Below, one piece after another: positions 1 through 56,674 of a stretch of 56,674 bases of DNA. Position 1 is the first letter of the stretch. The number at the start of each line of letters is the position of its first letter. Origin of the DNA: a virus (lineage: Duplodnaviria > Caudoviricetes); the IMG/VR virus record IMGVR_UViG_3300037826_000110, positions 1 to 56,674 of that record. One strand, written 5' to 3'. Under the pieces are notes generated by a model, which was not told the DNA's origin, ran no database searches, and saw only the letters and a program-made list of their open reading frames with translations. The position numbers were made by a program, and so were the translations under genes.

Positions 1-127
1 TAATACGCCCATGCCATGCTCTCGGACGGGCCACCGACTAAGTCAAATCGGTGCGGCGACAGCAACGTAGCGTTACCGCTGTCGTCCTTCACGTAAGCCT
101 CGCCGCTGACGCTGTAAAATAGCGAGT
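1..127. repeat. Terminal direct repeat (circular assembly overlap), copy 1
   Basis: 1-127 is identical to 56548-56674; 127 is a common assembler k-mer; an ORF reads through the junction. Confidence 0.97.
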
Positions 128-1451
128 GCCCGGCGACAGCGCTGGGCGAGTTAACATCCTGGAGGGCCAGCACGCCGTTAATGTCGCACTTAGCGTCCGG
201 ACTCGTCGTCCCGATGCCGACGTTGCCATGTTGATCTATTACCATTACTTGATTCAAGCTAGCCCCATCATTAGTCCAAAATTGTAATTCAGAAGGATAA
301 GCCTGTGATCCTGTACCCCAAGCCCCACTTGCCATTCCTGATATTTTTGCTCCTGTTCCATTTTCCGAACTGAAAATATCATCCCCTGTAAAGAATATTT
401 CTCCCAGAATATAGTCTGTTGTGGCGTTAATTCCAGTTGAGCTGTTTCTCAAGCTGAGAATTGGTCCGAAATCATTGGCTCCAGTGTCGGCAATTTCCGT
501 TAGGGCTGTTGGACTCGCCGTCCCAATGCCAACATATCCAGTCGAGTCCTGCACGAAAACACCTTTGCCGCTATCCTCGTATAGTTTCAGTCCGTCAGAG
601 TCGCGGGCGTACACCGCATCAGTCACCACGCGACCGCCATTGGGCATGTTCAAGTAACCGTCCTCGTCAAGTCGCACACCACGTGACGCCGCTAGTGTCG
701 CTGGAATATCCGCACGCAACGCGGCAGGGGTCACGGCCACCGTCGTCGATGCACCCGCCTGCGCCTCGGCATTGGTCGCCAGCTCCACCGCTCCTTGGGC
801 TGAGGTGGTGGCGGCAGGTAAATCCGCTGCGACCAACGATCTAAACGCGGGCACGGCATCCCCACCCGTCGACGGCCCGGCAAATACCGTATTAGCCGCC
901 TGCGCATCCAGCCCTAGCTCCTGCGTGCTTAGCGAAAGAAGATTGCCGTTCAAATCCGCCGATAGCGTCACCGGATCGTGATGCGCGCTCGCCTCCCCCG
1001 CGTGCGTTGCAATCGCCGCCGTTAGCTCCGTCTCGGTCACATAGTCCCCGCCCCCCCCACCGGGTGGGATCGCCGCGCCGGTGTCCGTAAGGACAAAGGT
1101 AATACTCACGTCCCGATACCCACCGCCCCAGCGATCTAACTGCTCCGGCGTGGGAAAAATGGCAAGCGCATCACTCTCAATATCGTTATCATCGTCGTCG
1201 CGGGTCTCGATATAGCACTCCCCACTATAATCGTTGGCATCCGGGGTGAAGAGCGTGCTGCGCGCGGTGTCCCACTGCGATACCGTCAGGAAGGCAAACG
1301 TCCAGGTCACGCGCACGTGCCCCACGTAATCCGTCTGGCCGTCCAGTTTCTCGCGCGTGATCCCCGGCGAGTAGGTCACCCGTGGCTCGTGGCCAAAGAG
1401 CGCCTCAGCGGTGTACATGGTTGAACTATTAGGTCCGACGCGGTTGGTCAT
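1..1451 (-). CDS. Distal-tail-like/tail fibre fusion protein, 5' part (about 524 aa in total, spans the circular junction)
   Basis: Missing from ORF track. ATG at 1451 overlaps the TMP stop (ATGA); open to position 1 and continues in frame to the stop at 56424. Contains a GAVELATNAEA fibre repeat and two VGIGTxSP repeats. Confidence 0.8.
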   Translation of the reverse strand, partial: MTNRVGPNSSTMYTAEALFGHEPRVTYSPGITREKLDGQTDYVGHVRVTWTFAFLTVSQWDTARSTLFTPDANDYSGECYIETRDDDDNDIESDALAIFPTPEQLDRWGGGYRDVSITFVLTDTGAAIPPGGGGGDYVTETELTAAIATHAGEASAHHDPVTLSADLNGNLLSLSTQELGLDAQAANTVFAGPSTGGDAVPAFRSLVAADLPAATTSAQGAVELATNAEAQAGASTTVAVTPAALRADIPATLAASRGVRLDEDGYLNMPNGGRVVTDAVYARDSDGLKLYEDSGKGVFVQDSTGYVGIGTASPTALTEIADTGANDFGPILSLRNSSTGINATTDYILGEIFFTGDDIFSSENGTGAKISGMASGAWGTGSQAYPSELQFWTNDGASLNQVMVIDQHGNVGIGTTSPDAKCDINGVLALQDVNSPSAVAGHSLFYSVSGEAYVKDDSGNATLLSPHRFDLVGGPSESMAWAY

Positions 1452-4400
1452 GCTCCCTCCATTTGCTCACTAAGATTCCGATATACACGCCGCTCCAGGC
1501 TGTGCAGCTCCCCGCGCACGGTCTCCATGTCCTGCGCGCGCATGCCGCTGAAACTGGCTTGAATCGGAATATTGATACTGATGCGCCGGCCGCCGTCGCT
1601 CTGCTGGGCCGTCATGGAGGCTAGCAGGCTATCTTGCGTCAGCGATCCTCCTGCAGCCGCCTCGGCCATGCGCGTGGTGGACGGCGTGAGTACGAATTCG
1701 CCCGCATGCACGTCGGCCAGTCCCGTGATAGGGATGTAGCCGCCGCGTTGATAGGAGCCGGAGTATTGCGTGTACTGGTCCCAGGCGCTCATGCCGTCGC
1801 CTGTGCTACCACCACCGTAGCCGCTGGACGGCGTGGGAAGATTGGCAATGTAATCTTGCCAGATGGAGCGATTGGCCTCCAGCCAGGCCTTGGTGTCCTC
1901 CAGCATCGCCGCGTGATACTGCTGCTGTTGCTCCTCGGAGCGTGAGTAATATTCCAACTCGGCGTTGATCTTGTCGAAATATTGCTGTTTCAGGCGCGCC
2001 ATATCCTCCTCGTGCTCGGCCTGCATCTCGGCCACTTGCTCCTGATGCTCTAGGATGCGTTGCTCGCGCTGCTCTTGGTATTGCGCTTCGGCGTCCAGCA
2101 TATCCTGCTCGTATTGCTGTTGGCGCTGGGCGCGCTGTTGTTCGTATTGTTGCTGGCGCTGGGCTTGCTGGTCAGCATAGTCCTCTTCGGCGCGTGATTT
2201 TTCCTTCTCGTGCTGCCGCCGCTCGCGGATCAGGCCGTAGGCGTCGCGGGAGGCAATGAGGTCCTGTTCGCGGTCCTTGAAATCCTCCTCCATGCGGCGC
2301 ATGCGTTTGGCGTGCTCGGCGGCGTCCTGCGCCTGGCGCTCCTGATGCTGACGCTCGGATTCAGCCTGGCTTTCGTGGAATTGTTGCGTGCGTTGCTCGC
2401 GGCTGGCATAGTAATCGCGCTCCATCTGCGCCAGATCGTCTTGGAGCTCACGGTTGACCTCGGCGAGTTCGGCGTTGAAGTCTGTGACGGCTTGCTCTTG
2501 CTCCTGGAGCATCTCCACGTACAGTTTGGCGGCGTTGACCTCGGCGTCGGTGAGTTGAATGGTATCTTGGGCGGTGCGGTTGTACTCATAGAGATTGTAG
2601 GTGTGGGTCGCGGTGACCTCGGCGGCCTCGGTCTCGGCACGGGCCAACTCAATCCACTTCTGGTCAAAGTCGTCGATGCCGTCGCCGCTGGCTAAGGCCG
2701 CCTCGATGCCCGCTTGTAATTCTTCCAGTTCAGCTAGCTTGTCCACCATGGCCGTCGCGGAGAAGGACTGCACCGGTCCCATCAAATCCTTGATGATCTG
2801 GCCCTGGTCCCCGGCGCCGAAGGCGCCTTCCCAGAAGTCGCGGTCCAGGAAGGTGAACATGCCGGTGTCTGGCCCCACGACCTCGTTCAGGGCCGCGATC
2901 TGCTCGGTGAGGGTGCCTAGCTCGGCACGCAGTTCCTCCTCGCTGAGGCCGGCGAATTCCCCGAGGCGTGCTTGTCCGGCGGCTACGCCTTCTTCGCGGG
3001 AGAACCAGCCGCCGATGCCCTGGCCGGTGAGGGCCTGGGAGCCGATACCAGCAATGGCCAGCGCGCCCATGGTGCGTCCTAGCAGGCTAGCGACGTTGAG
3101 GGCGGAGGATTTCTCGATCTGCGCTTCTTCCAGCGCGCCGCTCTTTTCGATCTGGGCTTCCTCGACGGCACCGGCTTTCTCAATTTCGCCTTCCTCGACA
3201 GCGGATTGCCGGACGATTTGGGCGAATTGCTCGGCGGCGGAGACGACGGTGGTCTGGAATTGTTGCTCGGCTGAGGGGCGGCCTTTCATGGCGGCTTCAA
3301 AGGCAGTGAGGATACCGCGAATAAGATTAGCTGTCTTGGTGGCTATAGTGAGAGCACCAAAAACAGCACCAAGACCTATGGCTCCGGCCCCTATAGCAGC
3401 ACCAGCCTCGACAATCCAGGGATAACGTTCCGTCATTTGCGTAATTTCATCCAGAAAATCAGCGCCTTGCTCCAAATATGGCAGGGCCATATCGAGTCCT
3501 TGCTGGCCGATCGTCAACCACAACGACTTCCAGCGCATCTTGGCCTGCTCTACGCGGTAGACGTCGGATTCCTCCCAGTCGCCGACCTTCTGCTCCCAGG
3601 TATCCAGCGCCGTCTGGCCCAGGTCCTCGGCACGCGCTTCTAAGGCGTTGACACCCTCCTCGCGGGCTTTGGTCTGTTCGCGGATGAGCTGGATCATGGC
3701 GTTGAGTGCGTCCGTCTCGAAGACTTCGCCCAATGTCGCGCGTCGTTGTTCGTCGGTCATGTCGGCGGTCGCGGCGGCCAGCATATCCACCGCTCGGGCC
3801 ATGCCGATCCAGTTACCTTCCTGATCGAAGAACGGCTGCTGTACGCCAAAGAGGCGTTCCAGTTCGTCCGCTGCGGCTGCGGTGGGGGTCGCCAGGTTCT
3901 TATACACCGAGCGCAGGGATGTACCGGCCTGCGAGCCCCGGATGGCGTTATCGGCCAGAACGGAGAGCTGCGCGCCCACGTCCTCAATGGATTCGCCCAA
4001 CGAGGCCGCATCGGTGCCCACGTATTTAAAGGCTTCGGCGACGTGGTCGATCTCGGCTAGAGTGTCGTCGGAGACTTTGTTGAATACGGAGACCACGCGC
4101 GTGGTATCCGCTAACGATAACTCGAACTGGTTGATTGAGGCCGTGGTGGCGTCGGTGACGGTGCCAATGTCGGCTTGTCCCAGCATGGCCAACTGTTGCA
4201 CGGGGGCCGTCTGGGAGAGCAGCGCGTTGAGATCCTCCTGGGTTTCGACGAGCTGCCCAGTGGCTGTGGCCCAGGCGGTGACACCCTGCGCGGTGGACTC
4301 TGGATCCAGGACGGCCAGATCCGCCGACAAGTTGACGATCCCCTCCGCCATACGGTCGCTCATCTCGCGATTGAGGCCCAGCGCACGGCTGGCCGCGTCA

Positions 4401-6562
4401 GCCTCTTTGCGCAGGTTGACGAAGTCGCGCGCGGCGACGGTCAACCCCCCGGTGATAGCTGTACCGCGCATAGCCAGGCCCTGGGAGATATCCTGCAAGT
4501 CATTGGCCAATAGCCCGATGCCCTGTGATCCTTCGCGGGCATCATTCAGAGCCCGGGCGAAGCGGGTGACGGCATTGCCGGCGTCCTCGTAATCGCCCTC
4601 CATGCGGCGTGCTTGGCGGTTGATGTCCGCCTGTTCGCGTTCGGTGCGTTTGAGGGAGCCGATGATGGTGTTGATGTCGGCGTCCGCTTCCCCCATCTCC
4701 TGCTGCACGCGGTCCCAGGAGATCCCTAGCGCCGCAGCGCGTTGCTTGGCCTCGCCTTCCAGTTGGGCCAGGCGTTGGGTTTCACGGGCGGCGCGTTCGC
4801 GGGCTTTGACCTGCTCACGGAGTTCCACTGTCTCGCGCTTGGCGATCTCTTTGCGCTCCTGAGCCTCGGCCTTGGCCAGTTCTACGCGCACCTTGGCGTC
4901 GGCTTCCTGATCCTCGCCAATGGTGTCCAGGTATTTATTGATCAGCTCCACCATGTCGGGGATCACGCTGTGCCCGACCAGTTGATCTTTGACCCATTCC
5001 CAGACCCCGATGATGCCTTTGCCTGTCTCCTCGGCGGAGTCCTCCACCTCGCGCGCGGCCATCGCTTCGATCATGGCCTCTTTGATTTCAGCGCCGATGC
5101 GTTCACTGGCTTGGATCACGGGATCGGCGAGGGCACGGTCGGCTAAGTCCGTGATCTGCGCCACCTGCTGCGTGAGCCGTCCCAGGACCTCAGTCTCGCC
5201 CCCGGCCAGCTCCTCCATCGAGGTGCCCTTCTTGGCACGGTACACGTCCAAAACCTCAGACTTAGCTTGCTTTTGCAGTTTCTCGACGGCGTAGCGTTCG
5301 GCCTCTCCCAAGCCGGCCATGGCTAACTTGGCCTCGTCCATACGCTTGATCACTTTGCGCAGTTCGAGGTATTGCTGATGCAGTGCGTCGGTGGTGGATT
5401 CGACGACGCTACCCAGAGCACGCTCGGCGGAGATAAAGTCCACCATGGTCCCCTCGGCCGCTTCGGGCATTTCCACCTCGCCGCCTTTCTGCAACCCTCC
5501 GAAGGCGCGCTTCATCTGCGCCTGCAGGCGAGTGCGCTCGGAGGAGATGGTCTCCATTTCCTCTAGCGCAGCAGCCGCTTGACTCTGGCCATAGGAGCGC
5601 AGGGAGTCCGCCGCTTGCTTGACGCTCTCCATGCTCCACTCTTTCCAGAAAGCCATCTCGTCCTGCATGGGGCCTTCCAGTTCGCGGCGCCGGAACATTA
5701 GGCGTGTCTTGAGCTCATCGGCGTCACCGGTGAGCATCTCGAACTGCGCGTTGGTGACGTCCTCGCTGGCCTCCATGTAGGCGCGCTTAAGGCGCTCCAC
5801 CTCTTCCTCCCACGCGCGTGCCTCCTCGGTCACTGCCCCCACGGAGGGGGAATAACCTTCAGGACGGCTAGCCAAGGCACGCTTCAGTTCCTCGTGGACT
5901 TGCTCCGCATACTCGCGCAGCGGCTCCAGTTGCGCCTCCGCCTGCGCGCGGGCGGCCTCCTCGGCCTCGGCGACCTCGGAGGCCAGTGGAGCCAGCTCCT
6001 CCTCGATAGCTTTGCGCGCCTTGCGCACCTTCCCACGTGTATAGCGCTCGTCGAAGCCCTTGAAAAGCTCGGAGAGTGGTCGCAGCTCGCCCCCGGCGAG
6101 GGGTTGCACCTTCAACGCAGACAGCTCCCCAAAACGCTCATTCAGGCCCTTGACGCGGGCTTGGAGCTCCTGGAGTTTGAGCGTCAGGTCTAGGGCCTTT
6201 TTATCCTGCTGAGTGAGCGCCTCTTCCAGTTCTGGTAGATTATCCAGCATATCGGCAGCGATGTCGGTTTTCTCGCCGGCGTGCACCAAACCCGTGACCT
6301 GGCCCTGCAGCTTGGAGAGTTGGCCTTCCAGGATGTCCCACTGCCCGCTGAGGGATGAGGCTATCGCGCGCCCCAGGCTGCCCGCGTCCTTGCGCAGGGA
6401 AGCCATGTGTTCGCTGGCTTCTTCTAGCCCGGCGATGTCGATCTTGCCCTCAACGGTGATGGCCGCGATCTGCGCTTCGATAGCCTCGCGGATGCGCTTG
6501 GCATCCTGCGTCGCGTCTTTGCCGTCTATGCGGATCGTGATTTCAAATTCATTGTTCGCCAT
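1448..6562 (-). CDS. Tail tape measure protein
   Basis: 1704 aa, Ala/Glu-rich helical; TMP core motif (AFKYVG...LADNAIRGSQAGTSLR); follows tail chaperone genes. Confidence 0.93.
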   Translation of the reverse strand: MANNEFEITIRIDGKDATQDAKRIREAIEAQIAAITVEGKIDIAGLEEASEHMASLRKDAGSLGRAIASSLSGQWDILEGQLSKLQGQVTGLVHAGEKTDIAADMLDNLPELEEALTQQDKKALDLTLKLQELQARVKGLNERFGELSALKVQPLAGGELRPLSELFKGFDERYTRGKVRKARKAIEEELAPLASEVAEAEEAARAQAEAQLEPLREYAEQVHEELKRALASRPEGYSPSVGAVTEEARAWEEEVERLKRAYMEASEDVTNAQFEMLTGDADELKTRLMFRRRELEGPMQDEMAFWKEWSMESVKQAADSLRSYGQSQAAAALEEMETISSERTRLQAQMKRAFGGLQKGGEVEMPEAAEGTMVDFISAERALGSVVESTTDALHQQYLELRKVIKRMDEAKLAMAGLGEAERYAVEKLQKQAKSEVLDVYRAKKGTSMEELAGGETEVLGRLTQQVAQITDLADRALADPVIQASERIGAEIKEAMIEAMAAREVEDSAEETGKGIIGVWEWVKDQLVGHSVIPDMVELINKYLDTIGEDQEADAKVRVELAKAEAQERKEIAKRETVELREQVKARERAARETQRLAQLEGEAKQRAAALGISWDRVQQEMGEADADINTIIGSLKRTEREQADINRQARRMEGDYEDAGNAVTRFARALNDAREGSQGIGLLANDLQDISQGLAMRGTAITGGLTVAARDFVNLRKEADAASRALGLNREMSDRMAEGIVNLSADLAVLDPESTAQGVTAWATATGQLVETQEDLNALLSQTAPVQQLAMLGQADIGTVTDATTASINQFELSLADTTRVVSVFNKVSDDTLAEIDHVAEAFKYVGTDAASLGESIEDVGAQLSVLADNAIRGSQAGTSLRSVYKNLATPTAAAADELERLFGVQQPFFDQEGNWIGMARAVDMLAAATADMTDEQRRATLGEVFETDALNAMIQLIREQTKAREEGVNALEARAEDLGQTALDTWEQKVGDWEESDVYRVEQAKMRWKSLWLTIGQQGLDMALPYLEQGADFLDEITQMTERYPWIVEAGAAIGAGAIGLGAVFGALTIATKTANLIRGILTAFEAAMKGRPSAEQQFQTTVVSAAEQFAQIVRQSAVEEGEIEKAGAVEEAQIEKSGALEEAQIEKSSALNVASLLGRTMGALAIAGIGSQALTGQGIGGWFSREEGVAAGQARLGEFAGLSEEELRAELGTLTEQIAALNEVVGPDTGMFTFLDRDFWEGAFGAGDQGQIIKDLMGPVQSFSATAMVDKLAELEELQAGIEAALASGDGIDDFDQKWIELARAETEAAEVTATHTYNLYEYNRTAQDTIQLTDAEVNAAKLYVEMLQEQEQAVTDFNAELAEVNRELQDDLAQMERDYYASREQRTQQFHESQAESERQHQERQAQDAAEHAKRMRRMEEDFKDREQDLIASRDAYGLIRERRQHEKEKSRAEEDYADQQAQRQQQYEQQRAQRQQQYEQDMLDAEAQYQEQREQRILEHQEQVAEMQAEHEEDMARLKQQYFDKINAELEYYSRSEEQQQQYHAAMLEDTKAWLEANRSIWQDYIANLPTPSSGYGGGSTGDGMSAWDQYTQYSGSYQRGGYIPITGLADVHAGEFVLTPSTTRMAEAAAGGSLTQDSLLASMTAQQSDGGRRISINIPIQASFSGMRAQDMETVRGELHSLERRVYRNLSEQMEGA

Positions 6563-6594
6563 TTTATGCTATACTCACTATAGGAGGTAATTGA

Positions 6595-6795
6595 ATGAAC
6601 AAGGGACCAAATCTTAGATTAGACCAAGTATTTCTTAGATTGGGTTGTATTTTTGCTATTCTTGGAATTGTTGTTTTGTGCATCGTCTTTGGGCTGTCGG
6701 CTCTAGCTAATCCTAAACCCGCTCCAATCTCCCTCGCAATACATTCTTTGCTTGCTTGTACAGTTGTTCTTCCATTCGCGTACTCAACCCAATAA
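6595..6795 (+). CDS. Small antisense membrane protein (moron-like)
   Basis: Strong SD (AGGAGGT) before ATG, extended -10 TGCTATACT about 6567-6575, AT-rich start, hydrophobic segments. Confidence 0.55.
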   Translation: MNKGPNLRLDQVFLRLGCIFAILGIVVLCIVFGLSALANPKPAPISLAIHSLLACTVVLPFAYSTQ

Positions 6796-7258
6796 ACGGA
6801 CGCGGGGGCACCGGATTCCCCGTCTCCGTCGTCCCCCCGCTGTGCAGCGTCTCGATACGGTTGGGGGTGGCCGGGTCGTCCTTGGCACTCAGAATCAGAC
6901 CCGTCCACCCCGGCCCGCGTTGCACCTGCGTGATGTTGCGAGGGTGCCGAGGATTGACGAAGCTGAGCTTCAAATCCCCAGTACGCTGTAAGATCGGGTG
7001 CTCGCCGCCCGTGCGAAACGGTACGCCACGGGCGTCAATCCCGCTGCGCCGCTCCGCGACCGTCATCGGACGCAGCGGAGCCCAGCGCGCGCCGTTGGGA
7101 GCGCGTTCGTGCCCGAAGTTGTCCGCGATGCCCCGGCGCGCAGTGTCCGCGACGATCTCAGCCTCGCGGTTGGAGAGCTCGCCCACCTGGGTCAAGCCGG
7201 TCCATAGTCTATCCCAGGTGCGCGGGTCCTTTAACGCGGTGCGGAAAGTGGCTTTCAT
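6713..7258 (-). CDS. Virion morphogenesis (Mu gpG-like neck/tail completion) protein
   Basis: F..E.AP.G.RWAPL, IL..TG.L and VPPRPFIG motifs. Confidence 0.8.
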   Translation of the reverse strand: MKATFRTALKDPRTWDRLWTGLTQVGELSNREAEIVADTARRGIADNFGHERAPNGARWAPLRPMTVAERRSGIDARGVPFRTGGEHPILQRTGDLKLSFVNPRHPRNITQVQRGPGWTGLILSAKDDPATPNRIETLHSGGTTETGNPVPPRPFIGLSTRMEEQLYKQAKNVLRGRLERV

Positions 7259-7301
7259 AGCAGGTCGTCGTTGACCAACAACAGATCAAACTCCACGGCG
7301 A

Positions 7302-7436
7302 TCACAGCACGTCCTCCCAGGTGTCCGCGCCCGCGATGGTCACGCTGCCATATTTGTGCACTGCGCAAATCCCTGTTGCATCGCCATTGGCGACGACGAT
7401 GCCGAACGGTAGCGTTCCGTATTCAAATAGCTTCAT
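7302..7436 (-). CDS. Hypothetical 44-aa protein
   Basis: ATG at 7436 with GGAGG SD; MKLFEYGTLPFG...; below the ORF-track cutoff. Confidence 0.4.
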   Translation of the reverse strand: MKLFEYGTLPFGIVVANGDATGICAVHKYGSVTIAGADTWEDVL

Positions 7437-7448
7437 GTCTTCCCTCCA

Positions 7449-7465
7449 TTATTTCCCAGGAAATA
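7449..7465. promoter_or_regulatory. NBS-like palindrome 1
   Basis: TTATTTCCCAGGAAATA. Confidence 0.8.
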
Positions 7466-7501
7466 CTCCTCTAGCCAAAAGGCGCGGATCGCTCCGCGCC
7501 T

Positions 7502-7775
7502 CTACATCTCCAATTTGATGCGCCGATCCAGCCAGTTCAACAAGCGCATATCGTGCAGCCACCAATCCGGCTGCTCCAACAGGCTCCCCGGAAATGGTAA
7601 AAACTTTTCGCCGAAAGACTTCCATAGCTTCCAGATCTCAAAGCTCAGCTCCGGCCTATGTAGCGCCCAATCATCGTCATCTTCCGCCGGTTGCTCCTGA
7701 GCCGCCTCCAGCGTCTCATTGTAGTCAATTAACCAGTTTCGGATTCGGACGCGGCATTCTCCGCGTCTTTTTTTT
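7502..7775 (-). CDS. -1 frameshift extension of the tail chaperone (gpGT-like)
   Basis: GAA AAA AAA at 7776-7768; the -1 frame is open to 7502 and ends with an LPFPGSLLEQP motif. Confidence 0.7.
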
Positions 7776-8139
7776 CGGCGGTATCCTCCTCCGAAGCATT
7801 GCTTTTTGGTCGCCATTCGGGATTAAGATCGAAGACCACCTTGCGCCAAGCCACAAATAATTCTCTGGGTATTTTCGCCAGATCCTCCGGTTGCATGTCG
7901 CGGACATCAATGCCCTCAGATTCTATAGTCGCAGCGACGAGACTGGGGTAATAGAGATATGACAAAATGCCGCGTGCCGTCGTAGCCACATCCGCGCTGT
8001 TGGTGTCGATAGCGCCATATTCTTTCTGAATGCGACTTAGCAACAGGTCACGAATGATACCAGTTTCTGCCGTTGCCTCCGCAACGACCAGGCGGACGTC
8101 GTGTTCCTCGTCCCTATATGTGACGGTTGCGGTCTTCAT
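7729..8139 (-). CDS. Tail assembly chaperone (gpG-like)
   Basis: Follows tail tube gene; A8 slippery run near the 3' end. Confidence 0.75.
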   Translation of the reverse strand: MKTATVTYRDEEHDVRLVVAEATAETGIIRDLLLSRIQKEYGAIDTNSADVATTARGILSYLYYPSLVAATIESEGIDVRDMQPEDLAKIPRELFVAWRKVVFDLNPEWRPKSNASEEDTAEKKDAENAASESETG

Positions 8140-9023
8140 TAAGCCTGCTCGATTAGGGCGATAATGACGTCGTCGGATTCCGGCTCGGAGCCGGCGCCAA
8201 AGTCCACGGACGTGGCGTCAATGGTCACCGAGCTGGTCACGTCGCTGACGGTGCCGGCCGTGGCGCTGTAATGCCAGACCTGCACGGCGTAATCGCCGTC
8301 GGCACGCTGTCGCGCGGTGACAGCGTCACCATTCTCATCGGCAAAGGTGAAATCGTGGAGCGTGTCGTTGCCAAGCGCCCAATTTAGAATTGGCTGGCCA
8401 CGCCCTACGCCGAGCACGACTTGCCCTTCCTCGGCCCCTTCGGTGGCGGTGGCGAAGTCTACGCCCCAGATGTGTTTCCCGACCTTATCGGGGTATACAC
8501 CATACGTATGTTCGTCGGCGGCCCCTTCCTCCATCGGTGCACCTTGATGTACAACGCGGGCGCTGGGTAAGATGTGCCAGATCCAGCGCGTTTGACCGCG
8601 CGTGGAGGAACCCTTGCGGGTGTCGGTGGCCTGGCGATAGGCTAAGATCCCCATCTCCGGCTCTTCACCCTGCTTATCGGTGACCATCAACTTAGCCGTC
8701 ATCTCGCCGAGGCTAAAGGTATTCACGCCCTCAATTGTCGCAGCGATCTCCAAATCCGTCATCCCCGTGCGCAGCTCGTAGGATGCCAACTCCGTGGCCG
8801 GGAGCACCGTCTGGCCGCCTACGCGGTCACTACCGGTGTGCTGAACGATCGTCGGTTCTGGAAATGTGGGCGTCATGGCCTTGGCGAGTTCAAACCGGTG
8901 ACCGGCCTCCATGGTCCCAGCGGCAGCAGCCACAAAAGGCAAATTATTATCATCGAGGGGAATCAATTGCACGTGGCGCAACCCTGCGCCACTCGCCTTC
9001 CCCGTAACTGGATCAGCAGCCAT
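8139..9023 (-). CDS. Major tail tube protein
   Basis: Position between terminator-like and chaperone genes, strong SD, beta-rich 294 aa. Confidence 0.7.
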   Translation of the reverse strand: MAADPVTGKASGAGLRHVQLIPLDDNNLPFVAAAAGTMEAGHRFELAKAMTPTFPEPTIVQHTGSDRVGGQTVLPATELASYELRTGMTDLEIAATIEGVNTFSLGEMTAKLMVTDKQGEEPEMGILAYRQATDTRKGSSTRGQTRWIWHILPSARVVHQGAPMEEGAADEHTYGVYPDKVGKHIWGVDFATATEGAEEGQVVLGVGRGQPILNWALGNDTLHDFTFADENGDAVTARQRADGDYAVQVWHYSATAGTVSDVTSSVTIDATSVDFGAGSEPESDDVIIALIEQA

Positions 9024-9050
9024 AGAAAAACCTCCTTATAATCGCTTGTA

Positions 9051-9062
9051 GAACAAGCGTTC
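9051..9062. promoter_or_regulatory. LexA (SOS) box, GAAC-N4-GTTC
   Basis: GAACAAGCGTTC, just upstream of the tail tube gene. Confidence 0.55.
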
Positions 9063-9568
9063 TAATCCTGATATACTCGCATGTAGAGCGTGGGCGTGTA
9101 GGTGCCGGCCGTGCTGTAAATCTTGATACGAGCACAGCGACCGGTAACATCAAAAGCCCTGGCGGCGTCACCATCACCGGAGATCGTAAAATCATGCACA
9201 TCTTCTAGCGTAATCAGCGTGTCGGTGGCCGCCTCACTCTCCATAATCTTGTACTCTGTGGATGTGTACCAGTTTGTGGCTGACGCGCAATTCACCCCCG
9301 ACTGTCCTGATTGCTGCAACACAACCGTGGTTGTGCCGGCTCCCCCACTAACCACAACGTGAGCGTGAATATTGACCTTGTCGTACAGTGCGACGTAGGT
9401 CGCATCCGCATAACCGGTCGTGGTATAAGTAGCCTGATACGTGGTCTCTTGTGCCGGCGCAGCCTCTACGGGCTCCGAATTGGGCAATAGCGACAAGCCC
9501 ACAAATAACGCCAAAACCCCCAGCGCCACGGCCAGGGCCAATCTTAGATTATTACGTGTATTGATCAT
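9062..9568 (-). CDS. Signal-peptide protein, paralog of 10554-11150
   Basis: Start reassigned to ATG 9568 (GGAGGG SD); N-terminal hydrophobic stretch; shared C.SAT.W and G.C.R.K...TYTPT motifs. Confidence 0.65.
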   Translation of the reverse strand: MINTRNNLRLALAVALGVLALFVGLSLLPNSEPVEAAPAQETTYQATYTTTGYADATYVALYDKVNIHAHVVVSGGAGTTTVVLQQSGQSGVNCASATNWYTSTEYKIMESEAATDTLITLEDVHDFTISGDGDAARAFDVTGRCARIKIYSTAGTYTPTLYMRVYQD

Positions 9569-10016
9569 ATTCTCCCTCCAGTGGAGCGCTAAAATTGATC
9601 TGTTCATAATGCGTTTCAAAGTCGTTAAAAACCTCGTGCCCGCTGCGATTGTCGAACTCCAGTTTAATCACGGTCATATCCCGCGTCAGCGGAATCGGTT
9701 TCCCGGCCAGCGCTTCGATCACGGCCTCGCGTGCGTTGCGGATGTTGTCGTAGCCGTAATTGGAACCTCGGTCGTAGACATAGACGGTACAAGAGGCGCG
9801 TTGCCCACCTTGCTCGCCGGTGTCCATCACCAAGATGGCCAGCGCCTTACTCTCACCGTTTTCCTGCCGCGTGCGCTGGGCGGCTTGTAGGTCTGCGGCT
9901 GATAGATTGCCGGATTGGACGATGCCGGCTATACCGCCGATCACCAAATCTGTGACGGCGACGGTGACCTTAAGAGTCTCAATCGCCCACTGGGCGATAT
10001 CGCTGTACTCTGTCAT
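9552..10016 (-). CDS. Putative tail terminator protein
   Basis: Position, size about 154 aa, V.VYD...IRNAR..V..AL pattern. Confidence 0.5.
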   Translation of the reverse strand: MTEYSDIAQWAIETLKVTVAVTDLVIGGIAGIVQSGNLSAADLQAAQRTRQENGESKALAILVMDTGEQGGQRASCTVYVYDRGSNYGYDNIRNAREAVIEALAGKPIPLTRDMTVIKLEFDNRSGHEVFNDFETHYEQINFSAPLEGEYDQYT

Positions 10017-10131
10017 AGAGGTCCAATGCAGCGCGCACGCCAAAGAAAAAACCAAACACGGCGCCGATGGCCATCCCGATCATCGAGAAAGCCAGTAGCA
10101 GCAGCGCGGTCGCAGCCTGGCTAATCGGCAT
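9979..10131 (-). CDS. Small single-TM peptide (50 aa)
   Basis: MPISQAATALLLLAFSMIGMAIGAVFGFFFG...; fills the gap between neighbours. Confidence 0.4.
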   Translation of the reverse strand: MPISQAATALLLLAFSMIGMAIGAVFGFFFGVRAALDLYDRVQRYRPVGD

Positions 10132-10564
10132 ACTGTGCGGCAATCACCTTGATCTCGGCCAAGGATTTGGGGCCAATGCCATGTACGTCTAGCAAGGCCT
10201 CATCTCCCTGCTGCTCCAGCAGATTCCGCACCGCCCCCAGTGTCGCGATACCGGCATCCTCCAGCGCCGAGACGATGTCCGCACGCAACTCCGTTTCACC
10301 TAGGAGGATCTGATCCTCTTCGGAAAGCAGCCCCACGCCCACGGGTGCATAGTGCACCTCCCAGCGCTGGAATTGCTCTGGGATGACGGCCGTCACGGTC
10401 CCCACGGCCTCGCCGTTACGGAATAGCTCGGCACCGATGGGGATGGGTGGGTATTGCGGATGACGCGGGGTAATGATAACGCTGTGCTGTTTGTCCAGTC
10501 GATGAGCCTCGAAGCGCCACTGCACGTGGCCATCGACCATTACCACCATATCGTTATTGGCCAT
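10121..10564 (-). CDS. Protein with C-terminal helix-hairpin-helix (RNAP alpha-CTD-like) domain
   Basis: ALEDAGIATLG...LLDVHGIGPKSLAEI. Confidence 0.65.
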   Translation of the reverse strand: MANNDMVVMVDGHVQWRFEAHRLDKQHSVIITPRHPQYPPIPIGAELFRNGEAVGTVTAVIPEQFQRWEVHYAPVGVGLLSEEDQILLGETELRADIVSALEDAGIATLGAVRNLLEQQGDEALLDVHGIGPKSLAEIKVIAAQYAD

Positions 10565-11150
10565 AGGTCAACCGCCCCCACACGGTCGGGGTATACGTGC
10601 TCGACCCCTCCATCTTCAGCCGCACACAGACCCCTGCGGCTTGCACCTGACGGCCCTCGGTCGTCCCTCCCGAAATCACCAGCGTGGGATTGATGCTTCC
10701 CTCGCTGAGTGTGGAGGTCGCTAGTGACGTCGAGGTGTCGGCAGTCAGGGTAGAGGTCACCGTTGTGGTGGAGCCCCCCGTGGAATTCACGGTCACCGTC
10801 TGGTTCGTGGTCGCGGCGACGGTTTGGGCGTTGTAGACGTGATATTCCTCGGCGTCGAACCACGAGGTTGCCGAGCGGCAAGCCACGGGCTGCATTGAGA
10901 ACTGCGGCGTGACGGTGATGTTACCGGTCCCACTCACCTCGCCTGTGCCGTGCAGTCGCAACAGATCGGCCTCATCCACCAGATAAGCGGTTGAGTACGT
11001 GGTGGTGGTATAGGCCGTGTTGCCGTCGGCGAAAGTGATCGCCGATCCCATCGACTGCGCGGGGACCATGGCCGTGGACAACAATACCAGCGCTACCCCA
11101 ATCAGCAGCGCGACAAATAGCCAAATGCCTTTTCCAATGTTGATCTTCAT
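10554..11150 (-). CDS. Signal-peptide protein, Thr-rich, paralog of 9062-9568
   Basis: N-terminal signal/TM segment and shared motifs. Confidence 0.7.
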   Translation of the reverse strand: MKINIGKGIWLFVALLIGVALVLLSTAMVPAQSMGSAITFADGNTAYTTTTYSTAYLVDEADLLRLHGTGEVSGTGNITVTPQFSMQPVACRSATSWFDAEEYHVYNAQTVAATTNQTVTVNSTGGSTTTVTSTLTADTSTSLATSTLSEGSINPTLVISGGTTEGRQVQAAGVCVRLKMEGSSTYTPTVWGRLTYGQ

Positions 11151-11160
11151 ATTACCTCCG

Positions 11161-11472
11161 TTATTGCAGGCTATTCAAAATCACCTGCGTATTATGTAAA
11201 AACTCCTGGACCGCTACCACGCGATAGCGCGCGTGGCGATCGGCCCACGCTTCGTCTCCGGCCTCGATGTCGGCACGCGGCGGTGCATCCATTACCTTGA
11301 GTTGATCGGCAACCACCCCCTGCGGTAGGATAGCATCTTTGTACTGCCGTCCGGTGTCCGCGATCCTGGCGTTGTACGTTCCAATGCGCTGCCCCTCGCG
11401 CCAGATCTCGATTAGGTGATAGCTGTCTTGGGTGATTGGCCCGGCCGGGTTAGGTTTGAATCGTCCATGCAT
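11161..11472 (-). CDS. Head closure/stopper-like protein
   Basis: About 100 aa after the adaptor; ADI..GD...RYRV..V pattern. Confidence 0.55.
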   Translation of the reverse strand: MHGRFKPNPAGPITQDSYHLIEIWREGQRIGTYNARIADTGRQYKDAILPQGVVADQLKVMDAPPRADIEAGDEAWADRHARYRVVAVQEFLHNTQVILNSLQ

Positions 11473-12043
11473 TATCCAGCTCCACCTCGTCGTCGATGAA
11501 CGGGGCCATCAAATCCTCGCGATCCTCGGTGTCCGCTTTGACCAATGCCACTAGGCCACTACCGACCTGTCGCTCCAGGCGAGTCAGTAGATCGTTAAGT
11601 CCCTCACGAACACTGCTGCGATCCACAGACTCCTGCCCGAAGGTGTACTTTATGAAGCGGTCCGTGTCGGCCAGCAACCACTCGATGGCACGAATCGCAG
11701 CGCGGGCTACACTGTCGTTTTGCTGGTCTAAAAGATCGTTGAGCTCGGTGTCGGTGAAGGTGGTGTGTTGGTACGAGGCGCGCACCTGCGTACTGTCTGC
11801 GGGCGCGGCGGTGAAAGTAACTAACCCCAGATCATTGTTGATGACGTAATCCACGTCGCGCGTCTGCGGAGTGGCCACACCCCCGGCGACGAGTTTCAGC
11901 GATTCGCTGCCGCTGACCACGGGGGCCAGGTGCATCTGAAACTCGGTTACCACACCATCGCCGATCCCCAACGTTTCGTCGAGGGTGACTTTGGCGCGGT
12001 CGGCGATGCGCAAACGCAGACGTTGCAAGGTGGTGAGGGCCAT
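11450..12043 (-). CDS. Head-tail adaptor with inserted beta domain
   Basis: LRLRIAD...FTDTEL..LL...AA..AIE pattern interrupted by GDG...F...GLVTFTAAP. Confidence 0.65.
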   Translation of the reverse strand: MALTTLQRLRLRIADRAKVTLDETLGIGDGVVTEFQMHLAPVVSGSESLKLVAGGVATPQTRDVDYVINNDLGLVTFTAAPADSTQVRASYQHTTFTDTELNDLLDQQNDSVARAAIRAIEWLLADTDRFIKYTFGQESVDRSSVREGLNDLLTRLERQVGSGLVALVKADTEDREDLMAPFIDDEVELDNAWTIQT

Positions 12044-12047
12044 GGCT

Positions 12048-12377
12048 TTAGCCTACGCCCCCCATTTGCACGACGCGGCGCTGAACGCGCAGACGATTAT
12101 CCCGTTCCACCTCGGCCACGCTCATCTCGTGCGAAGCCCCGCAGCGGTCGCGCTGCCATTCCTCGGCAAAGCGTCGGCCGCATTCCCCGCATTGCGGGAG
12201 TTTCTCAAAGGCTTTGCGGTCGGGCTGTGGGTCTAGCGAAATGACCAACTGGTGACGCAGAAGCGAGCCGTCGTTGATGTGGCCCTGGAGCTGGAACACC
12301 TGCCCCAGTTTTACTTTGCCGACGGCACCCTCGTCATAATGGAAATCTTTACTGGCTACTACGTACTGGCCTTCCAT
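12048..12377 (-). CDS. Hypothetical protein with CxxC Zn motif
   Basis: Directly after the capsid gene; CGECGRRF. Confidence 0.6.
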   Translation of the reverse strand: MEGQYVVASKDFHYDEGAVGKVKLGQVFQLQGHINDGSLLRHQLVISLDPQPDRKAFEKLPQCGECGRRFAEEWQRDRCGASHEMSVAEVERDNRLRVQRRVVQMGGVG

Positions 12378-13357
12378 TAAGCATCCACCGCGTCGCTCAT
12401 GAACAGGCCAGCGTCGCTGGCCACGGCTTTCTGGTCCCAGGCCTCGAAGACCTCGATCAAGTCACCGCGATCAGAGATAGGATCACGGCGCCGCTTGACG
12501 AAACGCGTACCGCCAAAGACGGTTTGCCACACGAACGTATACCCCGCAGAGGGGTTGAAAAGCGCTGGGCTAGGAGAGACGTATCCTAGCCACGCATCAT
12601 CGTCCCAGTTAGCGGTGTAAGTCACGCTGGCCTCGGCGGTCCCCTCCTCGTCGGCGGTATACATCGAGATGCCGACGAGGACACGGTCAAGCTCTAGGAG
12701 CTGAGCCATAAGTTGACGGTTGACCATCGCCGGGCTGTCGGAGTTAGATCCGTACTTAATACGGTCCAGAATATTGGGGTGATCGGCCAGCTTGTCATAG
12801 GTCAGGTCCCCCAGCACTAAAGTGTTAGGATTCCAGCCGCCCAATGCGCGCCGAATGTCGCGCTTGAAGCCGCGAATATCCTGGATGGGTGTCGAGGTGG
12901 CGTAGACGCTCCACTTGGTGAAGTCGCCCCCGCCCGTCTTATCCGTTCCCCACACGCCGGTTTTCCAAAAGTCGGAGACCCACATCCGTTCATTTTTGAG
13001 CTCCAACTTATCGGTAGCCCAGCGCGTGCCGTCGCGATCCGCGTCGAATGGGGCGTCGGTGTTGGCGCGGCGTTGGTCGCTGATGGCGTGGCCCTGACCG
13101 TAGGGCTGGCAGTAGTACGTATCCGTGACATCCACCCCGTACCCGGAAATCGGCGGAGCCTCCATCTCGCTCAGCGCCTTGGCCTCGTCCCTGAACCAAT
13201 CGCTTTTATCGTATTTCGGGACAATGTCAGACTGCTTCATCACCTGCACGACGGGAAAGATCTCGCGGGCGATGTATAGCGCGTTGGAGTAGCCAACGCT
13301 GATATTTGTAAGAAGTGCATCGACATGCACTTCGCTAGCACCTGGTTGATCAGGCAT
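12377..13357 (-). CDS. Major capsid protein (HK97 fold)
   Basis: HVDALLTNISVGYSN..YIA..IFP.V.V start, PNTLVLG, HP.ILDRIKY, PSAGYTF; strong SD. Confidence 0.9.
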   Translation of the reverse strand: MPDQPGASEVHVDALLTNISVGYSNALYIAREIFPVVQVMKQSDIVPKYDKSDWFRDEAKALSEMEAPPISGYGVDVTDTYYCQPYGQGHAISDQRRANTDAPFDADRDGTRWATDKLELKNERMWVSDFWKTGVWGTDKTGGGDFTKWSVYATSTPIQDIRGFKRDIRRALGGWNPNTLVLGDLTYDKLADHPNILDRIKYGSNSDSPAMVNRQLMAQLLELDRVLVGISMYTADEEGTAEASVTYTANWDDDAWLGYVSPSPALFNPSAGYTFVWQTVFGGTRFVKRRRDPISDRGDLIEVFEAWDQKAVASDAGLFMSDAVDA

Positions 13358-13371
13358 TATTTACCTCCTTG

Positions 13372-13391
13372 ATTATTTCCTGGGAAATAAT
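13372..13391. promoter_or_regulatory. NBS-like palindrome 2
   Basis: ATTATTTCCTGGGAAATAAT, beside the capsid SD. Confidence 0.85.
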
Positions 13392-13410
13392 TGAGCCGAA
13401 ATATTTCCCG

Positions 13411-13800
13411 CTATGCCGCGCGATGCGGTGCGGCGCAATTGACCCAGGCGCGCACGATATCACCCGCAGCGCCGGCAGCCTCGAATACGGTACCGGCCAC
13501 GTACTCTGTGGTATCGGTGCCTGGGATCTTGCGATCCGCTTGGCCATCGGCTGATGGACCAATCAGATATCCCACGCTCAACGCGGCATCAGCCTCGATT
13601 TTGGTGGGACCAATGACAACGATCTCCGCCTGTTGCCCGGATTCCGGCGTATTTTGCAGCACGCCGGCGGGCACATCGGTCGCGGCGCTACAGGCCACTA
13701 CGGTGCTTCCGGAAAATTTGACGAAGTAGAATTGCTTATCGGAGAGATCCTCTCCGGCTTGCACACTGGTGATGATTGCTCCTTGTGCGACTGCCGTCAT
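13411..13800 (-). CDS. Capsid cement/decoration protein (DUF2190-like)
   Basis: AGEDLS..QFYFVK...GVLQN.P..G...G.A...A.AAGDIV; between protease and capsid genes. Confidence 0.8.
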   Translation of the reverse strand: MTAVAQGAIITSVQAGEDLSDKQFYFVKFSGSTVVACSAATDVPAGVLQNTPESGQQAEIVVIGPTKIEADAALSVGYLIGPSADGQADRKIPGTDTTEYVAGTVFEAAGAAGDIVRAWVNCAAPHRAA

Positions 13801-13804
13801 CGTT

Positions 13805-14935
13805 CTAACCTCCCTTTTGCTCGCGCTGATACGCCTGATAGAGATCGGGGCGTTCGCGCATTACGGCACCGAGTGCGGTTTCGTAATCGGTGCCAGCGTG
13901 CTCCTGCATGTACTGGGCCACCGCAGCCTCGACCGTCTTGAGTGTATCCGTGCTACCACGCGCTACGCCCTGCTCGGCAAATGCCGCTGCAAACTGAGCG
14001 TCCGCCTTGCGCAACACCTCGGCGAAGAAGCTGGCGTGCGGTTGCTCATCCTCACGGTCGGCACTGTACAGCCAGCGCAGATGACCGGCCAGGTCGGGCA
14101 GCGCTACGGGTAGGTGGGCGTAGGTTTCGGCCATCACGTTGAAACGTTCGCTTTCGCGGGCGTCCTGCACCGAAGTCAAGCGCGTGGAGAGATTTTCCAC
14201 CTGCTGGCGATAGTCATCGCGCTCACCGGTGACCGTCTCCAGGCGCTCGTTGAGCTCCGCGAGGCGTTGGCCATACTCATCCATCTGCGCCTGCATCTCG
14301 CTGAAGCCTTCGGGTGGCGGCGCAGACATTGGCGGCGCGTCGGGATCTGAGGCGTTGGCCGCCTGCTTGGTCACCCAGGCCCAGAATTGCTGGAGCATGC
14401 CATCTCCAGCGGGTTGCAAATTTTCAGCCATGGTAATACCTCCTTGTTGGCGCACCCGCTCGCTATAAAGCGCTGTGGAGTCGCCAAAAAATGGATAGTT
14501 CGTCAGTGCGCCACCGCCGATCTGGTTGTAAACCCAGCGATTCGTCTTGCGGTCGCGCACCTCCCAATAAACAGTAGGGGAGAAATAAGCGTACTCTCCG
14601 CTCTCAAGTGCATCTCTGCCCTTGGATGTCCATGAAAACCTTGCCCCCAGACCATTCGGCAGGGCCACAATGTCCTCGTACCATCCCACAGCACCGCCAT
14701 TATGATCAAGGTCAACAGCAAGGCGGGATCTGCGTAAGCCAATCTCACTACGGTTTTGCCAATGGTCCACGAAATCAGAAATTACCTCATCGGTGACGTC
14801 AATGCGCTCTCCATAGCGATAAAAGGTTTCTTTAGGGAGTATAGTTATAACTTCTCCAGCCAACGCGCGCTTAGCAACAGCACCATCGTCGGCGTACAAG
14901 TCAAGCGGTTTTATTACGTATTTATCTCCACGCAA
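13805..14935 (-). CDS. Prohead protease (Mu I-like) with nested C-terminal scaffold
   Basis: VDLDH, AVGW, WT..G...L..GEY.YFSP, ALTN.P motifs; TTG start at 14935 after GGAGG; internal SD plus ATG at 14431 followed by coiled coil. Confidence 0.85.
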   Translation of the reverse strand: MRGDKYVIKPLDLYADDGAVAKRALAGEVITILPKETFYRYGERIDVTDEVISDFVDHWQNRSEIGLRRSRLAVDLDHNGGAVGWYEDIVALPNGLGARFSWTSKGRDALESGEYAYFSPTVYWEVRDRKTNRWVYNQIGGGALTNYPFFGDSTALYSERVRQQGGITMAENLQPAGDGMLQQFWAWVTKQAANASDPDAPPMSAPPPEGFSEMQAQMDEYGQRLAELNERLETVTGERDDYRQQVENLSTRLTSVQDARESERFNVMAETYAHLPVALPDLAGHLRWLYSADREDEQPHASFFAEVLRKADAQFAAAFAEQGVARGSTDTLKTVEAAVAQYMQEHAGTDYETALGAVMRERPDLYQAYQREQKGG

Positions 14936-14951
14936 CGCTATTCCTCCAAAC

Positions 14952-15010
14952 AAAAAACCGGGGCCGCCTGCATTGCTGCAGACAGCCCCGGTTTTTTCCT
15001 CACGTCGGGC
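14952..15010 (-). terminator. Late-leader conserved motif plus intrinsic terminator (copy 1)
   Basis: GCCCGACGTGAG...CCGGGGCTG/CGGCCCCGG-TTTTTT just before the protease SD. Confidence 0.75.
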
Positions 15011-15022
15011 TATATTATCTAC

Positions 15023-15051
15023 ACTATAGCACAAACGTTCTTTTTGTGCAA
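15023..15051 (-). promoter_or_regulatory. Sigma70-type promoter with LexA-like box in the spacer
   Basis: TTGCAC-17-TATAGT; GAACGTTTGTGC at 15029-15040. Confidence 0.6.
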
Positions 15052-15052
15052 A

Positions 15053-17161
15053 TCACAGCCAAACCCACCGCCCGTTCACTTCTTCCTCCAAGTGACAGCG
15101 GCAGCGTCCGTCGCACTCTGTGCCATACCCGGGCAAAGTTCCACCTGTCGTTGAAAGCATCGCACTCATAGAGGGGTAGGTACGATCTCCGAAGCGCAGG
15201 CAGGTAGGGCAATGCTCAGCCAGCGGGTCCCATTCCCAACGCACGGCGCCGTCCTCTTGGTCGTACTGCCGGCGCTGATAGATCCCGCTCCAAATCCCCC
15301 GCCACACGTGCCCCGCGTACAACTCCGCGCGGGAATAACTCTGTGTCGCCGCTTTCACCGCCTCGGTGACCTCAAAGATCACCTCTTCACGACGGTCCTG
15401 CTTGAGTAGAAGCATGATCGCCGCGATGCGCCCCTCCAGTGTGCCGGCAATATCTCCAAATAAGGACGGCCGCCCTTCGGGATTCTCACGGCGCAATTCC
15501 CCACCAGTCTCATAGCCGATCCACGAATCGGCCAACTGAATCTCTTGCTGTAGGGCCATCAGTTGCTCCGGTCCCCCGGAGGGCTTACCGAAGCCCATCC
15601 AGAAGGCGGCCGCGATGTCCAGCAGGGACTTTTCGCGGAAGAGCAGCAACCCGGCCAGGATCAAGTCATCCAGCGTCTCACGTACCTGGGTTGCCGTCGC
15701 GTCCTCGCCCAGATCGGCGACGGTCTCGGCGGTCTCGGCGGTCCAGGTCTCGATATTCTCACGTTGGGCACTGGCATTTTCCTCCGCCAGTGCCTCGTAC
15801 TCTTTTGGGCGCTGGGCGGGGGGCGGGTGCTGGCCGTCGGCAAAGTGGAGCAAATTATTTCCTGGGAAATAATGGGCCGCTTGCGGTTCCTCCTCCTCGG
15901 CGACCTCTTCTTCGTCTTGCACCGGCTCCGGGCGCTCCAAAGCCTCCTCCGGGGGCTCCGGCATTCCCGGAATTAGTGAGCGCAGGAAGGCTTCTGTGCG
16001 CATGTCGGACGTGAGCAAGCGCGCGCTTGTCAGCGTGCCAATGTATTGCGCAATCTGCGTCAGGTCCAAACTGCGCGGGGAGGAGTGGCGCAGCTCGGGT
16101 AGAGCCGTCAGACCGGGGAAGTCATTGTAGCGGAAAAGATACGGGATGGCGTGACGGTTGAACTGCCCGGCGATATTATCCAGATACGCCTCTACGGAGA
16201 GCACAAAGGCGTCCAACAGTGTCTCGGCCAGGGCCTGGGTCCCTACGGAACGCAAGCCCAGGAGGAGAAACTGCGCTAAGATAGCGCGTGCCATCTCGGA
16301 GTCCTTGCGCATGATAGTGTTGCTCATGGTGGTATCGACGTTACCCTCCGGGCCGCCGAGATCCAGATCCCAACCCGAGGGCATCACCGCGCCCATCAGC
16401 TTGTCATTGTAGATGTTCTCTACCAGGCCCTCAGCCTTGGCCTCGTCGGAGTCCTCGCCATCCTCCGTGCGGGTGGTCGCGGTTTCTGGCAACGTGACGC
16501 GGGGGAACCCGGCCCAGCGGCGATACAGGCCGATGCCCTCCACCTGCTCCAGGCGACGCTTGTATTGCCAGGGACGCACGGCCGGGCGGTAAATGCTCAC
16601 GCCTTCGGGATCGTCACCCTCTCGCGAGGTGCGGAAGAGCACGCTGCGCTCCAGCGGGATCAGCACCGGCGCGCCATCCAGGCGGTTTTGCCACATTCCC
16701 AGCAGGTCGCCGTCGGTATCGTATTGCCAGCGGTTGAGCGTCTGTTGCGGTCGCAGGGCGATTTTGCGATACCCAACGCGGCCGTCGTCGAACTTGGACT
16801 GTGACGGCCGGCGGCGCTTGAGTACCATCTCAAAGTACGCCCAACCAAACGGAAACATCAAGCACACATCCGAGATTAGATCTGAGAATGACAGGCTCAT
16901 ATCATTGAATGCCGACCAAGCAAACTCTGCCGCCTCGCGGTCCACGTCCTCCTCGCCCCCGGCCTCGCAGTGCCAAGAGACCTTCCGCACCATCAAAGAG
17001 AGCGTCAGGTACATCGCCGCCGCGGTCGGATCGGTGCGGCGCATTTCGTCATATTTGCGGATACCGTTTAGGCCCCGTAACGCAGGATCGGATTCGACGA
17101 GTAGTGAATCCCCCCACTGGGACCGTCCGGTCACGCCTAATTGCTTAAATGCACTGGGCAT
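15053..17161 (-). CDS. Portal protein (Mu gp29/DUF935-like) fused to a MuF-like minor head domain
   Basis: Follows TerL; G...FE.V, P.G.S.YR, I.RAILAQ motifs; acidic linker, then C-terminal HCPTC...C..RCRC. Confidence 0.85.
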   Translation of the reverse strand: MPSAFKQLGVTGRSQWGDSLLVESDPALRGLNGIRKYDEMRRTDPTAAAMYLTLSLMVRKVSWHCEAGGEEDVDREAAEFAWSAFNDMSLSFSDLISDVCLMFPFGWAYFEMVLKRRRPSQSKFDDGRVGYRKIALRPQQTLNRWQYDTDGDLLGMWQNRLDGAPVLIPLERSVLFRTSREGDDPEGVSIYRPAVRPWQYKRRLEQVEGIGLYRRWAGFPRVTLPETATTRTEDGEDSDEAKAEGLVENIYNDKLMGAVMPSGWDLDLGGPEGNVDTTMSNTIMRKDSEMARAILAQFLLLGLRSVGTQALAETLLDAFVLSVEAYLDNIAGQFNRHAIPYLFRYNDFPGLTALPELRHSSPRSLDLTQIAQYIGTLTSARLLTSDMRTEAFLRSLIPGMPEPPEEALERPEPVQDEEEVAEEEEPQAAHYFPGNNLLHFADGQHPPPAQRPKEYEALAEENASAQRENIETWTAETAETVADLGEDATATQVRETLDDLILAGLLLFREKSLLDIAAAFWMGFGKPSGGPEQLMALQQEIQLADSWIGYETGGELRRENPEGRPSLFGDIAGTLEGRIAAIMLLLKQDRREEVIFEVTEAVKAATQSYSRAELYAGHVWRGIWSGIYQRRQYDQEDGAVRWEWDPLAEHCPTCLRFGDRTYPSMSAMLSTTGGTLPGYGTECDGRCRCHLEEEVNGRWVWL
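15854..15873. promoter_or_regulatory. NBS-like palindrome 3
   Basis: ATTATTTCCTGGGAAATAAT, in the portal-MuF linker. Confidence 0.85.
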
Positions 17162-17204
17162 ATCATCCCCCTTATTGCCTGTAATCAATGTTATAGGTTA
17201 TTCA

Positions 17205-18674
17205 TCAGCCCCATGGGCTGTTTTTCTGCAATCGTTTATGTGATGACAGCGGATTAGCTGTCGGTTGTCCCCCGGCTGTAATGGCCAAGGCCCATGCCCA
17301 GAACTTATCCGCGTGGTGTTTCTCGTTGCGTTCCGTGTCGAAGCGCGAAAGCTTGCCGCTAGTAGTCGTGCGCTTGATACTGTGAATTTGATAGGCGATA
17401 TCCCGATCCAGGGGAAGCGGGGTATTACCGCGCTCGGCCTGTACCCGGGCCTCCACCGCCCACAACTCCTTATTGGCGTTGGTGAAGTCCACGCCCTCGG
17501 CCTTGCCAGTGCGCATCAGATTCTCTGCTAGCTGAGCGCCAATCCCGTTTTGGTCGATCAGGATCTTGGTCACCGGCAGGCGCTTGATGATCTCGCGCAC
17601 GCAACGCTCCTGATCGTCATACGGCACGCGATCCAGGCTCACCGAGAAACGCAGGGGGAGCCTTCCCGCTGTGGAGAGTCCCACTAATGCCAATTCCGAT
17701 AGGTCACGCTTGCGTCCGATGTCCATCCCCCCGGCGAAGGCCGTCTCGATTTCCTTGCGCTTGATAGCCAGTTGCACGTCGCGAATCAGATCCAGGGCCT
17801 CATCTACGTTACGCGCGTGCCAGAACTTTTCTACGGCTGGCGTCTGATTACGCTTGATCAGCTCCCACGAGATCCACGCGGTAAGCTCATCCACCCAGGC
17901 ACACTCATATTCCTGCTGGAAATCCTCCAGGAACATGTTTTCAAAGATATCAATAAGGGCTGGGGTGCCGAAGGCGTATACGCGCTCTTCGGTGGGCATG
18001 GACGGCGCGACGTTGGCGGCTAGTTTGACGTTGGTGCACAGGGCTCCGACTGTCCACCACGGCAGGATACGACGATGCTGATCGTAGCCCGGATACGCCC
18101 GCATCTGCTGCGTGACGATCTCCCAGAATAGCCCCCTGGCCCCTAGTGGCGAGGAACCGATGCGAATGTAGCCGTCACCTTTGGTGGTCGCAGGAAGCGC
18201 CGCGCGATATACCTCACGGTCCAGACCGTGGGGGTAATGCGCCATCTCGTCGAGGTAGATACGGGCACGTGGTTTCCCACGCGGGGGACGGCAGGGATGG
18301 GAGATCAGCCGTGAACCATTGTCAAGTTCTATCGCGGAGCGGCTGGCACGTTTGAGGCCCGGTCGAACGGGCGGATCCAGGGCCTCGATAGTGGCCTTGG
18401 CGTAGCGGATTTTCTCTTGGGCCTCCTCGCGGTTGATGGAGACGAAGATGTGTGGGGTGTCGGGGTTGAGGATGCCGTCCACTACGGCGTCCAGCGCAGC
18501 GGTGAAACTCCAGGCGATCTGACGTGCTTTGACGTCGATGCCAAAACGTTCGGTATTATTAAGGTACAGTAATTGAAACAGCTCCCAGTGTGCGTCCGGT
18601 ATCCCAGCCGCAGTAGGGAGATCGAGAAACTCTACGGCAAATTGCGCCTTGGCTGATAGGTCCGTAAGGCGCAC
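17205..18674 (-). CDS. terL: Terminase large subunit (Mu gp28-like)
   Basis: KARQIAWS Walker A, IYLDEMA Walker B, GMDIGRKRD, HADKFWA. Confidence 0.93.
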   Translation of the reverse strand: MRLTDLSAKAQFAVEFLDLPTAAGIPDAHWELFQLLYLNNTERFGIDVKARQIAWSFTAALDAVVDGILNPDTPHIFVSINREEAQEKIRYAKATIEALDPPVRPGLKRASRSAIELDNGSRLISHPCRPPRGKPRARIYLDEMAHYPHGLDREVYRAALPATTKGDGYIRIGSSPLGARGLFWEIVTQQMRAYPGYDQHRRILPWWTVGALCTNVKLAANVAPSMPTEERVYAFGTPALIDIFENMFLEDFQQEYECAWVDELTAWISWELIKRNQTPAVEKFWHARNVDEALDLIRDVQLAIKRKEIETAFAGGMDIGRKRDLSELALVGLSTAGRLPLRFSVSLDRVPYDDQERCVREIIKRLPVTKILIDQNGIGAQLAENLMRTGKAEGVDFTNANKELWAVEARVQAERGNTPLPLDRDIAYQIHSIKRTTTSGKLSRFDTERNEKHHADKFWAWALAITAGGQPTANPLSSHKRLQKNSPWG

Positions 18675-18676
18675 AT

Positions 18677-19189
18677 CTAGTCCTCCAGAGTGTCGGCGGC
18701 TTCTAGTAGCTCAGCAGCCTCATGCAAGCGCTGTTTGCGTTCGTCTTGCCACTGCTCGGCATCCCACAGTACGTGATCAATCGGGCTGTCGCCATTGGTC
18801 ATCTCGTACTCTTGTTTGATACCGCGTAACAGCGCCTGCAAATCCTTCTCGGCCCAGGCTGCGCGACGCACCTCCTGAATCTCGGCCAGCAGGCGCGCGT
18901 TGCGCTCGTGGATGTCGGCTACAGCATACTTGCGCCAAGCCTCCTCCACAGCTTGCAAATCATGGTTAATGGTACCCAGACTGTAAGGCTTGCCGGTGTC
19001 GGGGTTTTTGAAATCACGCAGCGCGGCCACAATCTCGCGTTGCGTCAATCCCCGCAATGACAACGCCGCCACCCTGCGGCGTCGTAAATCAATTAAAGCA
19101 GCACGGCTGTTCAGTTTCATGGCGTTCAGTGCTGCTTCACGGAATGCCTCGCCGTCGTCCAACGGCGTAATGTCGTCTGAATCGGGCAT
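18677..19189 (-). CDS. terS: Terminase small subunit
   Basis: HTH (RRRRV..L..RGLTQREI) immediately upstream of TerL. Confidence 0.7.
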   Translation of the reverse strand: MPDSDDITPLDDGEAFREAALNAMKLNSRAALIDLRRRRVAALSLRGLTQREIVAALRDFKNPDTGKPYSLGTINHDLQAVEEAWRKYAVADIHERNARLLAEIQEVRRAAWAEKDLQALLRGIKQEYEMTNGDSPIDHVLWDAEQWQDERKQRLHEAAELLEAADTLED

Positions 19190-19210
19190 GTTGCCCTCCT
19201 ACGATATTAT

Positions 19211-19948
19211 TCATGAGACGATCATAACCCTCTGCGTGCGCTTGACACGAATGAATAGATTCAGTCCCTTCTTGCTGCGGCGGATTTCTAGATGCTTACC
19301 CCATTTACTCTTGAGATAAGCTAGCTCGCGCTCGTTACGTTCACCGGAGCGCATGTGCGCGTTCCCTCCGGTGTTGTTAAAGCGCTGATGCATTATGGCG
19401 CAACGCTCGTCCACAAGCACGCAACGGTATTTTAGGAGTGCTTGGAGACAATAGTCGATATCCGCGCGCAGCTTCAACGAGGTGTCGTAGCGCAGCTCGC
19501 GTCCAATAATTCCAATCGCGCCCCCGACCCAGTTGTTAAGGGAAAATGGGTTCTGGGGGTGAAACTTGCGTACATCGCCACTGTGCTGTGAGAAACCAAA
19601 CACACAGGTCCCGAGGCCCCTGGCGATCCGGGCCGCGTTCTCAACCATTTGCAAAGCTACGTCAGGATCGACGACAGTCGCGGCGGCGGTGGTGCGTCCG
19701 GCGTTCATGCGCAGGTGGCTGACGTCGTCATCGACCATAAAGACGGTCTCCTCTGTGATATTATCCAGGATCCACTGTCGCAGGGGACCAATCCCCGCCA
19801 CGCTCGACGGGTGCGTGATAATTTCTGCATCCAGGACGGCATAGTCCTCCGCTTCGGCCTCATCTACGCACACGGCGGCCGAGGGGAACAGCTCAAGCGC
19901 CTTCCCACATAACGCTACTCTTCGTCGACTGGGGATGATGATGCGCAT
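19211..19948 (-). CDS. GT-A fold glycosyltransferase (TAGT/GREB1-like), putative DNA modification
   Basis: IIIPSRRR, RQWILD, VFMVDDD, DIDYCLQ motifs; ATG 19948 with GGAGG. Confidence 0.7.
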   Translation of the reverse strand: MRIIIPSRRRVALCGKALELFPSAAVCVDEAEAEDYAVLDAEIITHPSSVAGIGPLRQWILDNITEETVFMVDDDVSHLRMNAGRTTAAATVVDPDVALQMVENAARIARGLGTCVFGFSQHSGDVRKFHPQNPFSLNNWVGGAIGIIGRELRYDTSLKLRADIDYCLQALLKYRCVLVDERCAIMHQRFNNTGGNAHMRSGERNERELAYLKSKWGKHLEIRRSKKGLNLFIRVKRTQRVMIVS

Positions 19949-20670
19949 TGCTGTAAGACCTCCAAAAAGCGCGTGCCGTCCATCACGCGACATAACCCGA
20001 CTTTCCTCCGCAGATTGCCTTTGCTGGATTTATACGAAAAGGCACGCTCCCCGATGCCCAGTACCTCGATAGCCCGTGCCCAGTCCCAGGTGGTGCGAAA
20101 GACCAACATCACATAGTCGTAATGCTCGAAGGGTTGCAGTCCCATTTCGGGGATAGTAGCGTCGTCCGCTTCCTCAGCGATGGCCTGCTCCTCCGCGCTC
20201 AGCGCCTCGTACATCAGTTGATCAACCTCGCGCTGCTGGAAAAAGGCCACGATGTCCAGGCCCTCCTCGATATCAGCCGCGATCTGCCCGGCGTCCCAGG
20301 CTAGGTTGAGCTCGGAGGTGCGGTTATCGGCGTAGGCCAGGCTACGCGCTACCCCGCCGTCCTCCTCCAGATCCAGATCCTCACGCTGATGAACGACGAG
20401 GCCGTCGCCAGGCGTGCGCACGACGTAGATGGGCATGCCACCGAGGTCGCGTACCGTCTCCACGGTCTTGTTGCCAGAGACGACGCGCCCCTTGCGATCT
20501 GTCAGCACGGAACGCCCCGGGCCATAGCGGGCCAGGCTTTCACGCAAGGCCCACTGTCCACGACTGGTTCCCAGATTCGCATTGTGCTCATCGGAGTGCA
20601 AGTCGTCTAGCGAGGAGATCTCGGCGATCTCCTCTTCTAACGCTGTGACAAAGTCTTGTTCGTCGCTCAC
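19915..20670 (-). CDS. ParB-like N-terminal-domain protein (terminase-associated)
   Basis: NAN, SL.RYG.GRS, V.SGN.T, AYADNRTSEL..W. Confidence 0.75.
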   Translation of the reverse strand: MSDEQDFVTALEEEIAEISSLDDLHSDEHNANLGTSRGQWALRESLARYGPGRSVLTDRKGRVVSGNKTVETVRDLGGMPIYVVRTPGDGLVVHQREDLDLEEDGGVARSLAYADNRTSELNLAWDAGQIAADIEEGLDIVAFFQQREVDQLMYEALSAEEQAIAEEADDATIPEMGLQPFEHYDYVMLVFRTTWDWARAIEVLGIGERAFSYKSSKGNLRRKVGLCRVMDGTRFLEVLQQCASSSPVDEE

Positions 20671-20686
20671 AATTCAATCCTCCAAC

Positions 20687-20742
20687 AAAAAAGGGGCTGC
20701 CCCCATCGCTGGGAACAGCCCCGGAATCCTGTCTCGCTGGGC
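20687..20742 (-). terminator. Late-leader conserved motif plus intrinsic terminator (copy 2)
   Basis: GCCCAGCGAGA...TTCCGGGGCTGT/GCAGCCCC-TTTTTT. Confidence 0.75.
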
Positions 20743-20752
20743 TTACACCTTT

Positions 20753-20781
20753 AGTGTATCACAATTGATATAGTAAGGCAA
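20753..20781 (-). promoter_or_regulatory. Sigma70-type promoter of the packaging/head operon
   Basis: TTGCCT-17-TACACT with extended TG. Confidence 0.65.
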
Positions 20782-21354
20782 TTATTCCGCCAAGATCTTG
20801 CAGATAGCGACGGCGTCTTCCATGGAAATGCGATCCAGCTCGAGGTTGACCGTCACCTCCTCGGCGGACGTGCCGACTTCATGCGGATAGGCACGGATAC
20901 GATAGCGCCGCGCGTCACCGGGCAGGCTGTAAACACACGGATTATTGGTATCAGCGTGCAGGATTTGGGCGTTCAACATCTTGGCCAATCTATCCAAAGC
21001 CGCGCGCTTGAGCCTGTCACTGCGGCGCTGGCGATAGCGTTGCCGCAAAGCACCCTCCGAGATCTGGTAGTAATCGGGCAGGAAGCGGCGCATAATATCG
21101 CCGGCAATGCTCTCCGGCGCGCGGGTGGCGCTGCAGGTAATGCGCGGGCTTTCCTCCCAGCGATAAAATTCCTGGGGATAGATCCCGTGCACAGCGATGC
21201 GTTTCCGTTTTTCCTGTCTGATGAAAAATCCGACATCTGGATCGTCTAGGTCATCGCGACGCAGAGTGGCGTGATGCTCGTTAGCGTGTTCTGTGCACAC
21301 GCGCCAGCCATCCAGATGCCGCGCTATGGCGGTAGCTAGTTCTGTGATATTCAT
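20782..21354 (-). CDS. Hypothetical protein
   Basis: 190-aa ORF with SD, coupled to upstream ORF. Confidence 0.7.
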   Translation of the reverse strand: MNITELATAIARHLDGWRVCTEHANEHHATLRRDDLDDPDVGFFIRQEKRKRIAVHGIYPQEFYRWEESPRITCSATRAPESIAGDIMRRFLPDYYQISEGALRQRYRQRRSDRLKRAALDRLAKMLNAQILHADTNNPCVYSLPGDARRYRIRAYPHEVGTSAEEVTVNLELDRISMEDAVAICKILAE

Positions 21355-21593
21355 ACGTCACCTCTCCCTGGACGACGGAAACGAAAGACGTTACCGCCAA
21401 ACTTAACCTCCGCGATGCATTGCACGCTATGCGGATGACGATATTTGCAGTCTCGTAGCAAAACATCCGCGAAGCGCAGCATATAGCCCAGACACTCCAC
21501 GGCAAAGGGTTTGTCGCGCAGCCGTTGCCGGATGTCCTGTAAGTCCTCAAATGATACTTGCGCTTTATGATTAAGCGCGTATACTGTAGTCAT
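21351..21593 (-). CDS. Hypothetical protein
   Basis: CACGGAGGT SD before ATG 21593. Confidence 0.6.
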   Translation of the reverse strand: MTTVYALNHKAQVSFEDLQDIRQRLRDKPFAVECLGYMLRFADVLLRDCKYRHPHSVQCIAEVKFGGNVFRFRRPGRGDV

Positions 21594-21621
21594 CTCAATC
21601 ACCTCCGTGGTTGAGTAACAC

Positions 21622-21663
21622 GAGGGGGACGGGCCGCCTTACCCGTACCCCCTCATTTTTTAT
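21622..21663 (+). terminator. Hairpin plus T-tract on the + strand (antisense to local genes)
   Basis: GAGGGG.ACGGG...CCCGTACCCCCTC-ATTTTTT. Confidence 0.55.
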
Positions 21664-22085
21664 TAATGTGTATGCCGTTGATGGTGGCTCAGCGTTTGGC
21701 TATCCACCACCGTATCAATCCCCGCAATCTCAGACTGGTAGATTTTTCCGTAGTGATCCGAGTGCGGCAATCCCGACCGGATCAGGAATATGCAATGATA
21801 CCGCACGCCCCCCCCCGGAAATACCGGCGTCCCTCCACTGATAATGATGGCCTTCGGAAAGAAATTGCCGTCAATCCGATGCAGACCGCGCTTGATCCAC
21901 ACCACCACAAATCGATCCTCTGCCGGTTTCAGTTTATCCGGCGTCACCGCGCACGCCTCAAATTTCATTTGCCGTGCGGATGTCTGACGGTTGATGCGCA
22001 GCACACCGTCACAACCCCGCTGCGGCGTGTTGCTAAACAGCGGTAACCCCTCGCCTTGCTCAAACATATAACCCTGCTTCTTCAT
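21663..22085 (-). CDS. Hypothetical protein
   Basis: CACGGAGGT SD, 140 aa. Confidence 0.55.
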   Translation of the reverse strand: MKKQGYMFEQGEGLPLFSNTPQRGCDGVLRINRQTSARQMKFEACAVTPDKLKPAEDRFVVVWIKRGLHRIDGNFFPKAIIISGGTPVFPGGGVRYHCIFLIRSGLPHSDHYGKIYQSEIAGIDTVVDSQTLSHHQRHTH

Positions 22086-22107
22086 CTTCTCACCTCCGTG
22101 ATATCCA

Positions 22108-22719
22108 TTAAAACATCTGTAACTGTGTTTCCGCGTTGCCGGTTGGTTGCTCCTGCCGGCGTCGCTCCCACTCCGGGGCGTCGTCTTTGCCCTGTAACCA
22201 CAACTCTTGCGCTTCCTCTGCGTAGGGATCAGTGACGTTGCCTTGCGGATCCAGACGGCAGCCTTCGTCTAACCAATACTGCACATCGCGCCCCATCGCC
22301 CGACCGCGACCCGTGTGATTGTCCAGGGCGTGATCCGGGATGTCGTGGCGCTCGTCCATAAATTCCTGCGTGACCGCACGCTGAAAGTGATCGGCGACCC
22401 TCGACTTGGGTGCCCGACTCATTAGGAGCAGGGCGTTGCCCAAGATCAGACGGCAAGTGCCATCTTTGCCGTGCGATCGAAAAAAGAAGTACTGCGCACG
22501 CAGGGCCGGAATCGTGCTTAGCAACTCCGGACTGGCGATACCAATATCCTCGTTGACGATCACCAACAGACGCCGCCATAGGTATTGTTCGTAGCGTGGA
22601 ATCAGCTCCAGTGCCCAGTACATCGCCGAGCGTTCGTCTCCCCGACGAATCTCCTTCTGGATCGCCGAGATGACCTCCAATAGTGGATGGTTGTGCTGTG
22701 TATAGGCTCTAAATCCCAT
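22108..22719 (-). CDS. RarA/MgsA C-terminal-like protein lacking the AAA+ domain
   Basis: ISA.QK.IRRGD...A.YW...WRRL.VI..EDIG.A...KSR; no Walker A. Confidence 0.75.
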   Translation of the reverse strand: MGFRAYTQHNHPLLEVISAIQKEIRRGDERSAMYWALELIPRYEQYLWRRLLVIVNEDIGIASPELLSTIPALRAQYFFFRSHGKDGTCRLILGNALLLMSRAPKSRVADHFQRAVTQEFMDERHDIPDHALDNHTGRGRAMGRDVQYWLDEGCRLDPQGNVTDPYAEEAQELWLQGKDDAPEWERRRQEQPTGNAETQLQMF

Positions 22720-22760
22720 CGTTTCTTACCTCCTCTACCTCCGTAGTTTTTATATGACCT

Positions 22761-22825
22761 GCCTTATCAATGATCGGATGGTCAATCCCGATCAGACGCC
22801 CGGCCTAGAGGCCAGGCGTTTCGGC
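22761..22825 (-). ncRNA. Type II hammerhead ribozyme 1 (U3-A8 variant)
   Basis: GCC GAAA CGCC..GGCG UC^ UGAUCGGG-loop-UCCGAUCA UUGAUAA GGC; loop UGACC pairs with 3' GGUCA. Confidence 0.9.
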
Positions 22826-23538
22826 TATGTCTCGAACCCCTTTCCCTGCTCGCGCAGGCTAATGTAACGGTTGTGGCCGATGACCATGTGATCCAGGACA
22901 TCCAGCTCCATCAGTTTCCCGACCTCCACTAATCTGCGGGTTAGCATAATGTCCTCCGGCGAGGGGTTAGGATCGCCAGAGGGATGATTGTGCGCGACGA
23001 TGATCGAAGCGCAGTTACGGCGAATCGCCCCCCGAAAAACCTCCGCTGTGCGGACCAGGGAAGTGTTGAGGCTCCCCTTATAGAGGATTTCCTTGTCGAT
23101 TACGCGATTGCGCGTGTCCAGATATAGGACCGCGAAGTTCTCTTGCTCGGCATCCCCGATGTAGGGAGTGAGGATGTGCGAGGCATCCGAAGGAGACCGG
23201 ATCTGTTCACGATCCGGCCCGGATTCCAAGGTCATGCGCACGCCCAGTTCCAGGGCCGCCATAAGGCGCGCGGCTTGTGAGGGACCAATGCCGTCGATGG
23301 CCGTCAATTGACTCTCCTCCGCCCGGCGCAAACCGTGCAACGATCCAAACTTAGCGACTAACTGATTGGCAATACTCAGGGCCTCGCCCCCCTGTACAAT
23401 TGCCGCTAGTAATTCCACCAAGTTCACGTACCGCACGCCTACCTCACGCACGCGGTTTACCGGTTTCTCGGACTCCGGTAAGTCGTCCACGCGCAATCCA
23501 GGCGGGGTATGTTGCAACATGCTCATTTGTGCTACCAT
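22825..23538 (-). CDS. radC: RadC family protein (HhH plus JAB/MPN domain)
   Basis: GIGP..A..L.AALELG; EQENF.VL.LD.RN; AHNHPSGDP.PS.ED; VLDH. Confidence 0.92.
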   Translation of the reverse strand: MVAQMSMLQHTPPGLRVDDLPESEKPVNRVREVGVRYVNLVELLAAIVQGGEALSIANQLVAKFGSLHGLRRAEESQLTAIDGIGPSQAARLMAALELGVRMTLESGPDREQIRSPSDASHILTPYIGDAEQENFAVLYLDTRNRVIDKEILYKGSLNTSLVRTAEVFRGAIRRNCASIIVAHNHPSGDPNPSPEDIMLTRRLVEVGKLMELDVLDHMVIGHNRYISLREQGKGFET

Positions 23539-23569
23539 TCTCTTACACCTCCGTGGTTTTGTATGACCT

Positions 23570-23631
23570 GCCTTATCAATGACCGGGTGGTCAATCCCGG
23601 CCAGACGCCGAGGTTATCTCGGCGTTTCGGC
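23570..23631 (-). ncRNA. Type II hammerhead ribozyme 2
   Basis: GCC GAAA CGCCGAG/CUCGGCG UC^ UGGCCGGG/CCCGGUCA UUGAUAA GGC AGGUCA. Confidence 0.9.
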
Positions 23632-23805
23632 TAATCTCTCAATGGCCTCCCAGGGAGAATAGCGATTTCGGAAATACCATTCCAAATCACGCTCCAAAAC
23701 CTCCACCCCCCAGTGCTCGGCGATATTCAGCGCCTCGCGCATGTAATCCCAACGTTTTTCATAATATCCCGCCAGGCAGCGGTAATTAAACCAATCCCTA
23801 TACAT
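23614..23805 (-). CDS. Hypothetical 63-aa protein
   Basis: GGAGGG SD; stop codon lies in loop III of ribozyme 2. Confidence 0.6.
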   Translation of the reverse strand: MYRDWFNYRCLAGYYEKRWDYMREALNIAEHWGVEVLERDLEWYFRNRYSPWEAIERLAETPR

Positions 23806-23815
23806 TCACACCCTC

Positions 23816-24715
23816 CTACTGATAGGGGCACTCGCCCGGGATCAGGGGGCTAGGACCATTGGGGAAGGACACGATCTTGTGCTGCAATAGTCCGCGATAG
23901 ATCGTCCCCGCTATCCTTGCGGCCTCATCTTCGCCCGCGTCCACCAGATCCTTGATGTAGCGCTCCATCGCGCTGGCTACCGAGCGGGCCTTGCGCATCG
24001 AAGGAAGCTCGTCATCCACCGGAATCACCCGGTCCGGTCGCGCTTCCTCCTCCGCAGCGCGCACATCCTGGACCTTGGTCATAAAGGTGGCCATATCGAA
24101 CATCGCTTCCTGCGCCTGCTCTTCCAACAATCTCGCGCAGAGCTTGCGAAACTCTTTCAGGCGCGGGGTATCCACCTCCGCCAGATAACGCAGAGCAATG
24201 CGCTGCCGATTGGTATCCAGGTCGCGAAGCGCATACGCATATTTGATGCCCATCTGCCCGTCTTTGACTAATTTCTGAGCCTCGGGCACCGTATCCAAAA
24301 GCGCCAGTCGCAAGCGCACCCGCTGAGGACTCACGTTCGCAATCTTGGCGACCTGTTTGGCGTCCCAGCCAAATTTCTCCATCCGTTTTTGGTAGGCGCG
24401 CGCTTCCTCAATCGGATTCAGTTCGTTGCGTTGCACATTCTCCAAAAGCATGACGGAAGAGGCTTGCTGATCCGAAAGCGTGCGCACCAAGGCCGGAATG
24501 GTCTCGCGCTCCAGGAGGCCAAAGGCCCGCCAACGCCGTTCACCGGCTACCACCTGAAAGCGCTCCCCCACCGGTCGCAAGGTGATGGGCTGCGCGAGGC
24601 CGTGCTGCTTGATGCTGGCCGCCAGTTCCTGCAGGCTCTCTGTATCAAAGTCCTGGCGATCATTATCGCCGGGGTCAATTAGGACCATCCGTATATCCTG
24701 TATCTGCTCTTGCAT
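23816..24715 (-). CDS. ParB/RepB/Spo0J family protein
   Basis: ELAASIK.HG..QPI, VAGERRWRA, ENVQR.ELNPIEEA; start reassigned to ATG 24715 (GGAGGT SD). Confidence 0.9.
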   Translation of the reverse strand: MQEQIQDIRMVLIDPGDNDRQDFDTESLQELAASIKQHGLAQPITLRPVGERFQVVAGERRWRAFGLLERETIPALVRTLSDQQASSVMLLENVQRNELNPIEEARAYQKRMEKFGWDAKQVAKIANVSPQRVRLRLALLDTVPEAQKLVKDGQMGIKYAYALRDLDTNRQRIALRYLAEVDTPRLKEFRKLCARLLEEQAQEAMFDMATFMTKVQDVRAAEEEARPDRVIPVDDELPSMRKARSVASAMERYIKDLVDAGEDEAARIAGTIYRGLLQHKIVSFPNGPSPLIPGECPYQ

Positions 24716-24743
24716 TCTCTCACACCTCCGTGGTTTATGATCT

Positions 24744-24804
24744 GCCTTATCAATAATCGGGCGATCAATCCCGATTAGACGCCGGGGACTCCCGGCGTTT
24801 CGGC
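24744..24804 (-). ncRNA. Type II hammerhead ribozyme 3
   Basis: GCC GAAA CGCCGGG/CCCGGCG UC^ UAAUCGGG/CCCGAUUA UUGAUAA GGC; pseudoknot covaries to UGAUC/GAUCA. Confidence 0.92.
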
Positions 24805-24968
24805 TATAACTCATGGCGTTGCGCACGTCCAAAAGCGCGCAATTCGTAGTATCCGATCACACATCCGCCCACCTCGATAGTGAAACGCTGCGCATCGCAA
24901 TACCACGCATAATCCTCAGCATCACGCACATCCTCAAAATACACGCCTTCCACATTATACAATTCCAT
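24804..24968 (-). CDS. Hypothetical 54-aa acidic protein between two ribozymes
   Basis: MELYNVEGVYFEDVRDAEDYAWYC...; GGAGGT SD; not in ORF track. Confidence 0.65.
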   Translation of the reverse strand: MELYNVEGVYFEDVRDAEDYAWYCDAQRFTIEVGGCVIGYYELRAFGRAQRHEL

Positions 24969-24996
24969 TCTTACACCTCCGTGGTTTATGTGACCT

Positions 24997-25059
24997 GCCT
25001 TATCAATAGTCAGGTGGTCAATCCTGACTAGACACTGGAAATAACCCCAGTGTTTCGAC
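24997..25059 (-). ncRNA. Type II hammerhead ribozyme 4
   Basis: GUC GAAA CACUGG/CCAGUG UC^ UAGUCAGG/CCUGACUA UUGAUAA GGC AGGUCA. Confidence 0.88.
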
Positions 25060-25092
25060 TCTGTTAAGTTTCCTACATCGGAATCAGAAGTT

Positions 25093-25325
25093 AAAAAAAA
25101 TACTACGGTTTTGATATGGACGGGTATGGTCTTTCGCTATCGAATAGTATCGTAATCCTCGCCGGTACCACACTACCGTTGCTATTTCCCACAACTGCTC
25201 CCCCGCGTTGGGAATGGGATAATTCCTCCTCCGTTCCGTCAGTCACCCAGGTTCTCTGGGCGCTTGCGCGCGTGATCGTTCCTGAATCACTGACCGGGAT
25301 TCGGGTACCCCCCATCCCCCCGTTT
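25093..25325 (-). ncRNA. Candidate structured ncRNA of unknown family
   Basis: Nested helices seen by eye, a GCAA tetraloop hairpin and a terminal U8 tract. Confidence 0.5.
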
Positions 25326-25457
25326 TGAGTTTCCGTTATGTTAAGGTTCGTTTCATCTTTGTATATATAGTATAACGCATGCAAGCGGTTTTGTATATAG
25401 GAAATTAGTACTACGCATAAAATGTAATACATGACTAAACATGAAAACTTATCTTGC

Positions 25458-25490
25458 AAAGAAATAGGCCCATCCGTAAGGACGGGCCTA
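25458..25490 (-). terminator. Intrinsic terminator of the lysis operon
   Basis: TAGGCCCGTCC-TTAC-GGATGGGCCTA-TTTCTTT. Confidence 0.75.
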
Positions 25491-25511
25491 TAGAAGGAGG
25501 GGGTGGGGAAG

Positions 25512-25892
25512 TTAGGCGGACGCTTCCCGCACCTCCACCGCATGATCGCTGATTTTCTCGATGGTCACCCCGGCCACGGCGAAGGGACCGCGCGCTGCGG
25601 AGACCACGACGTCCAGAATATCCGGCCCCATCTCGGCCAAAACGTTGAGGTAATGCTGTAAACGCGAGGGACTCGGGCGCTCCTGATCAAGTTCCACCTG
25701 CAGCGCATCGACGGTATCGCGGGCTGCCAAGCGATCCACATCATCCAAGTCACTCTGATTGAGTGCGATAATTACCTCGTCACGCCAGGCCGCATTACTG
25801 CGCTGGGCTGGGTGGGTGATTTTATCGCGTCCCACCACGTCACCGCCGATATCGACCTCCCCACCAATATCGCCAAACGTTACACCGCTCAT
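25512..25892 (-). CDS. Hypothetical protein with N-terminal GGDVVGRDK motif and helical domain
   Basis: 126 aa, coupled start. Confidence 0.7.
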   Translation of the reverse strand: MSGVTFGDIGGEVDIGGDVVGRDKITHPAQRSNAAWRDEVIIALNQSDLDDVDRLAARDTVDALQVELDQERPSPSRLQHYLNVLAEMGPDILDVVVSAARGPFAVAGVTIEKISDHAVEVREASA

Positions 25893-26356
25893 AGCTCATC
25901 CTCCAAGTCTATGTCTATCTCGCGTAAAATCGCAAACACGCGCTTGAGCGTGCCGAACTCAAACGCCATATCATCTATGTTTTGCCGAATCCACTCCGTA
26001 GCATCCCACGAACCGGTATAGGCTCGTGAAGCCCCCAGCCAGTCGGCGATCATCTCGCGGATGTAGATTTCCGGCATAGGTAGCACTTCGTTTTCGCGAT
26101 TGCGCAGGACCCAATACTGATGATGGTGCTTATTGTGGTTCTGGTGGTGGAGCCAAGCGTTCAGGTAATCGAAATCTGGCTCCCCGCGTCGTTCGCCGCA
26201 GTACAGCCTAGCGTAGGGGGCAAACTCACAAGGTAAAAATTTGGAGAGATCGTGCGTAATCCGCAACCACAGCCCGATGCGCACCCTACGCCCGGCCAGA
26301 AACACAAACCACTTATGGCGCAGCACACGCCAAAAATATCGCCAATACACGCTCAC
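25889..26356 (-). CDS. HD-like (DUF5662-like) protein
   Basis: HK..V, HDLSKF..EF, HH..HNKHH..YW, MP..Y..EMIADW. Confidence 0.75.
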   Translation of the reverse strand: MSVYWRYFWRVLRHKWFVFLAGRRVRIGLWLRITHDLSKFLPCEFAPYARLYCGERRGEPDFDYLNAWLHHQNHNKHHHQYWVLRNRENEVLPMPEIYIREMIADWLGASRAYTGSWDATEWIRQNIDDMAFEFGTLKRVFAILREIDIDLEDEL

Positions 26357-26730
26357 GTCTTATCCCTCCCCACTACATCACCATCCACGTTTACATCCCG
26401 CCCAGAGTTCAAGCGGGTCCCCACCAATACGTCCGTGTTGACGCGCGGGCCGCCACCGATGACCCGTAACAAATCTGCCAACCGCTGCGCTTCCGCTTCC
26501 CCGCTGCTCATCACGCGGGGTATAATGATGCGTTGAATTTCCAGTAGCGCGTCGATCTTCCGCTCGATACCCTGCAAGCATAAAAACATCTCCTGCTCGG
26601 CCTCCAGGCGTTGACGCTCGATTTCGGCACGCATTGCCTCGGCGTGCGCTTTTTGCTCTGTGGCCAGGATGAGTCGATCTATTTGCCGTGAAGCAACTTG
26701 GGGGCCATCAGTACGCTCATCGTTGCTCAT
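26353..26730 (-). CDS. Coiled-coil protein with C-terminal GDVVGRDK motif
   Basis: 125 aa, coupled. Confidence 0.65.
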   Translation of the reverse strand: MSNDERTDGPQVASRQIDRLILATEQKAHAEAMRAEIERQRLEAEQEMFLCLQGIERKIDALLEIQRIIIPRVMSSGEAEAQRLADLLRVIGGGPRVNTDVLVGTRLNSGRDVNVDGDVVGRDKT

Positions 26731-27469
26731 GTCTCAGCGATTCCAGCGTGTGGTTTGCTGATTCCTGGAGGTCCAGCGCTACGATATGCAGCGCTTGCCG
26801 GTAAGCAACGTACACATCGCGATACTCCTGCACCGCCTCGTCGCGCTCCACCTGCAACCTCCGCACGTGCACGTTCAGGATAGCCAACCCGTGCAGAAGC
26901 CGCGCAAAAGCAGCCACGGTCCGCGACCACGCGCAGGTATACGGTAACCCCCACGCCCCATCCACGACGATCCAGGCGATCAGAGATAAAGCGTACACCA
27001 AACGCAGATTACGCGGAGTCCAGTAATCCGAAGTCCACAACATATGTGCTAGGTAGATGTACGCGACCATCCCCGGTAGTGAACCGACCACAAACAACGC
27101 AAAAGACTCGGCCACCAAACCGCTCAGCATCGCTACCCGCCCCAACGAAATCGCCCAGACCCAGTAGGGATTGAGCGGTATATTACGAAAGCTGTACGCA
27201 GCGGCAATAATCAACAGTGGCCCCAAGGTATCCCAAGTGCATAGGATAATTACGGGCGTCTTGTGGTTTGTAATACCCTTAACGGCCATCCCGATCATGG
27301 TAATCGCGGCCAACACGTCCGCGACCTCGAAGGTTCCTAGATAGGCTAGATATTTGTGGTTGCTGATGGAGTAATAATACAGCGACCACAGGATAATGGC
27401 GAAAACCAGCGAGATCCCGGCACTGATCAGCGCCGGATAAAACCACGCACCGGGGCACCAAACATCCAT
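26717..27469 (-). CDS. Multi-pass membrane protein (about 7 TM)
   Basis: Repeated hydrophobic segments and a C-terminal coiled coil. Confidence 0.7.
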   Translation of the reverse strand: MDVWCPGAWFYPALISAGISLVFAIILWSLYYYSISNHKYLAYLGTFEVADVLAAITMIGMAVKGITNHKTPVIILCTWDTLGPLLIIAAAYSFRNIPLNPYWVWAISLGRVAMLSGLVAESFALFVVGSLPGMVAYIYLAHMLWTSDYWTPRNLRLVYALSLIAWIVVDGAWGLPYTCAWSRTVAAFARLLHGLAILNVHVRRLQVERDEAVQEYRDVYVAYRQALHIVALDLQESANHTLESLRHEQR

Positions 27470-28131
27470 TATTCTCCGTCGAAGCGAGTTACGCGCGTCA
27501 ACAGATCGGCATCCACGCCGTGAACGGCGTAAAACCCAGACGGCTGGCGAAAGTCAAAACGCCGGTCCCCGCCAAAGGTCCACGGTGCCGGCACTTCCCC
27601 CACGCAGATCTGCTCATGCAGATGCGCAGCGTACATCCCGTGATTATTGCCAATGGTCCCCACCACGTCACCGGCCTGCACGATATCGCCAGGCTTGACA
27701 TAGATCTCGTCCAAGTGCGCGCCCATCCACGTGACCAGCTCTCCCTCCGGTGTGCGTCCCAGGATGCGCAGGATCAGCCCCCAATTGCCGCCATAGTCGG
27801 CGGCGTTGATGACAATACCCGCGAAAGGCGCAACCAAGGGTTCGCCCAGGTCGGAATCGCCTCCGCTCTCCAGGTTCCAGTCCTCGCAGCGGTCGGGGTG
27901 ATGATTGTAGGGGCCATAGCGACGACTAGCTTCGTACCACGCTTTGTCGAGATTGAGGAGCGGTAACACAAAACGCTCGGCGAAGGGGATGCCGTCGGCC
28001 CCCATGGTGATGGTTACCGGGCCGATGCATAAATGCGGCTCGCCGTCGCCGGGCAAAGGGACGACGACGCTATCGCCAGGTCCTACACGCACGGGCCTAG
28101 CCGTGGAATCATAGTCCCCCATCGTCGTCAC
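27469..28131 (-). CDS. Endolysin, M23 peptidase family
   Basis: H...D, P.VAP..G.V, WG..L.I, AHLD...V..GD.V..G..IG.IG, HLH. Confidence 0.85.
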   Translation of the reverse strand: MTTMGDYDSTARPVRVGPGDSVVVPLPGDGEPHLCIGPVTITMGADGIPFAERFVLPLLNLDKAWYEASRRYGPYNHHPDRCEDWNLESGGDSDLGEPLVAPFAGIVINAADYGGNWGLILRILGRTPEGELVTWMGAHLDEIYVKPGDIVQAGDVVGTIGNNHGMYAAHLHEQICVGEVPAPWTFGGDRRFDFRQPSGFYAVHGVDADLLTRVTRFDGE

Positions 28132-28552
28132 CTGCGTAAATCGAAGGGCCTTCTACTAGGAGATCTCCGATCTCGTCATATTCCCGCCGCGGCTTGATGC
28201 CAAACTGGTACACCGCCTGTGACCCGGCCCACAGGAGAAAGCCTTGGGCCAGGGCGGCCCAGTAGGGCTGAATGGCCGTCCATAGATCTGGGGGCGTCAA
28301 TTGCAAGGCCGTCTCAGCCAGAACCGGCAAGGCAATACTGAGAATAAGAATAGTCCAATACTTGGTCTGTGAATCCAAGTTCTTGAACCACGTCATTTTC
28401 TGAAATAAGAATGCGATCACGGCTCCAGCACCCAGGCCACTGGCTACCCAATTGAGCACCGAAACGGGATCGGTAGCATCAGGTGCGGCACCCTGCGCAC
28501 AAACCGGAATCGCGATCAACGACAAAACCAACGCCAACAGTAAAGAGCGCAT
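28109..28552 (-). CDS. Putative holin
   Basis: 3-4 hydrophobic segments, directly upstream of the endolysin. Confidence 0.65.
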   Translation of the reverse strand: MRSLLLALVLSLIAIPVCAQGAAPDATDPVSVLNWVASGLGAGAVIAFLFQKMTWFKNLDSQTKYWTILILSIALPVLAETALQLTPPDLWTAIQPYWAALAQGFLLWAGSQAVYQFGIKPRREYDEIGDLLVEGPSIYAGDDDGGL

Positions 28553-28569
28553 CTCAAACCTCCCATGAT

Positions 28570-28589
28570 ATTATTTCCCAGGAAATAAT
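28570..28589. promoter_or_regulatory. NBS-like palindrome 4
   Basis: ATTATTTCCCAGGAAATAAT, before the holin gene. Confidence 0.85.
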
Positions 28590-28607
28590 TTTCCTGAGTC
28601 TGACAAC

Positions 28608-28661
28608 AAAAACGGGGCAGGCGGCTATAAGCCACCCGCCCCGGAATATTTCTCGCTGGGC
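28608..28661 (-). terminator. Late-leader conserved motif plus intrinsic terminator (copy 3)
   Basis: GCCCAGCGAGA...TTCCGGGGCGGG/CCTGCCCCG-TTTTT. Confidence 0.75.
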
Positions 28662-28678
28662 GTGAAACGAAAGCTATG

Positions 28679-28900
28679 CTATGACTGATTTACAGTGAGA
28701 CCCATCGGTTCAACTAAGTTGCGCTCGAAGTCTATAGATTGCGTTGGTAGGATTTGCTTGATCTTACCGTTGTGGATCACAATCCGCAACTCGCCGTAGC
28801 CGGTCCCCTGCATTATGCTTTTGGTATACTCCCAAAGTGCTTTGAGGTATACCGAGCGCCAAGAACTGCCTTCGTCGTTGCATTGTTCATTTTCTTTCAT
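28679..28900 (-). CDS. DUF2292/YezD-like small protein, putative regulator
   Basis: GYGELRIVIHNGKI motif. Confidence 0.65.
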   Translation of the reverse strand: MKENEQCNDEGSSWRSVYLKALWEYTKSIMQGTGYGELRIVIHNGKIKQILPTQSIDFERNLVEPMGLTVNQS

Positions 28901-28906
28901 ACCTCC

Positions 28907-28935
28907 ATTATACAGAACATCTGTTCGATAGGCAA
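28907..28935 (-). promoter_or_regulatory. Sigma70 promoter with a perfect LexA box in the spacer
   Basis: TTGCCT-17-TATAAT; GAACATCTGTTC at 28915-28926. Confidence 0.8.
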
Positions 28936-28957
28936 ATTTTACCCATCAAACGCAGCT

Positions 28958-29257
28958 CTAACCCGCCCCCGCGCATTGTCTTAAGGCTATCCGCAAGCGT
29001 TGATTCTCGCGCCAAAGTTCATCAACGCGATCACGGAGCACATCCACTTCGCCCAACTCCTCAAACTGCTCGCGCATCTCCCAGTCCTGCCCTCGCCACA
29101 CCCAATAGTGATCGTCAGATATGGCTTCTATCCCCCAGGTCTTCCCGTGTTTTTCTGTACGTTTTGGTTTGCCAACACTAACCATTGAGAAAACTATACC
29201 CGTTTCACGATGTCTCAAGTAATCAGCGTTTTCTAAATCATATGGATATTCACCCAT
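28958..29257 (-). CDS. Hypothetical protein
   Basis: GGAGG SD, 99 aa. Confidence 0.65.
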   Translation of the reverse strand: MGEYPYDLENADYLRHRETGIVFSMVSVGKPKRTEKHGKTWGIEAISDDHYWVWRGQDWEMREQFEELGEVDVLRDRVDELWRENQRLRIALRQCAGAG

Positions 29258-29277
29258 TTTAAACCTCCTTGCGTAAT

Positions 29278-30036
29278 TTAAGTTGTTATCCCAATACTTC
29301 GCGCACTGCCCGCCATCAAATCCAGATACGTCGCGTAGATATCCAGGTCGTGCGACATCACCAAGCGATACACGTACTGCGCGGCATACGTAGCCACCGC
29401 CTGATTGATCATCAAGCTCTGCGCATCCCGTATAGTCAGCTCCGCGCAGGACTCGGCCTCCGTCGCTGGCTGATCGGGAACCAAGAGCTCCGGATGCTGC
29501 ACGGTGGGGAGGGGAAGATCCAGACAGTGCCCGGCCTCGATGCTGGGCAATTTGCTGTTGGTCGTGTTCCCCAGTAGGACCTGACCGCTGGCCTCGTGGT
29601 TACCGCAGTCCAACCACCAGACGAGCCGCGAGGAATCGACGATGGCCTCGTGAATGGCCTTCCGGGCGGCAGCGTTATCCACCGCGCCCACGACCAGCGT
29701 GAACTGGTGACGCTTGGCGGTGATAAAGTCTGACTGGAATTTCTGCGGACGACACTGAATCCGCAGGCCGAAAGCCGTGCTGTACCGGCGTGTCAATGCG
29801 ACGGCCTTGTTACGTCCTATCTCGGCGGGGGCGAAGTTCTGCCGTCCGATGTTCTTTTCCTCCACGACGTCGGGATCGCAGAAGGACAACCGAACGTCTT
29901 TGCCCTGCGCGTGATAGGCCAGGCGCGCTAGGTGCAAAGCCAGGAATGAGCCGGTCCCTCCGCAACCCACCAGGAGGATATTGTACGCGGCGGGATCCCC
30001 GACTAGGACAGGGTAGCGTCTCTCCGGCCTATCCAC
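29278..30036 (-). CDS. ThiF/E1-like activating enzyme (PRTRC type)
   Basis: VGCGGTGS, D.D.VE..N..RQ, NKA, GAVDN..AR, WLDCGN, SCAE catalytic Cys, QSL.IN. Confidence 0.9.
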   Translation of the reverse strand: MDRPERRYPVLVGDPAAYNILLVGCGGTGSFLALHLARLAYHAQGKDVRLSFCDPDVVEEKNIGRQNFAPAEIGRNKAVALTRRYSTAFGLRIQCRPQKFQSDFITAKRHQFTLVVGAVDNAAARKAIHEAIVDSSRLVWWLDCGNHEASGQVLLGNTTNSKLPSIEAGHCLDLPLPTVQHPELLVPDQPATEAESCAELTIRDAQSLMINQAVATYAAQYVYRLVMSHDLDIYATYLDLMAGSARSIGITT

Positions 30037-30256
30037 GCCGCGCCTCCCGCTCGGCCTGCAATCGGGCACGCTCCTGATCTACTACGCGCCATAGGTCGCG
30101 GACCTCTTTCTGCAATGCGCGCGCCTGCACGGCCAACTCGTCGAAACGCTGGCGTATCTCATCATCGCGACCGCCAAGGCGAACGACGGAGCGAATGTAA
30201 TAATCCAACGTACCCAAATCTATGTACGGATACGTGTTGTCATCTGGGTTTTGCAT
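30029..30256 (-). CDS. Hypothetical coiled-coil protein
   Basis: SD, 75 aa. Confidence 0.6.
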   Translation of the reverse strand: MQNPDDNTYPYIDLGTLDYYIRSVVRLGGRDDEIRQRFDELAVQARALQKEVRDLWRVVDQERARLQAEREARRG

Positions 30257-30264
30257 GGTTCCTC

Positions 30265-30882
30265 CTAAAACGGAATAGTGCGATTATGGACATCCTCAAA
30301 TGGCCATGCCCCGGTGAACAGTGTCTCAATAGCTACATTACCGTAGTCACCGTAGACACCCACCCGCAGACACATCTGCGGGCGCTCGTCGAAGATCCGC
30401 CCGATCACACCATAGAAACGCAAGCCTTGCTCGTCGCGGGTATCCTCGCTGGAAAAGAAAACGTTCATCTGGTGATGGCTGTGGATGTCGGCGATGATGT
30501 CCGCGTCATCGCCTCCCTCGTAGGTCAGGCGCGCACTGCCGGCCTGTTGCGACGGTCGCCACACGCTGACCAAGCCGTCACGCAGCACGAGGTGATACAG
30601 AACCTCACGCGGCCCCTCGCGGGCCACGCTGCGCGCGTTGACCAGGATCTGACGCAAGAGAATGTTTTGGATGGGGCTGAAGTCTAAGTCCACAAACGGC
30701 TCTAGCTTCGGCAGTCCAGCCACGCGACACGCCGCGACCTGAATGCAGGCGGTGAAGTGCCGCGCGCGGGCTAACTTGAAGATGCCATTGCCCGCGAGCA
30801 CGTAGGCGTAGGCTTTCCCCGACGACAAGCTCGGGGTATGGCCATTATGCATCAGATAATCTACGGGATTCGGTAACATCAT
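30265..30882 (-). CDS. JAB/MPN peptidase (PRTRC protein A-like)
   Basis: E...DIHSH...FFS..D..DE.G.R.Y.V.G, R.G.YG. Confidence 0.88.
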   Translation of the reverse strand: MMLPNPVDYLMHNGHTPSLSSGKAYAYVLAGNGIFKLARARHFTACIQVAACRVAGLPKLEPFVDLDFSPIQNILLRQILVNARSVAREGPREVLYHLVLRDGLVSVWRPSQQAGSARLTYEGGDDADIIADIHSHHQMNVFFSSEDTRDEQGLRFYGVIGRIFDERPQMCLRVGVYGDYGNVAIETLFTGAWPFEDVHNRTIPF

Positions 30883-31583
30883 GCCTCCCATAAGTGCCGA
30901 AGGGCCAGGTTACTATGTCTCAGGTCTTCAAGGGGATATTCATCCGCACCGACCACGACAGGATCGCGCCACATCGCGATGATGCTCTCCTCGTATTTCT
31001 TGGATTTGCCGTCTTCCAAGTCGTGATTGAACTGGCTAGCGAAGAACATTTCCGCAGCCTCACAAATCGTTTCCACCGTGCAAGCCGGGAACGGGACATC
31101 CCCCTGGCACACACGTCCGTCGCGCCAGATGTTTGGCGCGGGGAAATAGTACAGTGGTTCCCGTCCGGCTGCGGGGTAACGCCGGACCGCGAAGATCCTG
31201 TACGTGCGACCCTGCCCTACGAAAACGGCCGGTGGGAAGGGTACACGCATGTCCACCACTTCACCCTCATGGTACAGCTTCACCGTGCGCACCTGGGGAG
31301 GGCGATATATACCCAAACGCGGTTGTGCCCCCAGATCACAAAACAGGCAATTGCGGGGCAGCAACCCCGACACTATCGGCAGCCCGGCCATCGAGGCCGC
31401 CAGAGCATCCGGCGATACCTCGTAGCACTGCGCGACGTGCCCATGCTCAAAGCGCGTCATCACGATGGACTCGTCGTACAGGTCCAGGCGCATGCGCAGC
31501 GCCTGGCGTTGCTCTACGTCCACCCCGGTCCCTGCGAGACCCAAGGCAGATAGGTGTTCTATTTTTCCATTTTCTGGTTCCAT
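30879..31583 (-). CDS. Prokaryotic E2-like protein (PRTRC protein B-like)
   Basis: P.PP.VF, LY..P.PN....G.VC.G, FF.S.F.H. Confidence 0.85.
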   Translation of the reverse strand: MEPENGKIEHLSALGLAGTGVDVEQRQALRMRLDLYDESIVMTRFEHGHVAQCYEVSPDALAASMAGLPIVSGLLPRNCLFCDLGAQPRLGIYRPPQVRTVKLYHEGEVVDMRVPFPPAVFVGQGRTYRIFAVRRYPAAGREPLYYFPAPNIWRDGRVCQGDVPFPACTVETICEAAEMFFASQFNHDLEDGKSKKYEESIIAMWRDPVVVGADEYPLEDLRHSNLALRHLWEA

Positions 31584-31588
31584 TTTAT

Positions 31589-32473
31589 TTACTCCTCATA
31601 CGTTCGCTCTATCTGATACCGTCTGACGTCGTCAACCCACTCTTGCTCCACCAACGGCGGGGCGGGGGTACGATTGCGATAGTCCTCCTCCAGGCCGTCG
31701 AAGTAGCGCACCGCGTCCTCCACAGCGCGCCGAGGCTGTTCGTCGAAATACTCTTGCAGATCGCGACGTACAGGGACCCAGTGCTTGATCTCGCTGTAAG
31801 AGGTGGCCAAAAAGAGGATGTCGTGCAGATTGAATCTCGGCATCCCATAGTTCATACTGCCATACTCCTCAAAGTAGTAATCGCAGTAGTCAAACCACGG
31901 GTTGCCGGTTTCCTTGCGCACACACTGATACACCACGGCCAGGGCGCTGAAGGGCTGCGGCAGGGCCTCCAAATGCTCCACTGCCCATACCGCGTCGCTG
32001 GGCCAGGTGTACTGTCGCGGGGGGCGGATACCATGTGCCCCCCACCACTCTATGAGTCGCTCGCTGTACGAATCTACCCCCTCACAGACGTGGTTAATAA
32101 CGACGGCGATCATTAGGCAGGCCAGGGTGTCGAAGTTGCTGAAGTCCTCGACTTCCCACTCGATGCCCCACGCTGCGAAGGGAATCTCGTGCCAACCCTC
32201 CACCAGTGTCGGATGGTCGAACTCGCGCTCGTAGACCAGGTAATCGGCATACAAGCCGTTAAGCGGGAAGAACTCCTGATTGATACGAACCAGAAGCTCC
32301 TGCTCGGCAGCCTGCAAGCCCCCCAACACCGGGAGCTCATCGCCGAATAGCTCGCGCCACAGCTCGGCCATATTATGATACTCCTTATAGCCCCCCAGAC
32401 GGTCAGCGATCGCCCCGTAGGACGGCAGGCGATAGCGAGTCAAAGCCTGGACGACGGCTTGCAGAGAAATCAT
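31589..32473 (-). CDS. Helical acidic protein in PRTRC cassette (possible protein F equivalent)
   Basis: Position upstream of E2; FPL and TGNPW.D motifs. Confidence 0.6.
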   Translation of the reverse strand: MISLQAVVQALTRYRLPSYGAIADRLGGYKEYHNMAELWRELFGDELPVLGGLQAAEQELLVRINQEFFPLNGLYADYLVYEREFDHPTLVEGWHEIPFAAWGIEWEVEDFSNFDTLACLMIAVVINHVCEGVDSYSERLIEWWGAHGIRPPRQYTWPSDAVWAVEHLEALPQPFSALAVVYQCVRKETGNPWFDYCDYYFEEYGSMNYGMPRFNLHDILFLATSYSEIKHWVPVRRDLQEYFDEQPRRAVEDAVRYFDGLEEDYRNRTPAPPLVEQEWVDDVRRYQIERTYEE

Positions 32474-32682
32474 GCTTCGCTGTCCAGGTCGAATAGCTCT
32501 GGCTGGCCCTGCCGTCGCATGATCCAGGCTTTCGGTATCGGTTGCGTGTGCCGACACTGTGGGAAGTTAGGGCAGCCCAAAAACTGAGAGTGGTTGTGGC
32601 GGTTGGTTTTGATGAGCAAGGGGACGTTGCACTCTGGGCAACGGAGTGCGGTGGGCTGGTTGTTCTCAAATAGCGGTTCCAT
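32470..32682 (-). CDS. Topoisomerase-type C4 zinc-ribbon protein
   Basis: CPEC...L....N......FLGC.NFP.CR.T. Confidence 0.8.
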   Translation of the reverse strand: MEPLFENNQPTALRCPECNVPLLIKTNRHNHSQFLGCPNFPQCRHTQPIPKAWIMRRQGQPELFDLDSEA

Positions 32683-33145
32683 CGCCCTCTCCAAAATGCT
32701 CGGCGTGCAGGCGTGACACATCCTGCTCCAAATTGTAACGCAGATCCTCGATGCGCCGCTGACACTCATAGTCCGCATCATCGACCACGCCGGCGCGCTC
32801 CTCCAGGATTGCATACAGATTTAGGTTATAAAGCCGGCGCAAGTCCTCGTACTCTCTGAGATACAAGAGTACGTCCAACGCCTTCCCCAAAAGGGCTGAC
32901 GCATCGACCGCCAGATGCTCCACATTCGTACCGGTTCCTAGATTGGCCAAAGCCTGCATGTCCGTGATCACCTGGTTGATCACGGCCTCCGGTTCAGCCT
33001 CGGTGCTGGCGATCACCGGACCCAACGCTTCAATGGCGTGCCGTGCCATCTGCCCAATCTCTGGCGGTGGGTTGGTGGCCATAGTGATCACGGCCATTTT
33101 CTGGCTGGCCTGGCCCACAAGGTCTGAGAGCCTATGCCGATCCAT
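32666..33145 (-). CDS. Hypothetical protein
   Basis: Coupled ORF, 159 aa. Confidence 0.65.
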   Translation of the reverse strand: MDRHRLSDLVGQASQKMAVITMATNPPPEIGQMARHAIEALGPVIASTEAEPEAVINQVITDMQALANLGTGTNVEHLAVDASALLGKALDVLLYLREYEDLRRLYNLNLYAILEERAGVVDDADYECQRRIEDLRYNLEQDVSRLHAEHFGEGDGTAI

Positions 33146-33434
33146 TCAGCACCCCCAGAGCCTTCAGTAATAGCGCCTCGGCCTCGATCACGTTGGTCTC
33201 GATACACGTACCCTCGCCGTGAATCTCCATCGCCGCGAGGCCGTTCAACGCCTCGCGTACCGCAACGGTGATCTCGCCGTCGCTCATCGACGCCCGCCCG
33301 CCATTCAACAGTGGGGATAGTGACGCGGTTACGTCCGCCGCCATGCCCCACAGAATATAGCTGGGACTCACATGCAGCAGTGGCCCCACCCTTAAATTTG
33401 CTCTGATCAACAATGCCTCTACTTGTTGCTCCAT
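33132..33434 (-). CDS. Hypothetical protein
   Basis: SD, 100 aa. Confidence 0.6.
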   Translation of the reverse strand: MEQQVEALLIRANLRVGPLLHVSPSYILWGMAADVTASLSPLLNGGRASMSDGEITVAVREALNGLAAMEIHGEGTCIETNVIEAEALLLKALGVLNGSA

Positions 33435-33443
33435 AGTGTTCTC

Positions 33444-33677
33444 CTAAAATCCTTCTGGCACCCGCTTACCGGGCACCGGGTCCAAAGCTTCCAGACGCTC
33501 ACGAAACTTCTCCACGGCTTCAATATGTGCGTAGAGGTCCAGGAGCGCCCGTTCTATCTCCGCCTGGCGCTGGGCGACATCCGCCCCGGCCTCCAGGTCC
33601 AGCAGGAGCCGGACGGCGGCGAGCTCCAACGGGGGAACCTCCGCCATCCGCTCCGCAAGCTCACGCGCCGTCGTCAT
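33444..33677 (-). CDS. Hypothetical helical protein
   Basis: Start reassigned to ATG 33677, overlapping the upstream ORF end. Confidence 0.6.
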   Translation of the reverse strand: MTTARELAERMAEVPPLELAAVRLLLDLEAGADVAQRQAEIERALLDLYAHIEAVEKFRERLEALDPVPGKRVPEGF

Positions 33678-34113
33678 CCGGGATAACCGGGCCGTGCTGC
33701 TCGAGGGCCGCGACGCAGAGAGCGGCCATTTTGACAATGCGATACCGTGCTCTGCTAAGTTCTTCAGCGCCAATATCTTGTGAAGCATGCCCCCATTCCT
33801 CAGCGATATAATCCAGCCACACGCTGGGACCATGGCGTTTTCCGTCAATCTCACCGTTTAACGTCATGCGTTCTTGCACGTTGCAGATTGCCGCTAGCAC
33901 ATTGGCGCGGCTGACCAACGCACCCTTGGTCCCCGCACGCTTGACGAAGGTAACCACCTTGTTACCTTCGTCGTCCTCGCTCTCCTCGACGCTGGCGTTA
34001 GCCAGCTCCGGAAAGTATTGGCGCAGGTGATCCTGCATCTGCTGCGTTGTAAGCTCGTCTTCCTCGTCCCGATATTCATAGTCCCCGTGGGGATATTTGT
34101 AAATCGTTGCCAT
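33661..34113 (-). CDS. Ubiquitin-like protein (PRTRC protein C-like) fused to a MazG-like helical domain
   Basis: YFPELANA...V.F.KRAGTKG at residue 64, then in frame EEWG...IVKMAALCVA. Confidence 0.78.
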   Translation of the reverse strand: MATIYKYPHGDYEYRDEEDELTTQQMQDHLRQYFPELANASVEESEDDEGNKVVTFVKRAGTKGALVSRANVLAAICNVQERMTLNGEIDGKRHGPSVWLDYIAEEWGHASQDIGAEELSRARYRIVKMAALCVAALEQHGPVIPDDDGA

Positions 34114-34144
34114 CTCTCAATTCCTCCGTTGTGTGTTATGCGGA

Positions 34145-35614
34145 TCACGCCGGGGCGCGATCTTCCTCAGATTCCTGCTCAAATATATCAATGCCTATTT
34201 CCTCGCGGATCATTCTAGCCATCACCGAGGCCAGGTGCCCTAGGTCACTCTTGTCTATGGCCCCGGGCCGTCCGGGCTTTCCCACCGAGACGGTGACCGC
34301 CAGATCCTCCGGGCTTTCCCCATTCTGGGGTACGTCGATGCGGGCCGTGAGAATAATTTGCGGCTTGGGGGGAGGCGGAGGGGGCACCGCTGGCCTTGAT
34401 GATGCCGGCGGCGGCGATTGGGGCTCACTCAGCGTCCCCACCGCAACCCCACACCGCGCGTTATTCGCAATCCCCGCATCCTGCGCCGCGTCCACCGGCG
34501 CGCTGGCTATGTGCTCCGGAGCCGATAACTCATGCTCTTCCGGCTGCGGATTGCCGGCGCGTTCCCAGCAATCGGGGCAGATGTTGATGCCCGCGAAGCG
34601 GTACCAATCGCGCTCTTTGTCGTTGGCGACCTCGGTACCGCAGGCGCGGCAGCGGGTCCAGAACGTCGGGCGGTGCGTTTTCCACCCGGCGTGCTGCTCG
34701 TACATGCGCTTGGCCAACGCTGGTCCTTCGACCTGCTTCTCGAAGGTCGTGCTCTTGAGCTCAAAGCACGTCCGCCAAGAGCAGCGCAACTCCCGACCGA
34801 TCTTTGTCGCATACCGGCATCCCGCGCAGGCATGCATGATGCCGTTGCCGGGGACCTGGGGTTTCATCTCTGGCTCCCAGTCCATGGCCCACGGTGCACC
34901 ATCGAGGGAGGCCGTCTCCGTCTCGATGTGGCGCTTGACGGCCATCTCCACGTCGACCACGCTGCGCTCATGGCCCAGGAGACGCATGTACGTGGGCTTT
35001 TCCTCACCAAGGGCCACCAGGGGTAGCAGTGCCCGGGCGTGCCGTTCGCCCAGACCCCGCGCCACCTCATCCTGGATGAAGTCGGGGAGTTGCAGGAGGC
35101 GCAGTTTGTTGGCTACGGTGCTCTGACTGAGGCCCCAGCGGTTGCCGATCTCCGCCTGGGTCCAGCCAAATTTTTCCCCCGCCATCTGCATCATGCGCGC
35201 CTGCTCGATAGCGTTGTTGTCCTCGCGCTCTTGATTTTCCTGGAAGGCGATGTCGGCCATGGCCTCGTCGTCCAGTGCCTTGAGGTCGACGGGGAACGTG
35301 GCGTATGTGGTGTCGCTCTGCGCGCTGAAGGTCTCGTGAATCAGTCGGAAGGCGCGCAGACGCCGATGGCCGGCGGCCAGTTGGATCTCCAGCCCTTCAC
35401 GACGGCCGTCCTCGATCCGCGCCACGGCCTCGGCGGGATCCAGGACCTCGCCGTTCAATAGCGCCCGCGCCGGGGGGACGTGGATTAGGCCGCTGGTTTC
35501 GGGAAGCTCGTGGCGCATTTGTAAAATTGAGTTCTCCAGGTCGGCGGTGTAGTACTTCATCCGCGCCTGGAATGGATTGTCACTGATCATCTTATTTGCT
35601 ACTCTGGTAATCAT
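34145..35614 (-). CDS. ParB-family CTPase with Noc-type HTH and Cys-rich C-terminal domains (PRTRC ParB)
   Basis: NPFQAR, AGHRRLRA, EN..RED, GLSQSTVANKLRLLQLP...ERHARALLPL. Confidence 0.88.
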   Translation of the reverse strand: MITRVANKMISDNPFQARMKYYTADLENSILQMRHELPETSGLIHVPPARALLNGEVLDPAEAVARIEDGRREGLEIQLAAGHRRLRAFRLIHETFSAQSDTTYATFPVDLKALDDEAMADIAFQENQEREDNNAIEQARMMQMAGEKFGWTQAEIGNRWGLSQSTVANKLRLLQLPDFIQDEVARGLGERHARALLPLVALGEEKPTYMRLLGHERSVVDVEMAVKRHIETETASLDGAPWAMDWEPEMKPQVPGNGIMHACAGCRYATKIGRELRCSWRTCFELKSTTFEKQVEGPALAKRMYEQHAGWKTHRPTFWTRCRACGTEVANDKERDWYRFAGINICPDCWERAGNPQPEEHELSAPEHIASAPVDAAQDAGIANNARCGVAVGTLSEPQSPPPASSRPAVPPPPPPKPQIILTARIDVPQNGESPEDLAVTVSVGKPGRPGAIDKSDLGHLASVMARMIREEIGIDIFEQESEEDRAPA

Positions 35615-35633
35615 CGGTTTTGCCTCCTCTGGG

Positions 35634-35655
35634 AATTATTTCCCAGGAAATAATT
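35634..35655. promoter_or_regulatory. NBS-like palindrome 5
   Basis: AATTATTTCCCAGGAAATAATT, immediately upstream of the Noc-like parB. Confidence 0.85.
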
Positions 35656-35657
35656 GA

Positions 35658-35963
35658 CTATTGAGTTACGTCTTCGGCGAACAAATGCCGCAATAACAAG
35701 ACGGCGTTGCGACCGCTGGGTGTCTGCGGCCACACGCCGTCTTTAAGATAAGCCCGCCATTCCTCGATATGGGCGATGATAAGCTGGCGGTATACCTGGC
35801 GGGAGTAATCGGGTAACTCGGCCAGGATGCGGTCATAGCGTTCCAGGGCGGCTTGGGACTCAGCGTCCTGAGGTGCGAAGGGCTGGCGCGGGTCGTGGAG
35901 CACAGTGGGGTGGTTGCTCAGGGCGGTCATAAGGGGCTTTTGTTTGGATGTGCGTTGGGTCAT
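35658..35963 (-). CDS. Hypothetical protein
   Basis: Coupled ORF. Confidence 0.6.
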   Translation of the reverse strand: MTQRTSKQKPLMTALSNHPTVLHDPRQPFAPQDAESQAALERYDRILAELPDYSRQVYRQLIIAHIEEWRAYLKDGVWPQTPSGRNAVLLLRHLFAEDVTQ

Positions 35964-36421
35964 TCCTCAAAGCCCTCGAAGCGTTGCTTGTTCTGACACC
36001 ACCACTCATAGAAGTCCGTCTGCGCATACTCTCCGCTCGCGGGGAGAATGTTATAGCCCACGCCGTACCGCCCGTCGCGAATCACATACCCCCACTCCTC
36101 AAGTTCACGCTTGATATGCTGAAGCTCCTCGGAAACATACGCCTGTAACACCGGCGTTATTTCCCTGATCGGCGTATCAAACTCCAGCATCAACTCATTA
36201 AAGATAGATATGTCCGCCACGGTATAATGATGATTCCACCAGAAGATCGCTTCACGGCCATCCTCACGACTCACCGTCTGCACATCGATGTCGGCGTCGT
36301 AGTGGTCCCATCCGCGAAACCGCACAGCAACCCGCATCGTTACTGGGTTTTCCTGCGTGGACGGCGCCGCCTCGCGCAGTAACTGTCCCAAACTCTCAAC
36401 TAACACTACCAACATTGTCAC
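35960..36421 (-). CDS. Hypothetical protein
   Basis: SD, 153 aa. Confidence 0.65.
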   Translation of the reverse strand: MTMLVVLVESLGQLLREAAPSTQENPVTMRVAVRFRGWDHYDADIDVQTVSREDGREAIFWWNHHYTVADISIFNELMLEFDTPIREITPVLQAYVSEELQHIKRELEEWGYVIRDGRYGVGYNILPASGEYAQTDFYEWWCQNKQRFEGFEE

Positions 36422-36429
36422 TTCTCCTT

Positions 36430-37176
36430 CTAGGTCCGCACCTGCGCGCGGACAAACTTCAACAGTTTCCCGAATTCCTGCGTCTGCTTGGCTTGCGCCA
36501 ACAGCGCCTGAAACTCATCCATCTTCCGCACCGCCTGCTCGCTGATCTTGCCGTCGTCGCGCAGGCCGTAAAACTCCTTCCAAAAATCGCTGGGGCTTAC
36601 GGTGCCGTCGGCTGCCTCCGCGGCCCCTTCCTCCGGCGCCCCAAAATACTCCTCCAGGTCCTGCTCCGGCGAGGTCTCCTCAGCAGTCGTGGACATCGTA
36701 TCCATGACTGTTGACTCAGACGACTGACCACCGTTCACCGGCGTGGCCTCCACCACATCCCCCAGGCCCTCGGTGGTGACCGCATAACCCTCGGCGGGCT
36801 CCACCCACAGCACGTCACGATACGGGTTACCCTCTTTGTTCTTCTTCTCGGAGAACCCGTACACGCAGAAGAAGCGGGTCGGCAGCATCTCCTCTACGGG
36901 TAGTTGGTCAAAGTCCGCGATCCCGGCCTCGGCCAGGTCCGCGACGTCGAACAGCTTCGTGGACTCATACTGACAGCCACGGAAGAACAGCCGCACCCAG
37001 CCCTCTGGGGTAACTTGCATCTTGGTCACCAGGGCTCTGTGCTGCCCCTGGCCCAGCGGCCGCAGGGCACGCGGTCCCTGCGGCGCCGTCCGCGTCAACG
37101 CCTGCTGTTGGAGGCAGGCGGCGATAAGGCGGAGGTTTCGGTTCATCTCCTTCAATTGCTCTAAAATTGCTTCCAT
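36430..37176 (-). CDS. Hypothetical protein, possibly OB-fold/ssDNA-binding
   Basis: Beta-rich core ending KEGNPYRDV, followed by an acidic linker. Confidence 0.55.
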   Translation of the reverse strand: MEAILEQLKEMNRNLRLIAACLQQQALTRTAPQGPRALRPLGQGQHRALVTKMQVTPEGWVRLFFRGCQYESTKLFDVADLAEAGIADFDQLPVEEMLPTRFFCVYGFSEKKNKEGNPYRDVLWVEPAEGYAVTTEGLGDVVEATPVNGGQSSESTVMDTMSTTAEETSPEQDLEEYFGAPEEGAAEAADGTVSPSDFWKEFYGLRDDGKISEQAVRKMDEFQALLAQAKQTQEFGKLLKFVRAQVRT

Positions 37177-37185
37177 CGTTCACTC

Positions 37186-37839
37186 CTATAGTACATACGC
37201 CAGATCTAGCTCTGGCACCTGATCCGGGTCCATTACCTGAGGCAGCCACTCCGGCCGCCCCTGCGTGACCATCGGCTGCCCGTCATACATTGCCGCAACT
37301 TTGACAGCCTTGTGCCAGTCGTCGAAGGCGATGCGCATGCGCTTGATCTGCCCGGCGTTGCGCACGGGCATTTTCAGCCCATACCACGCCCGAATGAATC
37401 CGGGCACCTTGGTGAAGCGCCAAGCGTTCCAGTCGTCGTGGTCGCGCGGGCCATGCTCTTTAAGCCACTTCTCCACGTCCCACAACGCGATGTCGTCACG
37501 CACGTAATCGCGGTGTGGCTTGGTCGAGGCGTGCCAGCCGGCAAGCCATTTCTGGACAAGGATCCCCGTCGGCACGCGGCGGAAGTCCATGCGCGTGACG
37601 GGGAGATTGTCCCCCCGCCACGCTCGGATGAGGTAGCTGGGGCGCCATTTGGCGACGACCCAGCCACGCTCGGTTAGCCAGTCCAGCGCCTTGTCCAGAT
37701 CCCAGTCCACGGGCTTGGTCTCCTCAGAGAGGATTTCTAGTGTGCCGTGACGCTTGGTGACGGTCCACAGATGCGGGCTGCCGTCCTCTGGGGGGGCAAT
37801 CTGTCGGGTGAAGTCAATGCGCGTCACTATCGTTTCCAT
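37186..37839 (-). CDS. Hypothetical protein with internal duplication
   Basis: ATG 37839 with GGAGGGG SD; T/RIDF...WL...GW...IRAW unit occurs twice. Confidence 0.65.
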   Translation of the reverse strand: METIVTRIDFTRQIAPPEDGSPHLWTVTKRHGTLEILSEETKPVDWDLDKALDWLTERGWVVAKWRPSYLIRAWRGDNLPVTRMDFRRVPTGILVQKWLAGWHASTKPHRDYVRDDIALWDVEKWLKEHGPRDHDDWNAWRFTKVPGFIRAWYGLKMPVRNAGQIKRMRIAFDDWHKAVKVAAMYDGQPMVTQGRPEWLPQVMDPDQVPELDLAYVL

Positions 37840-38281
37840 GGTCCCCTCCGTTGGTGCGGAGAATGATTTTCCGTGCCAGGTCTCGGCGAACGTAATCCCA
37901 GCGTCCATCTGCCTCGAACGGGACGGCTTTGTCGATGCTGTCGATGACGGCCAGGATGTGGCCGGCCCACTCTTCGATGGGCGGGATGCGAAAAACCATG
38001 TGGCCGTCACAGCCACAGGAGATGAGTTGGAAGTTGGCTTGAGCCGCACACTTGAGGAGCTCAGAGCCGTGGGTGACGCTGAGCAGGGACATGGCTTCTT
38101 GCCCCTGGTCGCCCAGTTCATACGCGGCGTCCAGTTCGGCGCGCAGGCGGGCGATCTCTTCCTCGGCGGCGTCGAGGTCTGCGGCCTGGGCGTCGCATAT
38201 GCGTTCGGTTTCGCGGAGTTCGCGGGCCAGGACGCGGACGGCGACGCGGTCTTCGGTTTCGATGCGTGGGAGGCGGGTCAT
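37814..38281 (-). CDS. Hypothetical coiled-coil protein
   Basis: Coupled ORF. Confidence 0.6.
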   Translation of the reverse strand: MTRLPRIETEDRVAVRVLARELRETERICDAQAADLDAAEEEIARLRAELDAAYELGDQGQEAMSLLSVTHGSELLKCAAQANFQLISCGCDGHMVFRIPPIEEWAGHILAVIDSIDKAVPFEADGRWDYVRRDLARKIILRTNGGDHGNDSDAH

Positions 38282-38838
38282 CGCGCACCCCCCGCGGCCA
38301 TGGCATAGGGGCCGTAGCTAAGGATTTCCGTGCTGGGGATTGTGTTGCCGTCTACCGGTTCGGCCCAGATGGTCCAGTCTGGCGGGGCTGCGCAAGGATT
38401 GGGGATCATGCCGATGAGGGCCTGGACGTGTTTCTGCTGGGCGCGCCGGATGTTCCAGAACTCGCGGGGATTGAGGTCGTTCTCTGTGACGCAGTCCCCG
38501 CAAAGGTACAGAGGTGCGTACTGGGGGCGATCCTGATGTTTGCCATCGGCGAAGGGCTCGTAGTAAATGCGGAGTGCTGTAGTTTCCAGGACCACGGCTC
38601 CGCAGCGTTGACATACGCCGTTGGCCATGGGCCAGTAAAACGGGCCGCCGTTGGTGACGTAGTCGGCATGCCAGTCCTTCATGAATTTGTCATGGCGGAG
38701 GATCTGGCGTGCCTCGCCGTATGATACGACATAGTGGTAATTCTTGGTGCGACCGTTCAGGCTAATGGTAAGGTGCAGAACACCTTCGCTTGCCTGATGG
38801 TCTTTAGCGAAGCTTTGTGCGATCTCTCGCGGTTTCAT
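38278..38838 (-). CDS. Hypothetical Zn-finger protein, first gene of the leftward early operon
   Basis: CQRC...CGDC; AGGAGG SD. Confidence 0.65.
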   Translation of the reverse strand: MKPREIAQSFAKDHQASEGVLHLTISLNGRTKNYHYVVSYGEARQILRHDKFMKDWHADYVTNGGPFYWPMANGVCQRCGAVVLETTALRIYYEPFADGKHQDRPQYAPLYLCGDCVTENDLNPREFWNIRRAQQKHVQALIGMIPNPCAAPPDWTIWAEPVDGNTIPSTEILSYGPYAMAAGGAR

Positions 38839-39055
38839 TGTAACTACCTCCTATTGTGATAAGTTTCTTGTTGAGAAGCCCTCGCCGGTGCGGTTTGGCG
38901 GTTGCCTCTCTATTGTGGTACAATAGGAGGTAACCCTCGGTGCCGCTATTCCCGGTGCCTTGGGCTAGACCCTCGATTGGGAGCCGTTACTCCCGTCGAG
39001 GGTCGCTTGCTATAGAAAAGCCTCAGTCTGTCCTTTTCCCTTCGCAAGCACTTAT

Positions 39056-39084
39056 ATTGTACCATAGCTTGATTTTTTTGTCAA
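39056..39084 (-). promoter_or_regulatory. Leftward early promoter
   Basis: TTGACA-17-TACAAT with extended TG. Confidence 0.85.
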
Positions 39085-39112
39085 TACCCAAATTTTCCTC
39101 CGCTACAAGTAG

Positions 39113-39129
39113 TTATTTCCCAGGAAATA
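39113..39129. promoter_or_regulatory. NBS-like palindrome 6
   Basis: TTATTTCCCAGGAAATA, between the divergent promoters. Confidence 0.8.
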
Positions 39130-39146
39130 GCCATAGAAACTGCCTA

Positions 39147-39175
39147 TTGACATTTAAAAGCGGATATGATACAAT
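39147..39175 (+). promoter_or_regulatory. Rightward early promoter
   Basis: TTGACA-17-TACAAT with extended TG. Confidence 0.85.
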
Positions 39176-39275
39176 AATAGTGCTTACAACGTAGTAAGCA
39201 CCTATCAAGTGTGTAACGGCACACGCTAGGTAGTCGCCGGGATAGCGGCGGTCGATTCTGCTCATGCGATACGAC

Positions 39276-39299
39276 CCCCGCACCCTGCGGGGATTTTTT
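39276..39299 (+). terminator. Leader terminator/attenuator
   Basis: CCCCGCA-CCC-TGCGGGG-ATTTTTT. Confidence 0.7.
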
Positions 39300-39329
39300 A
39301 ATCACTAGATACCAACAAAAGGAGGTCGT

Positions 39330-39599
39330 ATGGGCATAGCTATCATCCGGGAGGATTTTCAGATGAAAGACACCAACCTAGTTACGGTTAGCGATGCCGC
39401 AGAGAAAACCGGTTACACAGGAGCATTCATTAGACTTATAGCAAATCAGGGCCGAATCAAGGCCAAGAAGTTTGGCTATATGTGGCAAATCGACCTTGAT
39501 GACCTTCTCTCTTACAAAGAGAAGATGGATCAATTAGGTAAGGAAAAACATGCGCTACGCTACGACGGCGACGACGAACCCGCAAACGAAACAGGATAA
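39330..39599 (+). CDS. HTH_17/excisionase-like DNA-binding protein
   Basis: VTV.DAAE.TGY....IR....QG.IKA.K.G..W.I. Confidence 0.8.
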   Translation: MGIAIIREDFQMKDTNLVTVSDAAEKTGYTGAFIRLIANQGRIKAKKFGYMWQIDLDDLLSYKEKMDQLGKEKHALRYDGDDEPANETG

Positions 39600-39694
39600 G
39601 AAGCAGGGCAACACAAGATAGGAATCGAGGAGACAACTAACCAATAGCAAAGGGAGGAGCATTAGCCCGCCTTGGCGACGGAAGTGAGGATATT

Positions 39695-41143
39695 ATGAAA
39701 ATCACAGAAGCAACACCGCAGCAAAGAAACAACGCTCCCTTTGTGACGCATATGACTGCCAGGAACATCGGCAAGGGGTACGCCGAGACCCTAATACTAA
39801 TCGCCTACTATCTCCCGGACGGCGACGTCCTAGAGGGAACTAGCGAAGAATTCGGTGCAGTCTTCGACATTCACGAACGCAGCTTCAGGAATCATGTCAA
39901 GGCCCTATCACGAGCCGGATGCCTACTTTACACGAAACCAGAATACGGGCTATACAAAATCATAAGAATTTCACAGACAGAAGAGGAACTAAACACCCTC
40001 GTCGATTGCTGGAATTTCATTCCAGATGAGATCAAAAAGCGCGATGCGTTGGATTTTGTCACGTCTGCTTTCCTGTCGAAATGGAAAGAATTTTCCGAAA
40101 GTGGGGGGGAATGGAAAGAATTTTCCACCTTAGAGGAAGAGGCACCGGAAGCAAAACGGAAAGAATTTTCCGAAACTCCGCAAAATGGAAGAAATTTTCC
40201 AAGTTCAGACGAAGAGGAGCAAGGCGAGGAATGGAAAGAATTTTCCGAAAGTGGGGGAGAATGGAAAGAATTTTCCAACTCGGATGGCGAAAGACGGAAA
40301 GAATTTTCCGTAACCCCCATTGAACGGAAAAAAATTTCCGAAAGTGGGGGGAAACGGAAAGAATTTTCCGAAAGCGATCCCCCTGTTGTTGTTATTAATC
40401 ATGATCATGTCTTTGAGAGACAATTTTCTAAAGATAAAAAACAACAACAGCAAGCATCTGAGCCACAAAACGGCGATTCAGCGCAGGGGTTTGCGTCGAA
40501 CGATTTTTCCGAACGTCAAAAGCTTGCCTTGAATGCTCTGCGTTCCGTGCGTGTGGGTCGCAATGCACAGCGTGAATTCATACGCGACCATGATCCGCAG
40601 CGCATCCTAGACGTCGTTGCGGCGGCGAAGGTTGACGCAACCGTCAAAAACAAAGCGGGGTATGTGTGCAAGGCCCTCCGCGAAGGGTGGGAGATCGCGG
40701 TGCCGAAATCCGAGCCCGAGAAACGTCAGGAAAAATGGGCCGGATGGGAACAACAAAACGCCCAAGCCACCGCGCGCCTGCATCAAGCGGTCGCCGCTGC
40801 CGCCGAGCAATCCGGTAACGGCAACGGGGGCGAATCTGCCAAGATCTGGCGCGGCGTCCTGGGTGAACTGGAGCTCCAGATGACCCGCGCGACCTTCGAC
40901 ACCTGGCTGCGGGATACAAACTGCCTGGGTCGGGAGGATAACGGCGACGGTGAGACGCTGATCATCGGCGTGAAGAACGGCTACGCCGTGGAATGGCTAG
41001 AACATCGGCTGTACACCGTCATCCAACGCACACTCCACCGCGTCGTGGGGCAGCACACAGAGGCGCGCTTCGTTGTCTGGGATGAGGAAGCGCAGGAAGT
41101 CACAGAGCCGGCCTTGGAGCCGGTCACAGGAGGAGTAGGGTGA
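39695..41143 (+). CDS. Replication initiator: N-terminal HTH, iteron-encoded linker, C-terminal DnaA domain I
   Basis: IW..VL..L..QM..ATFDTWL..T...L.IGV.N.YA.EWLE.RL. Confidence 0.85.
   Translation: MKITEATPQQRNNAPFVTHMTARNIGKGYAETLILIAYYLPDGDVLEGTSEEFGAVFDIHERSFRNHVKALSRAGCLLYTKPEYGLYKIIRISQTEEELNTLVDCWNFIPDEIKKRDALDFVTSAFLSKWKEFSESGGEWKEFSTLEEEAPEAKRKEFSETPQNGRNFPSSDEEEQGEEWKEFSESGGEWKEFSNSDGERRKEFSVTPIERKKISESGGKRKEFSESDPPVVVINHDHVFERQFSKDKKQQQQASEPQNGDSAQGFASNDFSERQKLALNALRSVRVGRNAQREFIRDHDPQRILDVVAAAKVDATVKNKAGYVCKALREGWEIAVPKSEPEKRQEKWAGWEQQNAQATARLHQAVAAAAEQSGNGNGGESAKIWRGVLGELELQMTRATFDTWLRDTNCLGREDNGDGETLIIGVKNGYAVEWLEHRLYTVIQRTLHRVVGQHTEARFVVWDEEAQEVTEPALEPVTGGVG
40081..40369 (+). 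repeat. Replication origin iterons (9 x 16 bp)
   Basis: A(T/C)GGAAAGAATTTTCC at 40081, 40111, 40156, 40185, 40231, 40261, 40294, 40324 and 40354 (two are variants), followed by an AT-rich tract. Confidence 0.85.
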
Positions 41144-41388
41144 CAGAAGAAAACGCAACATACAAGATCAAGGGCGAACAGATCATCGACTACACGGTGC
41201 TCCAGTTACCGCACTGCGCCACGTGCGACCAAAAGCTGATCCTGGAGCCCGTGAGTCACGCGCCGCACTTCGCATCCATCGAGGCGCGTTGCCCGGAATG
41301 CGGGAAGGCGTTTACCGTGATGGTCATCGCGGATACGCTGGCCACGGTGATGGGACGGCTCAAGGTGCTGACGGAATCGGAAGGCTAG
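41140..41388 (+). CDS. Zn-ribbon protein
   Basis: CATC...CPECG. Confidence 0.65.
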   Translation: MTEENATYKIKGEQIIDYTVLQLPHCATCDQKLILEPVSHAPHFASIEARCPECGKAFTVMVIADTLATVMGRLKVLTESEG

Positions 41389-41394
41389 CATGAC

Positions 41395-41754
41395 ATGCCC
41401 CAGACCCCGCAACGCCGCGCGCGCTATCCCGCCGACTGGCGCATCATCGCCACCAGCGTCAAGGACCAAGCCGCCTGGTGCTGCGAGCACTGCGGACGGC
41501 CCCACGATCCTCTCAACGGTCACCCGCTCACCGTCCACCACCTGGACAACACGCCAGAGAACAACCAGTGGTACAACCTGGTGGCGTTGTGCCTGCCGTG
41601 CCATGCCAAGATCGCGGCGCATTACACACCGGGGCAGCGGACGTTTGATTTCTACGAGCCCCCGGCATGGATGGCCGAGCGGGGTCTGGTACGCGGGGCG
41701 CGGCAGATGGCGTTTTGGTTTTATGGACCTGGGGAATTATTTCCCAGGAAATAA
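41395..41754 (+). CDS. HNH endonuclease
   Basis: YP.DW, CEHCG, LTVHHLD..P.NN...NL.ALC..CH. Confidence 0.85.
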   Translation: MPQTPQRRARYPADWRIIATSVKDQAAWCCEHCGRPHDPLNGHPLTVHHLDNTPENNQWYNLVALCLPCHAKIAAHYTPGQRTFDFYEPPAWMAERGLVRGARQMAFWFYGPGELFPRK

Positions 41755-41755
41755 T
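41736..41755. promoter_or_regulatory. NBS-like palindrome 7
   Basis: ATTATTTCCCAGGAAATAAT, before parM. Confidence 0.85.
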
Positions 41756-41777
41756 CACACAACACGGAGGAATTGAG

Positions 41778-42749
41778 ATGCAATTAGGCATAGACTTAGG
41801 TTACAACGAAGTAAAATCGGTATCGGACAAGGAACACCAGCGCTTCCCAGCGGTCATAGGCACGCCAGAGGAAGCCTCGTTCTCACTGAACGGCGATCAG
41901 AGCATGATCTTGCTCAAGCCGGCGCACGTCTCTCTGGGGATGGGGGCCGTGATGCACTCGCGTTTCAATAATCGCCGCGAGTCACGGAACTGGATTGAGA
42001 CGGCCGACTATCACCACCTGTTCTGTGGCGCGCTCACACAGCACACCACAGCCACACAGATCAGTGTGGACCTGGTGACCGGCTTACCCATCGCCTTCTA
42101 CGGCGATAAGGGACGTCTGGCCGGGATCTTGACCGGAGAGCACAGCGTCCAGGTCCAGGGGCGCACGGCGCAGCTCTTTAGGGTCAATCACGTGCGCGTG
42201 ATCCCGCAGCCGTTCGGAAGCTTGCTCAGCGTAGTTCTGGATGGCCGGGGGCAGATCGTGGACAATGACCTGGCCCTATCGCGGGTGGGCGTGATCGACG
42301 TCGGAGGCAAGACCACCAACCTCCTCAGCGTCCACAAGCTGACGGAGCTGGACCGTGAGTCCACCAGCGTCAGCGCTGGGGGGTGGCGCTTAGTGCGTGC
42401 AGTTCGGCAGTGGCTGGCGGCCAACAAGCCCGGCCTCGACGAAATGCGCGATCACGAACTGGCTGAGGCAATCAAGGTGCAGCGCATTAACTGCGCTGGC
42501 GAGCCGGTGAGCGAATTTCCGAGCATCGTCAGCGGCTACGCCGATAGCCTGGCTCAAGAAATCATCGCCACCGCCACACAACTGTGGAACGGTGGGGCGC
42601 TCCTGGACAAGATCCTGGTCACCGGGGGCGGAGCCCTATTACTGGGGGAGGCTATCCGCACCCGCTGGCCACGGGCGGAGATTGTTCCGTCGCCGGTATA
42701 CGCGAATGCCATCGGCTATCACCGCCTGGCTAAGCGGTTGTACGGGTAG
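41778..42749 (+). CDS. parM: ParM/StbA actin-like partition ATPase
   Basis: GIDLGYNEVK, VTGLP, PQP.G, IDVGGKTT, TGGGA, ANA.GY; start ATG 41778. Confidence 0.9.
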   Translation: MQLGIDLGYNEVKSVSDKEHQRFPAVIGTPEEASFSLNGDQSMILLKPAHVSLGMGAVMHSRFNNRRESRNWIETADYHHLFCGALTQHTTATQISVDLVTGLPIAFYGDKGRLAGILTGEHSVQVQGRTAQLFRVNHVRVIPQPFGSLLSVVLDGRGQIVDNDLALSRVGVIDVGGKTTNLLSVHKLTELDRESTSVSAGGWRLVRAVRQWLAANKPGLDEMRDHELAEAIKVQRINCAGEPVSEFPSIVSGYADSLAQEIIATATQLWNGGALLDKILVTGGGALLLGEAIRTRWPRAEIVPSPVYANAIGYHRLAKRLYG

Positions 42750-42758
42750 CATGGCTAC

Positions 42759-42815
42759 GCTATCCGTTATTAAAAATTAATAACGGATAGCCGCCAGTAT
42801 TAAAAATTAATAACG
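42759..42815. repeat. Putative parC centromere/operator
   Basis: Inverted repeat 42759-42791 and 18-bp direct repeat TATTAAAAATTAATAACG at 42768 and 42798. Confidence 0.7.
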
Positions 42816-43085
42816 ATGGTTACCAGAAAGAGCTTGGCCTTGGATAGCGCAGCGGATGCCGATATCCTGAAGTGGTTGGAGGCGCAGGATAATCAAAGTC
42901 GGGCAATCCGGGCCGCAATCCGGGCCTATATGAAAATGGAGAAAGACGTGACGCTCCAGGACGTGTACGAGGTCCTGGTGGAATTGCGGGAAAATGTGAG
43001 CCGTGGGGAATTTGTACCGCGCGACGGCGAGGCTACCGACGAAGATCCGGAGCTCGCCAACGCCCTGGATACCCTGGGGCTATAG
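42816..43085 (+). CDS. ParR-like ribbon-helix-helix adaptor
   Basis: RKSL.LD...D.DI..WL......S..IR.AIR.Y; acidic tail; follows parM. Confidence 0.75.
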   Translation: MVTRKSLALDSAADADILKWLEAQDNQSRAIRAAIRAYMKMEKDVTLQDVYEVLVELRENVSRGEFVPRDGEATDEDPELANALDTLGL

Positions 43086-43095
43086 GAGGAGAGTA

Positions 43096-43587
43096 ATGTT
43101 TAGGAAGGCGGGAACGTTTTTGCTGGCAATTATTTGCCTAGTCGCCGTGGTCATCTGGGGCGGCGTCGCCCTGATGGACAAGCAGACCGAGTATCTCTAT
43201 GCTCGGTCGCAACTGGAGACCGCGTCCCTGGCCCACACGGCCGTCAAGGGACAAGCGGGCGTCTCCATGATACTGGGCCTGGTCCTGATCGCCGTGTTGA
43301 CGGGCTTGGGCCTAGGCGTGTATTTCTACTGGCGCAATTGGCAGGAGAAGCGCAACCGCCAAGCGCGCCGGCGCGTTGCGCAATCACAACCGCAGTGGCT
43401 CCCTGGTCCCCATGCGTACTGGGGGCAGGAACGACAGCCGCCGCAGGTGGGAATTAGCGACCTGGTGCAGTTGGAGATCCTGCGGATGCTGCGCGATCGG
43501 CAGCCACAGCCACCACCACAGCAGGCTCTGATCCTGGAAGAGGATGAGGAACCAGAGCCGTTGACGCTGCCCCCAAACTGGCATTAG
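43096..43587 (+). CDS. Membrane protein (2 TM, Pro/Gln-rich tail)
   Basis: ATG 43096 with GGAGGAG SD. Confidence 0.7.
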   Translation: MFRKAGTFLLAIICLVAVVIWGGVALMDKQTEYLYARSQLETASLAHTAVKGQAGVSMILGLVLIAVLTGLGLGVYFYWRNWQEKRNRQARRRVAQSQPQWLPGPHAYWGQERQPPQVGISDLVQLEILRMLRDRQPQPPPQQALILEEDEEPEPLTLPPNWH

Positions 43588-43620
43588 GAATTTCACCCTC
43601 ACTACCAGAAGGAGGAGGGG

Positions 43621-44679
43621 ATGCTTAGAATATTATCGTATATTTTCGTAGTAGGCGGCATTATCGCCGGGCTAGTAGCTTGTGGCGCGGCCTCGTCACA
43701 ATGGCCCCAGGCTACCCGCAGCGATTTCGACATCCTGGCGGAGGCACAGCAGATCCGCGAGGATGAGCAGTTCAACATCCTCTCCCGGGCTAGGGAGATC
43801 GAAATGCAGTTCACGGCTACGGCCGAGGCTGCCCGCGCCACCACCACCGCCGAGGCCTACCGCGTGTGGGCCGAGCAGGCTAAGGCCGAGGCGACTGCAA
43901 CGGCTGTCGCTGCCCAGATCCGGGCCACGGCCACTGCCGAGGCCAACTACATCCGCGCGACCGCCACCACTGAGGCTGTGCGCGCCACGGCGACCGCGGA
44001 GGCCGTGCTATTTGCGCAACAGGCTACTGTCACCGCGCAACAGTGGATGGAACGCGCCACGGCGACGGCGGAGGCGCAACGCCTTAATGCGATAGCTACC
44101 ACCTCCGCCATTTACGCTCAATCCACGGCGACGGCGGTGGAGGTGCGCAAACGCGAGTTGCAACTAGAACGGGAGGAGAATATGAACCAGGTCCGGGCTA
44201 TGATCCCCTACGGTATCATCATTCTATCAGCAGGCGTAATCCTGTGGGGGGCGGTGCGTTTGATCATGGCCGTTGAGTTGCGGGTGCGTGCGATTCCCCG
44301 TGATGAGCGCGGGGATGCGCCGGTGATGATGCTCTCCTTCCGGGGCGCCACGTATGCCTACGACCCGGATCGGGGATTCGGGCCGGTGACCATGTTCACC
44401 GCCGAGGGAGCCGCGCAACCGGCGATGGCACGTGAGGAGATCCAAGAGCGTGTCACCGCCAGGGACCAAACCGTGGACCTGGTACATCGGGGATTCGAGG
44501 GGCAAGGGGGCCGACGTCGGCGGGTGACAGCACAGCAGGCGGGGGAGCTGATGGCGCAGCCGGCCTTGCCCGGCCCGGTGCACGTCGTGCCTCCGGAGCA
44601 GGTGGGGCGTTGGCTTAAGGATGTTGAGCCGCAGGCTATGGCTCAATTAGTGGAGGGGGAGGTATTGAATGATAAATAA
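43621..44679 (+). CDS. Membrane/lipoprotein with ATATAE repeats
   Basis: Signal with LVAC, repeated RATATAEA, second TM. Confidence 0.75.
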   Translation: MLRILSYIFVVGGIIAGLVACGAASSQWPQATRSDFDILAEAQQIREDEQFNILSRAREIEMQFTATAEAARATTTAEAYRVWAEQAKAEATATAVAAQIRATATAEANYIRATATTEAVRATATAEAVLFAQQATVTAQQWMERATATAEAQRLNAIATTSAIYAQSTATAVEVRKRELQLEREENMNQVRAMIPYGIIILSAGVILWGAVRLIMAVELRVRAIPRDERGDAPVMMLSFRGATYAYDPDRGFGPVTMFTAEGAAQPAMAREEIQERVTARDQTVDLVHRGFEGQGGRRRRVTAQQAGELMAQPALPGPVHVVPPEQVGRWLKDVEPQAMAQLVEGEVLNDK

Positions 44680-45946
44680 GCGAAGGATTATGGAAGCCAC
44701 CGCGGTGGCGCAGCGGGTACCGGAAGTTTTACGGGGTCGGGGATTGACCCCGGCGTTTCAGGACTGGCCACTCACCGAACACAACGGGCTCCTATGGCTG
44801 TTCGGGGTGCTGGATTTGCAGCACATCGAAAAGCTGGAGCGCTACACGGACGCCAGCCTGCTGCATCACATCAGCACCGTGCTGGGCGGTCTCCCCGTGT
44901 TTCTCTCCAATACCTCCGGCTTACGCTACGCTATTCTCCTCTCCCATCCTCCGCAGCTCCCCGACCGTATCGACTACCCCGGCCTCAAGCGGGGGCTGGC
45001 TCAACTGGGGCGCAAGTGCACCGGGGGCGGTGTCGCGGTACCGTGGGAGGAAATACGCCATCTTCTGGTAGCCGGGATGACGGGCGCGGGGAAGTCCAAC
45101 TTCCTGCGCCTGATCGCCTACCAGGGGCTTGCCGAGGGGCATCGGTTGCTCCTGGCGGACATGGACGGCGCCACCTTCCCTATGCTGGCCGGGCACGAGG
45201 CGCTGCTGGAGCCGTTGGCGCGTGATCCACAGGGGATGCTAGAGATCGTCGAGCGCGCCTTGGGGGAGTGCGATCATCGCGCTGAGTTGTACGCGCAGGT
45301 GCCCGGTTTCCCCGACAATCTACCGGAGTATAATGAACTGGTGGTCAAGGCCGGGGTCGCGCCCCTGCCGCGTTTGCTGGTGGTCTTGGATGAGTTCAAT
45401 TCCGCCGTGACCTCGGCGGGTGGTGCGCGGGGCACGCTGGCCAGTGCAGCCGCCGAGCTGGGATGGCGCGGGCGGAAATTCGGCATCAACCTGGTTTTTG
45501 CCGCGCAGGATTTCTCTAAGTCTGTGGTGGGCCGGGTGCGTGATCAGGTCGGGGCCGCGATCTGTTTCCGGGTGCGCAGCCGTGAGACGGCACGCGCCAT
45601 GCGCTGTGAGCAGGCGGCCAAGATTGCCCCGGGGCGGCCGGGTCTGGCGGTTACGGATCGCTGGGGACCGATGCAAGCGTATTTTCTGGATAAGTCACTC
45701 TTGATCCAGGCGGGGCGGTCCCGGGCGGAGAGTGGATTGAGCGAGGCGGAGCGCGTGATGGTCCGTTGGGCGATGGCGAATAACGAGGGTTATCTCCCTA
45801 CGCGCGTAATCCGTGAGCAATTGGGAGCCGGGTATCGGGAGGCGCGCAGTCTGGCGGAGGATTGGGAGCTGCGGGGGTGGCTGGCCAAGGACGCGGGGGC
45901 CAGGAACACGCGGCAGGTGACGGCGAAGTTGGAGGCGTTGGTGTGA
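44669..45946 (+). CDS. FtsK/SpoIIIE (TraB-like) DNA translocase ATPase
   Basis: HLLVAGMTGAGKS, VVLDEF, GRKFGI.L.FAAQ, C-terminal gamma-like wHTH (GY..AR.L..WE..G). Confidence 0.85.
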   Translation: MINKRRIMEATAVAQRVPEVLRGRGLTPAFQDWPLTEHNGLLWLFGVLDLQHIEKLERYTDASLLHHISTVLGGLPVFLSNTSGLRYAILLSHPPQLPDRIDYPGLKRGLAQLGRKCTGGGVAVPWEEIRHLLVAGMTGAGKSNFLRLIAYQGLAEGHRLLLADMDGATFPMLAGHEALLEPLARDPQGMLEIVERALGECDHRAELYAQVPGFPDNLPEYNELVVKAGVAPLPRLLVVLDEFNSAVTSAGGARGTLASAAAELGWRGRKFGINLVFAAQDFSKSVVGRVRDQVGAAICFRVRSRETARAMRCEQAAKIAPGRPGLAVTDRWGPMQAYFLDKSLLIQAGRSRAESGLSEAERVMVRWAMANNEGYLPTRVIREQLGAGYREARSLAEDWELRGWLAKDAGARNTRQVTAKLEALV

Positions 45947-45964
45947 TGGGTGTTGGACGTAGAG

Positions 45965-45994
45965 AGCCCCCCGCTGGATCACCAGCGGGGGGCT
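45965..45994. terminator. Bidirectional terminator hairpin between convergent operons
   Basis: 13-bp perfect stem AGCCCCCCGCTGG/CCAGCGGGGGGCT. Confidence 0.75.
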
Positions 45995-45995
45995 T

Positions 45996-46015
45996 ATTAT
46001 TTCCTGGGAAATAAT
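45996..46015. promoter_or_regulatory. NBS-like palindrome 8
   Basis: ATTATTTCCTGGGAAATAAT, at the convergent junction. Confidence 0.85.
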
Positions 46016-46575
46016 TACCAGGATACAGCGTCGTATTTCCACTCCAAGATATCGTTTACCGTCTCGGCATCCGCTGGAACCGGGCAACGTACCCGTGAGG
46101 GCCTGATAGACGCCAAAGTATATCCCAGCCGCTTATCAATCTCAACAATAGTCCCGATCATTAAAGGGCGATTGTTGGATGTGCGATCCACAGAATAGGA
46201 CCGCCCCACAATCAGATCGCCCTCCGCGAAGGGCTCTTTGGGATCAGTGCAAACTGGCGTCTCTGGCGCTGCGAGTCCCAGCGCCTCTTCAATCATATTG
46301 GCGCTGAGCGAGGAAACATTATGGAAACGGCGTGTATTGGGGTGGAAGCTTGATGCTGCAAGCTTCCCCTTTCCCCTGCTTCTATACCAATGCTCCAGAA
46401 TACCGACCACGCATCCATCAGGATCCAGCACCTGAACAGCATAGTGCCCACTGGTAGGCGGATCAACGCGCTCCCCCTCCATATAACCAGCCTGCGAGTT
46501 AACATCGCGGCAAGAATACGCACCGCGATATTGATCGGAGACCTTCTTCGTTGCATTCCAAATTTTGCTAATCAT
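46015..46575 (-). CDS. Hypothetical protein
   Basis: Coupled ATG at 46575 with SD. Confidence 0.65.
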   Translation of the reverse strand: MISKIWNATKKVSDQYRGAYSCRDVNSQAGYMEGERVDPPTSGHYAVQVLDPDGCVVGILEHWYRSRGKGKLAASSFHPNTRRFHNVSSLSANMIEEALGLAAPETPVCTDPKEPFAEGDLIVGRSYSVDRTSNNRPLMIGTIVEIDKRLGYTLASIRPSRVRCPVPADAETVNDILEWKYDAVSW

Positions 46576-46958
46576 CTCAAACTCCTTCCTCCATAATGAT
46601 ACACCTGCCAAAACTCCAACGTCGCCCCATCCGGAAGCTCCGTCGCCCCCGCCTCCAGTCGTGGCCCGCGATACTGGGCCACGATCAGCGAAGTCTCTCG
46701 ATCCAGCGTCACCGTGGGCCGCGTCGCCGCGACCTCAGCCCACTCCTCGGCCACGTCCTCGCTCTGGTCTAGAAGCCCGGCCACGACGCGGGCCGTGTCC
46801 GGGTGGCCAATCGCGCAAGAGAATTCGCCCTTGCGACGATGGCTTATCACCAACGCCCTGGCCGTAGCCTTGGCGACGGGTACAAACGCGATATTTTGCC
46901 CTCCTAACATCCGATCCATCATATTGATACTGAATGCATTGCATAATAAAAACTTCAT
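46572..46958 (-). CDS. DUF1874/STIV B116-like protein, AcrIII-1-type ring nuclease
   Basis: L.NAFS.NM, AIGH.DTA, R.TV.L, VAQY.GPRL..GAT.LP. Confidence 0.82.
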   Translation of the reverse strand: MKFLLCNAFSINMMDRMLGGQNIAFVPVAKATARALVISHRRKGEFSCAIGHPDTARVVAGLLDQSEDVAEEWAEVAATRPTVTLDRETSLIVAQYRGPRLEAGATELPDGATLEFWQVYHYGGRSLR

Positions 46959-47821
46959 TGGGTTTCCTCCCACTCCCAAGCCGCCAGATCAAACTCGGCG
47001 ACCTTCTCCAAATCCTTCCAAACGCTCAACCCCTCCACATCCTCCATAGTCTGCGCCCCCTCCAGTTTTTCGCGGATTGCCGGTGTGATCCGCGCCTGGA
47101 GGTGCACCCAGCCTTTTTCCTCGCCGGGCGTATGAACCACGTAGCGGTGCACGCCGGATTTAAACCCGGGCCACGGGGGGATAACGTCCTGCACCCGCAG
47201 GCGATCCAAGCGCGTGCGGTACCTGAGCCACCGCAGCACCCTGGCCCCTGCGGACCGGATGCGGTCCCTGCTGCACTCAAGCTCCTCTGCCAGCGCGGCG
47301 ACGTCATACTCACGCGCCTCGCCGGTTTCCAGATTCCACATCACCCGGAAAACCGGCAAGTCGATGTCACGGTACCTTTTCTCGGAGGGATATTCCTCCA
47401 AGACCCCCGGCAACCGATCCAGGTGCAGCGCCTGACGGCCGATGGCCCACTCGAGGTGACTGATTCCCATTTCCTCAGCCCCCTCGAGCATGGGATTGAG
47501 GATCCGCTCGGCCTGGCGTCGCCAGGCGGTGACGGAGGAGACGTGCTCTTTATCATACTCCTCCGCCAACCCCAGGGCCTTGCGCAGCCGGCCGGCCGTG
47601 CCCTGGCTAATCCCCAACGCCTCCTGGAGATCGGCGACGGTCTGCTCGGCGACCCAGTCGCGAAATTCCGCGCGGGCTTCCTCGCCGGCGAAGATGAGGA
47701 TGTTGGTGCCGTCCAGTTTCTCAACTGGGGGCAGTAAGCCGCGCTCGGCGACTACGGTGATGCCTCCCCCGGGCCGGGAGACGGTGAGTCTCCCGGCCGG
47801 ATCGAATGTTTTGTTAGTCAT
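46955..47821 (-). CDS. DNA-binding protein with HTH and sigma70 region 4-like domain
   Basis: LQEALGISQGTA.RLRK; LAEELECSRDRIR....R.L..LR. Confidence 0.6.
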   Translation of the reverse strand: MTNKTFDPAGRLTVSRPGGGITVVAERGLLPPVEKLDGTNILIFAGEEARAEFRDWVAEQTVADLQEALGISQGTAGRLRKALGLAEEYDKEHVSSVTAWRRQAERILNPMLEGAEEMGISHLEWAIGRQALHLDRLPGVLEEYPSEKRYRDIDLPVFRVMWNLETGEAREYDVAALAEELECSRDRIRSAGARVLRWLRYRTRLDRLRVQDVIPPWPGFKSGVHRYVVHTPGEEKGWVHLQARITPAIREKLEGAQTMEDVEGLSVWKDLEKVAEFDLAAWEWEETQ

Positions 47822-48452
47822 CGTACGCCTCAGTTTCTAGCGCGACCAACCTGGCCTCGTCTCTCTCTATGTCAATAGCCTCCCGTTGAGTCGAGACAAA
47901 ATGCATAGCTGCGTCCTCTGGCGTGCCCATTGCCCAATCGTCGTCATGGGCATCTGTTTCCACGCGCCATGCTATGGTTTCCTCGTCGAGCATAATCACA
48001 GATAGTATCATTGGTCCATATTCCACCCCGGTTTCGGTAATACCACCAGAGCTGACGGTCATATCCAGCACGGCGCCCTTCTCAGATCGACTGAGCCAAT
48101 CGCGAATCTCACCCTCGACGATCACAGGACTGCGTACCGCAAAGATGCTCAAAACACGATCCGCGATTTCACCCTCGGTAATAAAACCTGTGACGGCATC
48201 CCATACCTCGGCCATTGCGAGGTTTCGCAATTCGTCGAGTTCGCCGTCCTCAATCTCGTTGTCACGTTCCCCGATTACCTGACTCAGGCTCGGGTACCAC
48301 ACGACAGAGTGACCAGCCTCCCCAGCTAGTTCTCTAAATTTTTCTGTCACGAGTTCGGCGAGTTCGGCCTCGTGACCCTCGACGGCCCCCCAGCCATCAT
48401 GTAACTCGCTTTCACTCCATTCGCTTCCGCGTTCTACTACTACCGTTGTCAT
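47814..48452 (-). CDS. Hypothetical acidic protein
   Basis: CACGGAGGT SD, 212 aa. Confidence 0.7.
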   Translation of the reverse strand: MTTVVVERGSEWSESELHDGWGAVEGHEAELAELVTEKFRELAGEAGHSVVWYPSLSQVIGERDNEIEDGELDELRNLAMAEVWDAVTGFITEGEIADRVLSIFAVRSPVIVEGEIRDWLSRSEKGAVLDMTVSSGGITETGVEYGPMILSVIMLDEETIAWRVETDAHDDDWAMGTPEDAAMHFVSTQREAIDIERDEARLVALETEAYDD

Positions 48453-48484
48453 CTCAATACCTCCGTGTAATTTGGTTTATGTAA

Positions 48485-48835
48485 TTATTCTACTATATTG
48501 TTTTCGAAATAGGCACACAGTCGGTTACCCCCGTCTGTGTACCAGCCATTGACTGCGCCGAGTTCGCCGCGCCTGGCGGCGTCTATAAGTTGGCTGGCTC
48601 TCGCCTTGCTCATATTTTTCTCAATCTCGACGTTTAAAATTCGCAGGTAATTAATCTGAGCCTCAGTCGCTGGTACAAATTCACTCAACTGCATTTCGCT
48701 GTACCAAAGCTCGTGCCCACCATCGCTCACCGTGAATATCGTTCCGTGTTGCGTCTCCCTGATTTTCGTTATTGTGCCAACAATTGCGTCGCCACCCAAT
48801 CCATCATCTGCCCAAACTGTTTGCCCTAAATTCAT
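48485..48835 (-). CDS. Hypothetical protein with AT..Q..YL...SK..AS.LID motif
   Basis: First gene after a strong promoter; SD. Confidence 0.7.
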   Translation of the reverse strand: MNLGQTVWADDGLGGDAIVGTITKIRETQHGTIFTVSDGGHELWYSEMQLSEFVPATEAQINYLRILNVEIEKNMSKARASQLIDAARRGELGAVNGWYTDGGNRLCAYFENNIVE

Positions 48836-48883
48836 CTCAATGCCCTCCGTGCTATTAGTTAACTTTCCTTCATCGGTAACTTA

Positions 48884-48912
48884 ATTATACATCAACTCTC
48901 TGAGAACGTCAA
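48884..48912 (-). promoter_or_regulatory. Strong sigma70 promoter of the anti-defence operon
   Basis: TTGACG-17-TATAAT. Confidence 0.85.
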
Positions 48913-48997
48913 TAGTACTTTAGTACTATACGGAAGCTGTAACGCAGTGTTCTATTTTTATAGAACAAACGGAGGTGGGGGCGCGTGGGAGCCCCAT

Positions 48998-49030
48998 AAA
49001 AAATGGCCGGTGACTCGCAGGTCACCGGCC
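48998..49030 (-). terminator. Intrinsic terminator
   Basis: GGCCGGTGAC-loop-GTCACCGGCC-ATTTTTT. Confidence 0.8.
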
Positions 49031-49153
49031 TGAACAAGAGGCGGGGGTAGCAAAATCAACGCTCCCCCCAACTTGGGCATCTCTCAGTAGGGGGCCTTCT
49101 CGGAGAAGAGAGCGCTCGCCCCCTGGTCACGTGCGCTCCCTTCCCGCAGAGAA

Positions 49154-49195
49154 GAACAACTGTTCTAATTATACCCATCCTCCCCGGCTCGTCAA
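49154..49195 (-). promoter_or_regulatory. Promoter with a LexA box over the start site
   Basis: TTGACG-16-TATAAT (49195-49168); GAACAACTGTTC at 49154-49165. Confidence 0.75.
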
Positions 49196-49265
49196 GCGCG
49201 CGTCCGAGCGCTGCCCAATCCCCAAGCCGCTCGCCGCCATGCACATACCCCCTGACGCTCCCAAG

Positions 49266-49341
49266 TGCCAAACTGCCAAACGTGCCAAACCCCGCCAAAC
49301 CGGCGGAAAACCCTTGACAAACTGCCAAATCCGTGACAAAC
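49266..49341 (+). repeat. Array of 7 oriented octamers, consensus TG(C/A)CAAAC
   Basis: Copies at 49266, 49274, 49283, 49293, 49315, 49323 and 49334. Confidence 0.7.
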
Positions 49342-49352
49342 AGGGCCTCCCT

Positions 49353-49371
49353 ATTATTTCCTGGGAATAAT
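49353..49371. promoter_or_regulatory. NBS-like palindrome 9 (1-nt deletion)
   Basis: ATTATTTCCTGGGAATAAT. Confidence 0.65.
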
Positions 49372-49386
49372 GATACCAATTACCCC

Positions 49387-51588
49387 TCACGGCGTAGGCG
49401 ACGGCGTGACAATATCCCACAGCGTGTCCACGTCCGTGGGCGTGCTATCCCCCCATACCGACGCATGCCGCACCCACCACTGATCCGGCCACACCGTGAA
49501 CGTCAGCGGTACCGTGAACGTGTAGGCCCCGCTGCTCAGGCACGTGGTCGTGAAGTAGTTGGTTACCTGCCGCGTCATGGTCGTGGTTCCCGTGGGCGTG
49601 ATCCAGCGGTAGGCCCGTGCCTCCAGCGTCTCATCCGGGGCGCACTGACCGGTGAGGATTGTCGGCGAGACGCCCACCGCAGAGATCAGGCTCCCGGTCA
49701 GCGTGATCACGTCCAGCGTGCGCGTGAGCGTGGTCGTGTACGAGCTGAGATTCAGGATCGCATTATGGTCAATCGTTCGCGAGAATTGTAACGTCCCCGC
49801 CGTCGTCCACCACGGCACGCAGCAGGTCTCTGTGTACGTGGAGCCCACTTGCCTCAGCGTACCCGTCATTGGACTGTTGACGTTGCCGACGATCACGCGC
49901 CCCACGCGCTTGTCCACGCTGACGGGGCCGGGGGTGCCGGTGGCGCGGATACGGGTGGGGCATGGCGTGGGCGTGGGGGTAGGCGTGGGGGTGACGGTGG
50001 CGAAATGGAACGTGGCCGACCACTGCGTCTGTGTGGGCTCCTCGCCGTCCCATACGGCGTAGGCCTGATTGGATCCGTACAACCCGGTCCACACGCCGAT
50101 AGGGCCGCCTGGTGTGGGCGCGGGTATGATGTCCATTAGCACGAGGTCGGAGGTGACGTTGGTGTAGTTGATAGCGACACCCCGCGAGACCCATTCGCTC
50201 GGTGATGTGCCGGGGTACAGCGGCCCGGTGCAGGAGTAAACGCCCGTACAGCTAGCCCCCCAGGAGAGGTATTGAGGTATCCCGCCGGGCGTTTCGTACT
50301 TCCAGCGGCCGATGGAGGTTACGGGCTGCGGGGTGGCGGTGCCTTGGTATACGGTTACCTGGCCCCAGGGTGGCGTAGGTGTGGGCGTGGGGGTACCCAT
50401 CATGAAGGTGACACTGAGCTGGTTAGTGATTGTCGGGGGATACGACCACATCGCGGCATAGGTGTCCGCGTCGCCGTACAAAAAATCTTCATAGACTGTA
50501 TTGGACGGCACCGGCGTGACACCAATCACGCGTAATGCCGTGGCTCCGGTGGTGGTGAAGATAATCGCGCCCCCCTCCCAGATTCCCGGCGTAGAACGGA
50601 CTGCGAAATCCGACTCGCTCACGTCGTTGTCTTCGACTAGCCACTGCGGTGTGGCGGTGGCGTTGAGTCGCCAGGCCTCTCCGATGCCCGGCACGATCAC
50701 AGTTGGTAGCGGAAGCCCCGGCGTGATTGGGCTACGCACATATACGTAGATGCGCGGTAGGGGTGTAGGGGTGGCCAGGGGGGTGACATTCATAATAATG
50801 TTGTTTTCTACGTAAGGCGTGGGCGTTTTATTGGTCAACCTTCCATAGCCATACGAGCCCTTGGCGTCCGCCAGGACCTGACTAGATGACCACGACGAGC
50901 TATCACTAGCACTCACGCTCTTCTCCTGTCCCTCTGTACCGCTGTCGTCGTCTTGCGCTGTGGGCGTGCCGGACGTGTCGCCAAAAACACGCGCACGCAG
51001 ATAGAGGAACCGGCGCCGGCTTTGCATATCCTGATTCGCTGTGATGCTAGCCGTAAACGGTCCCGAGCTGCCCACCAGGCACAAAATGAGCTCCGTGCGA
51101 TGCGCTTTAAAATCCGCGTCTGGGAAGGTTCCTGCCCCCTCACAGCTATCCCCCGCGCACAGATAATATGCCTGATACTGTGTGCCGGTAGGCTGCAACT
51201 CGGTAATTGTCCCGTTGCTGGAAGAAACGTCACACTGCACGTCAAACGACGCATTACAACGGACGTTGTAGTTTGTGGTATCGCACTGGTAAATTTTCCC
51301 GATCGGCCCCGCCCAAGGCGTCGCGGTCGAGGCCGGGAATGCGACGCCGCCGCTATCTACCCACCATTGTATTAGGTCATCTGGCGTCGGAGACGGCGAT
51401 TGCGTGGGTGTCGCGGTCACGTGTTCCCAAGCGCGCGTAGCCGTCGCCGTGACCCACTCCGCCGTCGCCTCGAAGGGGGCCGCCGGATCGCCCCCACACG
51501 CCCCGATCAACGCCACCAACAGCGCAGCGCCTAGGAGCGCGAGTCCGACAAAGAGCAACCGGTTTCTTCTCATCATCGCGTCACCCAA
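49387..51588 (-). CDS. Large exported lipoprotein with Pro/Thr linkers
   Basis: Signal peptide with LIGAC lipobox-like end; TPTP repeats; paired Cys. Confidence 0.7.
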   Translation of the reverse strand: MGDAMMRRNRLLFVGLALLGAALLVALIGACGGDPAAPFEATAEWVTATATRAWEHVTATPTQSPSPTPDDLIQWWVDSGGVAFPASTATPWAGPIGKIYQCDTTNYNVRCNASFDVQCDVSSSNGTITELQPTGTQYQAYYLCAGDSCEGAGTFPDADFKAHRTELILCLVGSSGPFTASITANQDMQSRRRFLYLRARVFGDTSGTPTAQDDDSGTEGQEKSVSASDSSSWSSSQVLADAKGSYGYGRLTNKTPTPYVENNIIMNVTPLATPTPLPRIYVYVRSPITPGLPLPTVIVPGIGEAWRLNATATPQWLVEDNDVSESDFAVRSTPGIWEGGAIIFTTTGATALRVIGVTPVPSNTVYEDFLYGDADTYAAMWSYPPTITNQLSVTFMMGTPTPTPTPPWGQVTVYQGTATPQPVTSIGRWKYETPGGIPQYLSWGASCTGVYSCTGPLYPGTSPSEWVSRGVAINYTNVTSDLVLMDIIPAPTPGGPIGVWTGLYGSNQAYAVWDGEEPTQTQWSATFHFATVTPTPTPTPTPCPTRIRATGTPGPVSVDKRVGRVIVGNVNSPMTGTLRQVGSTYTETCCVPWWTTAGTLQFSRTIDHNAILNLSSYTTTLTRTLDVITLTGSLISAVGVSPTILTGQCAPDETLEARAYRWITPTGTTTMTRQVTNYFTTTCLSSGAYTFTVPLTFTVWPDQWWVRHASVWGDSTPTDVDTLWDIVTPSPTP

Positions 51589-52655
51589 TAATATACGTCG
51601 GCCTCAAGCACCCCGCTGGGCGCCTGGCCATAGACGTACAGCTCAAAGCTATCCGTAGCTTTACTGTCTTTATCCACGCCGAACCAGCACGCGGCGCCCT
51701 CCGCCGTGGCGAAGACGTGATAGTCGGTGTCCGCCTGCGCCGGACTGAGCGTCACGGTCTGGGAGTTGTACTGTGTGATCCCCGACAGCGTGGACGTCAG
51801 TTGAATGGTGAAGGTCCCCTCCTGCTCCAGGGATTTACTCAGCGCCGGCCCGAAGGTCAGGCCGTTCTCACCGGCTGAAACTTTCACAAATTCCCCGCCG
51901 TGATCGTCGTAACTGGATTCCGTATCTGAGAGGCCCAGGAACTCGCGCACGCCGGGCAAACTGACCAAGCGCAGATCGGCGATGTCGTTTTGTGTCAGCG
52001 CCTGGCCATAGGTCAACTGCACCGCAGCAATGGCGATGCCGCTGGGCGGATGAGCCAGCTCGCGTAGGAGCGTGGCGCTGTTGCTGTCATCGACTTGGAT
52101 TTGCCCCCACTTATCGCCGTAGATCAAAACGTATTTACTGCCAGAGCCAGGGAAGTAACTGCTCAGATCGAGGTCCTCGGCGTAGGTATACATGTAGCCC
52201 TCGTTATCCAGAGGTACCACGCCGGCCTGCACACGCACGGTCTGCGCGGCCTTGACCTGCACACGCGACGGCCAGTAGATCTGCAGCATGTGCAGCCACT
52301 GCAACTGATCGCGTCCCCCAAAGCCGTGGGTCGCGCTGTGCAGCGCTATACTCAGATCTGCGCCATCATAGTCGCTGGCCTCAATGGCCACCTGGTCCAA
52401 AGCCACAATCCAGCGTTCGCCGGTGAGCGGATCTTCCTCTAAGATCACGGGCGTGTTGGCCACGTCGGCCAGGGGAATCTTAGCGCGATATTTGCCCACC
52501 TCGTAGCTGACGCCGCGCTCTACGCGCACGTAGCGCCAGCCCGGACGACCGCTGACGGCGACCGTGCCGTCGTGGTCTCCCAGCAAGCCAAACCAACGCT
52601 GGCCCTTGGGCCGGCGACTGGCAAACGCGGCACGGATCCGACGAAGATCGTTCAT
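51573..52655 (-). CDS. Minor tail/fibre-like protein
   Basis: Coupled ATG at 52655; H..TH..GG.D and F.GLSDT..SY....G..VKV...E.GL.F fibre motifs. Confidence 0.65.
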   Translation of the reverse strand: MNDLRRIRAAFASRRPKGQRWFGLLGDHDGTVAVSGRPGWRYVRVERGVSYEVGKYRAKIPLADVANTPVILEEDPLTGERWIVALDQVAIEASDYDGADLSIALHSATHGFGGRDQLQWLHMLQIYWPSRVQVKAAQTVRVQAGVVPLDNEGYMYTYAEDLDLSSYFPGSGSKYVLIYGDKWGQIQVDDSNSATLLRELAHPPSGIAIAAVQLTYGQALTQNDIADLRLVSLPGVREFLGLSDTESSYDDHGGEFVKVSAGENGLTFGPALSKSLEQEGTFTIQLTSTLSGITQYNSQTVTLSPAQADTDYHVFATAEGAACWFGVDKDSKATDSFELYVYGQAPSGVLEADVYYWVTR

Positions 52656-55549
52656 CCGACCACCAGCACGCCATTGGGCGCTACGCCCCCACAATCGTAG
52701 GGGATGGAATCCACGCCGGTGATGGGACTGCTACCAGCGCGCCCGGTCAGACTCACGCCATTATCCGCACTGGCGTAGATGACGTGCGATTTGGCCAGAA
52801 TCAGGCTATCGCCATTCAACGGCAGGCCGAAGATGCGCCATCCCGGGCGCAGCGGATTCGGCGTGTAGAGCTGGCGCACGGGCACGTCGCTCATGCTATT
52901 GCCGCTGCCGATGGTCAGAGCGCTGGCATTGGTCCACGCATCCTCTGTATAACGCAGCGTCCCCTCGTCGACGAGGGCCTGATAGTCGGTGTCGCCGTCG
53001 AAAAACGACAGCACCGGGAACGAGTCGTCGAGGCTGAAGGCGCTGCCCTGGGGTAGCTCGCTGAGCACCGACCACTGCGAGCGGCCCAGATACTCATATA
53101 CGTAGGCGTCGTTTTTATTGTACGTGACGGTACCGGTCTCCATGGCTCCGACCAGCAACACCCCACTATATTCTGGATGCATGTACACGCTGGGGCTCCA
53201 GGACGAGGCGCCCAGCGGACGGCTGAGCACCCGCGTCCAACTCACGCCATAATTTTCACTATAAAACACATACCCGCGCGAGATAATGGGATTCACCGAA
53301 GCGCCTACGTATAGGATCGCCCCGTGTGCTTCCAGGTTACCGAATTCCAGCAGCGTTTTCCCTTCGATCAGCTTATAGGCATTCCAGTTGGCGCCGCGAT
53401 CCGAGGATGCCAGACAATACGGATCGGACACGCTCGGATCACCAAATAGACAATACATGCGCTGACCGTCACTTTTGTCGATGGCGATGCGATACAGCTC
53501 CCCGGAGGCCTCGCCGGTGAGCGTCCGAGCCTGCGCCGAGGTCAGGAGCGCTGACCAGTTCCCGCTCCCCAAACGGCGGTACAGGTCGTAGTCGGTGGCC
53601 GTGCCGGCGTTCTCCACCAGCACGTATTGATAGTCGGCGGGGGTCTCTGGGTCAATCGCTGCCCAGCGAATCGTAGTCGTGGGCAGGCCGCCGTTGACCG
53701 TGGCCCATGTGGGTTGGTCTCCGGTGGGCGCGCTGAAATTCTCGGTGTAAAACACGCCATCGTCCACCGTGGCCACGTACAGCGTGGTGGGCCAGGTGGG
53801 TTCTGGATCGGTGATCGGAGTGACGGGAGGACTATCGTCGGGCGGGTCAGGGTCAGGATCGGTGACCGTGGGAATTGGTTCCAGGTCACCCGGAGGCGAG
53901 TCACCATAGTTGCGGCCGCCAATCTGCAGGTCCCAGGCTAGATCGCGGCCCAGGCTCAACGTGACGTCCTCCACGGCGATGCGCTCGCCGTCCACCAGAT
54001 CCGCTACCAGATCCTCGGCGGGTTCCACATCGAGCTTGGATTGCACGGTGTAGCTGCCGGCGACGTTGGCCAAAGCATACTCCCGCTCGGCCCAGCGCAC
54101 GGCCTCCGCTTGCGAGATAGGGGCCATGTTGGTGACCTGGCGCGGATGGCCCAGCGCACCGGGATGCGCCGGGGCCTTGGCGATCACCGGATCAAAGCCC
54201 CCGCCGTCGTTTTGATACACGCCACTGACGCGCACTTCGCTGACCTCCTCGATGCCGCGTTCGATGTCAAACGACGGATAGACGTTGCTCTCAGAGGAGA
54301 GATCCACGGCCGTCAGGCCGTCGAAATACGACGCCTCACGATACAGGGGATCATCCACCAAAGTAGAGCCCCCGCCCCCACGTTGTTCGCGCAGCAGCTT
54401 ATGCGCAGCGTTGGCCACCTCCTGCATCTGCGCCCCGATGTTGCCCGTGGTGAACGGTTGCTCCTGAATCTCGCGGCTAGACGGCGTGCCTACGTCGCAG
54501 TTGACGATCTCCGGGATGTTGGAGTGCCAGTTTAAGAGGAAGGCCAAGGCCCGGGCTAGCGTGAGCGTTTTGACCTCGTTCCAGGCCGTGGGGCTGGCGT
54601 TAGTCTCCACGCCAAAGGGGTAGGCGTGCATGGCGCGGGCATAATCCAGGATCCCTCCGGCCTGCACATCGTGGCTGGCGGTGGGGAATTCATACCCGCT
54701 GCCCACGGTGCGCAGGAAGCCAAAAAACAGGGTCTCGTAGGTGTCCAGGTCCACCACGCACATTGGGGATGGGTAGAGCGGTAAAACGGTGTGCTGGAGC
54801 GAAAGTGACGCCTTCCAACCGCGCTCTGTGCCCCACGTCAGGCGGCAGGAGGTGATGGGCCAGGCGCTGCTGCCGATCCAGATGGGGATGTAGCGGTCGG
54901 CGCTGGTCCCTTGCGAGTCGGTGAGCGTGAGCTTGAGATAGCGGAAGCCTTCCGAGCTCCACTCCACGGTGATGGTGCCGGTCCCCGCGCCGGCGGTGAT
55001 GGTGCCGTCTGTGCCAGGTGTCCATGAATACGAGCTGATGCTGGCACTGGGGTACACGGCGATGGAGTCGGTGGCGTCGAACTGGATACCGGTATCGGTG
55101 GCCAGCCACACGCCCCCCGTGGGACTGTAGTCGCCGCTGCCCGGCGTGCGGCGGTGCTTGACGATGGCCAGCGGCGGTTGGCTAGCCGCATCGCCGGGGA
55201 AGGAAATGTCATAGTCTTTGTAGATGTTGCCGTCGTCGTCGATATACTGGAAGCGTGTCCACGGTACCCGCGCGGGATATACCAGGAGGATGTCCCCGGC
55301 CTCAAACTCGATGCCATTTTCACACAAGGTAATAGTGCGCGCGCCGGCGTTGACGCTGCGGATGCGCACCTTGGGGCCGTATTTGTGCGTTTTGTAGACG
55401 GCCAATCCCGCCGCGAGGTCGCTGAGGTTGCCGATGGCGCTGGTGACGGTGAGGGTGAAGGTGCTGTCATCGTAGGCCTGCACACTCCCCGACCACGTGA
55501 CGCGGTCGGGGAGGAACAAGGCACCAAGGCGAGATTTGGTGAGCTGCAT
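52652..55549 (-). CDS. Large tail tip/hub protein with PKD-like and Asp-box beta-propeller domains
   Basis: FDA..S...SYSW PKD-like motif; S.D.G..W repeats. Confidence 0.7.
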   Translation of the reverse strand: MQLTKSRLGALFLPDRVTWSGSVQAYDDSTFTLTVTSAIGNLSDLAAGLAVYKTHKYGPKVRIRSVNAGARTITLCENGIEFEAGDILLVYPARVPWTRFQYIDDDGNIYKDYDISFPGDAASQPPLAIVKHRRTPGSGDYSPTGGVWLATDTGIQFDATDSIAVYPSASISSYSWTPGTDGTITAGAGTGTITVEWSSEGFRYLKLTLTDSQGTSADRYIPIWIGSSAWPITSCRLTWGTERGWKASLSLQHTVLPLYPSPMCVVDLDTYETLFFGFLRTVGSGYEFPTASHDVQAGGILDYARAMHAYPFGVETNASPTAWNEVKTLTLARALAFLLNWHSNIPEIVNCDVGTPSSREIQEQPFTTGNIGAQMQEVANAAHKLLREQRGGGGSTLVDDPLYREASYFDGLTAVDLSSESNVYPSFDIERGIEEVSEVRVSGVYQNDGGGFDPVIAKAPAHPGALGHPRQVTNMAPISQAEAVRWAEREYALANVAGSYTVQSKLDVEPAEDLVADLVDGERIAVEDVTLSLGRDLAWDLQIGGRNYGDSPPGDLEPIPTVTDPDPDPPDDSPPVTPITDPEPTWPTTLYVATVDDGVFYTENFSAPTGDQPTWATVNGGLPTTTIRWAAIDPETPADYQYVLVENAGTATDYDLYRRLGSGNWSALLTSAQARTLTGEASGELYRIAIDKSDGQRMYCLFGDPSVSDPYCLASSDRGANWNAYKLIEGKTLLEFGNLEAHGAILYVGASVNPIISRGYVFYSENYGVSWTRVLSRPLGASSWSPSVYMHPEYSGVLLVGAMETGTVTYNKNDAYVYEYLGRSQWSVLSELPQGSAFSLDDSFPVLSFFDGDTDYQALVDEGTLRYTEDAWTNASALTIGSGNSMSDVPVRQLYTPNPLRPGWRIFGLPLNGDSLILAKSHVIYASADNGVSLTGRAGSSPITGVDSIPYDCGGVAPNGVLVVG

Positions 55550-55552
55550 AGG

Positions 55553-56008
55553 CTACGAGATTACCTCAGCCTCTTCGAGTGCATCTTCCAAGTCACAGAT
55601 CGCGGCCATCATTGCCGACGGAATTTCGGCAGGTTCGCCATCTGCATCCTCAACCCACACCTCGCGTTTGGATACCTCATCGAGAAGCCAGTCACGCTCA
55701 GGACCGCCGATTTGGAAGTCTTTTCCATATCCCTCATCGGAGAATCCTTCTTCACGCAACTCTTCCCAACCGATCCCGACCCCAAGCGTTTGCTTCGGAT
55801 CGAGACCCTCTTTATCTTGAAGTTCCTTGCGCTTCTCCGAACGCATTGCGTCCATCAAATCATTGAGATCGCGGATCTTGAACCGCTGCCTCAGATGCTT
55901 GACGTGTCGCCGGACGGTTCGCGAAGCCGTCTTTTGGGAATTTAGCATAAATTGCACCACATTCTGCTCCGCAGGGCCGATTCCCTTAACGCGTAACAAC
56001 GTCGCCAT
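55553..56008 (-). CDS. Hypothetical tail-region protein
   Basis: Coupled ORF, 151 aa. Confidence 0.6.
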   Translation of the reverse strand: MATLLRVKGIGPAEQNVVQFMLNSQKTASRTVRRHVKHLRQRFKIRDLNDLMDAMRSEKRKELQDKEGLDPKQTLGVGIGWEELREEGFSDEGYGKDFQIGGPERDWLLDEVSKREVWVEDADGEPAEIPSAMMAAICDLEDALEEAEVIS

Positions 56009-56415
56009 TATAGATCAGTCCTTAGCTTGTTAACTGCCGTCTCATGATCCACGACGGCCAATGATTCATCGGCAGGCTCGGTGAAACCACCAGGATACCA
56101 CGTCGCGAATTGCTCCGCGAGCGTGATAATAGCCCCGATCTCCGCAGCGGTGTTGCCGGTAGCCTCAACGTCACTGTCCACCATCTCGTTTGCGCCGCCG
56201 CTGTTGTAGCCCCGATCGAAATAGACAGCCTTGACCTCATCTAAATCACGCGCTAGTTGTGCCATGACTGTCGCTAAGTTTTTCGCCTTATTTGCCAAAT
56301 CTATCTTTGCCATAATTATCCCTACCTCTCTCCTAGTATCCAAAACTTTCTCATCGCTCGCCAGTCCAGTCGGCGAGTAAGCCCACTTTCCATCATCCCG
56401 CTGATACAAACTCAT
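56008..56415 (-). CDS. Hypothetical tail-region protein
   Basis: SD, follows the fibre gene. Confidence 0.6.
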   Translation of the reverse strand: MSLYQRDDGKWAYSPTGLASDEKVLDTRREVGIIMAKIDLANKAKNLATVMAQLARDLDEVKAVYFDRGYNSGGANEMVDSDVEATGNTAAEIGAIITLAEQFATWYPGGFTEPADESLAVVDHETAVNKLRTDL

Positions 56416-56423
56416 CGTCTCTC

Positions 56424-56547
56424 CTATGCCGCGAGCCTCGCGTCTGCTAAATCACGAATCACGACCAACTCCTCGCCACTCAGTTGTTCAAGTAATCGCA
56501 TAGCCTTCATCATATCCACATTCACTGCTCGACCGTCACGTTCGCTG
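56424..56547 (-). CDS. Tail fibre fusion protein, 3' part
   Basis: In-frame continuation of the ORF starting at 1451 across the junction. Confidence 0.8.
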
Positions 56548-56674
56548 TAATACGCCCATGCCATGCTCTCGGACGGGCCACCGACTAAGTCAAATCGGTG
56601 CGGCGACAGCAACGTAGCGTTACCGCTGTCGTCCTTCACGTAAGCCTCGCCGCTGACGCTGTAAAATAGCGAGT
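56548..56674. repeat. Terminal direct repeat (circular assembly overlap), copy 2
   Basis: Identical to 1-127. Confidence 0.97.

Follow-up and report, generated by a model that had tools for sequence, protein, structure and literature searches.

Bacterial precedents for a ubiquitin-like protein (Ubl) made as part of a longer precursor are BubAB, BilA and MoaX. In Type I Bub systems, the BubAB pre-protein (a Ubl-E2 fusion) is cut by the JAB domain of BubCD; in these systems, the E2 of the pathway is invariably the part attached to the Ubl, and E1 and JAB form one protein (PMC11601596). In Bil systems, BilC pre-processes BilA, whose glycine is followed by up to nine residues; it also cuts an artificial fusion of Ubl and GFP, so a large leaving group can be tolerated by JAB enzymes (10.1101/2023.09.26.559546). 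Two further reports describe M. tuberculosis MoaX as a fused MoaD-MoaE molybdopterin synthase in which cleavage after the C-terminal glycine is needed for activity (PMC4326299), and the MoaD-MoaE of D. radiodurans as a protein cut by the JAMM enzyme DRJAMM (PMC8832034).

The window analyzed in this study, a stretch of DNA of 56,674 nucleotides, is a complete tailed-phage genome that carries a cassette resembling the PRTRC type. Genome analyses predicted cassettes of this type (ParB, ThiF-like E1, E2, JAB and Ubl) some twenty years ago, and among the matches listed in a literature search, no paper gives them a tested function or mechanism; that they carry out conjugation is assumed here. The cassette of the window comprises the following features:

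34145..35614, minus strand: ParB-like protein, directly upstream of the pro-Ubl (HTH_ParB, 8.1e-20; TIGR00180, 71.7 bits, cut-off 58.45)
33661..34113, minus strand: whole pro-Ubl open reading frame (ORF), 150 amino acids plus stop, ATG start; Ubl domain plus 86-residue tail
33922..34113, minus strand: Ubl domain, residues 1-64, of Prok_Ub / PRTRC_C type, beta-grasp
33922..33933, minus strand: codons of Gly61-Thr-Lys-Gly64, the invariant Ubl end; predicted processing site after Gly64
33664..33921, minus strand: tail, residues 65-150; three predicted helices, putative degenerate MazG-like domain
33444..33677, minus strand: 77-amino-acid cassette protein dn78, whose ATG overlaps the final 17 nt of the pro-Ubl ORF
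31589..32557, minus strand: conserved 322-amino-acid cassette protein with no Pfam or NCBIfam match
30879..31583, minus strand: E2-like protein, Prok-E2_D / PRTRC_B-like (PF14460, 75.1 bits, cut-off 25)
30265..30891, minus strand: JAB/JAMM peptidase, PRTRC_A-like (Prok-JAB, 25.6 bits, cut-off 25); predicted processing enzyme
29278..30069, minus strand: E1-like adenylating enzyme of the PRTRC ThiF family (TIGR03736, 172.9 bits, cut-off 144.75; PF00899, 63.5 bits)

The pro-Ubl resembles BubAB in being a bacterial-type Ubl translated with a folded domain after its conserved glycine (PMC11601596). The two systems are also alike in a same-operon JAB/JAMM enzyme that cuts directly after this glycine to give an activatable Ubl and a free second protein, a step that has been demonstrated for Bub and is predicted for the phage. 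Compared to Bub, the phage cassette has separate E2, JAB and E1 genes and an exchangeable attached part (13 kinds, MazG-like in the window), and it is PRTRC-like and phage-borne, with a cleavage that is so far predicted. It shares with Bil systems the presence of extra residues after the conserved glycine and their pre-processing by the JAB of the operon (BilC there, predicted in the phage cassette), but the tails of BilA are reported to be at most nine non-conserved residues (10.1101/2023.09.26.559546), whereas half of the related loci (14 of 28) carry 33-240. MoaD-MoaE is likewise a natural beta-grasp protein fused to a downstream functional protein, although the two reports (PMC4326299, PMC8832034) describe sulfur-carrier systems with one fixed partner, MoaE, and with no E2, variable slot or phage context.

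The first-pass annotation, made from the letters of the window alone, had instead drawn an analogy with eukaryotic ubiquitin-fusion precursors. In eukaryotic ubiquitin fusion genes (ubiquitin-ribosomal protein and polyubiquitin), a deubiquitinase releases the C-terminal partner from the precursor. The precursor principle is alike, but the Ubl family and the peptidases differ, the partners are fixed, no homology of the tails is implied, and the bacterial systems are the closer precedents.

Our preferred reading, to which we assign a probability of roughly 0.68, is that the 150-amino-acid product is the pro-form of the cassette's Ubl, that processing by the JAB frees both the Ubl and the tail, that the position after the glycine is an exchange slot, and that the window's tail is probably non-catalytic. 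In E1 chemistry, the C-terminal glycine of a Ubl must be free before adenylation. Gly64 of the Ubl (residues 1-64) would have to be freed before the E1-like enzyme could adenylate it, and the JAB/JAMM metallopeptidase of the cassette would do so by cutting the Gly64-Ala65 bond, yielding a conjugation-competent Ubl and a free 86-residue tail protein. Residues 65-150 would be a separate three-helix domain whose ancestor, a small MazG-like protein encoded on its own in a phage or prophage, was captured in frame. The position after Gly64 would be the slot: relatives have no residues there, a short run of 2-9, or an insert of 33-240 residues belonging to one of at least 13 unrelated kinds, with every insert in frame with the Ubl and ending where the next conserved gene starts.

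Cassette organization and genomic context

The conserved order of the cassette is ParB, Ubl, small protein, 322-amino-acid protein, E2, JAB and E1. Among the 28 related loci, the ParB-like gene is syntenic in 19, and the 322-amino-acid protein has tblastn matches in 22, where it lies between the Ubl and the E2. A hidden Markov model (HMM) of dn78, built from 6 members, matches 26 of the 28 loci (5 of those 26 supplied training sequences), and the matches always sit at the end of the Ubl ORF. The Ubl adjoins the E1-like, E2-like and JAB genes, and the order is the same in the 16 of 28 loci that are long enough to reach the JAB; the remaining 12 contigs end before the JAB position.

Against the cut-offs of the PRTRC models in NCBIfam (TIGR03734-03738), ThiF alone passes, while A, B and C fall below, with 52.5 bits for the JAB (TIGR03735, cut-off 101.8) and 68.6 bits for the E2-like protein (TIGR03737, cut-off 131.45). 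The ParB-like protein scores 29.7 bits against the PRTRC ParB model (cut-off 278.6). The ORFs at 33132-33434, 32666-33145 and 31589-32557 have no NCBIfam match at E <= 0.1, and no PRTRC protein E or F was found among them. By these scores, the cassette is best described as PRTRC-like rather than as a curated PRTRC member. Identification of the cassette as one of the defence systems in the PADLOC library was rejected because only its E1 matches, through the generic E1 parts of the Cap2-type and BilD models, and the BilD match, which also separates the cassette from Bil systems, is weak (E 6.7e-6).

The Ubl domain and its in-frame extension

The pro-Ubl gene is preceded by a Shine-Dalgarno sequence (GGAGGA) 8 nt upstream of its start. 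The Pfam family Prok_Ub (PF14454) aligns with residues 12-62 of the Ubl over profile positions 14-64 of 64 (26.9 bits, cut-off 25), and the NCBIfam family PRTRC_C (TIGR03738) aligns with residues 15-64 over positions 17-66 of 66 (26.7 bits, cut-off 45.95), its profile ending exactly at Gly64. The domain thus appears to be a diverged Prok_Ub / PRTRC_C member, above the Pfam cut-off and below that of NCBIfam. A low-confidence AF2 model shows a strand-strand-helix-strand-strand pattern; the whole 150-amino-acid protein, modeled without an alignment, reached a pLDDT of 48.7. A tblastn search with the full protein gave three weak Bacillus-phage matches (E 0.01-0.04), all of them in the Ubl part.

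It had been claimed from the sequence that the Ubl at 33661-34113 continues in frame past KRAGTKG (residue 64) into a further 86 amino acids, and this was borne out by the ORF and its translation: residues 58-64 read KRAGTKG and are followed by 86 in-frame residues that include WLDYIAEEWG and IVKMAA. The pro-Ubl itself therefore does not end at the conserved glycine and would do so only after the predicted processing. An alternative is that a sequencing or assembly error erased a stop or shifted the frame after GTKG, with the tail being a separate gene. In its favor, an AAGGG resembling a ribosome-binding site is closely followed by TTG (residue 66) and GTG (residue 72) codons in frame, and some free tail could therefore also arise by internal initiation. 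A stop or indel after GTKG was sought in contigs from two other samples and none was present. The sequences compared across the junction were contigs, and no RNA run was listed as containing the stretch. A 273-nt contig of run X2 spans the junction with 0 differences, and in an 858-nt contig of run X3, the ORF is complete and gap-free with 5 substitutions within it, of which 4 are synonymous and the other is E18D. The whole-stretch contig of run X1 was left uncounted, as it may be the window's own source. The same fusion occurs in two independent protein records, P0003 (150 amino acids, 99% identical) and P0004 (146 amino acids, 83% identical, from a MAG named candidate division KSB3 by its source), and long in-frame tails are present in 14 of the 28 relatives. 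Since the junction is kept in the contigs of two other samples and in the MAG protein of 83% identity, the fusion is no product of misassembly, and the separate-gene explanation is improbable enough to be set aside.

Distribution of tails at related loci

The end of the Ubl is strictly conserved, with T55-G64 invariant in 12 of 12 aligned sequences (alignment A1) and AGTKG kept in all 28 related loci (searched as [KR][KR]AGTKG). What follows AGTKG varies: no residues in nine loci, 2-9 residues in five, and 33-240 residues in 14. A check of homologs for a stop after GTKG, as proposed at first pass, thus found one directly after AGTKG in nine of 28 loci, and a 64-amino-acid relative (P0014) also ends at GTKG. 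These nine stops support Gly64 as the natural end of the Ubl. The 25 tails of at least 25 amino acids (14 from related loci, ten from tailed proteins found by protein search, and that of the window) fall into 13 unrelated kinds in blastp clusters, all in frame. In 26 of the 28 loci, the start of the next conserved gene falls within -26 to +42 nt of the point where the Ubl ORF ends, which leaves no room for a separate ORF; ten loci have an identical 14-nt overlap despite unrelated tails. The exception is locus L014, where the next conserved gene, dn78, is itself fused in frame to the Ubl. A slot after Gly64 with at least 13 unrelated in-frame kinds of tail is not visible from any single sequence.

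As an alternative to the preferred reading, the tail may mainly be a removable cap or pro-peptide that keeps the Ubl inert until the JAB acts, with its sequence mattering little. The variety would then stem from weak constraint, or from arbitrary DNA picked up at a junction prone to recombination. The lack of relationship among tails ranging from 2 to 240 amino acids fits such a cap, as does the finding that none of the ten tails scanned has a Pfam match above the curated cut-off (PHROG matches are weak, with a best E of 0.001, and the tail of locus L017 gives weak zinc-ribbon-type hints only). In the pair formed by L017 and L020, dN/dS is higher in the tail (0.44) than in the Ubl (0.15), and the GC3 of the window's tail (0.59) is below that of eight other genes of the phage (0.68-0.77). 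However, several kinds of tail persist across diverged slot hosts (83% identity for the window and P0004, 70% for L017 and L020, and clusters of 3-5 members), the homology of the window's tail to a family of free-standing proteins spans its full length, and the tail of L014 is a conserved cassette protein. The tails are also under constraint, given that the window and P0004 share 69/83 residues in the tail (53/63 in the Ubl), that dN is 0.286 and dS 0.657 between the L017 and L020 tails (70% identity), and that GC by codon position in the window's tail (0.69/0.43/0.59) has a coding pattern in frame 0 only. The cap explanation is therefore considered somewhat unlikely; if the tails are only caps, the family would show how a viral Ubl pathway stays inert until it is processed.

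The preferred reading, a processed precursor with an exchange slot, can be extended to a tentative proposal to which we give less than even odds: the Ubl and JAB may together form a phage polyprotein device. Any accessory protein, lacking both a start codon and a ribosome-binding site, could be added in frame, translated as a Ubl fusion, and freed by the JAB. Examples would be the MazG-like domain of the window, a zinc-ribbon-like domain, a hydrophobic tail, and the cassette's own 77-amino-acid protein. If true, such a device would give viruses of prokaryotes a counterpart to the ubiquitin-fusion genes of eukaryotes, with cargo that is polymorphic.

Predicted processing by the JAB peptidase

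The JAMM motif of the JAB is intact, with residues E96, H137, S138, H139, S147 and D150 invariant in 12 of 12 sequences, and the enzyme looks active. The locus therefore combines what defines a JAB-processed pre-protein, namely a conserved glycine, extra residues after it, and a same-operon JAB with an intact JAMM motif. A complex model of the JAB with Ubl residues 1-75, which took in 11 tail residues rather than the folded tail, scored 0.70, compared to 0.02 for the best of 3 controls. Of 80 solved complexes, 58 reach the mark that this score passes, compared to 2 of 110 mismatched pairs; these counts apply only approximately, since the model used alignments built in this study. Model runs agree in at least 74% of contacts with a partner pLDDT of at least 75, and the predicted interface sets JAB residues 96, 137, 139, 147 and 150 against Ubl residues 57-66, although the model may owe its score to the similarity of JAB-Ubl complexes already solved and not to this particular pair. 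From the intact JAMM motif, the complex model, and the BubAB and BilA precedents, we infer that the JAB cleaves directly after Gly64. In addition, the many unrelated tails that relatives carry at the same spot suggest that the neighboring JAB peptidase cuts them off.

It is also conceivable that the protein stays uncleaved and that its Ubl, as an integral ubiquitin-like domain, brings a variable C-terminal module to the E1, E2 and JAB enzymes. In eukaryotes, larger proteins with such integral domains are well known, and the cleavage considered here is itself a prediction. Moreover, the first tail helix is predicted in low-confidence models to start 2-5 residues after Gly64, which would leave very little linker for a peptidase. 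Against permanent attachment, tail-less members ending at the glycine are common (nine of 28 loci and P0014), GTKG is invariant in tailed members, as expected if the Ubl continues to need a free glycine, cassettes with tails keep an intact JAB motif, and the complex model puts the Gly64 region on the active-site residues of the JAB. Taken together, an uncleaved product is quite improbable.

For a processed precursor, this phage family offers a direct handle on PRTRC-type cassettes, with a natural substrate, a fixed predicted cleavage site, and a leaving group that can be read out. Should the JAB release the tails, processing of Ubl precursors, so far demonstrated for fixed partners (E2 in Bub and MoaE in MoaX), can carry exchangeable cargo. 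It would also follow that phages, and not just bacterial defence islands, run complete Ubl pathways, and that the JAB family accepts very different leaving groups, a property useful for tag-removal tools.

Origin and potential function of the tail

The first-pass annotation had compared residues 65-150 to all-alpha MazG pyrophosphatases. The resemblance is real but remote, and its links lie near thresholds. A phmmer search of 1.84 billion proteins with the tail returned P0004 (9.2e-39) and P0015 (2.1e-7), and hhalign placed the tail family (A2) with a stand-alone family of about 87 amino acids (A3) at 96.4% probability (E 1.1e-9), or 84.3% for the window's tail alone. The alignment with A3 runs over the whole tail (residues 3-77, 73 columns), and the helix pattern matches. 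The stand-alone family in turn reaches 21.6 bits against Pfam MazG (cut-off 22) in 2 of 5 members, and its profile matches YpjD (2gta, E 6e-5) and 5ie9 (E 1.3e-4) in the PDB; a profile that includes the tail (A6) gives E values of 0.0045 and 0.0076 for the same two structures. These results are consistent with the tail being a remote member of the MazG/all-alpha NTP pyrophosphohydrolase superfamily, with every final link near threshold. Several searches returned nothing further: the window's tail alone has no Pfam family at E <= 10; PF01503 and phrog_2831 have no match in the window (phrog_2831 against the tail, E 0.064), nor has phrog_2831 in 4 records behind related loci; PDB sequence searches gave 0 matches with P0015 and P0001 at E <= 10, and 0 with profile A2; residues 95-188 of P0015 matched only P0015 itself in a word-index search; tblastn with P0015 found no match in 50,697 phage records; and profile A2 gave 17 pattern matches in viral contigs but no relative. 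One candidate relative, P0016 (433 amino acids, E 2.8e-4 over five short stretches), was a repetitive translation and was treated as spurious.

The structure search that had been suggested for residues 65-150 yielded three predicted helices but no specific fold match. The AF2 model of the tail, built with the 3-row alignment A2, has low confidence (pLDDT 55.2), and Foldseek found nothing at E <= 0.001 in the PDB (one row, E 7.8) or among viral models in BFVD (best E 3.9), while a wide VIA-align search gave generic helical matches only (Z <= 6.6). In the Atlas, viral proteins with the names MazG or PRA-PH occur in the nearest clusters (features 0.90-0.91, TM 0.58-0.75), and the Atlas's own model has small viral protein neighbors at TM 0.73-0.79, in both cases below the bar for naming a family.

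The tail had further been described as a cargo enzyme, that is, an active MazG-type nucleotide/alarmone pyrophosphohydrolase released after JAB cleavage. The metal-binding motifs of the superfamily are EExxE and ExxD. An active enzyme would fit the homology to a stand-alone family that borders on MazG, the retained ER and EE motif residues, the names in the nearest Atlas clusters, all below the naming bar, and a tail as conserved as the Ubl relative to P0004. However, the five invariant glutamates of the stand-alone family (E13, E37, E38, E41 and E62) correspond to E, E, E, H and R in the window and to E, E, E, R and R in P0004, and the Q/D position of that family is occupied by lysine in the window's tail (also in a weak 2p06 alignment). 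P0015, which is not a Ubl fusion, keeps both the E41/E62-equivalent glutamates and the Q/D-position residue, and the absence of Pfam, PF01503 and phrog_2831 matches reported above also speaks against an enzyme. Because His and Arg stand in for two of these five glutamates, an active tail enzyme is doubtful, and we regard it as unlikely; the loss of motif residues suggests inactivity. Under the preferred reading, the tail would more likely be a module without catalytic activity, for binding, dimerising or capping, than a working nucleotide pyrophosphohydrolase. The stand-alone MazG-like proteins used for comparison (the N-terminal domain of phrog_2831, YpjD of B. subtilis (PDB 2gta), PDB 5ie9, and the ORFs L030-L032 of about 87 amino acids in Chloroflexota genomes) are encoded by free-standing genes, each with a start codon, and retain EExxE and ExxQ/D, whereas the window's tail is fused to the Ubl, does not begin with a start codon, and carries EEWGH in place of EExxE and RIVK in place of ExxQ.

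The fusion ORF and its setting

The Ubl fusion lies in a minus-strand gene run:

34145..35614, minus strand: ParB-like protein, first listed gene of the run, before the Ubl fusion
33661..34113, minus strand: Ubl-tail fusion ORF, 150 aa, ATG start
33444..33677, minus strand: 77-aa protein downstream of the fusion, HMM-conserved, no family match
within 32470-33434, minus strand: three ORFs (100 aa, 159 aa, 114 aa) between the 77-aa and 322-aa genes
31589..32557, minus strand: 322-aa protein, before E2
after the 322-aa gene, minus strand: E2-like protein (Prok-E2_D, 75.1 bits)
30265..30891, after E2, minus strand: JAB, a predicted JAMM peptidase (Prok-JAB, 25.6 bits; cut-off 25)
between JAB and E1, minus strand: 75-aa ORF
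after the 75-aa ORF, minus strand: E1-like protein (PRTRC ThiF, 172.9 bits; cut-off 144.75)

Since E1 alone scores above an NCBIfam PRTRC cut-off, the cassette is called PRTRC-like. The fusion ORF is present as the first-pass annotation described it. It has KRAGTKG at residues 58-64, an in-frame continuation of 86 residues containing WLDYIAEEWG and IVKMAA, and GGAGGA 8 nt upstream of the start. The NCBIfam model of PRTRC system protein C covers residues 15-64 with its positions 17-66 (of 66) and therefore ends exactly at Gly64; it scores 26.7 bits, short of the curated 45.95-bit cut-off. Residues 12-62 match Pfam Prok_Ub with 26.9 bits, narrowly exceeding its cut-off of 25.

A sequencing or assembly error as the source of the fusion is excluded by independent contigs and independent protein records. 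The stretch is present in five tidal-flat metagenome runs, and contigs of four were compared with the window; the contig from run X1, which contains the whole stretch, is possibly the window's own source and was left out of the support count. A 273-nt contig from run X2 (33887-34159) bridges the Gly64 junction with 0 differences, and an 858-nt contig from run X3 (33422-34279) spans the entire ORF gap-free; of its 19 substitutions, five lie within the ORF (four synonymous, plus E18D). Both keep the frame past GTKG, where a lost stop or a frame shift had been considered. Two protein records share the architecture: P0003 (150 aa, 99% identical) and P0004 (146 aa, 83% identical), the latter from a MAG named candidate division KSB3 by its source. 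Between the window and P0004 the tail (69/83 identities) is conserved equally to the Ubl (53/63). In the tail, GC at the three codon positions is 0.69/0.43/0.59, a high-low-high pattern found in this frame only and also in eight other phage genes (0.59-0.67/0.40-0.47/0.68-0.77); the lower GC3 of the tail might be expected if the DNA was acquired. An in-frame TTG at residue 66, directly after AAGGG, could allow some additional free tail to be made by internal initiation, which would leave the fusion product in place because no stop codon follows Gly64.

What follows the glycine in related loci

Patterns from the Ubl part yielded 28 related loci (7 viral, 1 Chloroflexota MAG, 20 metagenomic) comprising 22 distinct sequences, judged by the printed Ubl and tail. 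AGTKG is kept in all of them. The homologs divide on whether a stop follows GTKG: nine stop there immediately, while 14 read on for 33-240 residues; four others carry two further residues and one carries nine. P0014, a 64-aa relative, likewise terminates at GTKG. Other contigs of runs X1-X3 match 33923-33955 only, and their loose ends, read by eye on the coding strand, consist of the Gly codon, TAA and an ATG a few bases on, so tail-less relatives are present in the same sediments. Because so many members end at Gly, the family is difficult to reconcile with an uncleaved two-domain protein.

The tails of the loci, those of ten proteins from a length-restricted search and the window's own include 25 of at least 25 aa, which form 13 clusters that share no blastp similarity with one another at E 1e-3. 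Some kinds recur in diverged backgrounds: one cluster has five members, and two clusters have three members each that are not repeats of one sequence. One three-member cluster has a CPxCG...CPHCG zinc-ribbon-like tail, and the tails of its loci L017 and L020 are 70% identical (dN 0.286, dS 0.657). If the tail were a mere cap or pro-peptide, this diversity and the weaker constraint on tails would fit, but the persistence of tail kinds would go unexplained.

The 77-aa tail of protein record P0005 is strongly hydrophobic and by eye resembles two membrane-spanning segments; if that is right, membrane proteins would be among the tails. One and the same Ubl, carrying an identical 33-aa tail, occurs in the Chloroflexota MAG (L008), a viral contig (L003) and a metagenome contig (L011). 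P0011 comes from a MAG named Anaerolineae by its source; the MAG origins of L008, P0011 and P0004 are hints only of possible hosts.

A slot between fixed flanks

An HMM of the 77-aa protein, built from six members, matches in 26 of the 28 loci, 21 of these matches being independent because five loci supplied training sequences. Its start lies -26 to +42 nt from the Ubl ORF end in every locus except L014, so there is never a separate gene between the two. An identical 14-nt overlap with the 77-aa gene occurs in ten loci (L001, L002, L003, L004, L008, L009, L011, L017, L019, L020) spanning four unrelated tail kinds, and explains the shared acidic ...D-D-x-A endings of unrelated tails; the overlap in the window is 17 nt. 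Such sharing suggests recombination between two fixed flanks. At L014 (1508-1741) the 77-aa protein itself follows GTKG in frame as the tail of the Ubl (HMM E 3.9e-8; pairwise E 5e-5 against the window's 77-aa protein), an arrangement that does not fit a mere cap.

The C-terminus of the 77-aa protein has a conserved ...R-V/I-P-x-G-F. In relatives with no tail or a two-residue tail, the AAR GGN codons for the Lys-Gly of GTKG precede the ATG of the following gene by approximately 5-10 nt (L005, L006, L007, L013, L015, L016, L018, L022, L025; corresponding window stretch 33919-33933). Since they resemble a ribosome-binding site for that gene, a DNA-level constraint may also act on the invariant Ubl end.

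Identity of the window's tail

Searched by itself, the 86-residue tail has no Pfam match at E up to 10. When 1.84 billion representative proteins were searched exhaustively with phmmer (E up to 0.001), three matches emerged: the orthologous fusion P0004, P0015 and P0016, the last disregarded as a repetitive protein. P0015 (188 aa, without Ubl) matches tail residues 5-78 at 45% identity (E 2.1e-7); its other matches are phrog_2831, a PHROG family of unknown function (5.9e-11), and Pfam PRA-PH (E 0.024), the latter under the cut-off. Across 301 genomes from the same phylum as the L008 genome, phrog_2831 gave five matches, including free-standing ORFs with open frames of 88-151 aa, such as the ~87-aa protein of Chloroflexota locus L031. 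The tail family alignment and that of these five stand-alone proteins align by hhalign with 96.4% probability (E 1.1e-9, 73 columns), spanning tail residues 3-77 and the entire 87-aa protein; the tail alone gives 84.3% (E 7.2e-6). This homology to a free-standing family also counts against a mere cap.

The stand-alone family reaches 21.6 bits against Pfam MazG, just under the cut-off of 22, in two of five members, and matches the PDB entries 2gta (YpjD; E 6e-5) and 5ie9 ("nucleotide pyrophosphohydrolase"; E 1.3e-4). A profile including tail sequences gives 2gta 0.0045, 5ie9 0.0076, 2p06 0.21 and 1vmg 0.92 (sixth in the list). Atlas neighbours of the tail are viral proteins of 80-110 aa, some named MazG or PRA-PH, and serve as leads only. 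The MazG resemblance claimed in the first-pass annotation thus holds as homology, though a remote one, and the step from the tail to MazG runs over intermediates whose matches lie near threshold.

The further proposal, that the tail is an active MazG cargo enzyme, may hold, but the motif losses weaken it. MazG-type metal-binding motifs are usually read as EExxE and ExxD. Of the five glutamates invariant in the stand-alone proteins, the first three remain E in both the window and P0004, and the last two are H and R in the window and R and R in P0004; P0015 retains all five. On the usual reading, half of the tail's metal-binding set has been lost. Structure models were poor.

Proposed trimming by JAB

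Adenylation by E1 enzymes requires a free C-terminal carboxylate. Because of this need, and because GTKG is invariant despite the tail, the tailed Ubl would have to be trimmed after GTKG before use by E1, and the cassette JAB would be the enzyme cutting the precursor. JAB residues E96, H137, S138, H139, S147 and D150 are kept in 12 of 12 aligned sequences. Complex prediction for JAB with Ubl residues 1-75 scored 0.70 (best of three controls 0.02); of 80 solved complexes 58 attain the mark, as do 2 of 110 mismatched pairs, counts that are approximate here because custom alignments were used. Contact agreement between runs was at least 74% and partner pLDDT at least 75, and the confident model interface joins JAB 96, 137, 139, 147 and 150 to Ubl 57-66. 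The model supports binding of Ubl by JAB; as JAB-Ubl complexes are already solved, a good score may stem from likeness to them and does not amount to proof. Cleavage and conjugation, together with whatever the tail does, are inferred.

The principle that a Ubl pre-protein is cut by the JAB of its operon is already known. BilC is described as pre-processing BilA, with up to nine residues after Gly, and as cutting a Ubl-GFP fusion (10.1101/2023.09.26.559546); MoaX is described as requiring cleavage after Gly82 (PMC4326299), and DRJAMM as cutting a MoaD-MoaE fusion (PMC8832034). A 2006 prediction by Iyer and colleagues has JAB proteins of this kind both processing and removing Ubl (PMC1779556). 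The literature searched gave no mechanistic paper on PRTRC-type cassettes among the 20 listed of 45, and no account of a phage cassette of this PRTRC-like kind. Within it we did not find in print a phage-borne PRTRC-type cassette, exchangeable, domain-sized, always in-frame inserts at the post-glycine position of a Ubl, or a MazG-like domain among such inserts.

The phage and the wider cassette

The 56,674-base window is a complete virus record and has direct terminal repeats. Among its products are a tape measure protein, major head protein, portal and large terminase, which make it a tailed phage. PADLOC matched nothing in the cassette except E1, which hit only the generic E1 portions of BilD models and models of the Cap2 type. 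The order ParB, Ubl, 77-aa, 322-aa, E2, JAB, E1 is kept in related loci wherever contigs are long enough. JAB is present in 16 of the 28 (six with 0-9-aa tails, ten with long tails), the other 12 contigs ending before that position. The three ORFs within 32470-33434, of which the 114-aa one carries a zinc-ribbon-like CPECN...CPNFPQC motif, have no tblastn match in any of the 28 loci; this stretch is a second variable region of the cassette. On the opposite strand, a 482-aa ORF (39695-41143, plus strand) without a PHROG match contains many EWKEFSESGG-like repeats.
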